The notes under the pieces were generated by a model that saw only the letters and a list, made by a program, of their open reading frames with translations, did not search any database and was not told the DNA's origin. A stretch of 64,000 nt of DNA from Candidatus Pacearchaeota archaeon. Its GTDB lineage: Archaea > Nanobdellota > Nanobdellia > UBA10117 > JAFCGA01. Below, piece by piece: positions 1 to 64,000 of this stretch; the stretch's first letter is position 1; the number at the start of each line of letters is the position of its first letter. Location of the stretch: assembly GCA_017608345.1 (NCBI GenBank), contig JAFCGA010000001.1, positions 171,036-235,035 on the forward strand, given 5' to 3'. The position numbers and the translations under genes were made by a program.

Positions 1-129
1 ATCTGCGAAGAGAAAACCCGTGCAGCCCCAATTGAGATTGCCTATGCATTCAAGCTATTATTAGACGAAATGAAGAGCATGGGAATCAATGCGAAACTAG
101 TATTAAAGGAGAAGTATAATACACAGTAA
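1..129 (+). CDS. rpoB: DNA-directed RNA polymerase subunit B, C-terminal end (5' part outside window)
   Basis: Frame 1 open from base 1 to TAA 127-129 (..PIEIAYAFKLLLDEMKSMGINAKLVLKEKYNTQ*); stops 1 nt before rpoA1, the conserved archaeal rpoB-rpoA1-rpoA2 order. Confidence 0.7.
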   Translation: MCEEKTRAAPIEIAYAFKLLLDEMKSMGINAKLVLKEKYNTQ

Positions 130-130
130 A

Positions 131-3971
<3,841 letters not shown>

Positions 3972-3979
3972 TAAGTAAT

Positions 3980-4240
3980 ATGGATATTAAAAAAATACTT
4001 TTGTCTAAGAATATTATATTAGGTAAAGATAAAACTCTTAGATTGCTAAAAAAAGGTAAGATATCTGAGATTTTGTTAGCGAATAATGTGCCAGAGCTAG
4101 TTAAAAAAGACATCACTAGCTTAGCTAATCTTGCTGGCGCTAAAGTTTCTGTACTTACATACACAAATGATGAGCTGGGTGCATTGTGTAAGAAACCTTT
4201 CACTGTATCAATAATTGGACTAACTAAAAAAATAGAATAG
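3980..4240 (+). CDS. rpl30e: 50S ribosomal protein L30e
   Basis: 86-aa ORF with L30e/L7Ae-fold pattern (GKDKTLRLLKKGKISEILLANN..ELGALCKKPFTVSIIG); conserved position after rpoA2. Confidence 0.85.
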   Translation: MDIKKILLSKNIILGKDKTLRLLKKGKISEILLANNVPELVKKDITSLANLAGAKVSVLTYTNDELGALCKKPFTVSIIGLTKKIE

Positions 4241-4248
4241 TAACGCTA

Positions 4249-4355
4249 ACACGTCGGAAGCAGCCTTTTAGGAAAAGGCTGGCGAAAAGAAGATACCTTT
4301 ACGCTGCTTCCTCGTGTCTTAGTTTTCGACATACTCGAGAACGAAAACCAAGATG
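4249..4355 (+). ncRNA. Unclassified structured RNA element / 5' leader, copy 1 (rpl30e-nusA spacer)
   Basis: Stem ACACG..GGAAGCAG / CTGCTTCC..CGTGT encloses hairpin agcctttt-agg-aaaaggct. A second hairpin cttagttttcg/cgaaaaccaag ends at the nusA ATG. Homologous copy at 19092-19171 (-). Confidence 0.35.
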
Positions 4356-4772
4356 GTTATAAAAAAGTACAGCGCTGAGAACTTGCAATGCATGAATCTT
4401 TTCAAGAGAGTAACTAGAATTATGCCTAAGGATTTTTTCGAGGTTGGCTCTGATCTCGTATTTATTGTAGATAAAATGCAAGTAGGAATAGCTCTCGGCA
4501 AAGGTGGAGCTAATATAAAGCGGCTTCGTGAGTTGATGGATAAGCGGATTAAAGTAGTTGGAGCTGGAAAAGATGCTAAAGAGCTAATCACTAATTTCAT
4601 CTTTCCGCTAAAACCCAAAAATATCGTTCAGGAGGACGCTACGATTAATATTGAATTCAATACTGGCTCTGAGCGGAGAGCACTTCTTGGGAATCAGCAA
4701 TCTCGGTTAAAGTTACTGAAAGAGACTGTTAAACGATACTTCCCGGAAATTAAAGAGATTCGGATACTGTAA
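4353..4772 (+). CDS. nusA: Archaeal NusA-like transcription termination/antitermination protein (KH domains)
   Basis: 139-aa ORF; KH-type GxxG (GIALGKGGANIKRLRE); size and position after rpl30e as in archaeal RNAP operons. Confidence 0.85.
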   Translation: MVIKKYSAENLQCMNLFKRVTRIMPKDFFEVGSDLVFIVDKMQVGIALGKGGANIKRLRELMDKRIKVVGAGKDAKELITNFIFPLKPKNIVQEDATINIEFNTGSERRALLGNQQSRLKLLKETVKRYFPEIKEIRIL

Positions 4773-4824
4773 AGCCATCCTAACCTTTTTAAACCCCTAA
4801 TTATTTACTCAACTATATACTACG

Positions 4825-5043
4825 GTGAAAACAATGGTTACACATGATATGAATAAAGATGAGCAAGTCGGATTCCACAAGGGAAGCGTAAGTACTTTAG
4901 TTAAAGAACGACAAGAACTAGTAAAGATGGTCTCAATCGTAGATCAGCTAATTCAGCTGCACGTAAAGGCGCTGAAGGATCTAGGTATAGATCTATCTCA
5001 GCAACAACAGCCAGCTACTGGAAAGCTAGAGGACAAAGTCTAA
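4825..5043 (+). CDS. Small hypothetical protein (coiled-coil-like)
   Basis: 72-aa ORF (GTG 4825 or ATG 4834); TATA-like tttttaaa 4786-4793; followed by hairpin ccgcg..cgcgg 5046-5064. Confidence 0.5.
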   Translation: MKTMVTHDMNKDEQVGFHKGSVSTLVKERQELVKMVSIVDQLIQLHVKALKDLGIDLSQQQQPATGKLEDKV

Positions 5044-5072
5044 AACCGCGAGACGTATACGCGGATAACAAT

Positions 5073-5091
5073 CTTTTTATAATCGCTATAC
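5073..5091 (+). promoter_or_regulatory. hicB promoter: TATA-like box fused to recurrent motif AATCGCTATAC
   Basis: ctttttataa 5073-5082 followed by aatcgctatac 5081-5091, 12 nt before the hicB ATG (5103); the motif recurs at 7 other intergenic sites. Confidence 0.4.
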
Positions 5092-5102
5092 TATCTTATA
5101 TT

Positions 5103-5309
5103 ATGAAATATACAGCAATCTTAGATCCGCAAGAAGAAGGCGGCTATACTGTTCAATGCTTAGAGATTCCTGGAGCGATTAGCCAAGGTGAGACTAAGGA
5201 AGAAGCTCTGGAAAATATCAAAGAAGCTATAGCGCTCATGCTTGATACTATTAAAGAAGAAGTAAGTGTGAGCCATAAAGAAATAATTAAGGTGACTATT
5301 AGTGCCTAA
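5103..5309 (+). CDS. hicB: HicB-family antitoxin (UPF0150-like)
   Basis: 68-aa ORF, MKYTAILDPQEEGGYTVQCLEIPGAISQGETKEEALENIKEAI pattern of HicB N-terminal domain; overlaps hicA by 8 nt. Confidence 0.8.
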   Translation: MKYTAILDPQEEGGYTVQCLEIPGAISQGETKEEALENIKEAIALMLDTIKEEVSVSHKEIIKVTISA

Positions 5310-5517
5310 GCTACCTGTTATTTCAGGTAAGAAAGCCATTTCTGCGTTGTTGAAGCTAGGATTTATTATTAAACGGCAGAAAGGTGATCATGTTATTCTA
5401 AATAAAGAAAGAATAAATTTCACAGTACCACTACATAAAACTCTAAAGAAAGGCACGTTGAAAGCTATATTAAGGCAAGCTCAGATAGATCTTGAGGAGT
5501 TCTTGGAAAAGCTTTAA
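5302..5517 (+). CDS. hicA: HicA-family mRNA interferase toxin
   Basis: 71-aa ORF (GTG start); HicA/YcfA pattern SGKKAISALLKLGF..RQKGDH..LHKTLKKGTLKAILRQAQI. Confidence 0.85.
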   Translation: MPKLPVISGKKAISALLKLGFIIKRQKGDHVILNKERINFTVPLHKTLKKGTLKAILRQAQIDLEEFLEKL

Positions 5518-5662
5518 GGCAAAACTATAAATAGCGCTGGAGAGTTCTAGTGATAATAACTAAAAATCTATTTAAGTAGATTTTTGGAACCAACGGACGA
5601 AGTTCCGTGGATCCGCGAAATTGCTCTGCAGTTTCTGTGGAATTGTAAATACGAGATTCACA

Positions 5663-6913
5663 ATGATAGAAATACAATGTTTAGGCGGCTTCCGCGAGGT
5701 CGGAAGTAACGCGGTTTTTATAAAAGGAAAGAAGAATTATATGTTCGATTTTGGACTAGATGTTTCATCTGGTCGGCCTGCTCTAATGCCAAAAGGCAAG
5801 ACAGACGCTCTGTTTATAACTCATGGTCATTTAGATCATTTAGGCTCTGCGCCTACTCTAGTTAAGCGGGACCACTGTGCGATTTACGCTACCAAGCCGG
5901 TCAAGGAGTACTCAGAATTATTGCTGAACGATGCTGTTAAAATAGCTAGAATCAAGGGCGTGCATCGCGATTATAATAAGATCGACATAAGGCGGACTCT
6001 GGCGCAATACAAAAATATTGTGTATAACAAGCCTATTCGGTTTGGGACAGATAGTATTACTGCTATCAATGCCGGCCATGCTCCCGGTTCTTGTTGCTTC
6101 TTGTTGAAGAGCGGAAAAAAGAAGATCCTCTATACTGGCGATCTTAAGATGGAAACCACTCCGCTAGTGGATGGAGCTGACTTCTCTAGTATTAAAAATC
6201 TCGATATTGCTATAATGGAAACAACTTATTCTTCGCGGGATCACCCTCCGCGAGCTACGGCTGAGAAAGACATGTTCAAGAGGGCAAATCAGACCATTCA
6301 GAAAGGCGGGATTGCTCTGATTCCTTCTTTTGCTAACAGAGCTGCTGATATTTTATTAGCACTTTATAAGAATAAAGCTAACTTTCCCATTTATCTAGAT
6401 GGAATGGCTAAGGCAGCCACAGAGATTGCTCTGAATAATCCAAAGTTCCTTCGTAACTCCATTATGTTAAAGAAAGCCTTGTCTAAGGTTCACATTATAC
6501 GAAACTGGAAAGAGCGGGCGCATATCACTAACGCTCCCTGCGCGATTGTAACAACTGGTGGGAGCTTAGACGGCGGTCCAGTTGTGGGCTATATTAAACA
6601 GCTGTATATGCGAACTGACTGTTCCCTGATCTTTACTGGCTTTCAATTCCCTGGCTCTGCTGGGCGGTATTTGCTAGATACTGGCAGGTATGTAAATGAG
6701 GAAATAGACTTTAAAATGAAAATGCCTATATCTCAGTTTGATCTTTCTGGTCACGCGGGTCGTAGTGAGCTAATGAACTTTGTTAAGACAGTTAGACCTA
6801 AGACAGTTATAGCTATGCACGGCGAGTATTGCGAAAAGTTTGCTACTGAGATTCGAGGGCGGTTTGGTGTTGAAGCGATTGCTCCTAAGAATGGGGAAGT
6901 TTTGAAGCTCTAG
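5663..6913 (+). CDS. Metallo-beta-lactamase / beta-CASP family ribonuclease (aCPSF2/RNase J-like)
   Basis: HGHLDHLG (HxHxDH) motif, beta-CASP-length C-terminal part ending ..AMHGE; ATG at 5663 preferred over the TTG at 5621 in the ORF track. Confidence 0.8.
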   Translation: MIEIQCLGGFREVGSNAVFIKGKKNYMFDFGLDVSSGRPALMPKGKTDALFITHGHLDHLGSAPTLVKRDHCAIYATKPVKEYSELLLNDAVKIARIKGVHRDYNKIDIRRTLAQYKNIVYNKPIRFGTDSITAINAGHAPGSCCFLLKSGKKKILYTGDLKMETTPLVDGADFSSIKNLDIAIMETTYSSRDHPPRATAEKDMFKRANQTIQKGGIALIPSFANRAADILLALYKNKANFPIYLDGMAKAATEIALNNPKFLRNSIMLKKALSKVHIIRNWKERAHITNAPCAIVTTGGSLDGGPVVGYIKQLYMRTDCSLIFTGFQFPGSAGRYLLDTGRYVNEEIDFKMKMPISQFDLSGHAGRSELMNFVKTVRPKTVIAMHGEYCEKFATEIRGRFGVEAIAPKNGEVLKL

Positions 6914-6939
6914 AGATATCAGAAGTTAAACAAATTATA

Positions 6940-7920
6940 CTAAACTACTCCCCTACATGCCTTTTCGAACAATGGCCTCCAAATATCCTCATGGTCTGTA
7001 AATAGCCTTTCTAGATGAACCGCGCAGTTAACTTTAATTGGATTATTCTCTTGCTTCACTAGAGGTAGAATCTCCTCTTTTCGCTCAGACAACATACATA
7101 TAAAGTCATATCTCCGAACTATTGCTTCTTTAGCGTTATTTTTTATATTTCCGAAAGAAGGTCCATATAATCCCATGCAGAACATAATTGCCCCATCGTG
7201 GCGTACTGGAAGTTTCCAGTCGCAGAGAGCGAATATTGATCCGCTGTACATATACATAAAATATCTATTAAAAGACGGCCCGTTTATGGTATGACTCAGA
7301 ACTTCTTCGTGTATCGATTCTCTATCCGCTTCGTGTAAAACCAGCGCTTCAGGCACATGTTTAAACGGAATTACTGAAAAAAATCTAAGGAGTCTTGGAT
7401 CTTTCGACGAATATAAACTTCGTGAAAATGGCTTGAATGTTGGTAATTTCTGAATCAAGCTATAAGCAGTATCCATATTTTTCTTTGTTAAAACTGCAGT
7501 AACGTGGATGCTCTTATCAGTACGAGAGCATAATTCTAAGATTCCGCCTACATCGAATGTTTCAAAGTTATCAGTATGAATGCTGTAAGTGATATTATCT
7601 ATACTCTCATTCTCTAAAGAAATTAATCGCTCTATATCTGAGCCGTTTGTAAATATAGATATCTTACGCTGTGACCCCATTGCATCTATTTTTTCAGCTA
7701 AATTATAACACTCGCTGGGCTCTCCTCCAGATATGTTGATTCTCGACGAATCAAAAGGGAGGATATTCTCTGTTGAGAAGGCAGATCTTATTTCAGCTGG
7801 AGTAAGAGTAGGACCTGTCGAAGTAGAATAATCTTTTTTACGTGCACAGTAGCTACACTGACCAGTTCTACTTGGTCCGCTACATTTGCTAGTTACGTCA
7901 AGCCATACTTCATTTATCAT
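6940..7920 (-). CDS. Radical SAM-like protein with atypical Cys spacing and SPASM/twitch-like C-terminal segment
   Basis: 326 aa; N-terminal CSGPSRTGQCSYC (CX8CX2C instead of CX3CX2C), ISGGEPS SAM-binding motif, later DGAIMFC..GPSFGNIKNN resembling the SPASM/twitch G-x-V-x-P-C..GN motif. Confidence 0.65.
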   Translation of the reverse strand: MINEVWLDVTSKCSGPSRTGQCSYCARKKDYSTSTGPTLTPAEIRSAFSTENILPFDSSRINISGGEPSECYNLAEKIDAMGSQRKISIFTNGSDIERLISLENESIDNITYSIHTDNFETFDVGGILELCSRTDKSIHVTAVLTKKNMDTAYSLIQKLPTFKPFSRSLYSSKDPRLLRFFSVIPFKHVPEALVLHEADRESIHEEVLSHTINGPSFNRYFMYMYSGSIFALCDWKLPVRHDGAIMFCMGLYGPSFGNIKNNAKEAIVRRYDFICMLSERKEEILPLVKQENNPIKVNCAVHLERLFTDHEDIWRPLFEKACRGVV

Positions 7921-7940
7921 ATATTACTACTCTCAAGTTC

Positions 7941-7973
7941 CCTTAAAAACCTTTTCCTTAGAAATCGCTATAC
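7941..7973. promoter_or_regulatory. TATA-like box plus recurrent motif CTTAGAAATCGCTATAC
   Basis: ccttaaaaacc 7941-7951 lies 21-31 nt upstream of the minus-strand ATG at 7920; motif at 7957-7973; the 13-mer gaaatcgctatac is identical at 51204-51216. Confidence 0.45.
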
Positions 7974-8105
7974 TGACCTTATATTTAATACTGAAGCAAT
8001 TTGGGACTGCGTATTCGGATTATATAGGGAAGACTGGAAGGGTGCTGCCTAAGTTTGGGGTTATAGCCACTAATAGTTATTATGCACAAGATACTCCTCC
8101 TGGAC

Positions 8106-8957
8106 TCATAGCTTATCTATTTGCTTCTCAATATATTGAATAGAATTAATACCAATAGTGATTATTGCATCGCAGTCTTTTTTTGCAAGGTTTGTATCTC
8201 TTAATGTTGCGGGATGACCAAATGTGTTTCTATCCCATTTTACAGACATAATCTTCGAATATTGAGAGATCGTAAGAAATTTCTCTTTTTTTAAAATCTT
8301 TATACAATCATGAAAAGTCCACTTATTTATTTCCTTAATTTGATAATTAATTTTCTTATTAGACTTCAATTTCTTAATATAATCTCTAATGGCCCTTTCA
8401 AGCGTTCTTCCAACAATAAAAACAGCTGTAGTATAGTAACCAATACTATATATATCAAGAGCTTCAATTAGATTCCTCTTGATTTTTTTCCTTAAAGAAT
8501 ATTTTCTATCCCTTCCGCCAAAGGGAATGAAAATGTTATCGAAACTGTTAAAGAAATTTCTTATGGAAATTTTTAAAGGAATAATAGTACTATTTAATTT
8601 GAGATGAGTATGCTTTCTTCCAAGAGACTCTTCAGCCTTATGTTCCGAAATTATTTTCTTTATCTTCTTAATATCAATATTTTCAAGATTATTTGCTCTA
8701 AGCTGCTTTAGATACTTCTTATGATTTTTATTAAAAAGAGAAATTTCTTTATTCAGTTTGTCCACGATCTCTTTTGTTCTCTTGAAAAATACATTCTTAG
8801 GATTTCTACCTTTTTTATCGTACATTAATGCAACTAACAAAACTCCATTAAAATCAGTCCGAAGTTGAAAAATTATGTCCTCAATCCTTTTCAGATGATA
8901 CGCTGTTGCAAATATTTCTTCGAAACCAACCATATAGTAAGAATGATGATTAATCAT
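8106..8957 (-). CDS. Hypothetical protein with C-terminal HEPN/DUF4145-like region
   Basis: 283-aa very AT-rich ORF; C-terminal helices ending in WDRNTFGHPA (R-x4-H, HEPN-type motif); no other family recognised. Confidence 0.45.
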   Translation of the reverse strand: MINHHSYYMVGFEEIFATAYHLKRIEDIIFQLRTDFNGVLLVALMYDKKGRNPKNVFFKRTKEIVDKLNKEISLFNKNHKKYLKQLRANNLENIDIKKIKKIISEHKAEESLGRKHTHLKLNSTIIPLKISIRNFFNSFDNIFIPFGGRDRKYSLRKKIKRNLIEALDIYSIGYYTTAVFIVGRTLERAIRDYIKKLKSNKKINYQIKEINKWTFHDCIKILKKEKFLTISQYSKIMSVKWDRNTFGHPATLRDTNLAKKDCDAIITIGINSIQYIEKQIDKL

Positions 8958-8989
8958 TTATAACAGTTTTGTGAATTCTAGCTTATGTC

Positions 8990-9259
8990 ATGCTGTCGCT
9001 TCGTTTCACTTACAAACACACTTATATGCCCAAACCACCTAAAACAAACATGCACACCCCGATAGTCAGGTCGGGTATTTTCTTAGTCGGTGGATTAGTG
9101 TCGATTAGTTTCCGAGAGGGACTTAATGAGTTCAAGAATCGTATGTTTGGAAAGTTTAACAAGAAGTTGGTGCGTGACGAGAGGAAGACGTATGTTCAGA
9201 TTGGTGTAGTGTTTATGATTATTTCAATCGGCTTGTTCGTGTATGCGGTTACTCACTAA
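8990..9259 (+). CDS. Hypothetical membrane protein
   Basis: 89-aa ORF with two hydrophobic segments; start uncertain (internal Met candidates). Confidence 0.4.
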   Translation: MLSLRFTYKHTYMPKPPKTNMHTPIVRSGIFLVGGLVSISFREGLNEFKNRMFGKFNKKLVRDERKTYVQIGVVFMIISIGLFVYAVTH

Positions 9260-9302
9260 CCGTCCAAAACCCTTATAACTCCCCCTTGCCACCAAAGAAG
9301 TA

Positions 9303-9455
9303 ATGAACTACAAAGCAATCTTCGCGGCAGGAATCCCATTCATCGGTGCAGGAATTGTTTTTATGACTTCGGTTAATAAAAGCATAGGTGTTGCATTGAT
9401 TGGCATAGGTGGAATGTTTATGATAATTGGAGGAAAGAACAAAGACAAATGGTAA
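9303..9455 (+). CDS. Small membrane protein (50 aa), below the ORF-track cutoff
   Basis: ATG 9303 to TAA 9453-9455: MNYKAIFAAGIPFIGAGIVFMTSVNKSIGVALIGIGGMFMIIGGKNKDKW, two Gly-rich TM helices; overlaps the next ORF in ATGGTAA. Confidence 0.45.
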   Translation: MNYKAIFAAGIPFIGAGIVFMTSVNKSIGVALIGIGGMFMIIGGKNKDKW

Positions 9456-9613
9456 AGAAAGACTCAATAACTATTCCAAAGAAAGCTCTCCTTTGGATTG
9501 CTCCTGCTATTGTAATCACAGCAATAATAATCGGAAAGCACCGGCCAGGAGATCTGCTTCTATTCTGGATCGGAATTACAATTGGATTTCTTGTCCATAG
9601 AAGTCTGAAATAA
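9449..9613 (+). CDS. Small membrane protein (54 aa), below the ORF-track cutoff
   Basis: ATG 9449 to TAA 9611-9613: MVKKDSITIPKKALLWIAPAIVITAIIIGKHRPGDLLLFWIGITIGFLVHRSLK; apparently translationally coupled to 9303-9455. Confidence 0.45.
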   Translation: MVKKDSITIPKKALLWIAPAIVITAIIIGKHRPGDLLLFWIGITIGFLVHRSLK

Positions 9614-9625
9614 GGCTATGGGCGG

Positions 9626-9967
9626 TTACTCACTGAGCTGTGCAGAAGCTGGAGATAAATAAGCATATTTCGGGTCTTTCCTAAGTTGATATACTCTCTC
9701 CAGTAGACGATTTACCCGACCATGCTCTACTTCTAAATTAATCTTACTGTCGGGGTTTCCCTTAACTTGTTGTTCAAATAGATTATATGCAGTAATCACT
9801 AGTGCAGGGAAATTCCAAAAGGTAAATACTTCATCAGGAATATGATTAGTTATCCCCTCGCGTATATTCTGTGGGAATATAAACTCTGATTCAAGAAGTT
9901 GAGAGAGATATTGTATATCCTCGCGTAATTTAATTTCTCCAGTAACGATATTAACGGTTATGTCCAT
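9626..9967 (-). CDS. Hypothetical protein
   Basis: 113-aa ORF, divergent from 10069 gene; no family recognised. Confidence 0.5.
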   Translation of the reverse strand: MDITVNIVTGEIKLREDIQYLSQLLESEFIFPQNIREGITNHIPDEVFTFWNFPALVITAYNLFEQQVKGNPDSKINLEVEHGRVNRLLERVYQLRKDPKYAYLSPASAQLSE

Positions 9968-10068
9968 AATAAAATAATAGAGATTAATTTTTTAAGCCTT
10001 TCTAAATCACCGTATGAAGCAGGAGCCTATAAAGGAAACTTTATATATCCACCGAGTAATATTATTTT

Positions 10069-10623
10069 ATGACTAATTTAGACTTTAAGACTGCCTTCAA
10101 ATACCCATTTAACCGAGCAAAAGGTATGTGGAATATATTATGGATATTATTACCGATTATTGGATGGTTTGCTTTAAGCGGATACGGTATTAGAATTATT
10201 AAAGAATTTAGCAAAGGCAAATTTAAGAAATTGCCTACTTTTGAATTTAGCAGTGATTTAAAACTCGGATTCTTTATGTTCATAAAATCCATTCCTTTTA
10301 TGATAATATATGGGATACTTCTTGCGATACTAACGCTCATAAGTCCTTGGTTAAGGGGCGTCACTCAAGTTTTTCTAAGTATATTTGTCGTACCAATCTT
10401 AGCTATTAACTTCTTTAATAAAGAAACTGTAGGTTCTTATTTTGAGCTGGAAATAATAAAATCTGTTTTTAATAATTTAGGCGACTATGTTATGGCTGTA
10501 TTGAAAAGTATTTTATTAGGTATAATATTTTTAATTATGATTATAGTTTTAGTCGGTATACCTGCAGGAGCTTTTACACAGAGCATATTCTTAGCAGACT
10601 TTTATAGAAGAAAAGTAAAATAA
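10069..10623 (+). CDS. DUF4013-family membrane protein
   Basis: 184 aa; N-terminus FKTAFKYPFNRAKGMWNILWILLPIIGWFALSGYGIRIIKE..LPTFEF matches the DUF4013 pattern as I remember it; multiple TM helices. Confidence 0.65.
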   Translation: MTNLDFKTAFKYPFNRAKGMWNILWILLPIIGWFALSGYGIRIIKEFSKGKFKKLPTFEFSSDLKLGFFMFIKSIPFMIIYGILLAILTLISPWLRGVTQVFLSIFVVPILAINFFNKETVGSYFELEIIKSVFNNLGDYVMAVLKSILLGIIFLIMIIVLVGIPAGAFTQSIFLADFYRRKVK

Positions 10624-10678
10624 TATTTATTATATTGAGATATCGGATCTCTGAGCTAACCGCTGGAAGCAGGGCTTT

Positions 10679-11017
10679 TTAGACCTCAGCAGCTAAACCT
10701 TCCTTCACAACCCTCTCGAAAAAGTCTTTCTTTGCTTTGAGATAGTGCTCTCGAGATACTAGCCTCGCCGCATTCTTTATTCGCAGATATTCACTCCGAG
10801 CATTAGCATTAGTCTTCAAGTGCTCAAAGAAGATTTTATTCTGCGCAGTCGCGGGGTGATCTGGAGTTGATAAGAGAATATCTATCTCCCAATCGCCAAG
10901 CATGGTTTCGAATTTTTTCCATAGCTCGTCTATCTTTTTCTTCGGAGCGCCGTATCTCGAAACTAGCCGTCGTTCAGCAGATTTAAAAGTTGTAGAAGAT
11001 TTGAACAGTATATTCAG
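10679..11017 (-). pseudogene. Truncated GrpB (UPF0157)-like fragment
   Basis: Only the C-terminal GrpB-like part is present (..DHPATAQNKIFFEHLKTNANARSEYLRIKN..). The frame stays open upstream to 11017 with no ATG and no N-terminal nucleotidyltransferase-like part. Confidence 0.4.
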
Positions 11018-11111
11018 CTAAAATCACTCTTTCCAGTTAACGCTTACTCGAAGAGTATCCATATACGCAATTATAATAAAATTTATAAAGTTCGCTTTAC
11101 TAAAATAAGGT

Positions 11112-11327
11112 ATGGAACAATATCTCCTTAAACTACCTAATTATGAGATTTTTGGCGCAAATATGACTATTGATACACGTCTGAATGTTTATTCTATTGG
11201 AGTTCAGGCTTGTAAAAGTTGTCAGTGTGTTTGCCAATCGTGTATTGGTGGGAAATTGCCGGATGAATTAGACATCTTATGTGAAAAAGAAATAAAAGAC
11301 GCATTCAAAGAACTTTTGACTGTTTAA
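11112..11327 (+). CDS. Cys-rich small peptide, candidate RiPP precursor
   Basis: 71 aa with CKSCQCVCQSC block plus a sixth Cys; TATA-like atttataaag 11071-11080; first gene of a co-directional cassette with peptidase, radical SAM/SPASM and PqqD-like ORFs. Confidence 0.5.
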   Translation: MEQYLLKLPNYEIFGANMTIDTRLNVYSIGVQACKSCQCVCQSCIGGKLPDELDILCEKEIKDAFKELLTV

Positions 11328-11372
11328 TTCAAATGCTTCAAAATTATTTAGAGCGTTTCTATAGAATATGCT

Positions 11373-12032
11373 ATGAAGAAAATATTGGATTTGAATTTTT
11401 GCACTTTAATTTATTCAGATAAGGATGTTAATCGTGAAAAAAAACTAATTACTGATGCATTTAATTATAATACAAATTTTTATAAAATTAAAATTCCAAA
11501 ATTTGAAATACAGTTTGTTTATTCAAGAAACGAGTTTGATAAGATGTGGGGCAAAAAAACACTTAGTTTTGTCTCTGCATTCGCTAGAGATAAGAAGATT
11601 ATTATATTTGCGCACTCTATCTTTGATAAATCCACAATCTGGAAGAAAGAAAAATTTTCTGAAGGACTTATTCACGAGATTAATCACCTATTCTACCGCG
11701 AGCTAAGGAATGATGAATATGATCCATTGTGGTTATCTGAAGGTCTAGCAACATTTCTGCAACATCATAAAAAAAGATTTAATTACAAAAAGAAACTGAA
11801 AATAAAAAAAGAGATATTAGAAGAATCTTTTGAAAATATGACTATAGATAGTTATCAAATCTATACTTTATTTGTTGAATTCTTAATATTTAAATACGGA
11901 GAGAGAGAAATATTAAACTTAATAAAAAGACTAAAAGATGGAGAAAAATTAAATAATATCTTCCTACAGAAATATAATAAATCTTTTGATGAGTTAATTA
12001 AAGATGGAAACAAATACCAAAAAACTGCTTGA
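11373..12032 (+). CDS. Zinc metallopeptidase, gluzincin type (Peptidase_MA-like)
   Basis: 219 aa; HEINH followed 17 residues later by E within WLSEGLATF (HExxH-x17-E, M1-like WLxEG signature). Confidence 0.6.
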   Translation: MKKILDLNFCTLIYSDKDVNREKKLITDAFNYNTNFYKIKIPKFEIQFVYSRNEFDKMWGKKTLSFVSAFARDKKIIIFAHSIFDKSTIWKKEKFSEGLIHEINHLFYRELRNDEYDPLWLSEGLATFLQHHKKRFNYKKKLKIKKEILEESFENMTIDSYQIYTLFVEFLIFKYGEREILNLIKRLKDGEKLNNIFLQKYNKSFDELIKDGNKYQKTA

Positions 12033-13104
12033 AGTTGAGGATTTCAAAGACGCATATCAAGATACAATACTGCCTGATTGTAAATACTTAAAAATTAAAA
12101 GTCCTATCGCAACACAATTCGAATTGACAAGTAGATGCAATCAGAGATGCATTTTTTGTTATAATGTTTGGAAAGGGATTTGTTCTAAACAAAACTCTGT
12201 AACCCTATCTAAACAGAAGCAATTAAAAATTATTGATAAGATAATTGAAAATGAAATTTTTGATATTATTTTTTCAGGAGGAGAACCTCTTTTAGTTGAA
12301 TGGTTAGAAGACTTGATAAAAAAATGTTCAACTGCTAAAATGCGTACTACGATAATTACAAACGCTATCTTAATGACTGAAAAAAGAGCGAAACGTCTAA
12401 AAAATGCCGGATTAAGTGATATGCAAATATCTATTCATCATTATACTCCTAAAATCAATGATAAATTAACTAAAACAGAAGGCTCTTTTAATAAAACTAT
12501 TGTAGGAATAAAAAACGCGATAACGATATTCGGAGCCGGGAAGATTAATATTAATTTAGTTGCTATGCCTAAAACATATAAAGATATTTATAATATGGCA
12601 AAATTTTTACACAAACTCGGAATAATATCTTTTAGCGTAGCATCTCCAACTGCAACTGGAAAAATGGAGAAAGATAAAAATTTAGTAATTAATAAAAGAA
12701 TGTTTATAGAAATATACAAACAACTAATAAAAGCAAAAAAGGATTTTAATATTCATATCGGATTTACTGGCGGATTCCCTATCTGCTTACTACCTGAAGT
12801 AAATAAAAAAACAGTTGAAATGATTGGTAATTACTGTGACGCGGGGTTAAACCAGATAATTATTGGTCCTAATGGAGCATTAAGACCTTGTGTTTGTTTA
12901 GGGGAAGAATTAGGGAATATTCTAGAAGACAATCTAAAAGAAATCTGGAATAATAATAAATTTCTGTTAGATATTAGAAAAATGAAATTTGTACCTAAAG
13001 CATGCAAAGAATGCGAATATGTATCAATTTGTCGTGGAGGATGTAGGGCTTCTGCTCAAGGATATTTCGGAAAAATAAATGCGCTAGATCCGCTAATGAA
13101 ATAA
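12004..13104 (+). CDS. Radical SAM / SPASM-domain peptide-modifying enzyme
   Basis: 366 aa; TSRCNQRCIFCYN (CX3CX2C), FSGGEPLL, C-terminal GPNGALRPCVC..GNI and CKECEYVSICRGGCRA (SPASM-type auxiliary cluster motifs); overlaps the peptidase gene by 29 nt. Confidence 0.85.
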   Translation: METNTKKLLEVEDFKDAYQDTILPDCKYLKIKSPIATQFELTSRCNQRCIFCYNVWKGICSKQNSVTLSKQKQLKIIDKIIENEIFDIIFSGGEPLLVEWLEDLIKKCSTAKMRTTIITNAILMTEKRAKRLKNAGLSDMQISIHHYTPKINDKLTKTEGSFNKTIVGIKNAITIFGAGKININLVAMPKTYKDIYNMAKFLHKLGIISFSVASPTATGKMEKDKNLVINKRMFIEIYKQLIKAKKDFNIHIGFTGGFPICLLPEVNKKTVEMIGNYCDAGLNQIIIGPNGALRPCVCLGEELGNILEDNLKEIWNNNKFLLDIRKMKFVPKACKECEYVSICRGGCRASAQGYFGKINALDPLMK

Positions 13105-13105
13105 A

Positions 13106-13357
13106 ATGGACTTTGTAATTTTTAAGAATCCACATTTGAGATATAGAAAAGAAGACTTTGGTGGAGTTGCAAAACTTCAGCTTAAGACGTTTATACTTAA
13201 TAAAAATCAATACAAACTAATTAGTACTTTAAATCAATTCTTAGTTTATCGCTCCTTGGAAAATAAAGACAAATTACTAGTTGATAAATTAATTAAAGAT
13301 AATCTTCTTGTGAGATTAGCTATGAAAGAAGCTAAGAAACTTGGTTTTAGAGAATAA
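13106..13357 (+). CDS. Small PqqD-like protein (possible RiPP recognition element)
   Basis: 83-aa ORF starting 1 nt after the radical SAM stop; size, position and ..FILNKNQYKLISTLN.. segment fit stand-alone PqqD-family partners; weak sequence evidence. Confidence 0.4.
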   Translation: MDFVIFKNPHLRYRKEDFGGVAKLQLKTFILNKNQYKLISTLNQFLVYRSLENKDKLLVDKLIKDNLLVRLAMKEAKKLGFRE

Positions 13358-13554
13358 GCGTTCAAATTCGTAAGTATATTCAAGACTAAATTTTAATAAT
13401 AGATTTTTATGCATCCAACAGCTTGATAGATTCTTCTAATCTACTTTTATCTTCATCTGCATACATAACACTAAATAAGCAATAAAATTTATAAGCCTTC
13501 GTTCGAGCTAGCCTTATTCGCAAAGCTTAAAAGTTTATAAAAACAACCTAAATC

Positions 13555-13896
13555 ATGGACAGATCAATATTCAAGTACCTAATTCCAGCGTATATTCTCT
13601 GGTTTGTAATTCACATTATCGCTTTCTTTAGCTTTACGCTTGGAATGGCGCTGTCTCCTCGGATATCGATGTTTGGATGGATGATTCCGATAATGATCTC
13701 TCACGTACTAGTAATCCTCTGTGGAATAGCGTTCTTCATCTGGATGCTCGTTGACTGCGCAATGAGGAAATTTAAGGAAGATTCTGAAAGAGTTATCTGG
13801 ATCTTAGTTATAATCTTCTTAAATGTCTTAGGAGCAATCATATACTTCTACATACACGGAAAGAAACCCTTGAAGAAAGAATCCAAGGCTAAATAA
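13555..13896 (+). CDS. PLD nuclease N-terminal (PLDc_N) domain membrane protein
   Basis: 113 aa, 3-4 TM helices; WMLVDCAMRKF..RVIWILVIIFLNVLGAIIYFYIHGKK pattern; paralogs at 22782 and 23163. Confidence 0.6.
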   Translation: MDRSIFKYLIPAYILWFVIHIIAFFSFTLGMALSPRISMFGWMIPIMISHVLVILCGIAFFIWMLVDCAMRKFKEDSERVIWILVIIFLNVLGAIIYFYIHGKKPLKKESKAK

Positions 13897-14449
13897 TATC
13901 CAAAACTCGTCCAAAAGCTTCCAAATCCTTCAAATTCCGAAGTTCATACTCATTCCGAGCAAAGCTAGCAACAGAAACCGGAACCTTATACTTCTTGAAA
14001 ATCTTAATATTCTGCTTGATTCTACCTAGCAAGAGCTCTCGAGCCCTGCCTTCTAGCGCCAAAATACGCGAGAAATCAACAATATAATCCACTTTATTCT
14101 CCGCAGCCAGCTTAGCAGTGACTTGATTGACGTTTCCGCGCCGATAGTGAGTGTGATCCCGTCCCGTAGCAGTCGCCAGATGAGTGACAGCTGAGACTGA
14201 CTTTTTAGAGCAAGCTGCTCTAACTAGTTCTTTTTCCTCGGCAGCTACTACTACAAACGTTTTTGGGAGGAATTTATCAGCCAGCTTTAAGTCTGCTAGC
14301 TTTTCTACTTTGACTAAGACTCCGCAGTCTTTAGGTAATTCCTTCTTAGTCTTAACTTCATATAAGAATTTAAGTTTAGAGTTAAGTTGCTTGGATCTAG
14401 CTAAGAGTTCTTTTTCGTTCTTATTGGGGATAGCTAAGTCCATAAACAA
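13889..14449 (-). CDS. rnp3: RNase P protein component 3 (Rpp30)
   Basis: 186 aa; ..VTAKLAAENKVDYIVDFSRILALEGRARELLLGRIKQNIKIFKKYKVPVSVASFARNEYELRNLKDL.. matches the Rpp30 C-terminal pattern as I remember it. Confidence 0.6.
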   Translation of the reverse strand: MFMDLAIPNKNEKELLARSKQLNSKLKFLYEVKTKKELPKDCGVLVKVEKLADLKLADKFLPKTFVVVAAEEKELVRAACSKKSVSAVTHLATATGRDHTHYRRGNVNQVTAKLAAENKVDYIVDFSRILALEGRARELLLGRIKQNIKIFKKYKVPVSVASFARNEYELRNLKDLEAFGRVLDII

Positions 14450-14474
14450 CTAAAAGAAAACAGAGTATAAAAGA

Positions 14475-14663
14475 TTACTTCTTAGGCGCAGCTCTTCTTT
14501 TAATTAACAATGCTATAAGACTAATAGCAAATAATAGCGCTACTACGCCAGACATTGCAATTCTCCATGTTGATTGTCCGAAGGTCAAATGTACAATAAA
14601 TAACACTACGAAAATCGCTGTAAACACTGCTCTAAACGCAATCTGCAGAATAAGCTTATTCAT
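14475..14663 (-). CDS. Small membrane protein
   Basis: 62-aa ORF with two TM helices, basic C-terminus. Confidence 0.4.
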   Translation of the reverse strand: MNKLILQIAFRAVFTAIFVVLFIVHLTFGQSTWRIAMSGVVALLFAISLIALLIKRRAAPKK

Positions 14664-14669
14664 CGCCAG

Positions 14670-15200
14670 TTACTTCTTCCTCAGCCCGCGACCTTTCTTT
14701 CCCGCCGAAGTCAAACCCCTAAAAGCTCGCCCTCGGTTAGCTGGATCAGCAATCCAATTAATCTTCTTATCCGCTAAAATCACTGTGTGCTGCTTATCAA
14801 CTAGAATTACTTCGAACCATTTGTGCTTAGCATCCTCAATAACCCAATAGCTATTCAGAACCTCGCAATTAGGATACTTCTTAGCAGCTCTAGCTTCAGC
14901 TATTCGCTGCTTACTAACTGCTACAGGTAGCCGTTTCTGAGCATATCTCTTAGGTCTTCGTCCTGCTTTTAGCTGCGGTCTCTTAGAAACTCCGCGAGGA
15001 ACTCTAGATCTAACAATTAAATAGCCTTGCTTAGCTTTATAACCTAAAGAACGCGCTCGATCCAACCTTGTAGGTCGTTCGATTCTGTTTATAGCTGGCT
15101 CTCTTCGCCAAGCGATTAATCGCTCTCGCCATAATTCGCCCAGATTAGCCTTCGGCCGTTTCCAAGCTTCTCTTATGTATTGATATACTCCTTTTGCCAC
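14670..15200 (-). CDS. rpl15e: 50S ribosomal protein L15e
   Basis: 176 aa (GTG start); [42 protein letters not shown] typical L15e; about 60-nt leader with gaggtga SD-like element. Confidence 0.92.
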
Positions 15201-15290
15201 TTAAATCACCTCTAATTCGGTCCAGATAACTGGTAACCCACATCCTAGAGTGATATAAGATCAGAAACCGAGCTTAAAAACCTTACGGTA

Positions 15291-15373
15291 GATTAAAAAT
15301 AAATAAAAAATAAGAAAGGGAAGGGCTTTACGCCCTTAGTCAACTTCGTTGACCTATCAGATAATAATCTGAT
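15291..15373 (-). terminator. Three stacked hairpins plus long oligo-T tract after the surface-protein gene
   Basis: On the minus strand: atcagat/atctgat (15356-15373), gtcaac/gttgac (15339-15353), aagggc/gccctt (15321-15337), then T-rich ccctttcttattttttatttattttt (plus-strand A-run 15291-15320). Confidence 0.55.
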
Positions 15374-16981
15374 TTACTTTTTCTTTTTCTTCATGAAGAA
15401 GAAGTACGCTACTGCTGCTATTGCAATCACAGCTATAATCCAATACCAGTAAGTGCTCTTCTTTGGTGGTGCTGGTTCTGGAGCTGGTTCTTCTTGCTGC
15501 TCTGGTTCTGGAGCTGGTTCTTCGCCCATAGCTAGCTTTTCTTCACCAGTAATTACGAAGTAACTAAAACTAGAAACAGTTGCAGTATAAACTAGCTCTC
15601 CATTCAGATCTTCGGTCATTTTCGTGACTAGCTGCTTCCATTCATTACCTTCTAGATGGTTGAGTACGATTCTATCGCTATCAATATATCTTGCGTTCAA
15701 CCAAGTTTTAGGTACTTTGAAAGTAATCTCTCCGCTCTGGAGCTTATCTTCTATATTAGTTGCTTCAATCTTCAAGTACTGATAGACACCGCCAGTAGGT
15801 ACTGGTGCGTCTGCAGGTTTCGAAGATAAACTCTGGATACTTACTTTTACATTACTTACAGCTTCTGAAGACGTTATTGCTATTTCCTTAACTGCTATGT
15901 CTGCGCTATCGAAAGATACTTTCGAAGAAACGCCTGCTTCCATAGATGCAATTGTCTTAGCTTGGGTAGCTGCGGTCGTAGCAGTTGCTATTCCGCTGCC
16001 TGCACCTCCACCGCCTCCAGCACTAGATCGCCTTACATAGTAAGTAAATACATTCGAGGCTGAATTTCCAGCACTATCTGTAGCCGTACAAGTTGTGGTA
16101 TAAGTTCCATATTGAGTTGTATCTGGAATAGCTGCATATACAACGCTGCCCGGGCTTAGTGAACTTTCGATATTATCGCTAGCTGAACAAGCACAAGTTA
16201 TTTGCGCATCTTCCCATACACTTTCAGTATCGCAGGTGTGAACTATGCTCGGAGCAGTATTATCTATCTTTATACTATAATTGGAAGTCACATTCTCGTT
16301 GTTCGCTATATCCTTTGCCTTGAAGGATACTAGATACCATCCATCAGTATAGGTCGTCGTATCAACAGTTGCTATGTACCAATTCGCACCCCCACTGGCT
16401 GCATTGCTCATTGCTATCCATCCGCTATCCCCATCTGCGGTTGAATTAGCATATATTTGATAGAAAACGCTACTTGAATTCATACCCGAAACATCGGATG
16501 CAGTTATATTCAGAACATGCGTTGATCCAGTTAGCCACTCTAAAACACTGTGATTAGCGACTGTTGGGTTTCCAAGAGCAACAGTAAAAGTTCTTCCGAG
16601 AGTTACATATTGATCCGTACCGTTAGTACAATTAATAGTATAATTATATGTTACTCCTGCTGTGAATGTAACATTAGCATTAACATTATATGTAGAAGTA
16701 TTAAGTACACCTACTTGTGTATGCCAATCATTTGCAGAATTAGAATTATCTACGGTGCAATTAACCTTCCCGGCTGCACTTCCAGTTGTGTTAAAACTAC
16801 TATTATACGGAACTGTGTAAGTGAACGTAAAGGAGTCATTCTGACCCACATTAGAGTTATTCGCTGGTGCTGTAACTGAAACGGTCGTCGTGTCAAGAAC
16901 TGCTGCGCCAACGACAAATAAGCAAGCTGTAATCGCAAGCATCACTGTAGCCATCAATAAAAATTGTTTTTTAGATTTCAT
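15374..16981 (-). CDS. Cell-surface (S-layer-like) glycoprotein with PGF-pre-PGF-like domain and C-terminal TM anchor
   Basis: 535 aa; signal/TM N-terminus, many N-x-S/T sequons, ..VYQYLKIEATNIE..ITFKVPKTWL..SFSYFVITGE (PGF-pre-PGF-like), EEPAPEP repeats, C-terminal TM helix plus KKKKK. Confidence 0.7.
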   Translation of the reverse strand: MKSKKQFLLMATVMLAITACLFVVGAAVLDTTTVSVTAPANNSNVGQNDSFTFTYTVPYNSSFNTTGSAAGKVNCTVDNSNSANDWHTQVGVLNTSTYNVNANVTFTAGVTYNYTINCTNGTDQYVTLGRTFTVALGNPTVANHSVLEWLTGSTHVLNITASDVSGMNSSSVFYQIYANSTADGDSGWIAMSNAASGGANWYIATVDTTTYTDGWYLVSFKAKDIANNENVTSNYSIKIDNTAPSIVHTCDTESVWEDAQITCACSASDNIESSLSPGSVVYAAIPDTTQYGTYTTTCTATDSAGNSASNVFTYYVRRSSAGGGGGAGSGIATATTAATQAKTIASMEAGVSSKVSFDSADIAVKEIAITSSEAVSNVKVSIQSLSSKPADAPVPTGGVYQYLKIEATNIEDKLQSGEITFKVPKTWLNARYIDSDRIVLNHLEGNEWKQLVTKMTEDLNGELVYTATVSSFSYFVITGEEKLAMGEEPAPEPEQQEEPAPEPAPPKKSTYWYWIIAVIAIAAVAYFFFMKKKKK

Positions 16982-17143
16982 ATATCTCTACCTCTAATCA
17001 ATTTGATTACGATTAAAATAACGCGGGTGATATATAAGCTTTATGTTGCTTTGTTTTTACTTATTAATAAGAACTACTTGACTAATTAAGCAGGAGTTAC
17101 ATAATTTTATATTATTTATATTGGGGACTAAATAGTTTGAGAA

Positions 17144-17602
17144 TCATTTCTTATAATATATTTGATGCAAGATATATTTAATGTGAGCTAGCTCTTTTTG
17201 AATAGCAGCTATTTCTCGCTCGGATTTGCGATTTATTCGATAATCATAGTCTGTTCTTTTTCTGTCTCGTTCAGCTTCTCTGTTCTGACTCATGAGGATA
17301 ATCGGTGCTTGGACTGCTGCTAAACAGGAAAGTATGAGATTTAGTAAGATAAATGGCCATGGATCCCAAGCTCGCAGCCATCCATACATATTAAATGCTG
17401 CCCAGAGGAAGATAAATCCGAAGAGAGAAAGAATAAAAGTCCAAGTTCCACAGAACTTTGTTACTACGTCTGCAGCTCGCTGTCCGAGGGTAAGATGTTT
17501 CCTGATCTCATGCGGCATATCTGGCTGGTATTTGTGATTATGAAAATATTCTGCAGCATTGTGTGCGTGCTGAGACTGTTTTGGTTGACTTGCAAGAAAC
17601 AT
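17144..17602 (-). CDS. DUF1003-family membrane protein
   Basis: LTLGQRAADVVTKFCGTWTFI..PFILLNLILSCLAAVQAPIILMSQNR..ERD pattern of DUF1003; ATG 17602 preferred to the GTG at 17623. Confidence 0.7.
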   Translation of the reverse strand: MFLASQPKQSQHAHNAAEYFHNHKYQPDMPHEIRKHLTLGQRAADVVTKFCGTWTFILSLFGFIFLWAAFNMYGWLRAWDPWPFILLNLILSCLAAVQAPIILMSQNREAERDRKRTDYDYRINRKSEREIAAIQKELAHIKYILHQIYYKK

Positions 17603-17623
17603 ACTATATTCTAGAAAGCACAC

Positions 17624-18856
17624 TTAGTATAAAACTTTTTTGAGCAATTTAGTTGCTTGAGCTACGGTTAGCAGCTGCTCTTCTCCAGTTTTCATATTCT
17701 TTAGTTTGATTTTGCCTTTCTTTAGCTCTTCAGGACCTACGAAAGCAACATAAGGAATATTCTGCTTATTCGCAAAGTCTAAATTCTTCCTCAGAGAGCG
17801 ACCCATCAGGTCTGAATCTGCGTTAATTCCTGCTGCTCTAAACTCACTAAGAATACTTAGCGTTCCAGAAGACTTTTGGGGGAGCGACGAAGTCGCGGGG
17901 GAGGGTCGCGGGGGCACAGGCCCGCGAATTGGGATTAGGTATAATTGAGTAACTGTTTTAGTAGTAGATTTCTGCTTAGCTTTCACTATTTCATAAATTC
18001 TAGTTACTCCAAGGGAGATTCCAGTCGCAGGCAAGTCTCTGCCGCCGAGTTGCTTGATTAGATTATCATATCTCCCTCCGCCAGCTATTGAGTACTTATA
18101 TTCTTCTGAGAAGACCTCGAAGACTGGGCCCGTATAGTAATCTAATCCTCTTGCTAGCGTCGGGTCGAACTCTGCTTTGACTTTCATTTTTCGTAGCAAG
18201 GAAGAAATCCCCTTAACTTCTGGATCATCAGCGGCCCTTGACGCTCGAATCGCTGTGACTATCTTTCGATCTAGCTTGGAAGTTCCTTTATCTAGCTTGT
18301 CTATCTCCTGAATCGTTGAAGGTATACTAGATTCAGGGATTCCGAGCGATTTCAACTTGTTTACTAAGAAATTACGGCTGCTATATTTTATTTTGACTTT
18401 TATTCCTAATTGTCTAAATACATCTTGAACTATTGCTAGCATTTCTGCATCTGCTATTAGTGAAGAAGAGCCGACGGTATCAACATCGCACTGCCAGAAT
18501 TCTCTACTTCTGCTTCCGAACTCCTCTCTCCAGACTTTTGCTATCTGATATCGCTTAAACGGAAGCGTGAGAGTTGGATTGCTAGCTAGCACTCTCGCTA
18601 ATGGAACTGTAAGATCAAATCTTAAGCCTAGCTTTCTTTTAGCTCTATCTGTCAGAGTGAAAATTTCTTTTCCGATTTGTTCGCCACCAGTTCCTTTTCT
18701 AGTCAGCGTTTGATAGGTTTCTAAAGCAGGCGTGTCTAGCGGAGAGAAGCCATACTTTTCAAATGTAGCTTTGATTGTATCAATTATATTATTGATGATG
18801 ATTTGCTCCTCAGGGAGATAATCCCTTACTCCTTTTGGTTGTTCTACTTTCGCCAT
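17624..18856 (-). CDS. hisS: Histidine--tRNA ligase
   Basis: Class II aaRS HisRS pattern (PKGVRDYLPEE.., FWQCDVD, GGGRYDNL, C-terminal anticodon-binding domain); ATG 18856 with TATA-like tttataa 18880-18886; contains a GC-rich Pro-rich insertion near 17875-17940. Confidence 0.95.
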   Translation of the reverse strand: MAKVEQPKGVRDYLPEEQIIINNIIDTIKATFEKYGFSPLDTPALETYQTLTRKGTGGEQIGKEIFTLTDRAKRKLGLRFDLTVPLARVLASNPTLTLPFKRYQIAKVWREEFGSRSREFWQCDVDTVGSSSLIADAEMLAIVQDVFRQLGIKVKIKYSSRNFLVNKLKSLGIPESSIPSTIQEIDKLDKGTSKLDRKIVTAIRASRAADDPEVKGISSLLRKMKVKAEFDPTLARGLDYYTGPVFEVFSEEYKYSIAGGGRYDNLIKQLGGRDLPATGISLGVTRIYEIVKAKQKSTTKTVTQLYLIPIRGPVPPRPSPATSSLPQKSSGTLSILSEFRAAGINADSDLMGRSLRKNLDFANKQNIPYVAFVGPEELKKGKIKLKNMKTGEEQLLTVAQATKLLKKVLY

Positions 18857-18896
18857 ATTAATTAGTACTGCCAATATTATTTATAATTTGTCTAAG

Positions 18897-18972
18897 AGCA
18901 AGGGGGGAGATTTGAACTCCCGTCTAGAGATCCACAGTCTCTAATTCTAAACCAGGCTAAACTACCCTCGCC
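18897..18972 (-). tRNA. tRNA-His (anticodon GUG) with genome-encoded G-1
   Basis: Manual cloverleaf: acceptor GCGAGGG/CCCTTGC, D stem GTTT/GAAT, anticodon stem AGAGA/TCTCT with loop CTGTGGA, T arm GGGAG-TTCAAAT-CTCCC; extra G at -1 (18972); no encoded CCA. Confidence 0.85.
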
Positions 18973-19091
18973 ATTTGATCTGTTCGGAGTGAGAAAGCTT
19001 ACGCTGTTTCTTAAAACAATGAAAGCACTCACCCAAAAGAGCATTAAAAATAGGTATTATTCTTCTATTACTTGTGGGGATAATCACCTAT

Positions 19092-19171
19092 CATCTTAGT
19101 TTTCGTCTCCGATTGCATTTCGGAAACTAAGACACGAGGAAAGTAACCAATTTCGTGGCTTTCCGAAGTGT
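19092..19171 (-). ncRNA. Unclassified structured RNA element, copy 2 (upstream of tRNA-His)
   Basis: Minus strand reads ACACTTCGGAAAG-ccacgaaattgg-tta-CTTTCCTCGTGTCTTAGTTTCCG-loop-CGAAAACTAAGATG. The 18-nt ttcctcgtgtcttagttt matches 4308-4325. TATA-like box 19193-19200 lies about 22 nt upstream. Confidence 0.4.
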
Positions 19172-19222
19172 AATTAAAGAGTATTTATTGGAGTTTAAAA
19201 AGATTCCGAATAACTCAACTAC

Positions 19223-19873
19223 ATGCTAGAAGCCACGATAGAAGAGCAGAGAAATAATTTAGTAAGTCCCATAGACACGTATAAACAAGAATGCATCTCT
19301 GCTGCTCTAAAATCCGCGCGAAGAGCTACATATGCGAACTACGGCCGGCAGCTAGAAGTATTAATCGGATCGAACAGATTCTGGGAAAGCCTAATAACTG
19401 CTAAATTTAAGGATCAGCGAGTGATAGAACTCGGACCAGGGCATGATCCGAAAGCAGATACAATTCTTAATCGATACGGTGCTAGCAAATATCTTGGCGT
19501 GGAGCCGTTTTATACGAAAAGTACAATCAGAGAAGTAAGCAAATGTCAAGGGAATATTGAGATAGTAAACGCAGAAGCCATTGACTTCCTTTCTGAGCAG
19601 CCAGACAATTCTGCGATAGTGATGAGTTGCGGCGTAATATGTTCAGAATTATTTCAAGAAGAAATTTTTAGCTCGCGAAAGATCGCTAACGATTATCTCC
19701 GATTTTTAGGTCAGGAGATATATCGAGTGACTCTAGAGAATAATATCACGTTACATCTAACATATTTTGAGCCCTTTGAAATCCAGATGTTCTTCTTAGA
19801 TAATGGATTCGAACAGATAAATAACGCTCCGATAGACGCGAACTACAGAAATATATTTCTTAAACCCGCCTAA
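19223..19873 (+). CDS. Hypothetical protein, possibly class I SAM-dependent methyltransferase-like
   Basis: 216 aa; VIELGPGHD resembles methyltransferase motif I; TATA-like gtttaaaaag about 23 nt upstream; otherwise unrecognised. Confidence 0.3.
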   Translation: MLEATIEEQRNNLVSPIDTYKQECISAALKSARRATYANYGRQLEVLIGSNRFWESLITAKFKDQRVIELGPGHDPKADTILNRYGASKYLGVEPFYTKSTIREVSKCQGNIEIVNAEAIDFLSEQPDNSAIVMSCGVICSELFQEEIFSSRKIANDYLRFLGQEIYRVTLENNITLHLTYFEPFEIQMFFLDNGFEQINNAPIDANYRNIFLKPA

Positions 19874-19913
19874 ATTCCCGAGGTTTTTTAAGAGTTACGA
19901 CTAACAGACTAAT

Positions 19914-20552
19914 ATGCGAGAATTGCAAGGAACAGTAGTTGTAGAAGAAGGATTAGCTAAGTTGCTAATCGGCGATCCTGAGACTTATTATACTATGCAA
20001 GAATGCGGCTCCAAACATGAGCCAGAAGCACAAAAGTACATCACACAAAGAAAGGAAAATATAAGACAGCTACTAAATATAGTAGAGTTCAGCAATCCCC
20101 CGAATTTTTACATATTTGCTCGGACACTTCAAGAATTGAAATTAAACAGCTTCGGACGGAAGGGGGAGTTCCGCGGGAGATATGGTTGGGGAGAAGGATA
20201 CATACAGAAATCATCATTTCCGCCCCTACCGGCTAAAAATATAAGAAATGCCATGTGCAATGGAAATGAAGTAGGCAAAGTATTCCTTGCACTAGAGACA
20301 GAGCTTAGACGGAATGATAAAGAAGAATTAAAGCTCTTTGTGTGTATTCCTTATGAAGAACAATACTTAATGCTAAGGAGAAGCAGGAAAGGTCAATGCG
20401 GAGTATACCTCCGAGGTCGCATACCAGAGGAACAATTCATGCCCGCATATTCTGCTAACTTAGAAAATATTTGTGATTATGAACTACCACCGCTTAAAGC
20501 TACACTACGAAAACTAAACAGAGTTCTTCTCAAACGTGCGAAAGTTATATAA
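19914..20552 (+). CDS. Hypothetical protein
   Basis: 212-aa ORF; TATA-like ttttttaagag about 25 nt upstream; no family recognised. Confidence 0.5.
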   Translation: MRELQGTVVVEEGLAKLLIGDPETYYTMQECGSKHEPEAQKYITQRKENIRQLLNIVEFSNPPNFYIFARTLQELKLNSFGRKGEFRGRYGWGEGYIQKSSFPPLPAKNIRNAMCNGNEVGKVFLALETELRRNDKEELKLFVCIPYEEQYLMLRRSRKGQCGVYLRGRIPEEQFMPAYSANLENICDYELPPLKATLRKLNRVLLKRAKVI

Positions 20553-20607
20553 ATACCTTAAGAGTGGCTTAAGCATTAGTGAATTTACTCAAATTCCTTA
20601 AGATAAA

Positions 20608-22785
20608 ATGGCATCAATGACTGAAAGAGTATTAGAGCTTATGAAGAAGCCTACGAATATTAGAAATATTGGTATAGTCGCACATATCGATCATGGTAAA
20701 ACAACCTTATCAGATAATCTTCTAGCTGGTGCTGGGATGATGTCTGAGGATCTTGCTGGAAAACAGCGAGTTATGGATTTCTTAGAAGAGGAACAGCAAC
20801 GAGGTATCACGATTCAGACTGCTAACATCTCAATGGTTCACACGATCGGCGATGATGAATTCTTAATCAATCTATTAGATACGCCTGGGCACGTTGATTT
20901 CGGAGGCGACGTCACTAGAGCTATGAGAGCAGTAGACGGAGCAGTGGTTGTAGTTTGTGCAGTAGAGGGAGCTATGCCTCAGACTGAGACGGTTCTTCGT
21001 CAGGCACTAAAAGACCGAGTTAAGCCAGTTCTATTCATCAACAAAGTCGATAGACTAATCAAAGAGCTTCAGCTAACTCCGGAGAAAATGCAGGAGCAAT
21101 TCGTCAAGATCATTAATAACGTCAATAAGATTATTAGGAATATAGCACCGCCAGAATACCGGGAAAAATGGCAAGTTTCCGTACAGGAGGGCTCTGTCGC
21201 ATTTGGTTCAGCATATCATAATTGGGGGCTTAGCTTCTCGATTATGCAGAAGAAGAAGCTCGGATTTAAAGACGTTTTAGATGCTTATTCAAATGACAAA
21301 ACAAAAGAATTTGCTAAGCAAGCTCCAGTTCACGAAGCTCTTTTGAATATGGCTGTAAATCACCTTCCAAACCCGGTTGATGCTCAGAAATATCGTATTC
21401 CAAAGCTATGGCCTGGCGACAAAGATACTGAATTAGGGAAAGAACTAATTGCTTGCGATGCTAGAGGTAGGCTAGTTGGAGTGATAACTAAAATCACCGT
21501 TGACCCTCAAGCAGGAGAGATAGCAGCTTGCAGGTTATTTTCTGGGACACTGAAGAAAGGTATGACTCTTCGGCTAAATCAAGTCAAGAAAGACGAAAGA
21601 GTACAGCAAGTATTCATTTACAAAGGCGCGCAGAGAATTGCAGTAGATGAAGCTCTAGCAGGAAATATCATCGGTATGGTCGGACTTAAAGGAGTCAGTT
21701 CTGGTGAGACTATTTCCGAAGGCGATGTCGAACCTTTCGAAGGCATAAAGCACATATTTGAACCAGTAGTTACTAAGGCTATTGAAGCTAAGAATCCGAA
21801 AGACTTGCCTAAGTTAATTGAGGTGCTTAAGCAGCTAGCTAAAGAAGATCCGACAATTGTTATCTCTATTAACGAGCAAACTGGTGAAAATTTACTTAGT
21901 GGGCTCGGTGAGCTACATCTTGAGATCAAAGAAAACATAATCAAACGAGATCGAGGATTGCAAATAGTCACATCTCCGCCGATCGTTGTTTACCGAGAGA
22001 GCGTTAAGAGTAGTGCGGGTCCGGTTTTAGGTAAATCTCCGAATAAGCACAACCATTTATTCATATCTGTTGAGCCTATGAGTGAGCAATTGTTCAGGGG
22101 AATTGCTTCCGGAGAAATTCCAGAAACTCGAATTAAAAAGAAGAATAAAACAATAGTTGAGCAGCTAGTACAGTACGGAATGGAGCGGAATACAGCTTAT
22201 GACGTTAAAGATATCTATAAGGGAAATATGCTAATGGACGCAACAAAAGGTATTGTTCATATTCAGGAAATCATGGAGTTAGTTATGCAATCTTTTGAAG
22301 CAGTTTGCGATGCTGGACCGCTAGCTAAGGAGCCAATGGCGCGTATGATTGTCAAGCTAACGGACTGTAAGCTACACGAGGATTCGATTCATCGAGGTCC
22401 GGCGCAGATTATCCCTGCCATGAGACAAGGTATTTTGTATGCTATGTTAGAAGCAGGTCCTATGCTTTTTGAACCAGTTCAGACAATCCGAATTGATTCT
22501 CCTGCTGATTATCTTGGCGTTATTAGCAAAACAATTCAAGGCCGACGTGGACAGATATTAGATACTTCGCAAGAGGGAGAGAATCTAGTTGTAACAGCTA
22601 AAATGCCTGTCGGAGAAATGTTCGGTTTTACTTCAGCACTTAGATCCGCTACTTCGGGTCACGGCGCTTGGTTCTTAGTTGATCAAGAATTTGAAAAGCT
22701 TCCTGATAACTTGCAGGAAGATATAGTTACGCGAATCCGAGAGCGAAAGGGTATGAAGAAAGAAATACCTAAGCTAGAAGAATGA
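20608..22785 (+). CDS. fusA: Elongation factor 2 (aEF-2)
   Basis: 725 aa; GTPase G1 AHIDHGKTT, DTPGHVDF, NKVDR; diphthamide-loop region HEDSIHRG; archaeal EF-2 length. Confidence 0.97.
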   Translation: MASMTERVLELMKKPTNIRNIGIVAHIDHGKTTLSDNLLAGAGMMSEDLAGKQRVMDFLEEEQQRGITIQTANISMVHTIGDDEFLINLLDTPGHVDFGGDVTRAMRAVDGAVVVVCAVEGAMPQTETVLRQALKDRVKPVLFINKVDRLIKELQLTPEKMQEQFVKIINNVNKIIRNIAPPEYREKWQVSVQEGSVAFGSAYHNWGLSFSIMQKKKLGFKDVLDAYSNDKTKEFAKQAPVHEALLNMAVNHLPNPVDAQKYRIPKLWPGDKDTELGKELIACDARGRLVGVITKITVDPQAGEIAACRLFSGTLKKGMTLRLNQVKKDERVQQVFIYKGAQRIAVDEALAGNIIGMVGLKGVSSGETISEGDVEPFEGIKHIFEPVVTKAIEAKNPKDLPKLIEVLKQLAKEDPTIVISINEQTGENLLSGLGELHLEIKENIIKRDRGLQIVTSPPIVVYRESVKSSAGPVLGKSPNKHNHLFISVEPMSEQLFRGIASGEIPETRIKKKNKTIVEQLVQYGMERNTAYDVKDIYKGNMLMDATKGIVHIQEIMELVMQSFEAVCDAGPLAKEPMARMIVKLTDCKLHEDSIHRGPAQIIPAMRQGILYAMLEAGPMLFEPVQTIRIDSPADYLGVISKTIQGRRGQILDTSQEGENLVVTAKMPVGEMFGFTSALRSATSGHGAWFLVDQEFEKLPDNLQEDIVTRIRERKGMKKEIPKLEE

Positions 22786-23120
22786 TAAAATCAAAAACAA
22801 AGATCTTACTTCGGAAAATCTTTGATATCTTGCTAATCATAACATTTAGCGGAATCGGCATTTATTCGATTTCCTTCTTCCTGGCAAAGCCGCTTTCCAC
22901 CTCAGTTGCTATTTTATTATTAGCAGTGATTATTATTACGGCAATTAGCAGCTTAACCTTTTGGATAGGAATAATATATCTAGCAATCCAGCATATGAGG
23001 GGGATCCGGGGAGCTATATGGGGAGCGATAATATTTCTTATTCCCTTCATAGCCATCGTTTATTACTTCATTGAAGTACGACCGACGCTTAAGGAAGCTG
23101 ATCCAGTAGCCCCCGCTTGA
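22782..23120 (+). CDS. PLDc_N-domain membrane protein
   Basis: 112 aa, start overlaps the aEF-2 stop (ATGA); ..IWGAIIFLIPFIAIVYYFIEVR pattern. Confidence 0.55.
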   Translation: MIKSKTKILLRKIFDILLIITFSGIGIYSISFFLAKPLSTSVAILLLAVIIITAISSLTFWIGIIYLAIQHMRGIRGAIWGAIIFLIPFIAIVYYFIEVRPTLKEADPVAPA

Positions 23121-23162
23121 TTTTTCAGAAAGATATTTTAACTAAGCAAGATTATTCTAGCT

Positions 23163-23456
23163 ATGGAAATCAAAGACAAAAAGAAACTATTCGATGGTTT
23201 GCTTGTAGCAATGGTAGTCGGACTTATAATGTACCTTATTGGTATGTGGTTAACTACATCCCGTACAGGAGCTGGAGCGATGGGCCCAGTCACAGTAGTA
23301 TTTATGGCAATTGCGGGGATTTGCGGATTCATCTTCTGGTTAGCTATGCTAATACAGACAGCTAAAGAGAAGAAATGGGCTTGGTTTGTAGCCATACTTC
23401 TAGTAAACATAATTGGAATAGCTTACTACTTTGCCGAATATAGGAAAAAATTGTAA
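23163..23456 (+). CDS. PLDc_N-domain membrane protein
   Basis: 97 aa; ..KEKKWAWFVAILLVNIIGIAYYFAEYRKK pattern; overlapping ORFs 23117-23365 (+) and 23138-23410 (-) judged spurious. Confidence 0.55.
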   Translation: MEIKDKKKLFDGLLVAMVVGLIMYLIGMWLTTSRTGAGAMGPVTVVFMAIAGICGFIFWLAMLIQTAKEKKWAWFVAILLVNIIGIAYYFAEYRKKL

Positions 23457-23503
23457 GTATTTATTAGCGCAAAAGATATATACTTTATGCGCCTTTTTTT
23501 ATT

Positions 23504-23611
23504 ATGGATTTGGTAGCTCTTGCAGTAATACTAAGTGTTGTCGGCGTTTATATTATATATGTGCTGGTGATGAAGAAATTAGAAAAAAAGAAAACTAAGA
23601 AGAAATTGTAA
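23504..23611 (+). CDS. Small single-TM peptide (35 aa), below the ORF-track cutoff
   Basis: MDLVALAVILSVVGVYIIYVLVMKKLEKKKTKKKL; TATA-like gatatatac about 22 nt upstream; 3' end overlaps the convergent 23595 gene by 17 nt. Confidence 0.35.
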   Translation: MDLVALAVILSVVGVYIIYVLVMKKLEKKKTKKKL

Positions 23612-24056
23612 CAAATTCTTCGGGATAACTTGCCTCGTAAGCGAATCTTTCATATGGTCTTTTGATTTCTAGCTCAGCTTCGAAGTCTCGCTCGTAGTTA
23701 GGAAGAAGTTCACCGCCTTGCGTATTTGGCTGTACGGTTTCAGTTCCCACAATATTATCGTCTGCGTCATAGAAATCTATTTTGATCTTAACGTGTCGGG
23801 GAATTTTGTAGCCGCGATTGATGATTTTCCCTTCGCAGCTTGCTCCGTAATCGTTAGGTATATTTGGATCACCGTCAGTGTTCTCGCAAGAGATTGAAAG
23901 CACTTCTATGTCTACTTCTTTTTGCGTTGTGTCTGCGGGCGTCGTCGGTTGCGTTTGCTGTGACTGAGTAGTTGTCTGATCGGTAGTCTGTTGGTCTGTG
24001 CAGCCGCTAACTAGAAGAACGCATGCTAAAATTGCAATAATTGCTAGCTTTTTCAT
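23595..24056 (-). CDS. Lipoprotein with FxLYD-like domain
   Basis: 153 aa; lipobox-like LLVSGC, Thr/Gln-rich linker, ..GKIINRGYKIPRHVKIKIDFYDADDNIVG.. resembling archaeal FxLYD domains. Confidence 0.5.
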   Translation of the reverse strand: MKKLAIIAILACVLLVSGCTDQQTTDQTTTQSQQTQPTTPADTTQKEVDIEVLSISCENTDGDPNIPNDYGASCEGKIINRGYKIPRHVKIKIDFYDADDNIVGTETVQPNTQGGELLPNYERDFEAELEIKRPYERFAYEASYPEEFVTISS

Positions 24057-24087
24057 GTGATTAATTGGTGCTCAGAGAATAAAAGAG

Positions 24088-24639
24088 TTACGATTTATGT
24101 ATTATCTCCAGCTCTGGAGCGAAGATTCTTAGATAAGCATGAGAATCAGATAATCGCTTCGATCCACTAAACGTCTTAAGGTGCTTCACTATTCCTTGTT
24201 TATAGGTCTCCTTCGCATTATCTAGCTTCCATATAAGCTCCTTCTGAGCGCTTGGATCAAATGGCAGGTTTACAACGAGGCCAGACTCGCTAATCTGCTC
24301 CTTCCATTGAGATGCTTTCTGAATGAATTCAATACACGCATCAGCTTCTTCATACATCTTAGTGAAGATGTTAAAATAACAAGGAATATCTCTAAAGTGC
24401 TCGTAATAAGCCGCTTTTGGAAAATTCACTCCCTTTACTCGAATATGACACATTGTGAAATTATGTTTCTCAAAAGAACCTGCATACTTCGGAACATCTG
24501 GATGACTTACAGTATTGATCCACATATCTGTGGACTGACATAGCGAAATCTCCGTTTCTGCCTCCCCTACGGATTTAGCTTTATGTATAAATTCTTCTAG
24601 ATTTCCGGGCTTTCTCAGGAGTGAGTATCTTAGCGTCAT
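24088..24639 (-). CDS. Hypothetical protein
   Basis: 183-aa ORF; TATA-like gcttaaataac about 22 nt upstream; no family recognised. Confidence 0.5.
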   Translation of the reverse strand: MTLRYSLLRKPGNLEEFIHKAKSVGEAETEISLCQSTDMWINTVSHPDVPKYAGSFEKHNFTMCHIRVKGVNFPKAAYYEHFRDIPCYFNIFTKMYEEADACIEFIQKASQWKEQISESGLVVNLPFDPSAQKELIWKLDNAKETYKQGIVKHLKTFSGSKRLSDSHAYLRIFAPELEIIHKS

Positions 24640-24699
24640 AATTTAAGTCTATTAGCAAGTTATTTAAGCATTATTATCTTATCATTTAACGATAGTAAA

Positions 24700-25470
24700 A
24701 TGTTTGGAAGAAAAAAAACCGATAGCACCCAAGAATTAGTAAATCCACAGTTAGCACCAGCTCCATCTCAGCCAACTTTAGACTGGATACAGCCAACAAA
24801 AGATGTTCATAAAGCGATCGCTTCATTTAGCTTATTTGAGCCAAATATGCTGCTCGAGCTAGCGCCAGAGGGTGTTTATATAACTCTTAAGGAAAAAGTA
24901 GAAGAAAAGGATGGTATGATGTTCCGGACAGATTATGTACTCGTACCGCAAGATACGATTATAGTACGAAAAGACAGATTTGAGATTCTGGATAAATACG
25001 TTGAGAGGTTTGATAGTATTATTACAAAACACATAGCACTGAATGATGATCGCGAAAATGATTCTCCTTCTTTTACTAATAAGCCATCTGAAATATTTAG
25101 ATCAATATCCAGCGACGGGTGGGATACTTACTATCTGGGAGATCTCAGACTTCTAGAAGTTAAATCAGATGTATGTAATATTTGCGCGGACTGCAATGAA
25201 CAGATAACTACTTGGAATCTATATAGCGGAAGCTACTCTCGAAACGAGAATGGTGGGGCCCTCAATGAAGTTAGAACGTTCAGAATCCACAATGCATTAC
25301 AAGAAGTTCTAGCTAGAAGCAAAATGGCTATCATTGCTCTGGAACATCCCTGTGCCAATAGATCTTTAAATTCTATTATTTATAGAAATTATAAACAAGC
25401 AGCAGATCCACCTAAGCTAGAAGTTGTTTTTCCGCCAGCATACGCTGCTAAAATGAAGGCGAGCTATTAA
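24700..25470 (+). CDS. Hypothetical protein
   Basis: 256-aa ORF divergent from 24639 gene; TATA-like gttatttaagc about 30 nt upstream; no family recognised. Confidence 0.5.
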   Translation: MFGRKKTDSTQELVNPQLAPAPSQPTLDWIQPTKDVHKAIASFSLFEPNMLLELAPEGVYITLKEKVEEKDGMMFRTDYVLVPQDTIIVRKDRFEILDKYVERFDSIITKHIALNDDRENDSPSFTNKPSEIFRSISSDGWDTYYLGDLRLLEVKSDVCNICADCNEQITTWNLYSGSYSRNENGGALNEVRTFRIHNALQEVLARSKMAIIALEHPCANRSLNSIIYRNYKQAADPPKLEVVFPPAYAAKMKASY

Positions 25471-25549
25471 TTTAGTGGTTAAGTTCTGAGTTAGTCCGTA
25501 ATAAAGCCATTTACAAAAAGAATTTATGCTAGTAAGTATTTGACTAAGT

Positions 25550-26179
25550 ATGGTAAAACTAGAAGGAGAATTAGCTTTCGAAGCGCAGGAAGCCCTAGGG
25601 GCGATGCATGAAGGAATTGATATTGGTAAGCGGATAGTAACTGCGACGCATAATCTCGAGAATAAACTATTAGCTTTTGACTACGTGATGATGCATATTG
25701 AGTTCAATTACTCTCATCACGACGAGATTTACACTTTCTTTACGGAAATTTCCGACATTATCGCTGCGCTAAATAAGAAACTTAATAAGATTCGGCGCGG
25801 AGGGCTTCATTTTATTGCTGAAGAGAAAACTATTGAGAACTGGATTCTTAAGCATAAGTTAAGCGAAGCTGGGAAGAGGGTGCGCGTTTGGCATAAAATT
25901 ATAGCTACGATTAAATGGGAAAAGCGCGAAGAAGTTTTGGTTAATAAACGAATAATTCGTCGGCTTAACGCTGACTTTCAGAAGTTGAAGAAACTCTATT
26001 CTGAAGCTGATCATCTCTTCTTAATTCATGAGGAGAAAGCTAAGATAACTGAAATTAAGCTAAAGCTAGAAGAAGACGAAGAGCGAGTAAAGCACATTTT
26101 GGAACAAGTTATGCGATTTATATTTACTTATGAGAAACTTCTGGGAGAGATGGTGCGGGAGTTAGAATCTAAGGATTAG
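25550..26179 (+). CDS. Hypothetical coiled-coil protein
   Basis: 209-aa ORF rich in K/E heptad-like segments; no family recognised. Confidence 0.5.
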   Translation: MVKLEGELAFEAQEALGAMHEGIDIGKRIVTATHNLENKLLAFDYVMMHIEFNYSHHDEIYTFFTEISDIIAALNKKLNKIRRGGLHFIAEEKTIENWILKHKLSEAGKRVRVWHKIIATIKWEKREEVLVNKRIIRRLNADFQKLKKLYSEADHLFLIHEEKAKITEIKLKLEEDEERVKHILEQVMRFIFTYEKLLGEMVRELESKD

Positions 26180-26220
26180 ACCAAAGAAACCCTTTTAACT
26201 TTTTCTTAGTTAAACTACTC

Positions 26221-27324
26221 ATGTCAACTCTTATACATCTAGCTCCATCGATATTGGGTGTTAAAGAAGAGAACCTAGATTCGGTGATTAGCCAGCTTAA
26301 TAAAATTCCTTATGTGAATTACCTTCATATTGATGTTATGGATGGAGAATTTGTTCCTCAGAAGACGATTTATCTTGATCCCGCAAATATCCGCAGACTA
26401 AGAGATAAAACACATATTCCACTAGATGTTCACTTAATGGTCGCTGAACCAGAGAAATATGTTGATGCGTTTGCAGACGCTGGTGCGAGCATGTTTACTT
26501 TTCATCACGAAGCTACTCGTTATCCAACGGAGCTGATAGATAAAATACATAGACGAGATATGTCTGCGGGAATGGCTCTCAATCCTAATTCTCCGATGAA
26601 TACTATGTATCACTTGCTCGATAATCTCGAACTGGTGCTTTTGATGTCAGTAAATCCGGGCAAGGGAGGACAAGCGTATCTCAACCACGTTACTGACAGG
26701 ATTAGAACTATGAGATCTGCTATTGATTCTCGGGAGCGCAATACTTTAATCTCAGTCGACGGTGGAATAAATTTAGATAATCGCTATTTGCCAATTAATG
26801 CCGGAGCGAATACAATCGTAAGTGGCTCGGGACTATTTTCTGAAGGGGATCTTTATTCTAATATTAGAAAGATGAAAGATCTAGTTCTACTCTGCTCAGA
26901 TCACGGCGGATATAGACTAAAAGAAGAGCTTAAGACATTCCTGAACTCTGAAGGCTATGCCTATCATGATCTGGGAACTCACAGTGAAGAATCCTGTGAT
27001 TATCCAGATATTGCGCAGGCTGCGGCTCCCTGGATATCTGCAGGACTCTATAAGTTTCTTGTTGCATGCTGCGGAACTGGAATCGGAATCTCTGTGCAGT
27101 TTAATCGCTATCCTAATGTTATCGCTGCTCCAGTTTACAGCAAGGAGGTTGCTAAACTAGCTCGGGAGCACAATGATCTAAATGTGCCTTGCTTTGGTGA
27201 GCGGACAATGGACTGGGAGGATTCTAAAAAACGGTTAAAGATCTGTCTTGAAACCCCTTTTTCAGGTGAGCCGCGGCACGCTAGAAGAATTGCTAAGATC
27301 GAAGATTGGCAAAAGATTAAATAA
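26221..27324 (+). CDS. Fusion protein: ribulose-phosphate 3-epimerase + ribose-5-phosphate isomerase B
   Basis: N-terminal half has Rpe motifs (HIDVMDGEFVPQ, HLMV, SVNPG, VDGGI); C-terminal half has RpiB/LacAB motifs (CSDHGGY.., CCGTGIGISV.., GERT). Confidence 0.85.
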   Translation: MSTLIHLAPSILGVKEENLDSVISQLNKIPYVNYLHIDVMDGEFVPQKTIYLDPANIRRLRDKTHIPLDVHLMVAEPEKYVDAFADAGASMFTFHHEATRYPTELIDKIHRRDMSAGMALNPNSPMNTMYHLLDNLELVLLMSVNPGKGGQAYLNHVTDRIRTMRSAIDSRERNTLISVDGGINLDNRYLPINAGANTIVSGSGLFSEGDLYSNIRKMKDLVLLCSDHGGYRLKEELKTFLNSEGYAYHDLGTHSEESCDYPDIAQAAAPWISAGLYKFLVACCGTGIGISVQFNRYPNVIAAPVYSKEVAKLAREHNDLNVPCFGERTMDWEDSKKRLKICLETPFSGEPRHARRIAKIEDWQKIK

Positions 27325-27344
27325 TTCTACGTTCTTTTATTGAT

Positions 27345-27542
27345 ATGAAAAAAGCTGAGAAAGTGAGAAAATATTCTATGCTAATGTATCTCGGGCTGTT
27401 CTTGTTATTTCCGATATTGTTCTTTAGCAGCGCAGTTGAGGGGACGGCGTGGTTTCATGTTTTTGGGATTATGTCTTTAGTTGGGTCTGCGATTGCTATC
27501 TATAGCTTTGTTATGCTGCTGCGGGCCCGGAAGAAGCGCTAG
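27345..27542 (+). CDS. Small membrane protein
   Basis: 65-aa ORF with two TM helices and basic C-terminus. Confidence 0.4.
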   Translation: MKKAEKVRKYSMLMYLGLFLLFPILFFSSAVEGTAWFHVFGIMSLVGSAIAIYSFVMLLRARKKR

Positions 27543-27578
27543 GCTAAGGCTTTTAAGAGTTACTACTAAAATATTAGT

Positions 27579-28031
27579 ATGGAAAAACTTATCGATCTGC
27601 TTTATGAAAAAGGGTTTCCGAAGTATGAGGAGATCAGCACCAGAGCGAACCATGGACGCGGTTTTAGAACTATAATTACTTCTGGAAAAGTTCCGGAGCT
27701 TACTGCGATCTTAACCTCAGCAGTAAAGGAATTTCTACTTATTGAAGGTCCGCAATTTAAATTATATATTCGCAATGCAGTACATAATGAGTTTGGGTAT
27801 GATGAAAGTAGAATATATTCACTAATCGCTCTCGGAACTTCAGGTATAAAACAAAAGAGCTTACTTGAAGTTGTTAAGCAGAAAGTTCTAGTGACAGCGT
27901 ACGATAAGATCATATTCAAAGGCATGAAGGGGCATGCGCAGGTACTTTATCTCAAAGAGCAAGACTTAGAGAAATTTATTCAAGGGCACACTGAAAAAGT
28001 TGTTATTACGCAGCTAAAGGTTAAGTTCTGA
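27579..28031 (+). CDS. Hypothetical protein (weak paralog of 28546-29112)
   Basis: 150 aa; TATA-like gcttttaagag upstream; shares N-terminal L..L.E+.FP.Y and C-terminal VV(I/L)..LK(V)KF with the 28546 product. Confidence 0.5.
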   Translation: MEKLIDLLYEKGFPKYEEISTRANHGRGFRTIITSGKVPELTAILTSAVKEFLLIEGPQFKLYIRNAVHNEFGYDESRIYSLIALGTSGIKQKSLLEVVKQKVLVTAYDKIIFKGMKGHAQVLYLKEQDLEKFIQGHTEKVVITQLKVKF

Positions 28032-28048
28032 TTAATTAGAAAAATAAT

Positions 28049-28441
28049 TCATATTCTTTCGGTTAATCCTCGCTGCTCTTGTATGAGATAGCTAACAGAT
28101 CGCGGTGCTTTTTGTCGCCTTCTCATCGTGTCCTTAGCTTTCGTATTCCAGATTCGAATTATCTCTTCCTCCGCGATGATTCTTATTGCTGAATTTGATG
28201 CGTCTTCTGCTAGAACTTCGTCGATTACCGCTACGCAAGTATGTATTGATCCATGTTTTTTATACGCCATCAAGTTTGCCCTTAAGCCTTTTTGGCATTG
28301 ATTCAACGCTACTTCCAGGAGCTCTGCCTCTGATTTCAGCATATCCTCAGACAAAACTATATCTCGTTTATATCTTCCTCCGCCGTCGTATTCTCTTCTA
28401 ACTACTCGATATAATGTCAGATTTGCTTCGAGACAGTCCAT
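28049..28441 (-). CDS. Hypothetical protein
   Basis: ATG 28441 (MDCLEANL..) preferred to the TTG at 28492 because a TATA-like ctatttaagaa lies about 22 nt upstream of it. Confidence 0.5.
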   Translation of the reverse strand: MDCLEANLTLYRVVRREYDGGGRYKRDIVLSEDMLKSEAELLEVALNQCQKGLRANLMAYKKHGSIHTCVAVIDEVLAEDASNSAIRIIAEEEIIRIWNTKAKDTMRRRQKAPRSVSYLIQEQRGLTERI

Positions 28442-28545
28442 GCGTTGTTTGATTATATTATTCTTAAATAGATTTTGTTGGTGTAGCAGCAAGGTTGGCT
28501 CTGAAGAAGAGCTAAACTTTTAAGATTTGCTTATTAGTATAAGTT

Positions 28546-29112
28546 ATGACACTTGCAGAAGTTCTTAGAGAAAGAGACTTTCCGTATTATACAACTGTAT
28601 CTAGGGCACAAAAGAACAGACCTGAGCGGAGAGTAATGCTACCGAATCAGTCTCATAGAGTAAAGGAACTCCTCGCTGAAGCACTAACCGAAGTAATCAA
28701 AGAAGAAGGATTCTGTATTAATAGATCTATAACCGCTCAACTTACTGGAGAGTATCTTTATACATCTCCGAAATTGATTCTAGACAGATTGTCTCCAACG
28801 ATCCATAAGCTGCAAATCAAGGAAGCTGCGAAGTTATTGCATACCACTAATCAATATGATAAATTAGTTATCGACTCAAGTCATGCACCGAATGAGAATT
28901 TATATTATCTTCTAGTAGAAGATCTCAAGAAGAGTTTGTTAGAGCGAGCTCGTTATGAAACAGTTATTACTGTTTCTAAGGACTTCGATGAACAATTTGA
29001 TCAGTTACTATTTAATCTACATGAAACTCCACGAGATTTTAAAGCAATGAAAAAGTATTTACTTTATCATACTTCTATTAAACGCGAAGTTGTTCTTCAT
29101 CTAAAGTTCTAA
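28546..29112 (+). CDS. Hypothetical protein (weak paralog of 27579-28031)
   Basis: 188 aa; TATA-like acttttaagat upstream; see 27579 entry. Confidence 0.5.
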   Translation: MTLAEVLRERDFPYYTTVSRAQKNRPERRVMLPNQSHRVKELLAEALTEVIKEEGFCINRSITAQLTGEYLYTSPKLILDRLSPTIHKLQIKEAAKLLHTTNQYDKLVIDSSHAPNENLYYLLVEDLKKSLLERARYETVITVSKDFDEQFDQLLFNLHETPRDFKAMKKYLLYHTSIKREVVLHLKF

Positions 29113-29679
29113 AGCCGAGACTTCCAGTGAATTATTCTGAGCATTTCCAAGTTGATTCTTCTGAAACTCGGTATTGAAGGAATTATCCAAATAGTCTGCT
29201 TTATCCAGAATGTGCTCTTCCATGTCATTGATGTGTAGAGCATCGATTCGGTAAGAAGGGTTCTCCTTTGAAACTCTCTCAACACCTTCGACAATTCTGT
29301 CTCCGCCAACTAGGAAGATGTCATACTTATGACATATTTCCCCTGCCATCTGGATGTGTTCTAAAAAGGGTGCAGAATTTGGGGGAAGGTTTCTATAGAG
29401 CTTAGTATGTGCTTCTGTGAGAGGGGCCTGGGATCTAAGAAATACTGCTTGGCAGCCACTTAATGTGCTGATAATATCTAGTAAAGTTTTTTCAGGCAAT
29501 CTGAATGGAGTGCGATTTGTGGATATCTTAACATGCCGTCTAAAATCGCTCTCTGTTGGATCTATCTCAATATCTACATAAGATTGTCTAAAGCTTTCGT
29601 GTGGTAATCTCTGCGCTCCTCTTTTCTGCTCTTCTTCAAAACAATAATTCAAAGTATCGGCGATATGAAATGGTTTCAT
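29101..29679 (-). CDS. Hypothetical protein
   Basis: 192-aa ORF; TATA-like ttcttaaatatcc upstream; no family recognised. Confidence 0.5.
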   Translation of the reverse strand: MKPFHIADTLNYCFEEEQKRGAQRLPHESFRQSYVDIEIDPTESDFRRHVKISTNRTPFRLPEKTLLDIISTLSGCQAVFLRSQAPLTEAHTKLYRNLPPNSAPFLEHIQMAGEICHKYDIFLVGGDRIVEGVERVSKENPSYRIDALHINDMEEHILDKADYLDNSFNTEFQKNQLGNAQNNSLEVSALEL

Positions 29680-29713
29680 TTTAGAATCTGCTCTGTTTAG
29701 GATATTTAAGAAT

Positions 29714-30094
29714 TTATATTCCCAAGAGTAGCATCTCTCCGATAGCTTTGTTGACTTCCCGCTGCGGCTCGAGAGCGTTACTAAGGTCTAAGTTTCTAAT
29801 TCTATTATCTAGATGATCTATGTGCTTCTGGTTGCCGTAGTGTAAATACAGAATCTTGTTTTCGTGTTGTCTTTCGATCATGTCTAAGTTCATTATAAAC
29901 TTATCATGGTTTATAACAACTAATGGAAAGCTAGTTCTGCCGAGCATGTCATTCATTAAGACCGGATTATAGGGCAAAGTTGTAATCAGCTGGTCCAGAA
30001 ATACTGGCACATAAGGAATGTTCTCTTGCTTTTTGTAGATCTTGTTTTCTTCATATCCGCCGAGAATAAATAGAACTCCGGGGAGTTCTGCCAT
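29714..30094 (-). CDS. Hypothetical protein
   Basis: 126-aa ORF; shares a TATA-like box (30114-30125) with the divergent 30145 gene. Confidence 0.5.
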   Translation of the reverse strand: MAELPGVLFILGGYEENKIYKKQENIPYVPVFLDQLITTLPYNPVLMNDMLGRTSFPLVVINHDKFIMNLDMIERQHENKILYLHYGNQKHIDHLDNRIRNLDLSNALEPQREVNKAIGEMLLLGI

Positions 30095-30144
30095 ACTATT
30101 TGCTAATTCTAAAGCTTTTTAAGACTTACCCGAAAGCAAAGAAC

Positions 30145-30546
30145 ATGGGAAGAGTCATTAAATGCAGCTGGAGAAGTACGGATTTGGAAGGTCTAGAGCG
30201 GACCCTTGGCGGACCAGCGCATCCGAATATAAACGCAGATCTACGCGAGGATACCCACAAATACATAGACAAAGGCAAGGTTGTCGAAGAGAAATTCTAT
30301 AACTTAGTTGTAAATTCGCCTAACATCGAGGCTATTTTTGATGAAGAAGGGGGAGTAGATGCTAAGTATGCTATTAAGCTGAAGGATTTTCAAGAGGCGG
30401 ATCTTGATCTAACGAGCTTTATTCATAAGGCAGGCTACACGCATGATCATAATCGAAAACACCTTAGAGCGGTGCTGGTTCTGGGCGGACTGAGCACAGC
30501 TATAGCTGCGGGTTTAGGAGCTTATGCTTATTTTTCTGGAATATAG
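30145..30546 (+). CDS. Tail-anchored hypothetical protein (paralog of 46590-46976)
   Basis: ATG 30145 about 20 nt after TATA-like gctttttaagac; shares NIEAIFDEE / GYTHD / C-terminal Gly/Ala-rich TM helix with the 46590 product. Confidence 0.55.
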   Translation: MGRVIKCSWRSTDLEGLERTLGGPAHPNINADLREDTHKYIDKGKVVEEKFYNLVVNSPNIEAIFDEEGGVDAKYAIKLKDFQEADLDLTSFIHKAGYTHDHNRKHLRAVLVLGGLSTAIAAGLGAYAYFSGI

Positions 30547-30552
30547 GTTGAT

Positions 30553-31185
30553 ATGACAAATAAACTGGTCAGACCGTTTATGGGAGCAGATCGTCTGCCG
30601 CATTATTCTCTCTGGAGTAAATCCGATTTGCTGGAAAAAGGTGATCTTAAGCAACAGCAGCTGGAGTATGAGATAAATAACAAATACGGATTTATTCATT
30701 CGGGTCACAGTAGGACTTTTACTTTGCATCCGAAGGCGCTATTCTATCGCGCTGAATCTAAGGGTAATAATTTCATTGGATTATCTCAATCTGAGCTTTT
30801 GATTTTCAATCCAGAGTTATCTGCAAGCATCTTTGATAAGGTCTGCGAGCTTGAGATAGGATCTACTGGCGCAGATTTATTTGCTATTGTTTCAGATATA
30901 GATTCAAAGAGTTTGCATAAGTTCGAGCCCATGGATTTTGAAACGCCGCAGGGAGTAGTGCCTTTTGCAGATACGTTTATGAACAGCAGTTATGAGCTCG
31001 TGATAGCGAAGATTGTACATTACAGTCAGGAAGCTGATCGTTGGGTTCCGCTGGCGCGGGAGAGCGTTAGTGATAAGCTAACTAAAAAGATGATTTCTCG
31101 TGATTTTCTGAGTATGACAGACGACGGTCTGGAGATTACTCAGAAGGCGCTTATGCGGTTAGCTAATCGGTATTTGCGGAAGTAA
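30553..31185 (+). CDS. Hypothetical protein
   Basis: 210-aa ORF starting 6 nt after the 30145 gene stop (likely co-transcribed); no family recognised. Confidence 0.5.
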   Translation: MTNKLVRPFMGADRLPHYSLWSKSDLLEKGDLKQQQLEYEINNKYGFIHSGHSRTFTLHPKALFYRAESKGNNFIGLSQSELLIFNPELSASIFDKVCELEIGSTGADLFAIVSDIDSKSLHKFEPMDFETPQGVVPFADTFMNSSYELVIAKIVHYSQEADRWVPLARESVSDKLTKKMISRDFLSMTDDGLEITQKALMRLANRYLRK

Positions 31186-31218
31186 ACCACTAACAATTTA
31201 AAAAAAGAAAAGGAGTTA

Positions 31219-32094
31219 TTACTCCTCAAATAACTTGCTCAGTCCGCGTGGTAATTTCTTTATGAAGCTAATGATCTTGTCTAAAAGACTGTCGGCTTCG
31301 TCAGCTCTTTCGCTCAGTCCCTGAACTTGTTCCTGCAAATCAGTAAGCTCATCCTGAAGCTCGCAAACATCTGCACAATCTTCGTCCATGCAGTCTACTA
31401 ATTCATCTTCATCATTATCAATTCCGTCTCTGCAATTAAATTCGCCGCTAATCGGGGCAGTAGGTGGTGCCTCTCCGCATGAGAGCCTATTCCCAGCAGA
31501 ATCAACAAAATGAATATCGTCTACAACAATATGACCCCAACCGCCAGTATCTGTATCAATTATCTTCATGTAAACTTCTTGTCCTGCGTAATTTGCGACG
31601 TTCTGGGTTCTCAGATACCACGTTGGATTGTCTGCTCCGTTAAAGTCTGCTAGAAGACTATTATCGCTAGCAAGATAAAGATTCAACTTCAAATTAGAAG
31701 ATCTTCCTGCTGTAATCCATGCTCTGAACTCATTAGTATTTTGCGGTAAAGTAAATGTGTCTGATTTAATTTCACTTGTTCTTTGATCTTCTGTCCCAGA
31801 AGCTCCACTAGTGCATGAACTTTCAGCTGCTGTTTCATATAAACGAGACCCTTCATGAGGCTGAACATTATCAGAAGCACAAGTAGCTACTTTCGCATTA
31901 GATCCGCCACTTATTACTGTCCATCCAGTTAAATCTCCAGTTTCAAAGCCAAGATTAGTGCAAATAGCTGGCAAAGGAACAGCTACTCCATAACTTCCCC
32001 CGCTGCCTTCGCTTGGTTCAGAAATAACTACTGCACCTGTCGCAGGTATAAACAGTAAACAAATGGCGATACTTATAATTAATAGTTTTTTCAT
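31219..32094 (-). CDS. Secreted protein with beta-sandwich-like domain, Asp/Cys-rich metal-binding-like motif and coiled-coil tail
   Basis: 291 aa; signal peptide; GFETGDLTGWTV and GWGHIVVDDIHF segments; CRDGIDNDEDELVDCMDEDC motif; function unknown. Confidence 0.5.
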   Translation of the reverse strand: MKKLLIISIAICLLFIPATGAVVISEPSEGSGGSYGVAVPLPAICTNLGFETGDLTGWTVISGGSNAKVATCASDNVQPHEGSRLYETAAESSCTSGASGTEDQRTSEIKSDTFTLPQNTNEFRAWITAGRSSNLKLNLYLASDNSLLADFNGADNPTWYLRTQNVANYAGQEVYMKIIDTDTGGWGHIVVDDIHFVDSAGNRLSCGEAPPTAPISGEFNCRDGIDNDEDELVDCMDEDCADVCELQDELTDLQEQVQGLSERADEADSLLDKIISFIKKLPRGLSKLFEE

Positions 32095-32165
32095 AAAAAT
32101 ACCTCTATTTTAATATACATTGAAAATATTTAAGACTTGTTAGACTACAGGAGAGTAGATTAAGA

Positions 32166-32585
32166 TTATTTCTCGCCTTCTGTTGCCTCAGCCTCTTTCA
32201 TCTGAAGAAGTAAACCACTAACTACTGCTTCTCCAGTAAGTCGACTAATTCCCACTCCCAGCGGACGCCCGGAATAATTCACGTGAGGACAAACTAGAGA
32301 AATTTCATCTCCGTATTCTTGTTTTAAACATATCTTTGCTATTGCTATATGTAGACTATCGGGAATATAAAAATCGTGATCAAACGGGTCAAATTCTGCG
32401 TTGAATCTCCCTTCTAATCCTTCTACAATGAATGCTTTATGTGGCCAGTCCAGCACATCCTCATTTGGCCCTAATTTCTTGCTTTCTTCTAATTGAAAAT
32501 CACTAAGAGTAGAAAAAGTCTGATATTTAACCTCAACCATAGCTGCTACTCTATCTGATGCGAGAGTATATTCTATCTCTACCAT
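32166..32585 (-). CDS. Hypothetical protein
   Basis: 139-aa ORF; no family recognised. Confidence 0.5.
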   Translation of the reverse strand: MVEIEYTLASDRVAAMVEVKYQTFSTLSDFQLEESKKLGPNEDVLDWPHKAFIVEGLEGRFNAEFDPFDHDFYIPDSLHIAIAKICLKQEYGDEISLVCPHVNYSGRPLGVGISRLTGEAVVSGLLLQMKEAEATEGEK

Positions 32586-32645
32586 AATCTTACTTACAAA
32601 GAAAAGCTAAAAAAACTTGGGATTTGGGTCTGCTAGTGAAGGATG

Positions 32646-33101
32646 TCATCTCAAACTCTTTTCATTAAGTTTTCTTAATATCGGATAAATTCTCCGTAAG
32701 AAAGCTATAACTTTCTCTGCGTACTCTTTATCTAGTATATTTCCATAATAGAGCATGCCGTTTCTAAAATATCTTATCTGATCTGCAAATTGAACATCCT
32801 TCTCCTTGATGCCTAAGACACGCAGATATGATACCTCCGCTGCATGCGCACCGTTCCCTATCGCATTGTATCCGTCTAGGAGCATTTTCGCTCTTATGGA
32901 TTCCATAAAAATATCATAGCAGTTTTTAATGATATTATTTATACTATTGTCTTTAATTCCTATTTTTTCTAGTAGCTCCAATAAGAAGCTATAGTTTTTA
33001 TCTGACTCTTGAATGAGAAACTTCGCCCGTGATTTATCTGGAGCTCTTTTTCTAACAGTATCTGACCTTATGAATTCGTTGAACTTCTTTACTATTCTCA
33101 T
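32646..33101 (-). CDS. HEPN-domain protein (putative toxin of HEPN-MNT pair)
   Basis: 151-aa helical ORF whose ATG overlaps the stop of the MNT gene (ATGA). Contains ..IRYFRNGMLYYG.., an RN-type HEPN motif with Tyr where His is expected. Confidence 0.6.
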   Translation of the reverse strand: MRIVKKFNEFIRSDTVRKRAPDKSRAKFLIQESDKNYSFLLELLEKIGIKDNSINNIIKNCYDIFMESIRAKMLLDGYNAIGNGAHAAEVSYLRVLGIKEKDVQFADQIRYFRNGMLYYGNILDKEYAEKVIAFLRRIYPILRKLNEKSLR

Positions 33102-33643
33102 AACTCGACGCCTCCTGCGAGGATGATTCCATTGAATAGATTTTCTCTTAGGTGTTTATGAATTTTATTAAAAGACGTATAGAAGTTGATTCTTATTGTT
33201 CTTTCTAATAGTTTATCGAACTTAGTTAGATTGAGTTGTTTTTCTTTTCTTCCGATTGCAGCTATATCTATATCCGAAGTTATAATATCTTCTCCCCGAG
33301 AGTAAGAACCAAAGAGGATTATGGTTGCTCCTGCTAGCTCTTTTTCAAGGAAATCTGCTAGTCCAGATTCATAGATTTGTCTTAGATTATCTGCGCGCTT
33401 TAGTTGTGTTGTTTTAGGATTATCTCTATTCAGAGTTATAGTGTTTAAGTTTATTACCTTATCTCTTTGTATATTTATTAGATCTGCTTTTTCTAGGTCT
33501 TTTGTAGCTTTAGCTATTGCTGTTGGAGAGACACTTAGAAATCTAGCTATTGCTCTCTGATTTAGCTTAGAGCCTGCTTTTATGATCAGGAGTCTTAGGA
33601 TTTCTGACTGTAATCTTGTAAACTTAAGTTTATACATGTCCAT
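33098..33643 (-). CDS. wHTH + minimal nucleotidyltransferase (MNT) protein (putative antitoxin)
   Basis: 181 aa; N-terminal MarR-like wHTH (LNQRAIARFLSVSPTAIAKATKDLEKADLI), then the NTase motif LFGSYSRGEDIITSDIDI. Confidence 0.75.
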   Translation of the reverse strand: MDMYKLKFTRLQSEILRLLIIKAGSKLNQRAIARFLSVSPTAIAKATKDLEKADLINIQRDKVINLNTITLNRDNPKTTQLKRADNLRQIYESGLADFLEKELAGATIILFGSYSRGEDIITSDIDIAAIGRKEKQLNLTKFDKLLERTIRINFYTSFNKIHKHLRENLFNGIILAGGVEL

Positions 33644-33677
33644 TATAGTTTATACGTGTAAACTATAGTTTATAAAG
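33644..33677 (-). promoter_or_regulatory. Candidate operator (9-bp perfect inverted repeat) and TATA box of the MNT-HEPN operon
   Basis: tatagttta (33644-33652) / taaactata (33659-33667) with 6-nt spacer tacgtg, immediately upstream of ATG 33643; TATA-like tttataaag at 33669-33677. Confidence 0.5.
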
Positions 33678-33932
33678 ATTATTATTTGAACGCTAGTTTC
33701 TATTAGACTATCGATGGAGAGTTCATTTCCTTAGCTATTAAGTTAATGGCTCCGAGTGCTAGCTTGTAGAGCTGAAAGATTATCTGAGGTGAGAACTAGT
33801 TCTAGAAGTACAGGAAAATTATTAAAACGCATAGAACCGCAGCGGCTCCCTTCATAATCCAAACTACTTTCTTTTTCATTATTTCTTTGATAGCTGTTGG
33901 GAATTATAAGGGTTTTTGTTAAGTAAGGGCGA

Positions 33933-34328
33933 CTAATACTCACGGTCTAGAGCTTCATTTGCGAGTTCATCTGCTCTTTGAATGAATTCATTAGTTCTTG
34001 GCCGGTGGGTGTAGGTTACTTCGTCATAGAATTTCTCTTGCTCTTTTACTAACGTTGCTAGGGCTCTTAACTTGTCGGCTTTTATTTTGTATTTGCCGCT
34101 TAGCTGACGTACAACTAGTTCGCTGTCTGAGAAGATACTTACTTTCTTGGTGAACTTAGTTCCGAGCTCTAATGCTTTGATTATTGCGCGATATTCTGCT
34201 CGATTATTTGTAGCTTTACCAATACATTCTTTGTGTTCGGCGATGATTTTACCTTGATCTAGGATTACTATTCCTATTGCAGCTATTCCTGGGTTCCCTC
34301 TGCAGGCTCCGTCTGTGTAGATTTTCAT
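33933..34328 (-). CDS. rnhA: Ribonuclease HI
   Basis: MKIYTDGACRGNPG..NNRAEYRA..FSDSELVV..ADELAN (DEDD residues). ATG 34328 about 26 nt after TATA-like cttttaac; the longer ORF-track version overlaps the upstream gene. Confidence 0.85.
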   Translation of the reverse strand: MKIYTDGACRGNPGIAAIGIVILDQGKIIAEHKECIGKATNNRAEYRAIIKALELGTKFTKKVSIFSDSELVVRQLSGKYKIKADKLRALATLVKEQEKFYDEVTYTHRPRTNEFIQRADELANEALDREY

Positions 34329-34425
34329 GGTGTTGCTAAGTAAGAAGGGGGTTAAAAGGGTTGGCTTGGGTTTGGGTGTTTGCTTTTTGGTTATTGCTGC
34401 GGTGCGGGGTTTGAAAATTAGATGT

Positions 34426-36030
34426 TTAAGGGTTTGTCTTAGAAACACGCGGCGGATAATGAATAATTTTAAATACGAAAGCTCCGCGCGCATGAGAGCA
34501 ATCTGCAACAGTCTGATCTGCAGATATTAAAGCAAGCCCATTATTCCTTGCTATCAGATCATACAATTTCTTATCGGCATCAAAAGGCCGTGTAATTTCG
34601 TACTCTCTATGAAGCAACTTTATGCGTCCATTCTGTTCTAACTCCTTAAGCCGTTCCAATTCCTTCAGCGCGCCTCGCTTTTTTGATAAGGCGATCGTAT
34701 CTATCTCATCTATTATCTTAGTCGGAATAACGAGACAAGAATTCTCAAATATCGGCGTAGGAGATAAAGATAGATCTTTACTCACAATCCCGATGACATA
34801 TGCATTAGTATCGCATAGTAAATAATCGAATGCTGCTTCCTTGGGATTAAGAAGGATTTCATTAACACAACTTGCGCAGTAATAGCTAAGTTTATTTTCA
34901 TTTTTATTATAATACGCTAATATCTTGCTGATATTCTGCTTACAGCTGGGACATGACACACTCAGAGTAGCAAATTTTTTTGGAAATGATTGCTCGACTT
35001 GTTTTACATTTGCCCAGTTCTTCCTCACAAAATCAGGAAATTCAAACGTTGGATAACGCTCTCGGAAAGCCTTTAGCCAATCAATCGCTTGAGAATTATT
35101 CGCACCTTTTCCGAAACTAATAAATCCTCCATTAAGAGGGAACCGATTCTGCTCTTCTAATTCCCTGACCCTACTTATTCGTATTTGCCTAGCAACAATT
35201 GATGCTAGTTTAGTAGCAGTTATTTCACTGTCTAGCGCTGCTTGGCAAAGATTCGCTATACCCCTCCGCTCTAATTTATCTAGATGATCTTTTAATTCGT
35301 TGGAGATACCATAATTATCTATCGCTAGCAAATAATCCTTATTCATAACTCCAGAATATTTTCTGATTAGCCGCACATAAGCAAGATCCATTAATCTGTT
35401 TAGATTAAAGGAACTAGTGGATATCTTAATTGCTGACAGAATCAGGTATTCTATTCTAATTCCATTCTGTTTCAAAATATTCGCATAATAGTTCAATTCC
35501 TTAAACGATAGAGTTTTTATATTCGGTTTAATCTCTTCGAATATATGTACCTTTGATTTGGGTAGCAATACTGAACCGAAAACAAGCGGCCCGAAAGGTT
35601 CACCTTTTCCCGCTTCATCAAAACCAATAATATACTCTTTCTTTAGATATAATTCATCTTCATTTATTGAGCGTGCATGAGACAAAGTACTTGCCGGCTC
35701 AGCAGAAGTCGCTACTTTAGTTAACAAAGAATTAATTGAATTGAAAAGCTCGCAATCTTTACCCTGCAGCAAGCAACGGCCAGTTCCATAAAAGATAATC
35801 GTTGACTTATTCTTATTCTCAATTACACTAATTCTAGCGAGTATATTTTGAGTTTCATCTTCAGTCTCTGAGAGTATATTAAATTCATTCTTAACTGACT
35901 CTTTAATCTTATCCAAGTCCTTAAGCGTATAATAGAATGTTGCTGAACTCATGTTAATTGGATAAGAAAAAGCAGCACTAATGGCATCATAACTTTCAGC
36001 AACCTCAGCGATTGAACCCTTTCGGGGCAT
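34426..36030 (-). CDS. RNase HIII-like protein fused to a zinc ribbon and a PIN domain
   Basis: 534 aa. N-terminal ..TIIFYGTGRCLLQGKD (RNase HIII N-domain-like); GFDEAGKGEPFGPLV, AIDNYG, ALDSE..ASIVAR (RNase HII/HIII core); CPSC..CASC ribbon; C-terminal LLCDTNAY..IIDEID..ISADQ (PIN acidic residues). Confidence 0.55.
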   Translation of the reverse strand: MPRKGSIAEVAESYDAISAAFSYPINMSSATFYYTLKDLDKIKESVKNEFNILSETEDETQNILARISVIENKNKSTIIFYGTGRCLLQGKDCELFNSINSLLTKVATSAEPASTLSHARSINEDELYLKKEYIIGFDEAGKGEPFGPLVFGSVLLPKSKVHIFEEIKPNIKTLSFKELNYYANILKQNGIRIEYLILSAIKISTSSFNLNRLMDLAYVRLIRKYSGVMNKDYLLAIDNYGISNELKDHLDKLERRGIANLCQAALDSEITATKLASIVARQIRISRVRELEEQNRFPLNGGFISFGKGANNSQAIDWLKAFRERYPTFEFPDFVRKNWANVKQVEQSFPKKFATLSVSCPSCKQNISKILAYYNKNENKLSYYCASCVNEILLNPKEAAFDYLLCDTNAYVIGIVSKDLSLSPTPIFENSCLVIPTKIIDEIDTIALSKKRGALKELERLKELEQNGRIKLLHREYEITRPFDADKKLYDLIARNNGLALISADQTVADCSHARGAFVFKIIHYPPRVSKTNP

Positions 36031-36221
36031 CCAGTTTATCCGCCATCATACCAAACTGCTACTTTTACTAAACTAGGCCTCCTATTTAATAGTTTGTCTA
36101 GTGATCAAGTAGTTATTAGTTATAACTACTAATATATTGTATCATATAATTCTCAAAACTAAAGAAGAGGATATCTTCGGACAACTCTTCAGGTTCTACG
36201 TAGAATTAATAACTTTTTGTA

Positions 36222-38516
36222 CTAAAAACCAACAGCGAATAAATGCTCTTGGAAATTAATAAATGTCTCTCGTATTTCATTAACTCCCCCTAGCACTTCA
36301 ATTGCGTCATTTATTGCTTGATATTTTATTTTTAGGAGAGCCGGTAATTTCTCTTCTTCTAATTCTTCAATACCTACTTCAATGTATTTGGATAAAACAA
36401 ATTCTAAGAATTCTTTTTGATTATTATCTAACGATGCAAATATATTTGATTGTGCTTTAGCAACCCTCTCTTCTCTTGAAATTGGCTTAATTGCAAAAGA
36501 AATGTATTCTAAAACATCAAATATATCGCTGTTTTCTGCATTTATTAATTGCTGTAACGTTTTTAGTTCATTCATGCCATAACCTGCATCTTCTAATTTT
36601 TTGAGAAGTGCTTTTCTAGTTTTTGGATCAGACCATATCTTTCTAAGCTCTTCTTCATCTTTGAAGAAATCAGGCAATTTACCATATATATTTTGTAAAA
36701 ATTCTTCTGCGGAGATTGGTTTTCCATCCGCACTCCAAAAGGATGTTTGAGTCATATGTTGAATTTCTCTTTCTTTTCCATCTCTTAATCTAATCTTTAG
36801 TTTTTTCTTTTTTGGCTTATCTTCTTCACCATCTCCATATGGTGGTGTTTGCGTTCTAACAACGGGAGGTTTTGGATCAGTTGGTTCAGGGTCTAAGGGT
36901 TCACCATCCCATTCAGGATCATTAAAATGTTGGTAAGCATCAACAAAATCATAAATAGTAAAGAATTCTTTTCCTTCAAATAATCTCGTTCCACGCCCAA
37001 CTATTTGTTTAAACTCGATTATAGACTTAATTGGTCGCATTAAGATGATATTACGTATATTTCTTGCATCAACGCCTGTTGAAAGCTTTTGTGAAGTAGT
37101 GAGAATTGTAGGTATTGTTTTTTCATTATCTCTAAATTCGCTTAGGTATTGTTCCCCCAGTTTACCATCATTTGCAGTAACACGCACACAATAAAGTGGG
37201 TCTTTGCTTTCCTTGTATTGATTGATTAAGTCTCTTACAGCAAGCGCATGGTCTTGTGTCGCACAAAAAACAATGGCTTTTTCTTTTTGATTGATTTCTT
37301 TCATGAATTGTTTTACTCGATCAGCTTCCCGTCCCTTAATCTCAATTATTTTGTTAAAATCTGCTTCTTGGTATATTTTTCCAGTTTCTGCTTCACCTTC
37401 AATTATTTTATCTTCAGGAGTATAAGTATAATCATCCATAGTTGATTTGATTCTTCTAACTTTGAAAGGGGTTAGGAAACCGTCATTAATTCCTTCTTTT
37501 AATGAATAAACATATAGCGGCTCTCCGAAATATTTGTAAGTATCAACATTGTCTTTTCTTTTTGGAGTTGCTGTAAGACCTAATTGGACTGCTGGTGAGA
37601 AGTATTCCATGATTCCTCGCCAATTCCCTTCATCATTGGCTCCACCTCGATGACATTCATCTATAATTATTAAATCAAAATAGTCTTTAGGGTATTCTCC
37701 AAAATAAGGTGTATCGTTTGGACCACACATGAAGGTTTGAAATATAGTGAAGAAAATGCTGCCATTTGTAGGTACTTTTCCCTTCTTTTTTATTTCATTA
37801 GGTCTAATTCTTACCAAAGCATCTTCTGGAAATGCTGAGAACTCGTTAAAAGCTTGATTTGCGAGAATATTTCTATCTGTTAGGAACAGAATTCTAGGCC
37901 TTCTTGTTCCATCCCGTTTTAAGTTCCACCTAGCATGAAATAACTTCCAAGCAATTTGAAAAGCAATAGTTGTCTTTCCTGTGCCTGTTGCTAGGGTTAA
38001 GAGTAGTCTGTTTTTGTTTTCTGCAATAGCATCTAAAACTTTATTTGTAGCAATTTCTTGAAAGAAGTAAGGTTCATATATTCCTCCCCTCGGAACTGCA
38101 TTAAATTTCTCTTTCCAATCATCTTGCTTTTGGAATGTTTTATTCCATAATTCGTCAGGCGTTGGAAATTCTTTTATTAATCCTTCTTCTCCTGTTTCCA
38201 TACACATTTGGTATATTTCTTTACCATTAGACGCAAATGTAGTTTGTAGATGTAGTTTTAATGCATAATCTTTAGCTTGTCCTACACCTTCACCAACTTC
38301 CTTTTCATCACTTTTAGCTTCCATGGCTGCAAGTTTTCTTCCTTTGTAAACTAAAACGTAATCAGCAAAGAGCGGTTTTGCTCTTCCTCTGCCTGTTTGA
38401 AGCTTTCCTTTAGTAATTGGATGTTCTCTGAGTATTTTGGAGCCTTCTATATCTCCCCAACCCGCTTCTTTTAGCTTAGGATCAATAAGCTCTGCTCGTG
38501 TTTGTGCTTCGTTCAT
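36222..38516 (-). CDS. hsdR: Type I restriction enzyme, R subunit
   Basis: 764 aa; N-terminal MNEAQTRAELIDPKLKEAGW, helicase motifs LATGTGKT, IIDECHRGG, QIVGRGTR; EcoEI-like C-terminal domain. Confidence 0.92.
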   Translation of the reverse strand: MNEAQTRAELIDPKLKEAGWGDIEGSKILREHPITKGKLQTGRGRAKPLFADYVLVYKGRKLAAMEAKSDEKEVGEGVGQAKDYALKLHLQTTFASNGKEIYQMCMETGEEGLIKEFPTPDELWNKTFQKQDDWKEKFNAVPRGGIYEPYFFQEIATNKVLDAIAENKNRLLLTLATGTGKTTIAFQIAWKLFHARWNLKRDGTRRPRILFLTDRNILANQAFNEFSAFPEDALVRIRPNEIKKKGKVPTNGSIFFTIFQTFMCGPNDTPYFGEYPKDYFDLIIIDECHRGGANDEGNWRGIMEYFSPAVQLGLTATPKRKDNVDTYKYFGEPLYVYSLKEGINDGFLTPFKVRRIKSTMDDYTYTPEDKIIEGEAETGKIYQEADFNKIIEIKGREADRVKQFMKEINQKEKAIVFCATQDHALAVRDLINQYKESKDPLYCVRVTANDGKLGEQYLSEFRDNEKTIPTILTTSQKLSTGVDARNIRNIILMRPIKSIIEFKQIVGRGTRLFEGKEFFTIYDFVDAYQHFNDPEWDGEPLDPEPTDPKPPVVRTQTPPYGDGEEDKPKKKKLKIRLRDGKEREIQHMTQTSFWSADGKPISAEEFLQNIYGKLPDFFKDEEELRKIWSDPKTRKALLKKLEDAGYGMNELKTLQQLINAENSDIFDVLEYISFAIKPISREERVAKAQSNIFASLDNNQKEFLEFVLSKYIEVGIEELEEEKLPALLKIKYQAINDAIEVLGGVNEIRETFINFQEHLFAVGF

Positions 38517-39663
38517 GCTGACACCCCTATAAGTTCGCCCTTGAAAGCTTTTTGAAGAATTGATTGTTTGAGTTCTTCTAAGTTTGAGAGTTTTTGAGTG
38601 TATATTTGTTCTAGTTTTTTGGATTCTTGTGAAATAGAATTAAGTTTTAAGACTAATTTTTTTTGTTCATCAATTAATTTGGGATAGGAAATGTAAATAT
38701 TTTCAAAAGAATAATTGTTAATTTGTGGAACTGAAGAACCATTATTAAGCGTACCCAAATCAATTCTCAGAAACCAATAATAAAGGAACTCTGAGTTTAC
38801 TAATTTTGAAGGAACCAACGCCATAGTATTCAAATCAACAATAGTTGGCTTTACTATTTTCCTTCTTTTATTAGTAAAAATCGCACCACCCCTTTTTGAA
38901 CAAATCGACTTGATGAATTCATGCAAATTTCATTACCCTTTAAATTCATATCAGCTACTTTTGTATATAAAATAGGACCTGAGGTCTGTTCAATTGCTTT
39001 TTGAATAGTGGTGCCACTTTTAAGATTACATACTTCAATGAGTTTCTTCTCTTCCCATCCTTCTCCTTTACTCTCAAAAACACTTTGCAAATAACTTTCA
39101 AAAACTTCTTTTGCATTCTTTAAGTTCTGTTCTGAGTTTTCTTTTGCTTTTGATATTTTTTCAAAAGCTTCATCTAAGATTTTGACTATTTGTTTTTGGA
39201 TTGGTAGCGGTGGGACAGGAATATGCATGGTTTTAAATTTCCCCATAGAAACTCCTCCAATTATGCCTGTCATTTTTGATTTAAATTGGTCTTGAAAATC
39301 TGCTGTATGGTAGAAATAAAAAACATATCTGGGCTCCATGAAATCAAATGGTTCTAATGCAAATAATTTATTTACAAAACAAACATCTTGTGGGTTGAAT
39401 GCTAATTTTCTACCTGCGCTTCCTCCTTCTGCACAAATGAAAATTGAATTTTTATGTGCTATTCTAAAATTACTTAATTCACTCTCAGGAATTTTTACGC
39501 CATTGTCATAATCAATTACGGAATCATAAGAAACATCTTTGGTAGCAATGTAAGGCATTCCGGAGTCAATGTTTAGGAATTTTTCCTTTTTGATTTTAGC
39601 ATTAATACTATTACCGCTAAAGATGTTTCCAATTTTACTTAACTCTTTTACTTCCCAAGTCAT
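38513..39663 (-). pseudogene. hsdS: Type I R-M specificity subunit, interrupted by a frameshift in TRD2
   Basis: Two overlapping ORFs (38854-39663 and 38513-38926) together give TRD1, central helix, TRD2 and C-terminal helix. The frames join if one base is added in the A5G4 tract (plus-strand C4T5, 38889-38897). Confidence 0.8.
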
Positions 39664-39664
39664 A

Positions 39665-41119
39665 TTATATTAACTCCTTTATTGATTTTAGAATGTCTAC
39701 ACTTGCTTTATCAAGGTCCGAGAGCTCGTTTAATATTTCTTGTGGTGCTCTAAGCGGTGCGTCTTCCTTCTTATTTGGATTCTTTACAGACAAATCAAAT
39801 GTATCGGTGTTAATGTCAGCTACATTAACAGTCCAAGAGTTTTCTGAATCTTTCTTCTCTTTCTGTAATTCAACAAACTCTGCAAGATCCTTCTCATTCA
39901 AAGGATTAGTTTTGCCTAAATTTCTATCCAGATTTAGTTGATAATACCATATTTTTTTAGTGGAAGTTCCTTTTTCAAAGAACAATACTATCGTTTTAAC
40001 CCCTGCGCCCAAGAAAGTACCCCTAGGCATATCTAAAATAGTATGTAAATTGCAATTTTCAAGCAACTGTTGTCGAAGTGAAACAGAGGCGTTATCAGTA
40101 TTTGATAAAAAGGTGTTCTTTATGACAATACCGGCTTTTCCACCTGCCCTTAATATCTTTATGAAGTGCTGCAAAAACAAAAACGCTGTCTCGGAAGTCT
40201 TAATTGGAAAGTTTTGTTGAACTTCTGCTCTCTCTTTGCCACCAAAGGGCGGATTTGCCATAACCACATCATATCGATCTTTTTCTTGAATATCAATTAT
40301 GTTTTCAGACAGTGTATTGGTATGAATAATATTTGGCGAACCAATTCCATGAAAGATCATATTCATAATTCCAATAATATAGGCAAGAGATTTCTTCTCT
40401 TTACCATAAAAAGTATTCTTCTGCAAGGTTTCTACATCATTTGTAGACAAATCTTTACTCTTTTTCAGATATTCAAAAGATTCACACAAGAAACCTGCAG
40501 AGCCAACTGCACCGTCATATATCTTATTTCCTATTTTTGGTTTTACAACCCTTACGATAGTCTTAATGAGTGGACGTGGAGTGTAGTATTCTCCTCCATT
40601 TCTACCTGCATTACCCATTTTTTGGATTTTTGCTTCATATAAGTGAGACATCTCATGTTTTTCAGCACTTGAGCCAAAACGTAATTGATCAATTAAATTT
40701 ACCGCCTCACGCAGAGTATATCCGCTTTGAATTCGGTTCTTTAGTTCACTAAAAATTTCTCCAATCTTATATTGAATCGTATCTGCAGTTTCAGCATTTA
40801 CTTTGAATTTTTTTAAATAGGGAAATAGCTTTTGATTGACAAAATCAATCAAATCGTCTCCAGTAAGTGCTTTATGATGGTCTAACTTTCCATCTTTACC
40901 CCTTGGAACAGCCCATACAGTCCATTGAAACTCAGGAGCAATTATTCTAGTATAGGTCTTTCCTGCTAACTGTGCAGAAGTTTCTTTTTCTTTTTCAAGA
41001 TCATCAATGTATTTTAGAAATAAGATCCAAGAAGTTTGTTCCACATAGTCTAATTCACTACTACAACCAGCGTCTTTCCAGAGAACATCATCCACGTTTT
41101 TAAAGATTTGTTCAAACAT
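39665..41119 (-). CDS. hsdM: Type I R-M DNA methyltransferase subunit (N6-adenine)
   Basis: 484 aa; HsdM N-terminal domain, SAM motif DGAVGSAGF, catalytic NPPFGG. Confidence 0.92.
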   Translation of the reverse strand: MFEQIFKNVDDVLWKDAGCSSELDYVEQTSWILFLKYIDDLEKEKETSAQLAGKTYTRIIAPEFQWTVWAVPRGKDGKLDHHKALTGDDLIDFVNQKLFPYLKKFKVNAETADTIQYKIGEIFSELKNRIQSGYTLREAVNLIDQLRFGSSAEKHEMSHLYEAKIQKMGNAGRNGGEYYTPRPLIKTIVRVVKPKIGNKIYDGAVGSAGFLCESFEYLKKSKDLSTNDVETLQKNTFYGKEKKSLAYIIGIMNMIFHGIGSPNIIHTNTLSENIIDIQEKDRYDVVMANPPFGGKERAEVQQNFPIKTSETAFLFLQHFIKILRAGGKAGIVIKNTFLSNTDNASVSLRQQLLENCNLHTILDMPRGTFLGAGVKTIVLFFEKGTSTKKIWYYQLNLDRNLGKTNPLNEKDLAEFVELQKEKKDSENSWTVNVADINTDTFDLSVKNPNKKEDAPLRAPQEILNELSDLDKASVDILKSIKELI

Positions 41120-41246
41120 TGCTTAATTTTTCCTCCATCATTAACTCAACTTGTCGTGATAATACTAAACCTAATTTCTTACATAGTTCGGAATATATCT
41201 GATATAATTCTGAATCGAGGCTAAGCGTTACATTTTTCTTTCCCAT
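41112..41246 (-). CDS. Small ribbon-helix-helix-like protein (44 aa), below the ORF-track cutoff
   Basis: MGKKNVTLSLDSELYQIYSELCKKLGLVLSRQVELMMEEKLSNV: beta-strand (VTLSL) plus two helices as in CopG/RHH; stop overlaps the hsdM start (ATGTTTGA). Confidence 0.5.
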   Translation of the reverse strand: MGKKNVTLSLDSELYQIYSELCKKLGLVLSRQVELMMEEKLSNV

Positions 41247-41334
41247 TTGTATACATTTGAAGATATTTGTAACCTTTTAAGTGTTTCTATTAAGTAGTAA
41301 TTACTGAGAATACCCACACGAACCACAATCTTCC

Positions 41335-42798
41335 TTAGCAGCAGGACACCAATTCCTTCAAAGCATCAACTATCCAAATCATCCCCTCAGTATCCAAGCA
41401 GCAATACTTCTCTAAATCCTTACGAACCTTCAACCTAACAGCATCAGAAACAGAGCCATAAGTAACTTTAGCAAACGACAAGCTAGCCAAGCCACCATTA
41501 TCTATCTCCAAACCCTCATAGCTCTTGCCAGTCACAGCAGGCAAAACCTTTTTCAAAGAAGCTGAACCTTTCTGCGAGCAGTCATAGTACCAGAACTTCT
41601 TAAACGGAACAATCAAATCAACGAACCGAGGTATCAAAGAATCAACCCATTCAGAGTATTCTTTCAACTCCTCTGCACCTTCTTTCAAAATCCGCTTCTC
41701 AAAGCTCTCATTATAGACTACAATGCTCCCTTCTGAACCAAGAACCTTCTTCAACGCCTTCATAAACTTCGGGCGAGGATCGCTCTTACCTTCATGCAAG
41801 AAAGAGATATGCTCAATAGAGCCATCCTCTTGAACTATATGTAAAGAAAACTGAAAAGGAATCTGCTGATATGGCTTTACGCCATCAAACAGCGGCAAGG
41901 CTGAATTAAACGTCTCAAAGTCCAGATAGTACAAAGGATATTTCAACCTGCCCAGAAACTTCTTCAATCCATTAACATTCAAGTGCGTTTGTTTATTCAT
42001 AGCGCACCAATGCTGAACCTCTTGATTCACAGTTAGTTTAAAGTCCGAGGGAATCTCTGGCATAATCATTATTCCGCGATCAAGCAATTCAAAGCATTTC
42101 TTGCCGCCGCGATAAAGCTGTGTTACGCTATTCTTAGGAAGCTCTCCCCAACACTCAGCTTTCAGCGGGCAATCGTATGGATTCTTGCAGTGCTGTCCTA
42201 GCTTCGACTTCGGCCGATCAGCATTAATAACTTTAAACATATCATCAATCCGCTCAGAAATTCCTTCGCTAACCTCAGAAACCTTATCAGTAATATCTAC
42301 TTGCATCATCAGCTTCTTCGGATCAATCGCTCCCTTACGCACATAGCTATTATCAACATGCATGACAAAGCATTTCCTTATGCGCAGGCCCGCCAATTCC
42401 CAGCAGTGCCGCTGAAACGAAACATCATGCAAATTAACATCTTTTACTTTTGTTCCGCTCTTTACTTCGATTATGTCCCACTTGCCAGCACCGACTGGAT
42501 TCAATATATCTGTCCGAGAATACAAATTATTGATCTTAATTGCAGCTTCCAATAGTGGTTTCCGCTGCTCCAGAGCTTCCTTAGTAGCGGTTAAATTCTC
42601 TATAAAACCCTCCGGAAGCACAACCGCTCCGGGAAATAGCTTTTTAGCTTGCTTTTCAACTAAATAACCTTCTTCAAACCGATGCTTAGCAGTCTCATCT
42701 GGCGCCGGAATACTAGCTTTATCATTAATCTTCACACAAAGAAGACTTGGACACTGCAGTCCAGCTAGATACTTGGATTTTGAGAGTAGCTTGTTCAT
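41335..42798 (-). CDS. DUF2779-family protein (Cas4/RecB-like PD-(D/E)xK nuclease N-terminal domain)
   Basis: 487 aa; N-terminus SKSKYLAGLQCPSLL typical of DUF2779, ..DIIEVKSGTK.. nuclease core, Cys cluster CKNPYDCPLKAEC. Confidence 0.65.
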   Translation of the reverse strand: MNKLLSKSKYLAGLQCPSLLCVKINDKASIPAPDETAKHRFEEGYLVEKQAKKLFPGAVVLPEGFIENLTATKEALEQRKPLLEAAIKINNLYSRTDILNPVGAGKWDIIEVKSGTKVKDVNLHDVSFQRHCWELAGLRIRKCFVMHVDNSYVRKGAIDPKKLMMQVDITDKVSEVSEGISERIDDMFKVINADRPKSKLGQHCKNPYDCPLKAECWGELPKNSVTQLYRGGKKCFELLDRGIMIMPEIPSDFKLTVNQEVQHWCAMNKQTHLNVNGLKKFLGRLKYPLYYLDFETFNSALPLFDGVKPYQQIPFQFSLHIVQEDGSIEHISFLHEGKSDPRPKFMKALKKVLGSEGSIVVYNESFEKRILKEGAEELKEYSEWVDSLIPRFVDLIVPFKKFWYYDCSQKGSASLKKVLPAVTGKSYEGLEIDNGGLASLSFAKVTYGSVSDAVRLKVRKDLEKYCCLDTEGMIWIVDALKELVSCC

Positions 42799-42821
42799 AA
42801 AGAATCAAGAAAAGCGGGACT

Positions 42822-42970
42822 TAAAAAGCTAGCGAGAGAACGTGAGTGTTTCGAGCGCAGCGAGCTAACTGCTTTCTTTTGGGGTACTGACGAATCGTAG
42901 ATTCGGCAGGATATCTGAACTAGTTCAGATATAATGCCTAGACCTTTTCTTTAGAAATCGCTATGCTTAG
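42822..42970. repeat. Mosaic intergenic repeat, copy 1 (with 46-nt insertion)
   Basis: Shares gagtgtttcgagcgcagcgagcta..ctttcttttgggg and aatgcctagaccttttcttt with copies 2 and 3. The insertion 42887-42932 contains hairpins cgaatc/gattcg and atatctgaac/gttcagatat. Confidence 0.8.
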
Positions 42971-42985
42971 AAACTATGGTCGAGT

Positions 42986-43408
42986 TTATCTATAAGATAC
43001 ATATAAATCTTCAAGGCCCCTTTTCTCTGCTATACTTAACATCTCCGGGCTTGCAATATTTTGTATATGAGTTACTTTTATATTATGGTCTTCTTGCATT
43101 ATTTCCAGCATTCTATCTATAAGAAAGGAACCGAGCCCTTTATGTTGGAGTTCTATATCAATCATTGCATATGGAACGCTATCATTTTCTACCTCACAAA
43201 AACCGATTTGTTCCCACTTTTCGTCTACAGACCTTTCGAGAGATAGGTAGACATAGGGTCTGCTTTCATTGGTAATTATCTTCCCGATTCGTATAGTATC
43301 TATTTTTCCATCTTTCCGTGTAAAGGGTACATATTGCCGAATACTGGCATATCTTTCAGTGCCAAGATATTTTTCTTCTGGTGCTTCTATTTTTATGCAT
43401 TCTTCCAT
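42986..43408 (-). CDS. GNAT-family N-acetyltransferase
   Basis: Motif A-like IELQHKGLGSFLIDRMLE. ATG 43408 (MEECIKIE..) preferred: the ORF-track N-terminal extension is built from the promoter element (TATA 43436-43443 plus recurrent motif). Confidence 0.6.
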   Translation of the reverse strand: MEECIKIEAPEEKYLGTERYASIRQYVPFTRKDGKIDTIRIGKIITNESRPYVYLSLERSVDEKWEQIGFCEVENDSVPYAMIDIELQHKGLGSFLIDRMLEIMQEDHNIKVTHIQNIASPEMLSIAEKRGLEDLYVSYR

Positions 43409-43432
43409 TTTCTTACTATAGCGCCAATTAGT

Positions 43433-43467
43433 GCATTTAAAAGACTTTTCTTTAGAAATCGCCATGC
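43433..43467. promoter_or_regulatory. TATA-like box plus recurrent motif (variant CTTTAGAAATCGCCATGC)
   Basis: tttaaaag 43436-43443 is 28 nt upstream of the GNAT ATG (minus strand). On the plus strand it is followed by the motif 43450-43467 and then repeat copy 2. Confidence 0.4.
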
Positions 43468-43595
43468 CTAGAGCGAGCTGATGAGCTCGCGATTACTTCG
43501 AGCGGAGCGAGCTATATGCTTTCTTTTGGGGTAATGCCTAGACCTTTTCTTTTGCAAAGAAAAGGGATTGGCTGTTTAAAAAGCTAGCGAGAGCG
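43464..43595. repeat. Mosaic intergenic repeat, copy 2
   Basis: Core agcgagctgatgagctcgcga..tcgagcggagcgagcta..ctttcttttgggg bracketed by the direct repeat atgcctag (43464-43471, 43534-43541); hairpin ccttttcttt/aaagaaaagg; tail tttaaaaagctagcgagag also found at 42823-42840. Confidence 0.8.
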
Positions 43596-43606
43596 AATCT
43601 AGGAAG

Positions 43607-44316
43607 CTAACTATTCCACTTTACCACAGCAGTCATATAAATACAGCCATCACAACTCGGCTCTCCTCCAGCCGCGCCAGTACAGAACAACTGAAGAGAA
43701 GTTGGTTCAGTATGTCTCAGATAAACAGGATCAGATGGTCCTGTCGGTTTCTCTCCAGGTTCAGCATCTAAATCCAGACTACAATAAGGAAATTGCTGTA
43801 TAAACTTCAAATGCTCGCAAGCATATAACTCGAGAGTTTTAATCTGAGATTGTATGTCATCAACTATTGCTCGTTCTCCGATCATTAAGCAGTCATTCCA
43901 CTCCGAAATCTCATCCCAGGGCTTAAGGGGTCGGCAACCAAGTAGTCCTCGTAGCCCATAAAAATATATCCGATTTAATTGAGTTAAATCAATCTGTAGA
44001 TCTAAATAAGCAGTCCATGGGCTCTCAGTTAATCCTCTCTGTGCCTTTTCTTTGATATACTTGGATAACACTCTATCAACTACAGTAGGATGCAGCTCTG
44101 TAACAACTTCGAAAATTACCCCTTCGCCTTTCCCTACATTCTTATCAATTATCTCTATCAAATCTGCAGGTATCTCTTTATCTTCGATCATTAATCGAGA
44201 AAACTGTTGCCTTGCAGCGAATAACTCTGCTTCATCTTGCGTAACATCACCAAAATGTTGAAAAGTAACTTGTCCATATTGTGTTTCGAACGTGGTCTCG
44301 ATTAGTTCCTTATTCA
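43607..44316 (-). CDS. Hypothetical protein
   Basis: ATG 44316 about 28 nt after TATA-like cttttaaat; 236 aa, C-terminal Cys-rich CTGAAGGEPSCDGC; no family recognised. Confidence 0.5.
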
Positions 44317-44374
44317 TTTTTCTCAAAGTAAAGTAGAAAAGGGAGATTTAAAAGACTACCGAGACAAGGAGAGT

Positions 44375-44719
44375 TCAATCCTCACTCCACGAGCCTTGCT
44401 CAAAGATCTTCCGAGGTACAAAGGGGATATCTAACAAATCTACAAGCTCTGCATCTTTGCTATGACCAATCTGTCCTTTGTAAACTTTGTCGCCTGGAAT
44501 AGCGAGCTCCTCTCTTTGCTGAAGAGAATATGCAACTGTAATTATAACCTCTCCAGCTCTACGTCCATAAACTCCGGACTCAGTTGTTACTTCTTTACCA
44601 GCTCTACTCCAGACTGTATCGCCGCGCCGTACAGCCGTTGGCTCTCCTTTTTTATAAAGCACGCTATAGCCATTTCCAAAGTCATGCACACCATTAAAGA
44701 GTATTAAAGCGTTGTTCAT
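44375..44719 (-). CDS. Hypothetical protein
   Basis: 114-aa ORF; TATA-like gcttttaattc upstream. Confidence 0.5.
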   Translation of the reverse strand: MNNALILFNGVHDFGNGYSVLYKKGEPTAVRRGDTVWSRAGKEVTTESGVYGRRAGEVIITVAYSLQQREELAIPGDKVYKGQIGHSKDAELVDLLDIPFVPRKIFEQGSWSED

Positions 44720-44800
44720 TATTAGTATTAATAATAAAGAGAATTAAAAGCTTACTCTTCGGAGCGAAAAATAATTATACTTCTATCACCTAATAATTAT

Positions 44801-45259
44801 ATGACAGAACTAGACATTATTCTAGCGAGGGTAAGAGCATTACACGACTATGGAGGACCAGACCCGCTAAGCTGGATGCAGCCCCGTAACTTAGAAGATG
44901 ACGTTTTCTTCACCCAGAAATCAGCGATTAGCAAAGAAGATTGGGAGAAACTGAATGATCGAATAGCCGAGCTAGGAACTTTCTACAGCGAAGCAGAGAG
45001 ACATCTCACACAGCTAGAAAGAACAATCTTAAATCTAATTCCCAAAGAAGGAGAGTTCCCACAAACACTGAAGGTTCAGGCAATGGAGATACTTAACAGA
45101 GAAGTTCCTTGGCGGGAGATGCAGACAGCTTATATTAATCTAGTCAAAGTTGGAGAAATTTATCCAGAACAATCGGAAAGATTCTTTCAGGTGATGATTA
45201 CCAATACATATCAACCAGATACATATATTAAGAAAGCCTTCAGAACAGGCAATCAATAA
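44801..45259 (+). CDS. Hypothetical protein
   Basis: 152-aa ORF; TATA-like aaaataattatac upstream. Confidence 0.5.
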   Translation: MTELDIILARVRALHDYGGPDPLSWMQPRNLEDDVFFTQKSAISKEDWEKLNDRIAELGTFYSEAERHLTQLERTILNLIPKEGEFPQTLKVQAMEILNREVPWREMQTAYINLVKVGEIYPEQSERFFQVMITNTYQPDTYIKKAFRTGNQ

Positions 45260-45265
45260 AGAATC

Positions 45266-45367
45266 AGAGCGAGCTGATGAGCTCGCGAGTGTTTCGAGCG
45301 CAGCGAGCTATACGCCTTTCTCTTTTGGATGCCTAGTTTTCTCTTTCGCGAAAGAGAAAAATGGCTG
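45266..45367. repeat. Mosaic intergenic repeat, copy 3
   Basis: agagcgagctgatgagctcgcgagtgtttcgagcgcagcgagctatacgcctttctcttttgg + atgcctag (45329-45336) + hairpin ttttctcttt-cgcg-aaagagaaaa (45337-45360). Confidence 0.8.
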
Positions 45368-45405
45368 AGCAACAACCTTTTATCTCTTAAATACATACAA
45401 ACCAT

Positions 45406-45777
45406 ATGAAACTACGGCCATGGATGCTAATCACTGCAATAATAATCAGCGCGCTAATGATCGCCAGCATAGTTATCTTCCAATTCTACGATCGGGCATT
45501 AATCGGCCCGCGAGTAGAACAAGCAGCTGAGCAAACACAAACTCCCACTTATTCTGAAACACTGCCGCCAATTCAAAACCCTGACGAACCAACTATTCCT
45601 GAAGAGAAAGAAGACGAGTGTCAAACAGCAGAAGATTGTATATTAGCATGTACCTGTACTTGCTATGGAATAAATGAGAAATGGCCTGTTTGTGGAACCG
45701 ATCCAATAGACTGCTCCCTAGAAGGTATTACTGGCTGTGACTGTGTTAACAATGCGTGCACAGAGATTAGAGAATAA
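45406..45777 (+). CDS. Membrane-anchored Cys-rich extracellular protein
   Basis: 123 aa; N-terminal TM helix, Pro/Thr/Glu linker, C-terminal domain with 10 Cys. Confidence 0.5.
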   Translation: MKLRPWMLITAIIISALMIASIVIFQFYDRALIGPRVEQAAEQTQTPTYSETLPPIQNPDEPTIPEEKEDECQTAEDCILACTCTCYGINEKWPVCGTDPIDCSLEGITGCDCVNNACTEIRE

Positions 45778-45778
45778 G

Positions 45779-46069
45779 CTATTCTTCACTCCGAACAGCA
45801 ACATAAGTCTGACCTTTCATAAACTTAAAATAATCGATAGGGCAATTGCAAAAAGCATCTTCCTTACCCTCCGCTAGCGCCGAGTTAACGTTTTCAATCT
45901 GCCAGCTAGATTTTATCACTTGCGGATCTAGCTTAGCAAACAGCTGATAAACCTCACAGGTTCTGAAATCACTGTCACCATCATAAGTACAATTCTCTCT
46001 TGCGCATCTGTTCTTGAGCATTCTTCCAAGCTCTTCACCAGAAATAATAATCTCTAATTTCTCTACCAC
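45779..46069 (-). CDS. Hypothetical protein
   Basis: 96-aa ORF with GTG start about 26 nt after TATA-like ctttttaatatt. Confidence 0.45.
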   Translation of the reverse strand: MVEKLEIIISGEELGRMLKNRCARENCTYDGDSDFRTCEVYQLFAKLDPQVIKSSWQIENVNSALAEGKEDAFCNCPIDYFKFMKGQTYVAVRSEE

Positions 46070-46150
46070 AAGTAGAACTTAGGATAAAATATTAAAAAGC
46101 CTTCTAGACAGAACGGCAGCTTTTTATCTATACTCCTCTTACTTATTTAT

Positions 46151-46579
46151 ATGAAATACGCTGGCTTCTGGATAAGAGTTGTAGCAGCCTTAATAGATGG
46201 TTTTCTTTTAATGATTGTTGTCTGGCCGTTTTATATTTATGTTCTTGGAATAAGCATGTCCACTATGACAATATTTTCTAAATCTTATTTCTCAATGGTT
46301 CTGCTGGGATTAGCAATTGGATGGCTGTATTCCGCGGGAATGGAGAGCTCAAAATATCAGGGAACCCTGGGTAAGATGGCTGTCAGTATCAAGGTAACGG
46401 ATATGAACGGTAAGCGGATCAGCTTTGGAAAGGCAACTGCAAGATTCTTTAGTAAATACCTCTCCGCAGTCATATTATATATTGGATATTTTATGATAGC
46501 TTTCACAAAAAAGAAGCAAGGCCTTCACGATTTAATCGCAAATACTCTGGTTGTTAAGAAAGCTGCCTCTAAAAAGTAA
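46151..46579 (+). CDS. RDD-family membrane protein
   Basis: 142 aa; YAGFWIRVVAALIDGFLL.. and ..GLHDLIANTLVV (R-D-D signature positions), 3 TM helices. Confidence 0.75.
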   Translation: MKYAGFWIRVVAALIDGFLLMIVVWPFYIYVLGISMSTMTIFSKSYFSMVLLGLAIGWLYSAGMESSKYQGTLGKMAVSIKVTDMNGKRISFGKATARFFSKYLSAVILYIGYFMIAFTKKKQGLHDLIANTLVVKKAASKK

Positions 46580-46589
46580 GACCTCATAG

Positions 46590-46976
46590 TTAGGCAATAG
46601 CGAGGTTGTAAAAGAGCGGGAAAACTGCAGCTCCTACGGCAACAGCTCTGCAAATTCGATCAACATAATGCTCAAGAGGTTTATCATGAGTATAGCCCAT
46701 CAACCGCCAAAGAGCTATAATTGTTTCATCATCTTCGCTAAGTTCCCAAGCTTCAGGCATATTTTCAACAGTCAGACGCTTCTCAGTATCAAAAATAGCT
46801 TCTAAGTTAGGAGCCCTTACTCTAAGCTCGTAATAATCTAGCTGTGATAAATCCTGAGTTGGGAGCGGTCTGCCCCTTCCAAGAGTCATTCTCGTATCCA
46901 GTCTCCATTCTTTAAAACTATCCGCTAGCGCAGGTAGATAAACTCGTCTCCAAGCGTATTTAACTAAATCTGTCAT
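46590..46976 (-). CDS. Tail-anchored hypothetical protein (paralog of 30145-30546)
   Basis: 128 aa; NLEAIFDTE, MGYTHDKP and C-terminal hydrophobic RAVAVGAAVFPLFYNLAIA align with the 30145 product; TATA-like cttttaaatgc upstream. Confidence 0.55.
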   Translation of the reverse strand: MTDLVKYAWRRVYLPALADSFKEWRLDTRMTLGRGRPLPTQDLSQLDYYELRVRAPNLEAIFDTEKRLTVENMPEAWELSEDDETIIALWRLMGYTHDKPLEHYVDRICRAVAVGAAVFPLFYNLAIA

Positions 46977-47036
46977 AATATCACTACTTGCTGGTGCATT
47001 TAAAAGAGTTTTCTTTGGGAATAGCCAGACTTCGAG

Positions 47037-47444
47037 CTATTCTTCCGCTAAAAGATTGCTCAGCTCTGAAGTTACTGTACCGATAGAATACTCCCCGAGA
47101 GCTTTTCCGTGGATAAAATTACCTTCGAAATCCGAAGTAAATGGATTATATCTCTCAAGCGGAGTCTCAGATCTAAAATAAAGGATTGTACGTGTATTCT
47201 GAGATCCGATCTCGAGGATTATTGGCACTCCTCCGCTTTTGAGCTGGTAAACTAACTTCAGCGCGTCAGGAATTTTTGGTAAACCTTCTTTAATAATAAC
47301 ATAATCTCCCGAATCATTGCCTACAGGGATTTTAGCGCCTTTAGCCCTGCGAATGCGCTCGACAGAAGACAGCACCGGCTGCTGATTCATCACATCGATC
47401 AGGCCCTTAGCACTCTGTTTTAACAGTTCGAGAGAGATTTTCAT
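47037..47444 (-). CDS. Hypothetical protein
   Basis: ATG 47444 (MKISLE..) about 20 nt from a TATA-like box shared with the divergent 47495 gene. Confidence 0.5.
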   Translation of the reverse strand: MKISLELLKQSAKGLIDVMNQQPVLSSVERIRRAKGAKIPVGNDSGDYVIIKEGLPKIPDALKLVYQLKSGGVPIILEIGSQNTRTILYFRSETPLERYNPFTSDFEGNFIHGKALGEYSIGTVTSELSNLLAEE

Positions 47445-47494
47445 AAGCATTCAATAAGAGTAAATGTTAAAAGAGTACCTAACTAAACGAAGTC

Positions 47495-47857
47495 ATGGTA
47501 ACTCAAGAAGAAGCTCAGCAATATCTCGGAAGAACAAAGATAAATGGAATAGATGGATTACTAATTGATAACAGAGGCGCACTACAGCACATTGCGTGGG
47601 TAAGGGATCCAACTCCGAATATTAACAATAAACTAACTATATACGCCAGACTAAGAAGGACTACAATTCCTTACGAAGCACTAATGGTCGAAGATAATAA
47701 GCTAAAGGTAGAAAAAAGCGTGTCGTTCCTATATATAGATTATCAGGACTCCTTAGCATTCAAACAATTAGATGGTTTACTTGAAGCCGCGGGTATATCT
47801 AAAGATAATCCTTCAGAACTTCCGACCATGCATATCGGCTTTCCCGGTTTTGAGTAA
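47495..47857 (+). CDS. Hypothetical protein
   Basis: 120-aa ORF; ttaaaag 47467-47473 lies 22 nt upstream of the ATG. Confidence 0.5.
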   Translation: MVTQEEAQQYLGRTKINGIDGLLIDNRGALQHIAWVRDPTPNINNKLTIYARLRRTTIPYEALMVEDNKLKVEKSVSFLYIDYQDSLAFKQLDGLLEAAGISKDNPSELPTMHIGFPGFE

Positions 47858-47916
47858 TTCGAAGAGAATTAACAGCAAAATTTAAAAGCATCACTAACTC
47901 TATCTTATCGATAACG

Positions 47917-48006
47917 ATGGTACCTCCAAAAGGGATTAGTACAAATGGAAAAATGATTGATCTTGGCTATTTCCCAACCAAGCAAACGCATAAAGTAAGG
48001 ATTTAA
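47917..48006 (+). pseudogene. 29-aa ORF resembling a fragment of an AP2-type DNA-binding domain
   Basis: MVPPKGISTNGKMIDLGYFPTKQTHKVRI; NGK-x-I-x-LGYF-x-T resembles the AP2 core of phage/homing-endonuclease-associated proteins; TATA-like tttaaaag 47881-47888. Confidence 0.2.
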
Positions 48007-48446
48007 TCAGTAATTTCTTCTCCGCTAGCTGGCGCAGAATATATTCTACTTGCTAGATTTAATCCAACTTCAACATATTTTATTTGATCAGCAAAACTTA
48101 TCTCATCAGAAGAAGCACTAATCTCTTCTATTTTCGGCTTAGGTGGCTCGCGATCACAGAAACGATCTTTAATATATAGTGCTACGCTTGCTGTGCCATC
48201 TGCTTCGTGCCCAAGATATATTTTAACATGTCTAGAAAGCAAGCTGTGCACTTCAGATATGTATATCACATCTGAAAAATCGTGGGTATGATCAGAGTAC
48301 ACTCCTTCGACTTCGTACAGAAAACCACTCCCTAATCTGGTCTCTCTTATCTCCAAATCTGCAATTTCATGATCTGAATCGAGTCCGTGCTCGAAGAAAT
48401 CTTTTACTAGAGCTCTTGTTTTGTCGTCTAAACCATCGGGTTTCAT
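48003..48446 (-). CDS. Hypothetical acidic protein
   Basis: 147-aa ORF starting 12 nt after the upstream 48459 gene stop (likely co-transcribed). Confidence 0.5.
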   Translation of the reverse strand: MKPDGLDDKTRALVKDFFEHGLDSDHEIADLEIRETRLGSGFLYEVEGVYSDHTHDFSDVIYISEVHSLLSRHVKIYLGHEADGTASVALYIKDRFCDREPPKPKIEEISASSDEISFADQIKYVEVGLNLASRIYSAPASGEEITD

Positions 48447-48458
48447 ATTAATGATTTA

Positions 48459-48980
48459 TTACAAACGCAGGAAAAGCGTCTCGTAAGGGAATTCAGGCGT
48501 GCCGTTACCTACTTCATCTCTTACGTACAGTCCTTTATCTCCGTGGAAGGCTAGCTTCATCGGCAGCCTATCACCGCGAACGCTAAACATCGCATAATCC
48601 TCTATTTTCTCACCTTGATAAATAATTAAAATAATTTGTCTATCTTCATCTGACAGTTTTAATCTCTTAAATGTTATCCGCTTGGAAGAGTTCCAGTCTG
48701 GCTGTATTCCTTGACTGAATAGTTCTCGCTCTTCAATCGTATTAGCGATAATATCTTCTGCCTTGCTCGCCGGACGAACCCAGCCAGTAATTAATTTATC
48801 ATAGTGCTCTAGGGGCATAGAGTGGTATGTATTAAATCCGTGTCTGTAATACATTTCCAGCTGCTGCCCTGCTGATCCGAAAACTCTCTTGGATCGAGTA
48901 ACAAAAGAATCAAAATTACTACTATTTAGCTCAAATACATCTAATCCATTTACTAGCTGAACTAAGCTCTCGTGATTCAT
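48459..48980 (-). CDS. Hypothetical protein
   Basis: 173-aa ORF; TATA-like tcttttaagg upstream. Confidence 0.5.
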   Translation of the reverse strand: MNHESLVQLVNGLDVFELNSSNFDSFVTRSKRVFGSAGQQLEMYYRHGFNTYHSMPLEHYDKLITGWVRPASKAEDIIANTIEERELFSQGIQPDWNSSKRITFKRLKLSDEDRQIILIIYQGEKIEDYAMFSVRGDRLPMKLAFHGDKGLYVRDEVGNGTPEFPYETLFLRL

Positions 48981-49038
48981 ATGCTTCCCTTATTCGGAAA
49001 CCTTAAAAGACCACCGAAAACAATCTAACCTTAACGCT

Positions 49039-49329
49039 TTATGTTCTGCCCCGCTTCCAGAAAGCTAGCCGCCATCGCGGCTTTGATTGCGGAGATTCAG
49101 CAGGCTCCTTCAGCTTAAATAAACCACTTAGTTCAGCGCGCATATCTCCCAAATCCGAAGACGGCAATTCTTTTATTTGCAAACGATAGTCATTAAAACC
49201 AAAACTCCACCTATACCCTTCCAGCTGTTCTGCGCATAATAAATCAATATACATAAAGCTATTTTTCGGAGGATCTACCTTAATAACTATTGGAGAAAGC
49301 TCACTACCATCATGATATCTAATTTCCAT
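49039..49329 (-). CDS. Hypothetical protein
   Basis: 96-aa ORF; TATA-like ggttaagaattg upstream. Confidence 0.45.
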   Translation of the reverse strand: MEIRYHDGSELSPIVIKVDPPKNSFMYIDLLCAEQLEGYRWSFGFNDYRLQIKELPSSDLGDMRAELSGLFKLKEPAESPQSKPRWRLAFWKRGRT

Positions 49330-49355
49330 CGCCTTCCCGCGTCCTTTCGCAATTC

Positions 49356-49505
49356 TTAACCGATAGTAACTTCATACTGATCGTTCGCGGTAAATGATTT
49401 ACCTAATGCTTTTTCTAAATCCGACCAAGTAGTCAGCTCTTCCTCAGCTAGCACCTCCAGAAGATCCCTTGCACATCCAGCTAAGTACTTCTTATCAATT
49501 TTCAT
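49356..49505 (-). CDS. Small hypothetical protein (49 aa)
   Basis: ATG 49505 (MKIDKKYLAG..) about 27 nt after TATA-like tttttttaattc; the longer ORF-track version overlaps the 49537 gene. Confidence 0.45.
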   Translation of the reverse strand: MKIDKKYLAGCARDLLEVLAEEELTTWSDLEKALGKSFTANDQYEVTIG

Positions 49506-49536
49506 ATTAGTAATCTTAAGGAAAGAATTAAAAAAA

Positions 49537-49968
49537 CTACTGCGATTGACCAGTAAGAGCCTTATATCTACTAGCAATGTACTCAGCAGGACCAGCTATA
49601 TCCCTTTTCTCAAACCAGCTAATTTCTTCAGGAAGGATATCTATGAGCACTCCGCTACGACTAGCTCTCGGCGTGGAACGCTCATACATTAAGCGGGAGA
49701 AAACACCAAGCATAACACTCTCCACATTATCTTGAAGTAATTCATGAGCTAAAATAATACCGTGCAGATTTTCGAATCCGCCGAGCGTCGGCTCTATTAC
49801 TGCCAGAGTAGGAAGTCCTCTCTCTCTGAGAATCGGATTAACATCAGTTGTAACTTTCGCTCGTGCTACTTCTGTTGTTAAAGATATTCCTTGCTTCTTT
49901 AGATAATAAGTTAGAATAAAGTACTGATCATTATCTGGCTCTGCAACTAGCATATATGGGTTCTTCAT
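49537..49968 (-). CDS. Hypothetical protein (alpha/beta, faintly receiver-like)
   Basis: 143-aa ORF; TATA-like agtttttaagag upstream; MLVAEPDND.. start resembles CheY-like folds, but no conserved Asp/Lys pattern could be verified. Confidence 0.45.
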   Translation of the reverse strand: MKNPYMLVAEPDNDQYFILTYYLKKQGISLTTEVARAKVTTDVNPILRERGLPTLAVIEPTLGGFENLHGIILAHELLQDNVESVMLGVFSRLMYERSTPRASRSGVLIDILPEEISWFEKRDIAGPAEYIASRYKALTGQSQ

Positions 49969-50019
49969 AAGTTCACATTATTAAGAACTCTTAAAAACTT
50001 ATCGAGAGCGCTGCGCTCA

Positions 50020-50586
50020 CTAATGAACAATTTGCCCGCGCTCGATCCGGTAGTTCCACCAACCCCTAAAATCTTCTTCATAATTGCGCTCTCCGATATC
50101 CACAACCATTCCGTCATCAAAACATTCCCCCGATAAATAGTCCATATGACTCAAAATATCTGCCAACTCTTGCGAATTCTTTATTTGGTAGGTATCCCCG
50201 ATGGCCTTAATCAGACGACGATTATTCCTTACAATAGCTGCGTCTAACGCCAGATTCAATTCAATACCTCTACTTTTTTCACTTACTATATGCCTCGATA
50301 CTATCTCATCCAGCTCGCCGAAATCTTGAGTGGAAATCAATTTCTTCACATATTTCGACAGTCGCCAGAACATATTTAAATTATAATGCCCTCTTATCGT
50401 CTTAGCAGTAGCATAATCCCCTTCAGCAATCATACTTATCACTATACCCTTTGCATATTTTGTGAAATCTTTATGAGAAAGCTTTGTCTCGGTTCTGATT
50501 GCATCAACAGCTTCAAAATTAAGATCATCTAAGCAAGAATATATTCTAGCTCGTATTGTTTTTTCGTTATTGCTAATTTGTTCCAT
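50020..50586 (-). CDS. Hypothetical protein
   Basis: ATG 50586 (MEQISNNEK..) preferred to the TTG at 50598; directly follows the 50603 gene (likely co-transcribed). Confidence 0.5.
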   Translation of the reverse strand: MEQISNNEKTIRARIYSCLDDLNFEAVDAIRTETKLSHKDFTKYAKGIVISMIAEGDYATAKTIRGHYNLNMFWRLSKYVKKLISTQDFGELDEIVSRHIVSEKSRGIELNLALDAAIVRNNRRLIKAIGDTYQIKNSQELADILSHMDYLSGECFDDGMVVDIGERNYEEDFRGWWNYRIERGQIVH

Positions 50587-50602
50587 CTTAAAAATCAAAA
50601 GA

Positions 50603-51163
50603 TTAGTTAGGTCTCTCCTTTAACTTATGGAAGCTCATTTCTAGCGGAATACCTTGCTCATCGCGCATTTTATCTGCTTCGAATGCTTGATATCCAAATT
50701 TCTCGCCTCGTCCAGCTTGATGGAACTGCAGATGTATTTCACGATTATCAATCTCCATTGATCCAAGGTATGTTCCATAATGATAAAACCTATCTCGATT
50801 TAGTTTGACAATGCTATGCTTCGCTGCTTCTTTTGGAATTTCAATAAAATATCTTCTTAAAACTAGCTCCATTATCATGCTACCAATATAACCCGGTCTA
50901 TCTGAAGGGACAGCTACATACTGGTTTACAGGTAACCTAAATTTATTAGCATCGATTATCCTGTGCCAAAGACTGTCTGCTTTTTCTCCCATCTCAAAAA
51001 GGAAAGCGACTGTCCCAGAGCAATTGGAAACAATATTTGTCTCAGGAATAATCGGAAGATCAGCAAAATGAAGATTATCTAATAAATACTCAATTTTATT
51101 CACAACTGGAGATTCAGCTACTCTACGTGCTATCTCCGCACCGATTACAGATTGAATAGTCAT
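50603..51163 (-). CDS. Hypothetical protein
   Basis: 186-aa ORF; TATA-like acttaaaagc (51185-51193) 22-30 nt upstream of the ATG. Confidence 0.5.
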   Translation of the reverse strand: MTIQSVIGAEIARRVAESPVVNKIEYLLDNLHFADLPIIPETNIVSNCSGTVAFLFEMGEKADSLWHRIIDANKFRLPVNQYVAVPSDRPGYIGSMIMELVLRRYFIEIPKEAAKHSIVKLNRDRFYHYGTYLGSMEIDNREIHLQFHQAGRGEKFGYQAFEADKMRDEQGIPLEMSFHKLKERPN

Positions 51164-51184
51164 ATCTCTAAATATAATATATAA

Positions 51185-51216
51185 CTTAAAAGCTTTTTCC
51201 TACGAAATCGCTATAC
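51185..51216. promoter_or_regulatory. TATA-like box plus recurrent motif CCTACGAAATCGCTATAC
   Basis: acttaaaagc 51185-51193, then ctttttcc, then motif 51199-51216; same architecture as 7941-7973. Confidence 0.45.
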
Positions 51217-51286
51217 TCAAAACTTAGAAAATAAAAAAATAAAGAGAGCTAAAAACTCTCATAAAATAGTATAAAAACTAACTTAA

Positions 51287-51469
51287 TTAGTATCTACTTG
51301 GTCGTCTCTTAGCATAGCAGTCTTTACAGTAAACCGGTCTTGGATTACCTTGTGCGTCATTACTTGGTTTGAACGGAACTTTACAGTCCTTTCCACACTC
51401 TGAACACTTTGCGTCAAACATCTCTCGCTCGCCGAAATCTTTTCGGGGAGCTCTATCGAAATTTCCCAT
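51287..51469 (-). CDS. Zinc-ribbon protein of the CxxC..CxxC (FKP..RPVYC) family
   Basis: 60 aa; CSECGKDCKVPFKPSNDAQGNPRPVYCKDCY; preceded by aaggagg SD-like element and a leader of about 60 nt; overlapping ORF 51283-51534 judged spurious. Confidence 0.7.
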   Translation of the reverse strand: MGNFDRAPRKDFGEREMFDAKCSECGKDCKVPFKPSNDAQGNPRPVYCKDCYAKRRPSRY

Positions 51470-51529
51470 ATTCGTTTCCTCCTTATCTTTGAGGAAACTA
51501 ACATCTCCTCTAATAATAGCTTATTTTCG

Positions 51530-51565
51530 AGCATTTAAAAGGTTTTGCTTTAAGAAACGCTATAC
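51530..51565. promoter_or_regulatory. TATA-like box plus recurrent motif (variant CTTTAAGAAACGCTATAC)
   Basis: gcatttaaaagg 51530-51541, then motif 51548-51565; upstream of the zinc-ribbon gene. Confidence 0.4.
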
Positions 51566-51613
51566 TGCTCTGAAAAGTGAATCAAGTGATGTCTTAGACG
51601 TTGAAGAGTAATT

Positions 51614-51979
51614 TTACTCGCTTGATTCAAATTCTATGTCTAATTTATCCTTAAGATCTGGCTTCGATCCGATAAATTCGGACCACTTATTAGGTAGCTG
51701 GCCGAGAAAATTATTAAGCGTCGGAGCGCGTCCAGCCCAAGTATTATGCGCTTGCATTTCATAAGATAAGTCCTCAAATACTTTCGATTTCCTAAGATTT
51801 TTATAAAACACGTCTGAGAATAGCGAAGAAATTACTTCTGCGCCCAATTCTGGTTTTTCTTTCAAGACCGTACGAAGTAAGATTCCATAGTTCATACCCC
51901 TGCTCCGCCTTCGAGCACCCACATAAGAACCAAAGTCATACGCAGTAGTTTCAAATAATTTGCTATCCATAATAACCAC
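51614..51979 (-). CDS. Hypothetical protein
   Basis: 121-aa ORF; TATA-like gttttttatgc upstream. Confidence 0.5.
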   Translation of the reverse strand: MVIMDSKLFETTAYDFGSYVGARRRSRGMNYGILLRTVLKEKPELGAEVISSLFSDVFYKNLRKSKVFEDLSYEMQAHNTWAGRAPTLNNFLGQLPNKWSEFIGSKPDLKDKLDIEFESSE

Positions 51980-52004
51980 TAATCAAAAAAGCATAAAAAA
52001 CTTA

Positions 52005-52571
52005 CTAACGCGCGCTGTAAAGATGCGTAGCAACTGGGAGTCCAAGTATCTTAGCAGGAGTATTTCCTTCGAGAAACATGACCTCGCTTAATTCCTCGCT
52101 CCAGCTAGTATATATCTCCAAGCTGAAACCGAGACCCCATTCCATTTGATCACCTCTAGCTATTTGTTCCAAATTCACAGATATGGGGCGGAGTAATAGA
52201 GCTGAATCTTCAGCGCTTTCAAGCTCTATCTTAACTGAAAAATACTTAACTTGTTCTTTGAACTTACTCGAAAGCTTCTGGAAAGTATCCGTAGCTGAAG
52301 CTAAGACTCTCAGATCCATATAAATATAAGAAGCAGCTTCTGAGCTATGTACTATGCCGCGCCAGTAATGTTTCATATCTGCAAGCGTAGCGAATATTGG
52401 CCTAGTTACATCTCCATCTTCGCGTCCAATAACTCCACTAAGTGTTAAATTCGGACGACTAGGACTCTGAATCTCGAGCAACTCCATATTTATATTATGG
52501 CTACCATATCGATTCATAAGAAACTCTAACCCGCTTGGCAAACTCGGTAGTTCTATAGCAGTATTATACAT
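52005..52571 (-). CDS. Hypothetical protein
   Basis: 188-aa ORF; TATA-like gtcttttaagatt upstream. Confidence 0.5.
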   Translation of the reverse strand: MYNTAIELPSLPSGLEFLMNRYGSHNINMELLEIQSPSRPNLTLSGVIGREDGDVTRPIFATLADMKHYWRGIVHSSEAASYIYMDLRVLASATDTFQKLSSKFKEQVKYFSVKIELESAEDSALLLRPISVNLEQIARGDQMEWGLGFSLEIYTSWSEELSEVMFLEGNTPAKILGLPVATHLYSAR

Positions 52572-52771
52572 ATTCTACTATCGATAGTTAATCTTAAAAG
52601 ACTATTTACAGAAAATTATTCACGTCCGGAGGAGTTAGAATATTATCAAAGACTGTGGCTTCGTACTTTATTTTCTGCATTACTACCAATAATCCTTTTG
52701 GCGAGTCTAATTCAATTTACTTTTTGTGTGATATTGAAAGATTATCTGCTCTAAGCAGAACAAATTAGCAA

Positions 52772-52933
52772 TTATTCCTCATCAATCGGAATTGAGACTG
52801 TCTCGTACTCTGGATCAAACCCCTTCCCGAGCATCCATAATCTTGCCTCATCCCCAATAGTAAAATTAGGAATAATCGATGGAGCATCAACACTAACCTC
52901 TCCAACTCCGTGCATATATACTGTATTTTCCAT
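52772..52933 (-). CDS. Small hypothetical protein (53 aa), below the ORF-track cutoff
   Basis: MENTVYMHGVGEVSVDAPSIIPNFTIGDEARLWMLGKGFDPEYETVSIPIDEE; TATA-like actttttaaatac about 20 nt upstream, shared with the divergent 52985 gene. Confidence 0.45.
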   Translation of the reverse strand: MENTVYMHGVGEVSVDAPSIIPNFTIGDEARLWMLGKGFDPEYETVSIPIDEE

Positions 52934-52984
52934 ACTCCTTCACTTCAGAGTAGTATTTAAAAAGTTTGCTTATTTCGAAGTAAT

Positions 52985-53329
52985 ATGGAAATCAATGCTG
53001 AGTACCTCTCGGAAACAGATCGCATAAAACACTCTATAAATATTAGCACTTTAGAAGCTGTAATTCTAACTCCCGCAGATTTCGATCCGAGCAAGGAAAC
53101 AACATTAATATTTTACCTCCGACAGGAATTATTAATTGCTAAATATGTAAATCAACAACAAATAAGCTTTAATCAATGGCACGATAGCGGAACTATTGCG
53201 AATCCAGGTTCTGAACTAAAGTTCCGTAGACGTATTAATAAAATCAGACCTGCTATTCCAATCATCTTATCTAAAGACGAGAGATACAATCTAATCTTGC
53301 CAGCTACTCTCCTGCGCGGCTTAATTTAG
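52985..53329 (+). CDS. Hypothetical protein
   Basis: 114-aa ORF; TATA-like tatttaaaaag about 22 nt upstream. Confidence 0.5.
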   Translation: MEINAEYLSETDRIKHSINISTLEAVILTPADFDPSKETTLIFYLRQELLIAKYVNQQQISFNQWHDSGTIANPGSELKFRRRINKIRPAIPIILSKDERYNLILPATLLRGLI

Positions 53330-53844
53330 TCGATTTTTGCTACTAGCACAGTATAGTTCTTTCCAAATTTCTTAGCACACTTCGGGCAAGTCGTATAGTA
53401 AAAATACAGCTTCTTGAGCTCCTTTTCCTTGGACTTGACAAACTCATTCATCTCTGCGATCCACTTCTTCATGTTTTTATATGATCCTTCAAATACTTTC
53501 GTTAAGTAGGTTCCGGATAGCTTGATATTTTCAGCGCCTGCGACCTCTTTTGTTACAGATATATACAGATCCACGCCCCACTTTGATTTTTCATCTGACA
53601 AAAAAATTGGATTCTCATCCTCCGCATCAGCAGCCTTTATTTTAGTCATATTCTTCACAACAACCTTCCCAAAATTCAGGGGTATGTGAAACAAGCTAGT
53701 AACTTTATCTTTAACAAATAATTTATCCTTCCACGTAATCTCCTTTTCATCCCACGGCTTCGGATCGAACCGCTTGCAGCAAATTGCCTCTTGAGAATTA
53801 TCTTTAGTCTCAGTAGTTTCTTGAGAATTATCTTCAGTTTCCAT
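53326..53844 (-). CDS. Conserved hypothetical protein (CC-x-x-FDP-x-PWD N-terminal motif, C-terminal CPKC)
   Basis: 172 aa; CCKRFDPKPWDEKEITWKDKLFVKDKV..FHIPLNFG.. resembles an uncharacterised family seen in methanogens and clostridia (recollection only); N-terminal 27-nt tandem duplication (ETEDNSQET/ETKDNSQEA). Confidence 0.45.
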   Translation of the reverse strand: METEDNSQETTETKDNSQEAICCKRFDPKPWDEKEITWKDKLFVKDKVTSLFHIPLNFGKVVVKNMTKIKAADAEDENPIFLSDEKSKWGVDLYISVTKEVAGAENIKLSGTYLTKVFEGSYKNMKKWIAEMNEFVKSKEKELKKLYFYYTTCPKCAKKFGKNYTVLVAKID

Positions 53845-53946
53845 AAAATATCTAAGAAATTAAAATTTATAAGACTAACTATATTAAATTAAACCAAATC
53901 TTAATCTAATGTCCTATATTTCCGCTAATAATCGCCATTTCAGCAA

Positions 53947-54366
53947 TTAGGATGTTGCGCTTCTGTCCCTTTTGCGGAAAATACTCCAAGAACGCTTTCG
54001 CTTAGCCTCTTCTTTAATTGCATACTTAGATATTCTTCGAATCTGCTCAGTACTCATAGCTAGCGTCTTTACACTTAATGTTATGCGATTTAAGATCATA
54101 TCAATTCTGCGATTAACAGAATGTAATTCATACCCCAGCGAGGTCTTATTTACGCTATCAATCTCGCTTAACGCTTTTGCTGCGAGATAGGGTGTTAACC
54201 GCTTCTCGATTTCTACTTTCTCCTCCTCGAGCACCGCTAGCTCTTCAAACTCCGCAGTTAAGCGCTTTGATTTCCGATTATCCTCCTTGAGATTCTTGAT
54301 AGCAAGTATAGATAACTTTTCGTCTTTGAGAATATCCCTAACTCTCTGTAGATGCTTATGTTCCAT
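53947..54366 (-). CDS. Hypothetical coiled-coil protein
   Basis: 139-aa ORF; TATA-like ggttatatac upstream. Confidence 0.5.
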   Translation of the reverse strand: MEHKHLQRVRDILKDEKLSILAIKNLKEDNRKSKRLTAEFEELAVLEEEKVEIEKRLTPYLAAKALSEIDSVNKTSLGYELHSVNRRIDMILNRITLSVKTLAMSTEQIRRISKYAIKEEAKRKRSWSIFRKRDRSATS

Positions 54367-54498
54367 AAATATATATCATTAGAAGTTGTATATAACCTTA
54401 TTTATTAACCATTAAACCATTTAACAACCAGAACAACAGCAATAAAAAATATAGCAACTCTCGCTATGCCTAATGCAAATTCAGTATCCATCGCTCGA

Positions 54499-54795
54499 TT
54501 ACTTAACATAGCCAGCAGTCATTTTAGCACTGAGAACTATTCCAATAATTCTAAAAATATATCCAACGAGGGGAATAAATCCGAGTATAGCCATTACTAG
54601 CAAAATCACGCTAGTAGTTACCTTCTGCTTCTGGACTGCAAACAAAGCTATCAATACTACTGCTACAACTGTCGCGCCACTAAGGAATATGATACTAATT
54701 AGCGGTATCAAACTTAGCGCGAAGAGGATCAGAATTACTATTGATAATACCTTAAGGACTAATGCTATCGAATCATCCTTCTGCTTATTTGCCAT
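54499..54795 (-). CDS. Small membrane protein
   Basis: 98-aa ORF, three TM helices. Confidence 0.5.
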   Translation of the reverse strand: MANKQKDDSIALVLKVLSIVILILFALSLIPLISIIFLSGATVVAVVLIALFAVQKQKVTTSVILLVMAILGFIPLVGYIFRIIGIVLSAKMTAGYVK

Positions 54796-54825
54796 ATATG
54801 AAAGAGTCTTTCCCGCTATTTAAAT

Positions 54826-55734
54826 TTAACTACTTTCTAAATCTAAAACCGCAAATATTGGATAATGGTCTGAGACAGCAGTGGTTTCTTCTTCAGACAA
54901 GTTATATTCTAAATCAAATCGATCAATTCCGTAACCAAGGATATTATCGCTTAAATCTTCTGTAACAATTATGCGATCATAAGCACAATCCGTGGATTTT
55001 GTCGTGGTATCCGCAGTTTCAGGAACTATCCATTCCAATTCAGATAATTCATCTTTCTTATAATAGCTGCAATCGGCATTCAAATCTCCAAGTATTATAA
55101 ATTCTGTCTCGCCAGGAAAGCTTTGTTTGGCATCTTCTAGCACATATTCGAGATTAGCTATCTCACTTTCAGCATCCTTCGGCTTAGTATGGATTTGAAT
55201 TATTACAAAATTAAGATCTCCAGAAGCAAACTTAGCCACGAACGGCTCCCGCTCAAATACATCCTCCGGGTCATCATAGACATAAGAACTAACGTAAGTT
55301 AGCTTTCGGGGATTGTAGATGTAGGCATATTGCTCCTTGCTCGAGCTTCTCCCAAGACGGTCGCTAATAACATATTCCTGCCCCGGCAAGCGCTCTGCTA
55401 ACGAAGGAAACGCAGTGTTAGACTTGTCTCTTATTTCTTGAATAGAAACGAGATCATAGTCCTCGAGAATATCATCAAGAACATCCATAACCTCTTCTTT
55501 GCCAGCTTTTGTTTTACCAAAGACTTGGATATTGAAATTCCCAATAACTAATTTGTTTGAATCATTAACGAACTCTGAAAAATCTTCTAGCAATTCATAC
55601 TTGGATTCTGGCTCGATAGAGACTGCTGTAGCTCCGCCAGTTATGCCTGCTCCGGATTGATCTATGCAGCCGCTAACAAAAATAAGTCCGATAAATAGAA
55701 CTATTACTATTGCTGGATTCAGTCCCAAACGCAT
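54826..55734 (-). CDS. Secreted endonuclease/exonuclease/phosphatase (DNase I-like) family lipoprotein
   Basis: 302 aa; signal peptide plus lipobox-like FVSGC; EEP motifs GNFNIQVFG, VSIQEI, GDLNAD, SDHYPIF. Confidence 0.8.
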   Translation of the reverse strand: MRLGLNPAIVIVLFIGLIFVSGCIDQSGAGITGGATAVSIEPESKYELLEDFSEFVNDSNKLVIGNFNIQVFGKTKAGKEEVMDVLDDILEDYDLVSIQEIRDKSNTAFPSLAERLPGQEYVISDRLGRSSSKEQYAYIYNPRKLTYVSSYVYDDPEDVFEREPFVAKFASGDLNFVIIQIHTKPKDAESEIANLEYVLEDAKQSFPGETEFIILGDLNADCSYYKKDELSELEWIVPETADTTTKSTDCAYDRIIVTEDLSDNILGYGIDRFDLEYNLSEEETTAVSDHYPIFAVLDLESS

Positions 55735-55753
55735 CTTATTCTATTTCCTTTAT

Positions 55754-56347
55754 CTATTTCTTCTCTCTAAGAACCATCGGTCGTCTAGTCATTGTCTTCC
55801 AGAGAAATCTCACTCTGTAATTTAGTGCTCTTGATAAATTCTCTATCTTTCTAGCGTCCTTAGCCATTGCATTTGAACCGATGTCTAGCTTTTTTGCCCA
55901 TTCTCGAAGAGATTTAGCTTGAGCTACAGGTAGGCTCTTTGCTCTTAATCTAACTTTAGACACTTCTTTCTTAGATAATATACTTTCATTCCTTAATATA
56001 TTTGCTTCGTCCTTTAATCGATCTGAGAATTGTCGGGCCATTATTGCTTCCCTTTCGACCTGCTTAATAAATTCAGGATTCTCCCTTGAAGCAATATATA
56101 TTTTTGCTGCAGTAATCCGTGTTTTTAATTTTTTAATTGAACTTACTAAATTACGTGCGTATTTCTCGAATTCTTTAGCTTCAGAATGCTCCTTCCACAG
56201 TTTAGTCACTCGAATATGCAGATAATCTGGAAGAACTATGCTTTTTCCGCTGAAATCATACTCATATTCTCTACGGGTCTTTTTACTCTGCTTCGGAAGC
56301 GGAGCCAATACAGTTGGCAGTTTTACTGTAGCTGGAGTCGATGTCAT
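55754..56347 (-). CDS. Hypothetical basic coiled-coil protein
   Basis: 197-aa ORF; TATA-like gtttttatttaag upstream. Confidence 0.5.
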   Translation of the reverse strand: MTSTPATVKLPTVLAPLPKQSKKTRREYEYDFSGKSIVLPDYLHIRVTKLWKEHSEAKEFEKYARNLVSSIKKLKTRITAAKIYIASRENPEFIKQVEREAIMARQFSDRLKDEANILRNESILSKKEVSKVRLRAKSLPVAQAKSLREWAKKLDIGSNAMAKDARKIENLSRALNYRVRFLWKTMTRRPMVLREKK

Positions 56348-56390
56348 ACTCTTTGATTATACTTACTTAAATAAAAACCTTCCTAGTTTC

Positions 56391-56867
56391 TTAGTGAACC
56401 ATCAAAAAAACCGCTAGCGCCGCGATAAAAACCGTCTCAATAATCCCCCCAGTCTTAATAAAACCGCGAACTCGTCTCTTATGAAGCGGATGCAAGGGAG
56501 CTATTCCTTGCACAGTAAAGGAATCAGCTAGCAAATGTGAGCCGTATCCAATCAATAGTCCCATCAATAGCAAGTTAGGAATTGTAAAATATTTAGAGAT
56601 AATAAAATGAGCAACTAAAAATATTCCTAGCGGAATCCAAATCGAGTGAAATATCCCTCGATGCTTATCAATAGCTCTCGCAAACCCACTCATTACTTTG
56701 TGCTTATGGCTCATCATACTTTCCGCTTGATCAATATCTGGAAGAAGAGCTCCAAAGATGAGCGTTCCTGCGAATCCTAGCTTCAATAGCCAATTGCCCG
56801 CATCGAAATAGTCAAAATACAACGTGCCCAGAACGATTGCGAATAGAATATGAGTATGACCTTTCAT
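56391..56867 (-). CDS. Membrane-bound metal-dependent hydrolase, YdjM/DUF457 family
   Basis: 158 aa; MKGHTH.., LLPDIDQ, HRGIFHS, GYGSHLLADSFT motifs. Confidence 0.75.
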   Translation of the reverse strand: MKGHTHILFAIVLGTLYFDYFDAGNWLLKLGFAGTLIFGALLPDIDQAESMMSHKHKVMSGFARAIDKHRGIFHSIWIPLGIFLVAHFIISKYFTIPNLLLMGLLIGYGSHLLADSFTVQGIAPLHPLHKRRVRGFIKTGGIIETVFIAALAVFLMVH

Positions 56868-56897
56868 AGAATAGAATCAACTCCGAGATATAAAAGC

Positions 56898-57347
56898 TTA
56901 TTTACGTATGACTTTTTTAGGTCCACGAATTCTTGGTTGAATGCTAAAGCCGGTAACTCTAAATCTACCGTCTCTAGAATCTGGCGGTGCGCTGGTAATT
57001 AATAAAGTATAAGATACGAATTCGTCATTAACTCTATAGGTTCCTTCCAAATAGCTCAATCCGTTGCCATTAACAACAAATGAAGTAGTTAATAATTCAT
57101 AACCCTTTACTCGCAAATTATCTTTTCGATAAATCAATTCAGTAGTACTATCTGCTCGCCTAGCTAATAATTCGAGATTTACTGTATCTTGTGCAGCTAG
57201 CACTTTACTCTCCGGCGCTAGCACTCCACTTCCGAAAGCGTTGTCTATTCGAACCATTAAGACATCTTCCTCCAAGGTATGATTAGAACTAAGAAATTCT
57301 TCTATTAAATCCTTATTTAGAAGGTTCTTTCGATATAAATGCGCCAT
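56898..57347 (-). CDS. Hypothetical protein
   Basis: 149-aa ORF; TATA-like ggtttaaagaa 20-27 nt upstream with the recurrent motif between TATA and ATG. Confidence 0.5.
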   Translation of the reverse strand: MAHLYRKNLLNKDLIEEFLSSNHTLEEDVLMVRIDNAFGSGVLAPESKVLAAQDTVNLELLARRADSTTELIYRKDNLRVKGYELLTTSFVVNGNGLSYLEGTYRVNDEFVSYTLLITSAPPDSRDGRFRVTGFSIQPRIRGPKKVIRK

Positions 57348-57348
57348 A

Positions 57349-57380
57349 AATAGCGATTCTAAGCAAATTCTTTAAACCTT
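57349..57380 (-). promoter_or_regulatory. TATA-like box plus recurrent motif (reverse orientation on the plus strand)
   Basis: Plus strand aatagcgattctaag 57349-57363 (minus: cttagaatcgctatt directly before the ATG 57347), TATA-like ttctttaaacc 57368-57378. Confidence 0.4.
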
Positions 57381-57473
57381 TCTCTATTGTTCTCCGCTCA
57401 GATAACTTATAAAAACCACCAATCAATAATGACGCGAGATTTCTAACAGATCAGAAATCTTCGTACCCATAAT

Positions 57474-57977
57474 TTACGCGAATACCCGCTCAGCAGTTCT
57501 CGTTTTTGTTCGTTCGTTATATTCTTCCAGAGTCATCGGCAGAGGTCCTGCAAGAACTACTGTTTCTGGAACCCAGCCAAGCCGAACGTCTAGCTCGCCA
57601 TGAATAGACCCTTCGTAAAGCACATCGTACCAATATTCACCATTATACTTCTCGACATTCCGAACGGTTACGTGCGTACCTGGACAGCCACGCAGATTTA
57701 TTAAATAATGTCCGCCAGCGCCTTCGCCACCCACTTTCGACCAGAGTTTTATGCTCTTAGTTACGCATTCATTCTTTATCATTCCACTAACATTAGCTCT
57801 TGGGAAACATTTTTGCTCACCATCACATGCGGCGTAATCGAATTTACGTAATGAATTCAAATTGTTTTGCGGAAAGAAATCGCAACCATCTTGGCAAACA
57901 TTAAGTAAAATATACGTGAAAGTAGCCGCTATAATTACAGCTAAAATAAGATAACTAAGCATCCAACTTTTTCGCAT
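57474..57977 (-). CDS. Membrane-anchored protein with Cys-rich and SH3b-like regions
   Basis: 167 aa; N-terminal TM helix; C-terminal ..THVTVRNVEKYNGEYWYDVLYEGSIHGELDVRLGWVPE.. resembles a bacterial SH3-like fold (weak). Confidence 0.45.
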   Translation of the reverse strand: MRKSWMLSYLILAVIIAATFTYILLNVCQDGCDFFPQNNLNSLRKFDYAACDGEQKCFPRANVSGMIKNECVTKSIKLWSKVGGEGAGGHYLINLRGCPGTHVTVRNVEKYNGEYWYDVLYEGSIHGELDVRLGWVPETVVLAGPLPMTLEEYNERTKTRTAERVFA

Positions 57978-58008
57978 ACCTACTGCTCAGAGGCCTAAAC
58001 TTAAAAAT

Positions 58009-58713
58009 TTATCTTATTTGAACTTCTTCTACATACTGCTGCGCTATTTTCTCAAATTTAAGAAGTTCTTCCTCGCTGAAGGGCTCAATATTCATAAATT
58101 TCACATCAAGAGTATTGTTAGGAGCAAAGCTCTGGATAAAATACCGCTTAGCTCCCTTAATCTGTTCACCAATAGAAGCGACTTCCTCGGAAGTGTGGAT
58201 CGTCGGGATTACAGTAGTTCTGAATTCATAGTCGACGCCAGACTCCATTATCAGCTTAATACTCTCGCGAATATTATCAACGATTACCTCTGCTCGAACT
58301 ACATCTGAATAGTTCTCAAAAGAAGCTTTTACATCCATAGACCAGTAATCCACTAACTTGCGGGTATTGAGTTCAGAGATAAAGTCTGGGACAGAACCAT
58401 TAGTATCTACTTTTGTTATAAACCCCTCTCGCTTCAATGCGCTAAGAATTTCAATTACTTTATCTTTATGAATCGCTGGCTCGCCACCAGTAATCTCAAC
58501 AGCGTCTATCCATTTCTTGCGAGATTTAAGGTGAGTCAGGACCTTGGAAAAAGGTATTTGAGGTAGAGAAGCAGAATTAAGAACCAAATCTTTATTATGA
58601 CAAAATCCGCATCTGAAGTTACATCCAGCTAAGAAAATAATCGCAGTTACTTTACCCGGCCATTCATTCAAAGAAGACGGTTCATATCCATCAACAAGGA
58701 GCTCCGTTCCCAT
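58009..58713 (-). CDS. nrdG: Anaerobic ribonucleoside-triphosphate reductase activating protein
   Basis: 234 aa; radical SAM FLAGCNFRCGFCHN, ITGGEP; directly downstream of nrdD. Confidence 0.9.
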   Translation of the reverse strand: MGTELLVDGYEPSSLNEWPGKVTAIIFLAGCNFRCGFCHNKDLVLNSASLPQIPFSKVLTHLKSRKKWIDAVEITGGEPAIHKDKVIEILSALKREGFITKVDTNGSVPDFISELNTRKLVDYWSMDVKASFENYSDVVRAEVIVDNIRESIKLIMESGVDYEFRTTVIPTIHTSEEVASIGEQIKGAKRYFIQSFAPNNTLDVKFMNIEPFSEEELLKFEKIAQQYVEEVQIR

Positions 58714-58936
58714 TACTAAATCCTGTCAATTTCTCCTTATCTGGCTCGTCGCCTGTTCTCTCATTTGGGAAGCTATGTGCAAGAGATTTTGCTTCTTTAA
58801 ACTCCACTCTGTGCTCGAACTCCTCTTGCTTCCCCGGATGCCACTGTCGCGTTGGGCGATAGTAACCAACGATTCTACTGAACACTTCACATTCTTTACC
58901 ACAAACATTTACTTTCGATTCGTTTGATTCTGTCAT
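58691..58936 (-). CDS. Stand-alone glycyl-radical domain of anaerobic RNR (NrdD C-terminal module)
   Basis: 81 aa; VCGKECEVFSRIVGYYRPTRQWHPGKQEEFEHR is the NrdD C-terminal Zn-site/glycyl-radical motif (RxxGY). Its ATG overlaps the nrdD stop (ATGA), immediately after an A7 run. Confidence 0.8.
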   Translation of the reverse strand: MTESNESKVNVCGKECEVFSRIVGYYRPTRQWHPGKQEEFEHRVEFKEAKSLAHSFPNERTGDEPDKEKLTGFSNGNGAPC

Positions 58937-61422
58937 TTTTTTACCTCTATTGGCGCTAGCTTAGCAGCCTCAGGAGCATGATGTGGACAAGTAAAGTGCC
59001 GTCCAGAAACATATCCATGATCAGGACAGATGCTAAAAGTCGGCGTGATTGAGAAGTAAGGTATTTTTGTATTGTAAGCTATTTTCTTGACGAGTGCTCT
59101 GCAAGATTCCCAGCTGCTCAGCTGTTCACCCAGGAAAGTATGGAAAATCGTACCGCCAGTATATAAATGTTGGATATCATTTTGATGCATCAAGGCGGAT
59201 ATCGCATCATCAGTATAATCTACGGATAATTGTGTTGAATTAGTTAAAAATGGCTGATTCGTACCCGAAGTGAATATTTTATCGCCATACAACTTCTTAT
59301 CTGCCTTAGCAAGTCGATAAGAGCAACCTTCAGCAGGAGTAGCTTCGAGATTATATAGATTGCCGGTATCTTGCTGGAACTTAATCAAGCGGTCGCGCAT
59401 AAAGTTGAGGACTTCAATCATAAACTCCTTGCCCTCCGGTGCCTCGATTCCTTTTCCCAAGAAATTAACACAGCACTCATGCCCGCCAACTATTCCAACA
59501 GTTGAAAAGTGATTATTAAAATGACCCAAGTAGCGCTTTGTAAAGGGCATTAATCCATTAGCCAGATTATTATCCACTATCTTACGCTTTATCTCTAGAG
59601 AATCTTTAGCTAGCGCCATATAATAGCCTAGCTTTTTGTAGAACGCATCTTTATCCCCGCGACATTCATAGCCCAACCGGTTAAGGTTTATGGTAACCAC
59701 TCCTAATGAACCAGTATTATCTCCCATAGCAAATATATGCCCTGGTCGTCGGGTTAATTGCAACATATCTATATTCAATCTACAGCACATCGCTCGAATC
59801 GACCTTGGATCAAGATCAGAACCAATATAATTTTGAAAGTATGGTGAGCCATACTTCGCAGCCAGCTTGAAGAGGATGCGTGCATTCTCAGAATCCCACT
59901 CAAAGTCCTTAGTTAAATTATATGTCGGGATGGGATACGCAAAAATTCTACCCTTGGCGTCTCCAGCAAGCATCTCATCTAAGAAAGCTTTGTTTACCAT
60001 ATCCATTTCCTTCTGGCACTCGCCATATGTGAAGTCCATCTCTTTTCCGCCAACAATAGCCTTTTGATTATACAAATCCTGCGGACATACCCAATCGAAA
60101 GTTAGATTTGAGAATGGAAATTGTCCTGCCCAGCGGTTAGGAATATTAAGATGGTAAATTAGACGCTGCATATTTTGTCTAACCGTTTTATAGTCAAGAT
60201 TATCCATCTTAACGAAGGGAGCTAGCAAAGTATCCACTGAAGAGAATGCCTGCGCTCCCGCAAATTCCATCTGCAAGCAGCCAATATAGTTAACCATATG
60301 AGCAATTGCTACGTCTAGGTGTTTTGCAGGTCGAGAATCAGACTTATTTGGAATCCCCCCGAATCCCCATAGCAGCAGATTCTTAAGAGACCATCCTGAG
60401 CAATAGCCAATAACTGCATTATTAAGATCATGAATATGAAAGTATCCGCCTCGATGAGCTTCCTCTATTTCGGGGGAATATATTTCTGTCAGAGAATAAT
60501 TAGCAATTATCTTGCCAGCTATATGCAAAAGTAAACCAGAGAAAGAGTATTGAAAGCTAGCATTCTCCTTTATCCGCCAATGCTCTTTATGCAAATACTC
60601 CTGCATAGTATTAGTCACATCTACTAGCATCGACCGAGTTTGCTGCATTTTCTTCGTCCGATGGCGCTGTAAGATGAATTTCTTAGCGATATTCGAATAT
60701 CCATTATCCATGAGAACTTTCTCTATAGAATCCATAATCTCTTCTGTTGTGATTATAGTTGGGGATTCGAATTGGTTGTTCAACAAGTTAACTACATCTT
60801 CCGATAACTGATTAGCTAATAGCGAGCACTTAGCATCATCTTCTTCGCCGATTGCTTTTGCTGCGTGAAAAACAGAATCTGCGATTTGCTGCTGATCGAA
60901 TAGAGCAATAATGCCTTTACGCGTTCGAATTTGAAATATTTTAGAGGGGGTTTCAGGTGGCTTGACTGTTTTAAGCTTGCGTATCTCGCGTTCAAATGCT
61001 GAGAATGTTTTGAATCCCTTAAATACAGATACAAATCGAAGATAAGCTACCTTATTTAATCCCTTTAATTCGCCTAGAACTAATTCTCCAATCATGGAGC
61101 TAGGAATCTCAGTTGATTCCATTAATCTCAATTTTTTCTCGATCTTACTAACTACCGCATCGATCTTCTCTTCAGAGACTGGCTGTTTGTTGCAGGCTTT
61201 CTGTATGCTTAATTTTAGCTTATCTCGATTGAAGTGCTCCTTCTGATCATCTGATTTTAAGACCGTTAAATCAATTAATTCAATCCGCTCATAAGTTGTA
61301 AACCGCTTGCCGCATGCTTCACATTCCCGTCTTCGGCGAGTAGTATCGTAATTTCCAGTTTCTCGAGTATCTAGTACTTTTATTCTATCTGATAAACAAT
61401 AAGGACACTTAATGGTACACAC
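58933..61422 (-). CDS. nrdD: NrdR-like module fused to the anaerobic ribonucleoside-triphosphate reductase catalytic subunit (lacking the glycyl-radical tail)
   Basis: 829 aa. Aa 1 to about 150 form a full NrdR-like Zn ribbon (CPYC..RRRRECEACGKRFTTYE) plus ATP-cone; then a second ATP-cone and the class III RNR core; ends ..PTFSICPDHGY..CPHH.. before the Gly-radical motif. Confidence 0.88.
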   Translation of the reverse strand: MCTIKCPYCLSDRIKVLDTRETGNYDTTRRRRECEACGKRFTTYERIELIDLTVLKSDDQKEHFNRDKLKLSIQKACNKQPVSEEKIDAVVSKIEKKLRLMESTEIPSSMIGELVLGELKGLNKVAYLRFVSVFKGFKTFSAFEREIRKLKTVKPPETPSKIFQIRTRKGIIALFDQQQIADSVFHAAKAIGEEDDAKCSLLANQLSEDVVNLLNNQFESPTIITTEEIMDSIEKVLMDNGYSNIAKKFILQRHRTKKMQQTRSMLVDVTNTMQEYLHKEHWRIKENASFQYSFSGLLLHIAGKIIANYSLTEIYSPEIEEAHRGGYFHIHDLNNAVIGYCSGWSLKNLLLWGFGGIPNKSDSRPAKHLDVAIAHMVNYIGCLQMEFAGAQAFSSVDTLLAPFVKMDNLDYKTVRQNMQRLIYHLNIPNRWAGQFPFSNLTFDWVCPQDLYNQKAIVGGKEMDFTYGECQKEMDMVNKAFLDEMLAGDAKGRIFAYPIPTYNLTKDFEWDSENARILFKLAAKYGSPYFQNYIGSDLDPRSIRAMCCRLNIDMLQLTRRPGHIFAMGDNTGSLGVVTINLNRLGYECRGDKDAFYKKLGYYMALAKDSLEIKRKIVDNNLANGLMPFTKRYLGHFNNHFSTVGIVGGHECCVNFLGKGIEAPEGKEFMIEVLNFMRDRLIKFQQDTGNLYNLEATPAEGCSYRLAKADKKLYGDKIFTSGTNQPFLTNSTQLSVDYTDDAISALMHQNDIQHLYTGGTIFHTFLGEQLSSWESCRALVKKIAYNTKIPYFSITPTFSICPDHGYVSGRHFTCPHHAPEAAKLAPIEVKK

Positions 61423-61477
61423 CTCTGAGAGCGTTTTAGCTACGCTGCAGTAATTTTGTGCAACTAACGATTAGTAT

Positions 61478-61524
61478 ACACCGCATATAGTAGGTAAAGA
61501 CGTTAGAGTATATAATAATTGTGT
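61478..61524 (-). promoter_or_regulatory. Candidate tandem NrdR-box-like half-palindromes upstream of nrdR-nrdD
   Basis: Minus strand: ACACAATTATTATATA (61524-61509) and CTACTATATGCGGTGT (61493-61478), start-to-start 31 bp, just downstream of TATA-like cttataatcc. Each matches about half of the remembered acaCwAtATaTwGtgt consensus. Confidence 0.3.
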
Positions 61525-61564
61525 AAGGATTATAAGAAAGTAAAAAATAAGAACTACTAGCTAA

Positions 61565-62068
61565 TTACTCTGTTGGTTGCGCTGCGGCTGCCTCAGTGGT
61601 TGATTCAGCAGCGGGTTCAGTAGTTTTTTCAGGGGTTGGTTCAGCTACAGGTTCTGCAGCTACCGTCTCACTAGGAGCTTCAGCTACTTGTTCTGGCTCA
61701 GCCGGAGTCGGTGCTACTGTTGCAGCTGGTTCTACGGGTTTCGCAGGTGCTGCTGGCGCGGGTGCTGGCTCATTTGCTGCTGGCTCTGAAATGGCTGATA
61801 AACTAATATCAATAGTAGATACGCGGACGGTTCGACCTTCCTTGCTTTGGAATTCTTCTGAACCAATCAGAATGTCTGTTACGTCAACTTGATTTCTAAG
61901 AAAACGGCTCTTTACAACTTCTGCTACGTCAACTGCTCGAGAGATGAACTTACCTCTTGATCTAACTGTTACTTTTCCTGCACCTTTTGTGGTAAACTGC
62001 ATTACGACTGCAGTTACGTAGTTCATAAATGGCTTACCGCCTACAAAAATTACGTGATTCTCTGTCAT
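61565..62068 (-). CDS. albA: Alba DNA/RNA-binding protein with long Pro/Ala/Glu-rich C-terminal extension
   Basis: Aa 1 to about 91 form the Alba fold (VIFVGGKPFMNYVTAVVMQF..VTVRSRGKFISRAVDVAEV..VSTIDISL); about 75-aa tail PAPAPAAPAKPVEPAATVAPTPAEPE.. Confidence 0.85.
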   Translation of the reverse strand: MTENHVIFVGGKPFMNYVTAVVMQFTTKGAGKVTVRSRGKFISRAVDVAEVVKSRFLRNQVDVTDILIGSEEFQSKEGRTVRVSTIDISLSAISEPAANEPAPAPAAPAKPVEPAATVAPTPAEPEQVAEAPSETVAAEPVAEPTPEKTTEPAAESTTEAAAAQPTE

Positions 62069-62097
62069 TTTAGTTACCCCTCAATTCGCCAACAACT

Positions 62098-62130
62098 AAT
62101 AGCGAATTTCTAATTCGTGCAATATTAAGC
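62098..62130 (-). promoter_or_regulatory. Recurrent motif (variant) between TATA-like box and the alba start
   Basis: Plus strand aatagcgaatttctaat 62098-62114 (minus: attagaaattcgctatt), TATA-like aatattaagc 62121-62130; SD-like gagggg before the ATG. Confidence 0.35.
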
Positions 62131-62217
62131 ACCAATGTAATTAAAGACTCTGAGTTTTCACTTTTTTCGTAATGCTACACGAAACTTTGCGGTTTCGCTA
62201 GGCATTCAAAAAAAGCA

Positions 62218-62406
62218 TTACACCGCCATTTTTATCTTTTTTGTAATATATCCAGCAATCTGATTACGTAGCTTCTTTGTGCTAACATCTGTAAACTCAG
62301 CTACCTTTATCTTATTATTATTGAAATCCTTGGTGAAGCTACTCTTATACAATTTAATTAAATCTACTGCATTTCGCTTCACTAATTTTGTCCTAATTCG
62401 TCCCAT
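62218..62406 (-). CDS. rps17e: 30S ribosomal protein S17e
   Basis: 62 aa; MGRIRTKLVKR..FTKDFNNNK..KKLRNQIAGYITKK typical S17e; TATA-like cgtttttaaac about 30 nt upstream. Confidence 0.9.
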   Translation of the reverse strand: MGRIRTKLVKRNAVDLIKLYKSSFTKDFNNNKIKVAEFTDVSTKKLRNQIAGYITKKIKMAV

Positions 62407-62504
62407 GGTATCAATATTGACTAAGAAGTAGAGTTTAAAAACGTTTCGAGGTTGCGGAATATTGATTTTAAGAAATAACTAAAAAAAGAAAAGAAGTCGG
62501 GAGC

Positions 62505-63101
62505 TTAAGGTTGGCAAGCTCCGTCGTGACAGCCGTTAGGGCAGTCTATTGTTAAGTCTACGCGTTTTCCATCTGCATTGCATATCCATTCTTGTACGGT
62601 GTCACCATCTAAACACCAGTCTTCCTTAGCATCACCAGTGTTATCATACGTAAAGCTTACGTATCCTTTTTGATAATAGTCTCGTCCGTTTGGATATCTA
62701 TTGCTTATGTCTGAGTCGAAACAGCCAGAAGGTAGGCAAGCTCCATCTTCGCATTCGTATTCGCAGTCGTGGTGTATTCTTTTTAAGGTGCCATCTAAGC
62801 AGAAGTTCTCTAATAAGGTCTTCTCGCCAATGCATCTGTCTTTGAAGTTGTCTACTCCAGAATCAACGCCATCCATAGTTGCTATAACGTAACCCGAAGT
62901 AAAGTAATCTTTTCCGCCGTCAGAATCGAAGCATTCGCCTCGCGTGCTATAACCCTGAACACTCGGAGTATTTCCAGTGAACAGCGGTACAGCTGCAAAA
63001 ATCGCCATCACAAAAATCGCTGCAATAATAACATATTTGGTCTTATCGTCGGTTTTCATACTATTAATTAGCTGTACGGGTATATATAATTTCGTAATCA
63101 C
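62505..63101 (-). CDS. Membrane-anchored extracellular Cys-rich protein with internal duplication
   Basis: 198 aa; TM helix, then two repeats of C-F-D-S-D..DY(F/Y)..GYV....C..G....(E/Q)..C......C..(E/G)C.DGAC.P. Confidence 0.5.
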   Translation of the reverse strand: MITKLYIPVQLINSMKTDDKTKYVIIAAIFVMAIFAAVPLFTGNTPSVQGYSTRGECFDSDGGKDYFTSGYVIATMDGVDSGVDNFKDRCIGEKTLLENFCLDGTLKRIHHDCEYECEDGACLPSGCFDSDISNRYPNGRDYYQKGYVSFTYDNTGDAKEDWCLDGDTVQEWICNADGKRVDLTIDCPNGCHDGACQP

Positions 63102-64000
63102 TTGTTAGAAATAATTTCTATAACGTCACCGTTGCTTAATTTATGCTCTTTTCCAACAGTCCTTTTGGTTTTTACGTCGATAGCTCGGATGAATCCTTTA
63201 CCAAAGTCTGTGTGGAGCCGAAATGCGAAGTCTAGTGCTGTGGAGCCGGATTCCATTAAAAACGCATCAGGTAGAGTTCTTCCTTGCGAGTCTTCTAGTT
63301 TATGGACTCCGCCGGGGAAGATAACTATATATTTCATTATGTCAAAAGCTGCTGTGTTGAGGCAAGCTTGAACTCCAGTTGATTTGTACTTTTCTAGAAT
63401 TGACTTGTTGATGAACTTGAGAGCTGCTGTTTGTTTTTCTGAAAGTTTTTCTGGTTGGAGGACTTTTACGTCTTTGTCTCCAGGAATATACTTGATTAAT
63501 CCTTTTTTTGCAGCTTCTTTCAAGGCTAGCTCTGATTCTGCTGAGCAAGGGACGATAATGTAGTTTTTGAATTGCTGCTTCAGCTTCTTTAGATTAGCTT
63601 CTGCAGTAGGAATGTCAGCTTTATTAGCGGCGATGATTATTTGTTTTGAGGCTTTTCTCAGTTCTGAAGCGAATTTGGCTATTTCCGGCTCTTTCCATTC
63701 TGTTGGCTTTTTTGGATCGGAGTTCTTTAGAGCTTGCTTGACCATTCCAAGGGAGATCTTCAGGCCGGAGAACTGATCGGCAATTGCCTTATCAAATGGC
63801 TTGCTTTCTGCTTTTAGCTTAGTGATAAATCTGCGCCAGTTTTTATTGAGAATTCCAGTGTACCAAGCGTCTATTTCAGTCTCTAAAAATTTGATGTCTT
63901 CTGCGGGATCATAAGAGCCGGCCTTAACTGGCTCGCCCTTCTCGTTAGTTGAGCCGGAGGCGTCAATGACGTGGATTAGCACGTCCGCTGCACTTAAGTC
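63098..64000 (-). CDS. Ygr210/YchF-like GTPase with C-terminal TGS domain (N-terminus outside window)
   Basis: Frame open to the window edge; LIHVIDASGSTNEKGEPV..YDP..DIKFLE pattern of Ygr210-type OBG-HflX GTPases; C-terminal TGS-like ..GDVIEIISNK. Confidence 0.75.
   Translation of the reverse strand, partial: DLSAADVLIHVIDASGSTNEKGEPVKAGSYDPAEDIKFLETEIDAWYTGILNKNWRRFITKLKAESKPFDKAIADQFSGLKISLGMVKQALKNSDPKKPTEWKEPEIAKFASELRKASKQIIIAANKADIPTAEANLKKLKQQFKNYIIVPCSAESELALKEAAKKGLIKYIPGDKDVKVLQPEKLSEKQTAALKFINKSILEKYKSTGVQACLNTAAFDIMKYIVIFPGGVHKLEDSQGRTLPDAFLMESGSTALDFAFRLHTDFGKGFIRAIDVKTKRTVGKEHKLSNGDVIEIISNK

Follow-up and report, generated by a model that had tools for sequence, protein, structure and literature searches.

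The structured element between rpl30e and nusA was found to be one of many related copies in its genome, and it is probably a lineage-specific, modular, non-autonomous palindromic repeat of the REP, RPE, or MITE kind, whose class I form serves as a portable 5′ leader. The element would seem to behave as a selfish, mobile piece of DNA with a second role as a ready-made leader for mRNAs, rather than as a dedicated RNA gene; the balance of the data leans toward this view. The reading is carried by what was observed directly in the genome, namely the size of the family, its restriction to a single genome, the empty nusA and L37Ae sites in relatives, the copies that lie in frame, nested, or interrupting other sequences, and the geometry of TATA boxes and start codons around the class I copies. 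The window (the whole stretch of 64,000 nt that was analyzed, C1:171036-235035) is part of a MAG (1.05 Mb, 15 contigs, 39% G+C, 88% complete) of a tiny-genome, Woesearchaeota-like DPANN archaeon.

Copies were collected over the whole assembly by BLAST and by iterated nhmmer together with a motif scan, and covariance models were then used. Model R1 (alignment A2) was based on 15 class I copies, and a second model, R2 (alignment A3), was used for class II. In the 1.05-Mb genome, R1 recovered 18 full class I copies (E ≤ 3e-6), and R2 recovered 11 class II units, which are shorter (45-47 nt each; E ≤ 5e-9). Approximately 29 copies (18 class I and 11 class II) were therefore present, spread over 12 of the 15 contigs. 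The initial annotation had described the element at nusA (copy A) and a second copy 15 kb away (copy B). Copy B was real, but the two copies were not a pair, being members of this larger set. The homology between them, which includes 18 identical nt (4308-4325 in copy A, corresponding to 19141-19124 in copy B) and the GGAAAG/CTTTCC inner stem of copy B, was borne out by the R1 scores of both copies (Table 1). The helices, hairpins, and coordinates that had been proposed at the two loci were also reproduced, and both folds were more stable than those of shuffled controls (copy A, -36.9 kcal/mol, z -4.3; copy B, -21.0 kcal/mol, z -2.4).

Table 1. Positions of copies A and B, of their parts, and of neighboring features in the window
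Feature	Position	Strand	Basis
rpl30e (L7Ae/L30e family), upstream operon gene	3980..4240	+	ORF list; tblastn; orthologue in relative L166 carries PF01248
Copy A, complete class I element filling the rpl30e-nusA spacer	4249..4352	+	Model R1, 62 bits, E 1e-10; fold
Hairpin 1 of copy A, with ACACG-TC-GGAA...TTCC-T-CGTGT base	4249..4317	+	Sequence; fold
Outer stem of copy A, ACACG with CGTGT	4249-4253 with 4313-4317	+	
Inner stem of copy A, GGAAGCAG with CTGCTTCC	4256-4263 with 4304-4311	+	
Apex module nested in the loop of hairpin 1 of copy A, 48 nt, separate repeat	4260..4307	+	Repeat matches elsewhere
Hairpin 2 of copy A, CTTAGTTTTCG (4318-4328) / CGAAAACCAAG (4342-4352)	4318..4352	+	Fold; covariation
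nusA (archaeal KH-domain NusA)	4353..4772	+	ATG at 4353 is the orthologous start
tRNA-His(GTG), 120 nt downstream of copy B, followed by the HisRS gene	18896..18971	-	Sequence
8-codon ORF (MIGDYPHK, then stop) opened by the ATG after copy B	19068..19094	-	Direct reading
Copy B, complete class I element	19095..19171	-	Model R1, 87.6 bits; fold
Hairpin 2 of copy B	19095-19131	-	
Hairpin 1 of copy B, with short CCACGAAATTGG apex	19132-19171	-	
TATA-like box TTTTTAAA / TTTAAAAA	19194..19201	.	Sequence; genome-wide TATA peak

The class I copies shared one architecture, which consisted of hairpin 1 (ACACGTCGGAA…TTCCTCGTGT), a following hairpin with a Shine-Dalgarno (SD)-like tract, and a 3′ end at the start codon. 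Hairpin 1 was common to all copies, and the sequence of its base was fixed (ACACG-TC-GGAA … TTCC-T-CGTG(T/C); written whole, ACACGTCGGAA...TTCCTCGTGY). Its inner stem was 6 bp long and was enclosed by a second conserved stem, and the tetranucleotide CGTC immediately preceded the inner stem in 25 of the 29 copies; copy B has CTTC at this place. In class I, hairpin 1 was 97% paired and its base was invariant in sequence, with no covariation. Hairpin 2 of class I was paired in 90.8% of the cells and had 7 of its 8 pairs changed on both sides; its covariation score was matched by none of 500 shuffles, the copies compared being paralogues. The statistics of the class II alignment were weak, the second hairpins of the subtypes being not alignable.

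Within copy A, the inner stem encloses a CCTTTT-AGG-AAAAGG hairpin, and the 3′ arm of hairpin 2 directly adjoins the ATG of nusA. This start is supported by orthology (MVIKKYSAENLQ here vs. MQIKKYSAESLQ in L166). A TATA scan revealed no promoter of its own at copy A, which lies inside an RNA-polymerase/rpl30e/nusA operon, and its pairing to the 3′ end of 16S rRNA was weak (-3.3 kcal/mol). The apex module, made up of the CCTTTT-AGG-AAAAGG hairpin plus GGCGAAAAGAAGATA..., was 87-91% identical to modules in the tRNA-Arg intron (C2:62418-62449, within C2:62249-62474) and in the tRNA-Leu intron (C2:89605-89642, within C2:89520-89663). In inverted orientation (91% identity), it also forms the apex of the class I copy at C3:7158 (module C3:7101-7146). 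The occurrence of the module in both orientations points to insertion at the DNA level, not at the RNA level. Copy A is an insertion in the rpl30e-nusA junction that carries an intron-type module in its apex.

At copy B, the TATA-like box starts 29-30 nt upstream of both the first base of the copy (19171, minus strand) and the ATG of a divergent gene (19223, plus strand). There is no real gene at the 3′ end of copy B. Because the ATG after it opens eight codons and the downstream tRNA-His and HisRS genes appear to have TATA boxes of their own, copy B looks like an orphan that sits, upstream of tRNA-His, next to a TATA box shared with the divergent gene.

The family was confined to this genome in all comparisons. 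R1 gave no match in the order (38 other genomes) or in the class (400 genomes from 235 genera), and R2 gave none in the 38 genomes of the order except for one marginal match (E 0.014); the nearest of the genomes compared have approximately 60-70% protein identity to this one. Two strict pattern scans of a metagenome collection returned 0 matches. A pattern scan of a viral collection returned two, both of them chance matches, and a looser pattern returned at least 107 matches in a genome collection, mostly bacterial, of which the two archaeal matches inspected were also due to chance. No match resulted from an exact-protein look-up for an identical NusA in other strains.

At two genes, nusA and L37Ae, the corresponding sites in relatives were empty. 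The rpl30e-nusA junction, 112 nt long here, consists of TAAaATG (1 nt) in the closest relative (L166, 63% NusA identity), is replaced by a 1-nt overlap of the two genes in the next closest (L167 and L168, 60% NusA identity), and measures 0-20 nt in approximately 20 genomes of the order. For L37Ae, the position of the TATA box (-32 to -24 relative to the ATG) makes the gene leaderless in 24 of the 29 relatives compared; here, the TATA box is at -98/-100, with a class I copy between the box and the ATG. Thus, the copies at both sites are derived insertions. A leader conserved at orthologous genes was not observed, the element being absent from those genes in the relatives compared.

All 18 class I copies were in sense orientation and directly 5′ of a start codon. 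The downstream genes were identified by a Pfam match or by clear sequence. Translation or transcription features stood behind 11 of the 18 copies: genes for the translation proteins S15, L3, L34e, L35Ae, L37Ae, and an NFACT/Rqc2-like protein; an orphan ORF ahead of aIF5A; NusA (copy A); the 8-codon ORF and then tRNA-His (copy B); Spt4; and archease. The remaining copies preceded genes for CDC48, DUF2304, a TerB-like protein, a winged-helix protein, a Cys-rich 564-aa protein, an 80-aa basic protein, and a 51-aa protein. This uniform placement, together with the bias toward translation and transcription, exceeds what simple tolerance of insertions would give, and in this respect it counts against the preferred reading.

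The class II units were found elsewhere. Five of them lie in frame in the low-complexity tails of L7Ae, DnaK, HIT, FtsY, and RadA, outside the Pfam domains, and the others are intergenic or nested. The in-frame units were always read in the same frame, had no stops, and encoded the peptide DTSEQxPRASSKAEG (15 codons), so that a single palindromic repeat was present in frame and stop-free in five unrelated conserved genes. Across the Glu and Val/Thr/Ala codons, the stem covaried (GAA…GTT vs. GAG…ACT or GAG…GCT).

TATA-like hexamers in this genome peaked at -31 to -26 from the ATG, with 346 hexamer matches in those two bins, among 521 genes that had an upstream spacer of at least 60 nt and for which the gene calls were crude. 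The distribution indicates that the genome is mostly leaderless, with the TATA box approximately 28 nt from the ATG. For 12 of the 18 class I copies, the distance from the beginning of a TATA hexamer to the downstream ACACG is 26-38 nt, which places the predicted transcription start at the 5′ end of the element. With a start codon at its 3′ end, class I would thus extend precisely from the transcription start to the ATG. The SD-like purine tract sits in the 3′ arm of hairpin 2, and the last 20 nt of class I paired to the 3′ end of 16S rRNA (GGAUCACCUCCU) with a mean of -5.9 kcal/mol, compared with -2.75 kcal/mol for leaderless genes and -5.0 kcal/mol for operon-internal genes. The SRP RNA locus had an ordinary TATA box and no member of this repeat family.

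A repeat of this kind could have spread as follows. Copies would arise by DNA-level insertion, presumably catalyzed in trans by some enzyme; the apex of hairpin 1 accepts other modules. A class I copy that lands directly 5′ of a start codon would fill the interval between transcription start and ATG and would leave the promoter-to-start spacing intact; a leaderless gene (at nusA, a translationally coupled gene) would then be converted to one with a structured leader and its own SD, and it would stay expressed. Surviving class I copies may be tolerated or mildly useful, as they could provide a 5′-terminal stem-loop that protects the mRNA and an SD for initiation, and class II copies would persist where 15 extra codons are tolerated. 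If this is correct, then the change from leaderless to structured, SD-bearing leaders at 15 or more loci would represent a route by which translation initiation can be changed gene by gene.

We consider it unlikely that class I is instead a dedicated cis-regulatory 5′ leader, with a regulon in which a protein acting in trans reads the base of hairpin 1 while hairpin 2 gates the SD and the start codon, so that genes for transcription, translation, and ribosomal proteins would be regulated together, the leader being maintained for this function even if it was spread by mobility. Such an arrangement would be analogous to the eukaryotic 5′TOP/LARP1 system or to bacterial ribosomal-protein leaders. 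It would agree with the position of all class I copies at start codons and with the genes behind most of them, with the contrast between an invariant hairpin 1 base and a covarying hairpin 2, and with the SD-like tracts. In three relatives (L173-L175), moreover, S15 has its own structured multi-hairpin leader, of a sequence unrelated to class I, which hints at a functional need for structured leaders; both this and the covariation of hairpin 2 sit uneasily with the preferred reading. However, protein tails (in frame) and 3′ intergenic DNA contain the same hairpin, copy B stands ahead of an 8-codon ORF only, the SD complementarity of copy A is weak, none of the relatives compared carries the family, and no candidate binding protein was identified.

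The mismatches bear on the same question. On the sense strand, the mismatch cells comprised 17 A.C/C.A and 5 G.U, and the antisense strand gave the more stable fold in 23 of 28 copies (class I, 14 of 18; class II, 9 of 10; for copy A, -41.6 kcal/mol antisense vs. -36.9 kcal/mol sense). Helices kept for a sense RNA would tolerate G.U and avoid A.C; the reverse was seen, which argues against selection for a sense-RNA fold. As a sequence pattern, the asymmetry argues moderately against a sense-RNA function, since the copies are related and the counts are non-independent. It fits two situations: hairpins whose shape was set by the opposite strand (single-stranded DNA or antisense RNA), or hairpins that are undergoing a weakening in mRNA.

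A combination of mobility and regulation can also be envisaged and appears unlikely. According to it, a self-spreading leader cassette in this DPANN lineage, sharing modules with tRNA/rRNA introns and invading both start codons and protein tails, would have moved translation and transcription genes from leaderless to leader-dependent initiation, and a factor reading the hairpin 1 base would control the resulting regulon. This would amount to an archaeal TOP-like regulon created by mobile DNA and still turning over, with the S15 leaders of the relatives as part of the same turnover.

With regard to mobility, several copies showed signs of insertion and of a modular build. One of the two copies of a 46-nt duplicated sequence is split at C5:24894-24938 by a 45-nt class II unit, whose borders (cttagc|…|gtaagc) were unambiguous. 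In the class I copy at L35Ae, a 47-nt class II-like unit, again with unambiguous borders, is nested in hairpin 1, and its excision restores the canonical ACACGTCGGAAAGCC. Neither insert had a target duplication. In three class I copies, a 57-nt two-hairpin module occupies the exact hinge between the hairpins (CGTGTCT|TAG), and the apex types and hairpin 2 types were shuffled among the class I copies. Duplicated gene ends were also found. The L3 locus contains an orphan L3 start of 13 codons, separated from the actual L3 gene by 63 nt and then the class I copy, and the two starts differ only synonymously; three of the five intergenic class II units were flanked by two copies of the last 8-14 codons of the neighboring gene. 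Such duplicated ends (L3; C5, C14, C1:25986) may reflect the insertion mechanism. They are also what favors another explanation, in which small integrative elements, or recombination that replaces gene ends, left the copies behind as scars; the imported DNA would have combined a recoded gene end with either a promoter and leader or a hairpin, and the original end would have been orphaned. We regard this explanation as improbable, given that most class I copies, copy A included, have no orphan gene end beside them, that the 45-nt and 47-nt units inserted cleanly and brought no gene end with them, and that no integrase is associated with the copies.

The identity of a mobilizing element was considered separately. 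A classical MITE was rejected, as terminal inverted repeats were lacking (5′ end ACACGTCGG vs. 3′ end …CCAAG or …GCTGAAG) and the C5 and nested inserts had no target-site duplication. Neither the Y1 transposase (PF01797, the family of RAYT genes) nor TnpB (PF07282) had a match in the genome, which is an 88% complete MAG from which insertion sequences may be lost; an origin from IS200/IS605 or RAYT elements was rejected on this basis. Apart from LamG-type surface-protein domains, the assembly contained no multi-copy repeat longer than 200 bp.

A functional RNA family of no known class had been the conclusion of the initial annotation. The description as a structured and unclassified element held, and hairpin 2 did covary; a dedicated functional RNA was not supported, and the base of hairpin 1 did not covary. 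With Rfam 15, the whole window gave tRNA-His only at the gathering threshold, neither locus matched a known family, and permissive scans of both loci gave matches of E ≥ 0.12 only, far below the gathering scores. Much of what had itself been named in advance as evidence against such a family, including a lack of homologues in relatives and an explanation of the similarity by mobile sequence, was what we found: the 38 genomes of the order and the 400 of the class had no homologue, the rpl30e-nusA junction was empty in relatives, and the similarity of the two copies was explained by a dispersed repeat with in-frame, nested, and interrupting copies. The dedicated-RNA reading is therefore unsupported.

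Binding of the element by L30e or L7Ae had also been proposed as a test. In the K-turn recognized by these proteins, two helices are separated by a 3-nt bulge, after which come tandem sheared G.A pairs. By inspection, the conserved internal loop of the element has UC opposite U, with no GA/AG pair on either strand, and the conserved part contains no K-turn. The copies are thus highly improbable as a family of stand-alone small RNA genes or as L30e/L7Ae targets: the stable fold, the TATA box approximately 29 nt upstream of copy B, and the vicinity of copy A to rpl30e would fit, but copy A is promoterless and inside an operon, the elements end at start codons with no terminator after them, other copies are in frame in coding sequence, and both the Rfam scans and the K-turn inspection were negative. 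The chance that the element is a double-stranded DNA operator, a palindromic site for a dimeric transcription factor over the transcription start, is close to negligible and was rejected: the ACACG...CGTGT dyad does lie at the predicted transcription start site, but its arms are 15 to approximately 59 nt apart in different copies, which is incompatible with a fixed dimer, they are asymmetric (TC on one side vs. T on the other), and copies also occur in coding regions and inside an operon. For work on MAGs, the practical lesson is that an RNA motif that is seen in two copies and looks conserved calls for a search of the entire genome before it is declared an RNA family.

Bacteria are well known to contain small palindromic repeats. 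In archaea, we know of only a handful of described MITE and PATE families, and of none in DPANN; a literature search likewise returned no small palindromic repeat family in DPANN archaea. Among archaeal elements, introns in tRNA and rRNA genes occur at non-canonical positions, and transposition has been proposed for them. The apex module of copy A resembles them through its identity to the tRNA-Arg and tRNA-Leu intron modules of the same genome, so that leaders of mRNAs and introns of tRNAs have modules in common within a single, very small genome. Archaeal introns are bounded by the bulge-helix-bulge (BHB) motif, in which two 3-nt bulges are separated by 4 bp; in contrast, no BHB was present at the class I or class II borders in minimum-free-energy folds and by inspection, and an archaeal BHB intron was rejected. 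The PATEs of Haloquadratum are non-autonomous derivatives of IS200/IS605 with sub-terminal hairpins and no target duplication. They are similar to the present repeat in being archaeal, non-autonomous, built of hairpins, and inserted without target duplication, but this genome has no TnpA/TnpB and the 5′ flanks of the repeat have no conserved target tetranucleotide.

Among bacterial repeats, Correia elements of Neisseria and ERIC of Enterobacteria are hairpins in 5′ UTRs that alter mRNA processing, stability, and translation (PMC10969869). Like them, the present family consists of dispersed hairpin repeats often located just upstream of genes, with which they would be co-transcribed, and shows nested insertion and inversion. 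Correia and ERIC elements, however, are 100-200 bp long, have terminal inverted repeats and target duplications, and in some cases carry promoters, whereas the element described here has neither terminal inverted repeats nor target duplication and has its 3′ end at a start codon.

REPs are defined as short palindromes that bear a conserved tetranucleotide, GTAG or CGTC, as a tag on the 5′ side (PMC3733652). The CGTC-tagged families have no dedicated transposase and include RPE-4 and RPE-6 (Di Nocera et al. 2013, PMC3733652). Their stems are 8-9 bp long and start with A/T pairs, and their loops measure 4-5 nt; they carry CCA tails, form head-to-head dimers, are located mostly downstream of genes, and have been reported in bacteria only (PMC3733652). 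The present repeat shares with them a short stem-loop directly after CGTC, intragenic copies, and the absence of a dedicated transposase. It differs in that its inner stem is 6 bp long and lies inside a second conserved stem, and in that its host is an archaeon.

In genic location, the repeat resembled the RPEs, which are in-frame palindromic repeats of approximately 100-150 bp in Rickettsia genes (Ogata et al. 2000, summarized in PMC10969869). Both families consist of small palindromes that have no transposase of their own, lie in frame in unrelated conserved housekeeping genes where they encode a conserved peptide in tolerant regions, have further copies outside coding sequence, and belong to hosts whose genomes are reduced. 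The differences are that the unit here is 45-47 nt long rather than approximately 100-150 bp, that the host is archaeal, that there is no sequence similarity to the RPEs, and that one subfamily here is a 5′ leader ending at start codons. Palindromes that encode protein in frame within core proteins would thus represent an archaeal parallel to the Rickettsia elements.

In crude gene calls over the whole genome, a TATA box was located 32 to 25 nt upstream of the ATG in approximately 250 of 870 genes. From this placement, leaderless mRNAs are predicted to be the default in this organism. One TATA-like box was situated approximately 29 nt from copy B, a class I element (the full two-hairpin repeat, ending at start codons) on the minus strand, and approximately 29 nt from the ATG of a divergent gene of 216 aa on the plus strand. 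The box between them is a candidate shared or bidirectional promoter. Two class I copies carried ATC or ATA where the terminal ATG was expected. The ATC case precedes S15, and the Pfam alignment places residue 1 of S15 at the ATC. These two copies reflect either the use of non-ATG starts or their own decay.

Gene boundaries were duplicated at several loci. At the L3 locus, a promoter and SD preceded a 21-codon orphan ORF; 63 nt separated this ORF from a class I copy, which was followed by the real L3. Residues 1–13 of the orphan ORF were identical to the L3 start, and all differences were synonymous. Intergenic class II units (45–47 nt) were flanked by two diverged copies of the final 8–14 codons of the adjacent gene, which indicates that the gene end was present in duplicate, with a hairpin inserted between the copies.

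Three class I copies had a distinct module of 57 nt, with two hairpins (CCAAAGAAAATC…GATTTTCTTGG, CCAAGAGAAATC…), inserted at the hinge (the junction between hairpins 1 and 2), and more relatives of this module were found on contigs C2, C4, C10, and C12. Long noncanonical introns were observed in tRNA-Arg, tRNA-Leu, and a third, Ser/Leu-like tRNA gene, the last of which was not parsed by ARAGORN. The pyrimidine-run/purine-run module of the apex of copy A, the class I element between rpl30e and nusA, was also present within these introns.

The C-terminal tail of RpoA'' contained a perfect tandem repeat of 51 nt (2.5 copies, encoding a 17-letter peptide), and this protein was 429 aa long vs. 377 aa in a relative. 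The string PRAS was common to the tail-repeat and class II peptides. L7Ae extended approximately 120 aa past its domain in a C-terminal tail rich in Lys, Glu, Pro, and Ala, and similar tails were found on DnaK, HIT, FtsY, and RadA.

Features and their coordinates (window, positions in the 64,000-nt stretch; C, assembly contigs; L, sequences from related genomes).
Feature	Coordinates	Remark
TATA-like box near copy B	window 19194-19223	candidate promoter for both strands
RpoA'' tail repeat	window 3824-3952	plus strand
L7Ae	C1:24637-25323	
Class I copies with ATC or ATA	C1:20540-20560, C3:16125-16135	
L3 locus	C2:108900-109120	
Class II units between gene-end copies	C5:24740-24960, C14:66500-66710, C1:25920-26080	
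57-nt hinge module	C11:23212-23267, C5:29666-29722, C2:135195-135250	
Intron-bearing tRNA genes	C2:62249-62474, C2:89520-89663, C2:65938-65975	
S15 structured leaders	L173:540-605, L174:625-712, L175:450-595	
Duplicated nusA start	L138:1400-1500	genome G029

In three Woesearchaeota-like relatives, S15 was preceded by structured leaders of 60–165 nt with at least two hairpins. These leaders showed no sequence relation to class I; in L174, the upstream promoter region of S15 was homologous to its counterpart in this genome. The relative G029 had a long rpl30e-nusA spacer, and its nusA start was duplicated (…ggtttgcaaaATGA… occurring twice, approximately 70 nt apart), which is the same pattern of an orphan gene start in another lineage.

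What the first reader, a model, noticed from the sequence alone, without database searches (positions are those of the whole stretch)
11112..13357. Compact RiPP-like cassette: Cys-rich peptide, gluzincin peptidase, radical SAM/SPASM enzyme and PqqD-like protein
Four co-directional ORFs sit behind one TATA-like box (atttataaag, 11071-11080), either overlapping or 1-45 nt apart. ORF1 (71 aa) carries CKSCQCVCQSC plus a sixth Cys. ORF2 has HEINH-x17-E inside WLSEGLA, a gluzincin signature. ORF3 has CX3CX2C (CNQRCIFC) and SPASM-type C-terminal Cys motifs (CKECEYVSICRGGC). ORF4 (83 aa) starts 1 nt after ORF3 and has the size and position of a stand-alone PqqD/RRE partner. This is the canonical architecture for radical-SAM-matured peptides (sactipeptide, ranthipeptide or SCIFF-like), yet the Cys block is central and followed by an acidic helix, unlike the precursors I know. 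The cassette looks more AT-rich than its flanks, which suggests acquisition. The product class, the bonds formed and the role in a reduced-genome archaeon are all unknown.
Basis: partly seen in the sequence, partly recalled or inferred. Interest (0 to 1): 0.8.

Follow-up and report, generated by a model that had tools for sequence, protein, structure and literature searches.

The report
Archaeal radical-SAM cysteine-peptide maturation cassette
A four-gene cassette in a small archaeon encodes a cysteine-rich peptide plus the three proteins that most likely recognise, cross-link and trim it; the cassette is real, conserved in about fifty other genomes and metagenome contigs, and belongs to no curated family, but its chemistry and purpose are still unknown.

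Summary
Four co-directional genes encode a 71-aa Cys-cluster peptide, a minimal gluzincin peptidase with invariant catalytic residues, a radical SAM/SPASM enzyme and an 83-aa protein whose confident model matches RiPP recognition elements, PqqD included.

ORF3 scores best against peptide-modifying enzymes (SuiB, PqqE, SkfB) and reaches no curated heme, PQQ, mycofactocin or sulfatase-maturase cut-off. ORF4 has the PqqD/RRE fold. ORF1-like peptides sit next to the enzyme in every one of about 50 related loci with readable flanks.

The invariant unit is peptide + enzyme + RRE. The peptidase is usually present, but can be moved, replaced or absent.

Relatives occur in Woese-, Pace- and Nanoarchaeota MAGs and, more distantly, in Saccharibacteria, Bacteroidota and a gammaproteobacterial MAG. 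Flanking genes differ each time, and the cassette is the most AT-rich stretch of the window.

No Pfam or NCBIfam family covers the peptide or the RRE, and I found no paper describing the system. I file it as a new family within the known radical-SAM RiPP kind. Bond type, cleavage sites and biological role remain inferred.

The parts
11070..11090 (+). Archaeal promoter: purine/A-rich BRE-like stretch followed by the TATA box 'tttataaa' (11082-11089), 22-30 nt upstream of the ORF1 ATG. This implies a leaderless or very short-leader transcript.
   Evidence: Upstream regions of 23 loci lined up: a conserved gTATAGAAAt-cTTTAAAa element sits at the same distance from the peptide ATG. Function as a promoter is inferred from the archaeal BRE/TATA consensus (established knowledge); it is not shown.
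11112..11327 (+). ORF1, 71-aa precursor-type peptide.
   Evidence: about a dozen 50%-identity clusters of 54-76 aa relatives. Found beside the enzyme in every related locus with readable flanks. The AF2 model has no compact fold (pLDDT 56.6).
11139..11177 (+). Leader-type recognition motif NYEIFGANMTIDT (ORF1 residues 10-22), predicted as a beta-hairpin.
   Evidence: Conserved as YE[VI]FxANMT[VIL]DT in alignments A1 and A8. Strands 11-14 and 18-21 in the model. Binding to the RRE is inferred, not shown.
11211..11243 (+). Cys-cluster core CKSCQCVCQSC (ORF1 residues 34-44), the presumed site of modification.
   Evidence: C34, C37 and C44 are invariant and C39 and C41 nearly invariant in A8. Cys clusters are the only feature shared by all peptide variants in the wider family.
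11262..11321 (+). Acidic C-terminal helix ('follower', ORF1 residues 51-70). In relatives it usually ends LLAA.
   Evidence: Helix 51-70 with block pLDDT about 66-82. Conserved in the archaeal and Bacteroidota peptides, absent from the Saccharibacteria ones.
11373..12032 (+). ORF2, minimal (219 aa) MA-clan gluzincin metallopeptidase.
   Evidence: Peptidase_MA_2 E = 5.6e-6 (26.7 bits, below the cut-off of 32.4). All 15 family members hit it, best 1.6e-9. H101, E102, H105, W120, E123, G124 and Y161 are invariant. The profile aligns to the ERAP/APN catalytic core.
12004..13104 (+). ORF3, radical SAM / SPASM enzyme. CX3CX2C at C45/C49/C52; SPASM-region Cys at C261, C278, C296, C334, C337, C343 and C347.
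   Evidence: Pfam Radical_SAM 82.2 bits and SPASM 38.7 bits. No NCBIfam equivalog cut-off reached. Invariant Cys in A4. Best solved relatives are SuiB, PqqE and SkfB.
13106..13357 (+). ORF4, stand-alone RiPP recognition element (PqqD-like fold) with an invariant R-x-E-x-[FY]-G-G motif.
   Evidence: AF2 pLDDT 91.5. Foldseek top matches are nearly all RREs: MccB clamp, PbtF, TigE, PqqD 5sxy, SuiB, TbiB1, ThcOx. Lies directly downstream of the enzyme in every family locus.

Best explanation
This is a self-contained operon for maturing a peptide with a radical SAM enzyme, i.e. a RiPP-type system.

Proposed mechanism:
1. One BRE/TATA promoter drives all four genes. The overlapping or abutting reading frames suggest translational coupling.
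2. ORF1 is the substrate. Its N-terminal beta-strand motif (YE[VI]FxANMT[VIL]DT) is captured by the stand-alone RRE (ORF4), probably by adding a strand to the RRE's beta-sheet.
3. The RRE presents the flexible Cys-cluster core to ORF3. ORF3 cleaves SAM at its CX3CX2C cluster, abstracts a hydrogen atom, and uses its SPASM auxiliary clusters to install covalent cross-links that involve the cysteine sulfurs. The most likely product is a set of thioethers of the sacti/ranthi type.
4. The enzyme family has seven invariant Cys in the SPASM region, one short of the eight ligands needed for two [4Fe-4S] clusters. That would leave one iron free to bind a substrate thiolate.
5. The gluzincin (ORF2) then removes the leader and/or the acidic C-terminal follower.

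No exporter or immunity gene travels with the cassette, so the product may act inside the cell or leave by a general route.

Shown: the genes, their family and fold assignments, the invariant catalytic residues, and the strict co-occurrence of peptide, enzyme and RRE.

Inferred: that ORF1 is the substrate, the leader-RRE contact, the bond type, the cleavage by ORF2, and the biological role.

The 0.7 confidence applies to 'ORF1 is matured by ORF3 and ORF4'. For thioether as the specific bond I would give about 0.4.
For: ORF3 passes the Pfam Radical_SAM and SPASM cut-offs. Its invariant Cys fit CX3CX2C plus the SPASM pattern C278-x12-G291-x4-C296 and C334-x2-C337-x5-C343-x3-C347, with C261 upstream (and the sequence). 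Its best solved relatives by profile are peptide modifiers: SuiB 2.4e-30, PqqE 8.9e-25 and SkfB 9.2e-23, ahead of anSME at 2.7e-18.

The ORF4 model has pLDDT 91.5. Nearly all Foldseek matches down to rank 43 are RREs, and the top thirty-odd reach TM 0.56-0.64 over the whole 81 residues. 4 of 22 family members weakly hit the MftB model.

ORF1 relatives are adjacent to the enzyme in every locus with readable flanks, across about 57 non-duplicate loci from two collections. This holds even where the enzyme is only 36-45% identical and the peptide sequence is unrecognisable apart from its Cys cluster. Cys-cluster ORFs are about 15-fold enriched near the enzyme.

The ORF1 model is unfolded apart from a beta-hairpin and a C-terminal helix, as expected for a substrate peptide.

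The peptidase catalytic residues are invariant down to 24% identity, and all 15 members hit Peptidase_MA_2. The promoter is conserved.
Against: There are no biochemical data of any kind.

No acceptor residue is conserved between the core variants, so the bond type cannot be read from the sequence.

ORF4 gives no Pfam PqqD hit in any of 22 members, and its profile finds no RRE in the PDB by sequence. The assignment rests on a predicted fold with modest Foldseek E-values (best 0.015).

ORF2 is below Pfam's gathering score in the window protein (26.7 against 32.4). It is absent, moved or replaced in some loci, so it is not obligatory.

The lack of an exporter or immunity gene is unusual for a secreted antimicrobial RiPP.
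Confidence: 0.7

Rival explanations
1. The machinery is the same but the product is different. The cassette would be the front end of a peptide-derived cofactor or metal-binding-molecule pathway, like PqqA/D/E/F or MftA/B/C/E. The rSAM would cross-link residues in the Cys cluster, and the peptidase would excise a small sulfur-rich product, or leave a metallothionein-like peptide, that works inside the cell.
For: The gene set (peptide, PqqD-like RRE, rSAM/SPASM, zinc peptidase) mirrors the first steps of PQQ and mycofactocin synthesis (established knowledge). PqqE is the second-best solved relative. The only curated model that more than one ORF4-family member touches is MftB. No exporter or immunity gene occurs in any clade. 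CxCxC spacing resembles metallothionein-type metal sites (my own knowledge).
Against: No downstream tailoring genes (equivalents of PqqB/C or MftD/F) are conserved. ORF3 scores far below the PqqE (112 against 381) and MftC (94 against 265) cut-offs. The number and spacing of Cys vary widely between clades (3 to 8 Cys), which fits a single defined small molecule poorly.
Confidence: 0.15
2. ORF3 is an anSME-like oxidase that converts the peptide cysteines to formylglycine (or a thioaldehyde) and makes no cross-links.
For: anSME is a rSAM/SPASM enzyme that acts on Cys and is a significant match (2.7e-18). Cys is the only residue common to all the cores.
Against: anSME ranks below SuiB, PqqE and SkfB, and no anSME model is among the top 25 NCBIfam hits. 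No sulfatase is nearby. By inspection the cores lack the C-x-[PA]-x-R sulfatase motif. anSMEs do not use a separate RRE (my own knowledge).
Confidence: 0.05
3. ORF1 is not a substrate. It would be a small Cys-rich metal or Fe-S protein, for example an electron donor or chaperone for the rSAM, and the true substrate lies elsewhere.
For: CxxCxCxCxxC could ligate metals. The core sequence within the main archaeal clade is unusually fixed (CKSCQCNC).
Against: The AF2 model is disordered around the Cys cluster. Cys number and spacing change drastically between clades while the enzyme stays 36-45% identical. An RRE and a peptidase travel with it, which makes sense only for a peptide substrate.
Confidence: 0.05
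4. ORF3 is a tetrapyrrole enzyme (AhbD/NirJ-type 'AdoMet-dependent heme synthase'), as some source annotations call its homologues.
For: The best NCBIfam hit is NirJ2 (151 bits) and AhbD scores 115 bits. JGI names several homologues 'AdoMet-dependent heme synthase'.
Against: Both scores are far below the cut-offs of 500. No heme-pathway genes lie nearby. The strict linkage to a peptide and an RRE across about 50 loci is unexplained by a tetrapyrrole role.
Confidence: 0.02

Closest known systems
SCIFF / ranthipeptide systems (e.g. CteA-CteB; TIGR03973 + TIGR03974)
   Same: A short Cys-rich ribosomal peptide is paired with a radical SAM/SPASM maturase, and recognition goes through an RRE-type domain. 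The expected chemistry involves the cysteine sulfur.
   Different: ORF1 hits no SCIFF or other NCBIfam model. CteB is only a distant match (5wgg, 1.1e-12, 51 bits, against 109 bits for SuiB). Here the RRE is a separate 83-aa protein, not an N-terminal domain of the enzyme. The Cys core is central, flanked by a leader and a conserved acidic follower helix. A gluzincin peptidase is part of the operon. The hosts are DPANN archaea.
PQQ and mycofactocin front-end modules (PqqA/D/E/F; MftA/B/C/E)
   Same: The four parts are the same: a small peptide, a stand-alone PqqD-family chaperone, a ~360-aa rSAM/SPASM enzyme and a peptidase. PqqE is the second-best solved relative. MftB is the only curated model touched by more than one ORF4-family member (4 of 22).
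   Different: ORF3 is far below the PqqE and MftC cut-offs (112 against 381 and 94 against 265). The peptide has no Glu-x3-Tyr or C-terminal Val-Tyr, only Cys clusters. No PqqB/C or MftD/F equivalents are present.
Sactipeptide systems with stand-alone or fused RREs (SkfB, AlbA and ThnB types)
   Same: An rSAM/SPASM enzyme forms Cys-derived thioethers on a leader-bearing peptide. SkfB is the third-best solved relative (9.2e-23).
   Different: There is no hairpin-like arrangement of Cys donors facing distant acceptor residues. No ABC exporter or immunity genes accompany it. The SkfB, StsB and other sacti NCBIfam models score far below their cut-offs.
Uncharacterised Haft-type rSAM/SPASM peptide cassettes (SynChlorMet ScmE/F, GeoRSP, ACGX)
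   Same: Among the highest-scoring NCBIfam models: ScmE 120 bits, GeoRSP 114 bits, ACGX 87 bits. These are also compact cassettes of a Cys-containing peptide, a rSAM/SPASM enzyme and, for GeoRSP, a PqqD-family chaperone. One ORF4-family member weakly hits the GeoRSP PqqD model.
   Different: All scores are far below the cut-offs of 400. The precursor families are different. Those systems are bacterial, and their chemistry is equally undefined, so they offer no functional transfer.
M1-family leader peptidases of RiPP pathways (AplP-type, class III lanthipeptides; from my own knowledge)
   Same: A zinc gluzincin with HExxH...E is used to trim a RiPP leader. The ORF2 profile aligns to the M1 catalytic core.
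   Different: ORF2 is only 219 aa and lacks the GxMEN exopeptidase motif and the N- and C-terminal domains of M1 enzymes (by inspection). It is encoded inside the operon.

Membership tests
Radical SAM superfamily (PF04055) | CX3CX2C cluster motif and a Pfam score above the gathering cut-off | tested here: met
   C45-x3-C49-x2-C52 is invariant in 35 homologues. Score 82.2 bits against a cut-off of 29.5.
SPASM subfamily (PF13186) | C-terminal Cys motif CX9-15GX4C ... CX2CX5CX3C for auxiliary Fe-S clusters | tested here: met
   38.7 bits against a cut-off of 21.5. C278-x12-G291-x4-C296 and C334-x2-C337-x5-C343-x3-C347 are invariant, plus C261. There is no trailing eighth Cys.
SCIFF / ranthipeptide (TIGR03973 precursor + TIGR03974 maturase) | The precursor matches the SCIFF model | tested here: not met
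   ORF1 has 0 NCBIfam families at E <= 1.
SCIFF / ranthipeptide (TIGR03973 precursor + TIGR03974 maturase) | The maturase reaches the equivalog cut-off and carries a fused N-terminal RRE | tested here: not met
   The SCIFF maturase model is not among the 25 best NCBIfam hits, and none of those reaches its cut-off. CteB scores only 51 bits. ORF3 has only about 35 residues before the cluster motif, and the RRE is a separate gene.
Sactipeptide / ranthipeptide chemistry | Thioether between a Cys sulfur and an alpha (sacti) or beta/gamma (ranthi) carbon | not testable with these tools
   This needs MS/MS and NMR of the modified peptide.
PqqE (TIGR02109) and MftC (TIGR03962) | Equivalog score cut-off | tested here: not met
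   112.4 bits against 381.35, and 93.6 bits against 265.
Heme-pathway rSAMs NirJ2 (TIGR04055) and AhbD (TIGR04545) | Equivalog score cut-off, and heme-pathway genes in the neighbourhood | tested here: not met
   151.4 and 114.8 bits against cut-offs of 500. The neighbours are RNase P p30, L15e, HisRS, DUF4013 and a GrpB fragment.
Anaerobic sulfatase-maturating enzyme | A sulfatase substrate gene nearby, and closest similarity to anSME | tested here: not met
   No sulfatase among the neighbours. anSME (69 bits) ranks below SuiB (109), PqqE (91) and SkfB (84).
PqqD family / RiPP recognition element | Sequence match to Pfam PqqD (PF05402) or to curated PqqD-family models | tested here: inconclusive
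   No PqqD Pfam hit in 22 members at E <= 1. 4 of 22 hit MftB (best 9e-4) and 1 of 22 hits the GeoRSP PqqD model. The profile finds no RRE in the PDB by sequence.
PqqD family / RiPP recognition element | Winged-helix fold: an N-terminal beta-sheet followed by a helical bundle | tested here: met
   pLDDT 91.5, with strands 3-7, 11-16, 19-24 and 27-32 followed by helices. Foldseek top matches are nearly all RREs, including PqqD 5sxy (TM 0.60), TigE (0.64), PbtF RRE and MccB (0.58). The only other matches are two bacillamide BmdB-BmdC complex entries.
PqqD family / RiPP recognition element | Binds the leader of the cognate precursor | not testable with these tools
   This needs a binding assay or a co-structure.
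MA-clan gluzincin peptidase (PF13485 Peptidase_MA_2) | HExxH plus a downstream Glu as the third zinc ligand | tested here: met
   H101, E102, H105 and E123 are invariant in 15 members down to 24% identity. They align to the ERAP/APN HExxH...WLxEG segment.
MA-clan gluzincin peptidase (PF13485 Peptidase_MA_2) | Pfam gathering score | tested here: inconclusive
   The window protein scores 26.7 bits against 32.4. All 15 family members match at E < 0.01, best 1.6e-9.
M1 aminopeptidase (PF01433) | GxMEN exopeptidase motif and multi-domain architecture | tested here: not met
   There is no GxMEN in the 219-aa sequence (by inspection). Peptidase_M1 scores 19.2 bits against a cut-off of 27.7.
Known anti-phage defence systems (PADLOC-DB 2.0) | Any of the four proteins matches a defence-system model specifically | tested here: not met
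   Only generic rSAM-core hits of ORF3 to pVip models (about 71 bits over residues 35-203). ORF1, ORF2 and ORF4 have no hits.

The most novel reading that the evidence does not exclude
The cassette may make a new class of sulfur-cross-linked peptide, or a peptide-derived thiol cofactor or metal binder. The chemistry would act on closely spaced cysteines (CxC, CxxC) and would need no conserved acceptor residue, so it would be a bond type not yet described for rSAM/SPASM enzymes. The cassette is spread patchily through ultra-small symbiotic lineages in both domains (DPANN archaea and Saccharibacteria), so the product could be a factor in the episymbiont lifestyle, for example host interaction, metal scavenging or inter-microbial conflict.
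Probability: 0.25. Interest if true: 0.8.

Novelty: new member of a known kind. Interest (0 to 1): 0.55.

Why it matters
Surveys with standard mining tools report very few biosynthetic clusters in DPANN and CPR genomes (PMC12153355; bioRxiv 10.64898/2026.04.17.719132). To my knowledge, experimentally characterised archaeal RiPPs are scarce.

This system is compact at 2.3 kb and strongly conserved: the enzymes are up to 78% identical across MAGs. It spans both domains, and no Pfam or NCBIfam family covers its peptide or its recognition protein.

The cassette is small and self-contained, so it can be tested directly by heterologous co-expression. A positive result would define the substrate scope of an unassigned rSAM/SPASM clade. 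It would also add an archaeal precursor family to RiPP-mining rules and give a first indication of what specialised peptide chemistry ultra-small archaea retain despite genome reduction.

If the bond turns out to be an ordinary thioether, the result is a useful but incremental addition to the sacti/ranthipeptide family.

Tried and rejected
1. The word-indexed homologue search for ORF1 found nothing. This was a sensitivity artefact: the exhaustive phmmer search and the locus-context analysis found the family.

2. The SBBP beta-propeller similarity of the ORF1 leader (Pfam E = 0.028; a 1,975-aa protein with 12 matches) is rejected. Twelve identical repeats each share only 9 of 24 residues with ORF1, and the repetition inflated the E-value.

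3. tRNA-linked integration is rejected. The GC-rich motif upstream of several cassettes is not a tRNA. There are no credible flanking direct or inverted repeats.

4. No carriage on a mobile element was found. There is no family member in IMG/VR, in plasmids (best 28% identity) or in phages (best 26%).

5. The link to known defence systems is rejected: PADLOC gives only generic viperin-core hits.

6. A profile-profile test of ORF4 against MftB or PqqD sets taken from the distant Nocardia and PQQ loci was abandoned. Those enzymes carry N-terminal extensions, with no separate small gene, and ORF calling in high-GC DNA was too noisy.

7. The sigma-70 promoter and intrinsic-terminator scan is uninformative for an archaeon. 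Rfam found nothing in the cassette.

8. Searches for exporters or other recurring partners in the bacterial and divergent archaeal loci found only unrelated genes.

9. Seven literature searches found no description of the system (papers read).


Full report
**1. The observation**

- ORF1, 11112-11327, 71 aa
- ORF2, 11373-12032, 219 aa
- ORF3, 12004-13104, 366 aa
- ORF4, 13106-13357, 83 aa

They are separated by a 45-nt gap, a 29-nt overlap and a 1-nt gap. Every quoted motif is present: CKSCQCVCQSC plus C57 in ORF1, HEINH-x17-E within WLSEGLA in ORF2, and CNQRCIFC and CKECEYVSICRGGC in ORF3.

The only error is the position of the TATA-like box. 'tttataaa' lies at 11082-11089, 10 nt to the right of the stated coordinates.

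The cassette is AT-rich: GC is 0.285 against 0.381 for the window. It is the lowest-GC stretch of its size in the whole 64 kb (rank 4 of 618 sliding windows).

**2. What each gene is**

*ORF3* passes the Pfam cut-offs for Radical_SAM (82.2 bits) and SPASM (38.7 bits).
- Across 35 homologues the invariant cysteines are C45/C49/C52 (the SAM cluster) and C261, C278, C296, C334, C337, C343 and C347.
- These fit the SPASM pattern C-x12-G-x4-C ... C-x2-C-x5-C-x3-C. That makes seven auxiliary-region cysteines, not eight.
- No curated NCBIfam equivalog is reached. The best scores are NirJ2 151/500, ScmE 120/400, AhbD 115/500, GeoRSP 114/400, PqqE 112/381 and MftC 94/265.
- Against solved structures, the family profile scores best with peptide modifiers: SuiB (2.4e-30), PqqE (8.9e-25) and SkfB (9.2e-23). 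These are ahead of anSME (2.7e-18), TigE and CteB.

*ORF2* hits Peptidase_MA_2 at E = 5.6e-6, which is below the gathering score (26.7 against 32.4 bits).
- All 15 family members I collected hit that model (best 1.6e-9), and nine hit Peptidase_M1.
- H101, E102, H105, W120, E123, G124 and Y161 are invariant down to 24% identity.
- The profile aligns its HExxH...W[LI]xEG segment to the catalytic core of ERAP1/2 and aminopeptidase N.
- At 219 aa and with no GxMEN motif, it is a minimal gluzincin and not an M1 aminopeptidase.

*ORF4* has no Pfam hit and only faint sequence links to PqqD-family models: MftB in 4 of 22 members (best 9e-4) and GeoRSP-PqqD in one.
- Its AlphaFold model is confident (pLDDT 91.5). 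It has four beta-strands followed by helices.
- Nearly all Foldseek matches down to rank 43 are RiPP recognition elements: the MccB peptide clamp, PbtF RRE, TigE, SuiB, ThcOx, the McbBCD complex, PqqD (5sxy, TM 0.60), TbiB1 and lasso B1. The only other entries are two of the bacillamide BmdB-BmdC complex.
- The top thirty-odd matches have TM 0.56-0.64 over the whole 81 residues. The E-values are modest (best 0.015).
- I therefore call ORF4 a stand-alone RRE of PqqD-like fold, divergent in sequence, with an invariant R-x-E-x-[FY]-G-G motif.

*ORF1* has no family hit.
- The word-indexed search found only itself. The exhaustive phmmer search found about a dozen 50%-identity clusters of 54-76 aa peptides.
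- The pattern they share is YE[VI]FxANMT[VIL][DN]T, then about 10-14 variable residues, then C[KQ]SCQCNC[RHQ]xC, then an acidic helix that usually ends LLAA.
- The AlphaFold model is not a folded domain (pLDDT 56.6). It shows a short beta-hairpin over the N-terminal motif, a disordered Cys core and a C-terminal helix. That is what a leader-core-follower precursor should look like.

**3. Conservation of the system**

ORF3 has more than 100 close homologues at 36-78% identity. I fetched their genomic contexts by exact look-up, from one genome per species and from metagenome contigs. HMM scores define the family cleanly: full-length members score above 440 bits and unrelated rSAM/SPASM enzymes score below about 220.

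Across about 57 non-duplicate family loci:
- An ORF4-type RRE lies immediately downstream of the enzyme wherever the contig continues.
- A Cys-cluster peptide lies within about 1.1 kb wherever there is enough flank. Seven loci are cut by contig ends. Three apparent exceptions were artefacts of my filters.

This holds even where the enzyme is only 36-45% identical and the peptide is unrecognisable apart from its cysteines. Core variants include:
- CE[KR]PCVCVCVC[KR]HG
- CRATCRGGCRGCLGCRRC
- CKCRCKCHTCHCEC
- CQCHCQCQCQ
- CKDNCKCYEPPCECKCVACRQQC
- minimal three-Cys forms, CKCQAC and CNCRTNC

Small ORFs with at least 5 Cys in 16 residues occur at 4.03 per 10 kb near the enzyme, against 0.27 per 10 kb elsewhere in the fetched DNA.

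The peptidase is the variable part:
- upstream of the enzyme in the main archaeal clade
- downstream in L016, L017 and L022
- on the opposite strand in several Saccharibacteria-type loci
- replaced by an unrelated 349-367 aa HEGAH protein with no Pfam hit in L018, L019 and L022
- absent in Labilibaculum and some others

The invariant unit is therefore peptide + rSAM/SPASM + RRE.

**4. Hosts, mobility and expression**

Record titles place the close clade in Woesearchaeota, Pacearchaeota and Nanoarchaeota MAGs. More distant members are in Saccharibacteria, a Bacteroidales MAG, Labilibaculum euxinus and a gammaproteobacterial MAG.

The window itself is archaeal: it encodes RNase P p30 and ribosomal protein L15e and uses BRE/TATA promoters. 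Its DPANN affiliation is inferred only from the nearest homologues.

Evidence that the cassette moves:
- Flanking genes differ between loci.
- The archaeal cassettes keep 0.26-0.31 GC while their flanks range up to 0.40.
- A 74-aa remnant that matches only the C-terminal end of GrpB abuts the window's cassette.

I found no vector or scar: no tRNA, no flanking repeats, and no family member in viral contigs, phages or plasmids.

A conserved gTATAGAAAt-cTTTAAAa element sits about -45 to -22 from the peptide ATG in almost all archaeal loci. This supports a single promoter and a leaderless or near-leaderless transcript. That it functions as a promoter is inferred.

No exporter, immunity gene or other recurrent partner is present in any clade.

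**5. The most likely mechanism**

I read the system as a RiPP-type maturation pathway:
1. The RRE (ORF4) binds the beta-strand leader motif of ORF1.
2. It delivers the flexible Cys core to ORF3, which uses SAM-derived radical chemistry and its auxiliary clusters to install cross-links involving the cysteine sulfurs.
3. The gluzincin trims the leader and/or the follower.

The seven-cysteine auxiliary region leaves one cluster iron without a protein ligand. In CteB such a site binds a substrate cysteine (my own knowledge). That fits thioether formation but proves nothing.

Shown: the gene identities, the fold, the invariant catalytic residues and the co-occurrence. Inferred: the substrate relation, the leader contact, the bond type, the cleavage and the role.

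Only cysteine is shared among the core variants, and no acceptor residue is conserved. The bond could therefore go to a backbone alpha-carbon (sacti-type), or it could be something not yet described.

**6. Rivals**

- *Cofactor or metallophore pathway* (0.15). The same machinery could be the front end of a peptide-derived cofactor or metal-binder pathway of the PqqA/D/E/F or MftA/B/C/E type. The missing exporter and the PqqE and MftB similarities favour this. The variable Cys number and the absence of tailoring genes count against it.
- *anSME-like oxidation of Cys to formylglycine* (0.05).
- *ORF1 as a metal or Fe-S mini-protein that is not a substrate* (0.05).
- *The 'heme synthase' source annotation* (0.02). 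The scores and the context effectively exclude it.
- *A defence role.* The only hint is the Labilibaculum locus, where a peptidase-less copy sits in one co-directional run with TIR, SLATT, ThsB-TIR and KAP-NTPase genes. PADLOC gives no specific hit.

**7. Comparison with known systems, and novelty**

The system works like the SCIFF/ranthipeptide and sactipeptide systems and like the front ends of the PQQ and mycofactocin pathways. It fails every curated membership test that I could run for those families (see the membership table).

Neither the peptide nor the RRE has a Pfam or NCBIfam family. I found no description in the searchable literature. Surveys report very few BGCs in DPANN and CPR genomes.

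The architecture is canonical for radical-SAM RiPPs, so I rate it a new member, that is a new family, of a known kind. About one chance in four remains that the chemistry or role is new.

Interest is moderate to high for RiPP and DPANN specialists, mainly because the 2.3-kb cassette can be tested directly by co-expression.

Noticed in passing
L006 366-7303 (same region as L015; Labilibaculum euxinus A4, WTCR01000004.1): The bacterial three-gene version (peptide 4775-4957, rSAM 5001-6098, RRE 6101-6325, no peptidase) lies in one co-directional run with a KAP NTPase, a ThsB-like TIR, a SLATT protein, a TIR_2 protein (4145-4693) and a 322-aa TIR protein that starts 10 nt after the RRE (6335-7303). 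It may be a hitch-hiker in a defence island or may be functionally linked.
   Followed up: partly
L018 4225-5274, L019 4423-5472, L022 4811-5914: In one archaeal subclade the MA-peptidase slot between the peptide and the rSAM is filled by an unrelated 349-367 aa protein. It carries an HExxH motif (ILHEGAHLIL) and has no Pfam hit, so it may be a different metalloprotease recruited to the same job.
   Followed up: partly
L022 7436-9671: A second module lies downstream of the cassette: a truncated rSAM ORF (7436-7909), an ORF2-type peptidase (7916-8575) and another rSAM/SPASM enzyme (8541-9671, 376 aa, only 99 bits to the family HMM). A further rSAM lies upstream (2269-3762, minus strand).
   Followed up: no
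window 10679-10903 (-): A 74-aa ORF matches only the C-terminal end of GrpB (profile positions 97-158 of 159). It is a gene remnant directly upstream of the cassette, which fits a past rearrangement or insertion at this site.
   Followed up: partly
window 6940-7920 (-): A second, unrelated radical SAM protein (326 aa; Pfam Radical_SAM 31.5 bits, just above the cut-off) lies about 3 kb upstream of the cassette. Its function was not examined.
   Followed up: no
window 15374-16981 (-): A 535-aa Thr/Ser/Asn-rich protein with an N-terminal signal-like segment, a C-terminal transmembrane segment and a Lys-rich tail. It is probably a surface protein. It has only a weak hit to the CD1107-like family.
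   Followed up: no
L011, L090, L091, L096, L098, L102, L105: about 90 nt upstream of the peptide ATG (alignment A9): A subclade shares a conserved non-coding block upstream of the promoter: AGATTTATTTAGAAATAATCT (an imperfect palindrome), a T-run and CCGCCGCCC. Upstream of that block the sequences diverge. It may mark the left edge of the mobile unit or a regulator site. It is not a tRNA. The window does not have it.
   Followed up: partly
L008 (JAFCCB010000006.1, labelled Dojkabacteria) and L010 (DAIQOR010000001.1, labelled 'bacterium'): These contigs carry the archaeal-type cassette at 74-76% identity. L010 also encodes proteins with archaeal pilin-like N-termini (MKKKRGLSPVIATVLLIAMVVV...) just downstream. 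The bins or labels are probably wrong and the contigs archaeal.
   Followed up: no
L005 6392-8200: A 602-aa protein with 44 cysteines and an N-terminal signal-like segment lies directly downstream of the cassette in one archaeal MAG. It is not seen in other loci.
   Followed up: no
window 11139-11210 (ORF1 residues 10-33); P0136: The peptide's leader region resembles SBBP or tail-fibre beta-hairpin repeats (NLEVGGANLFVDTQTSRVGVG, 12 copies in a 1,975-aa protein). Each repeat shares only 9 of 24 residues, so I judge it a repeat-inflated chance match, although it agrees with the predicted beta-hairpin.
   Followed up: yes
L023 2043-3050; L025 97-982: Saccharibacteria-type loci have a Fic-like protein (its sequence shows HPFVDGNGR) and a possible toxin-antitoxin-like pair near the cassette. 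This suggests variable, accessory-gene neighbourhoods. No family search was run on them.
   Followed up: no
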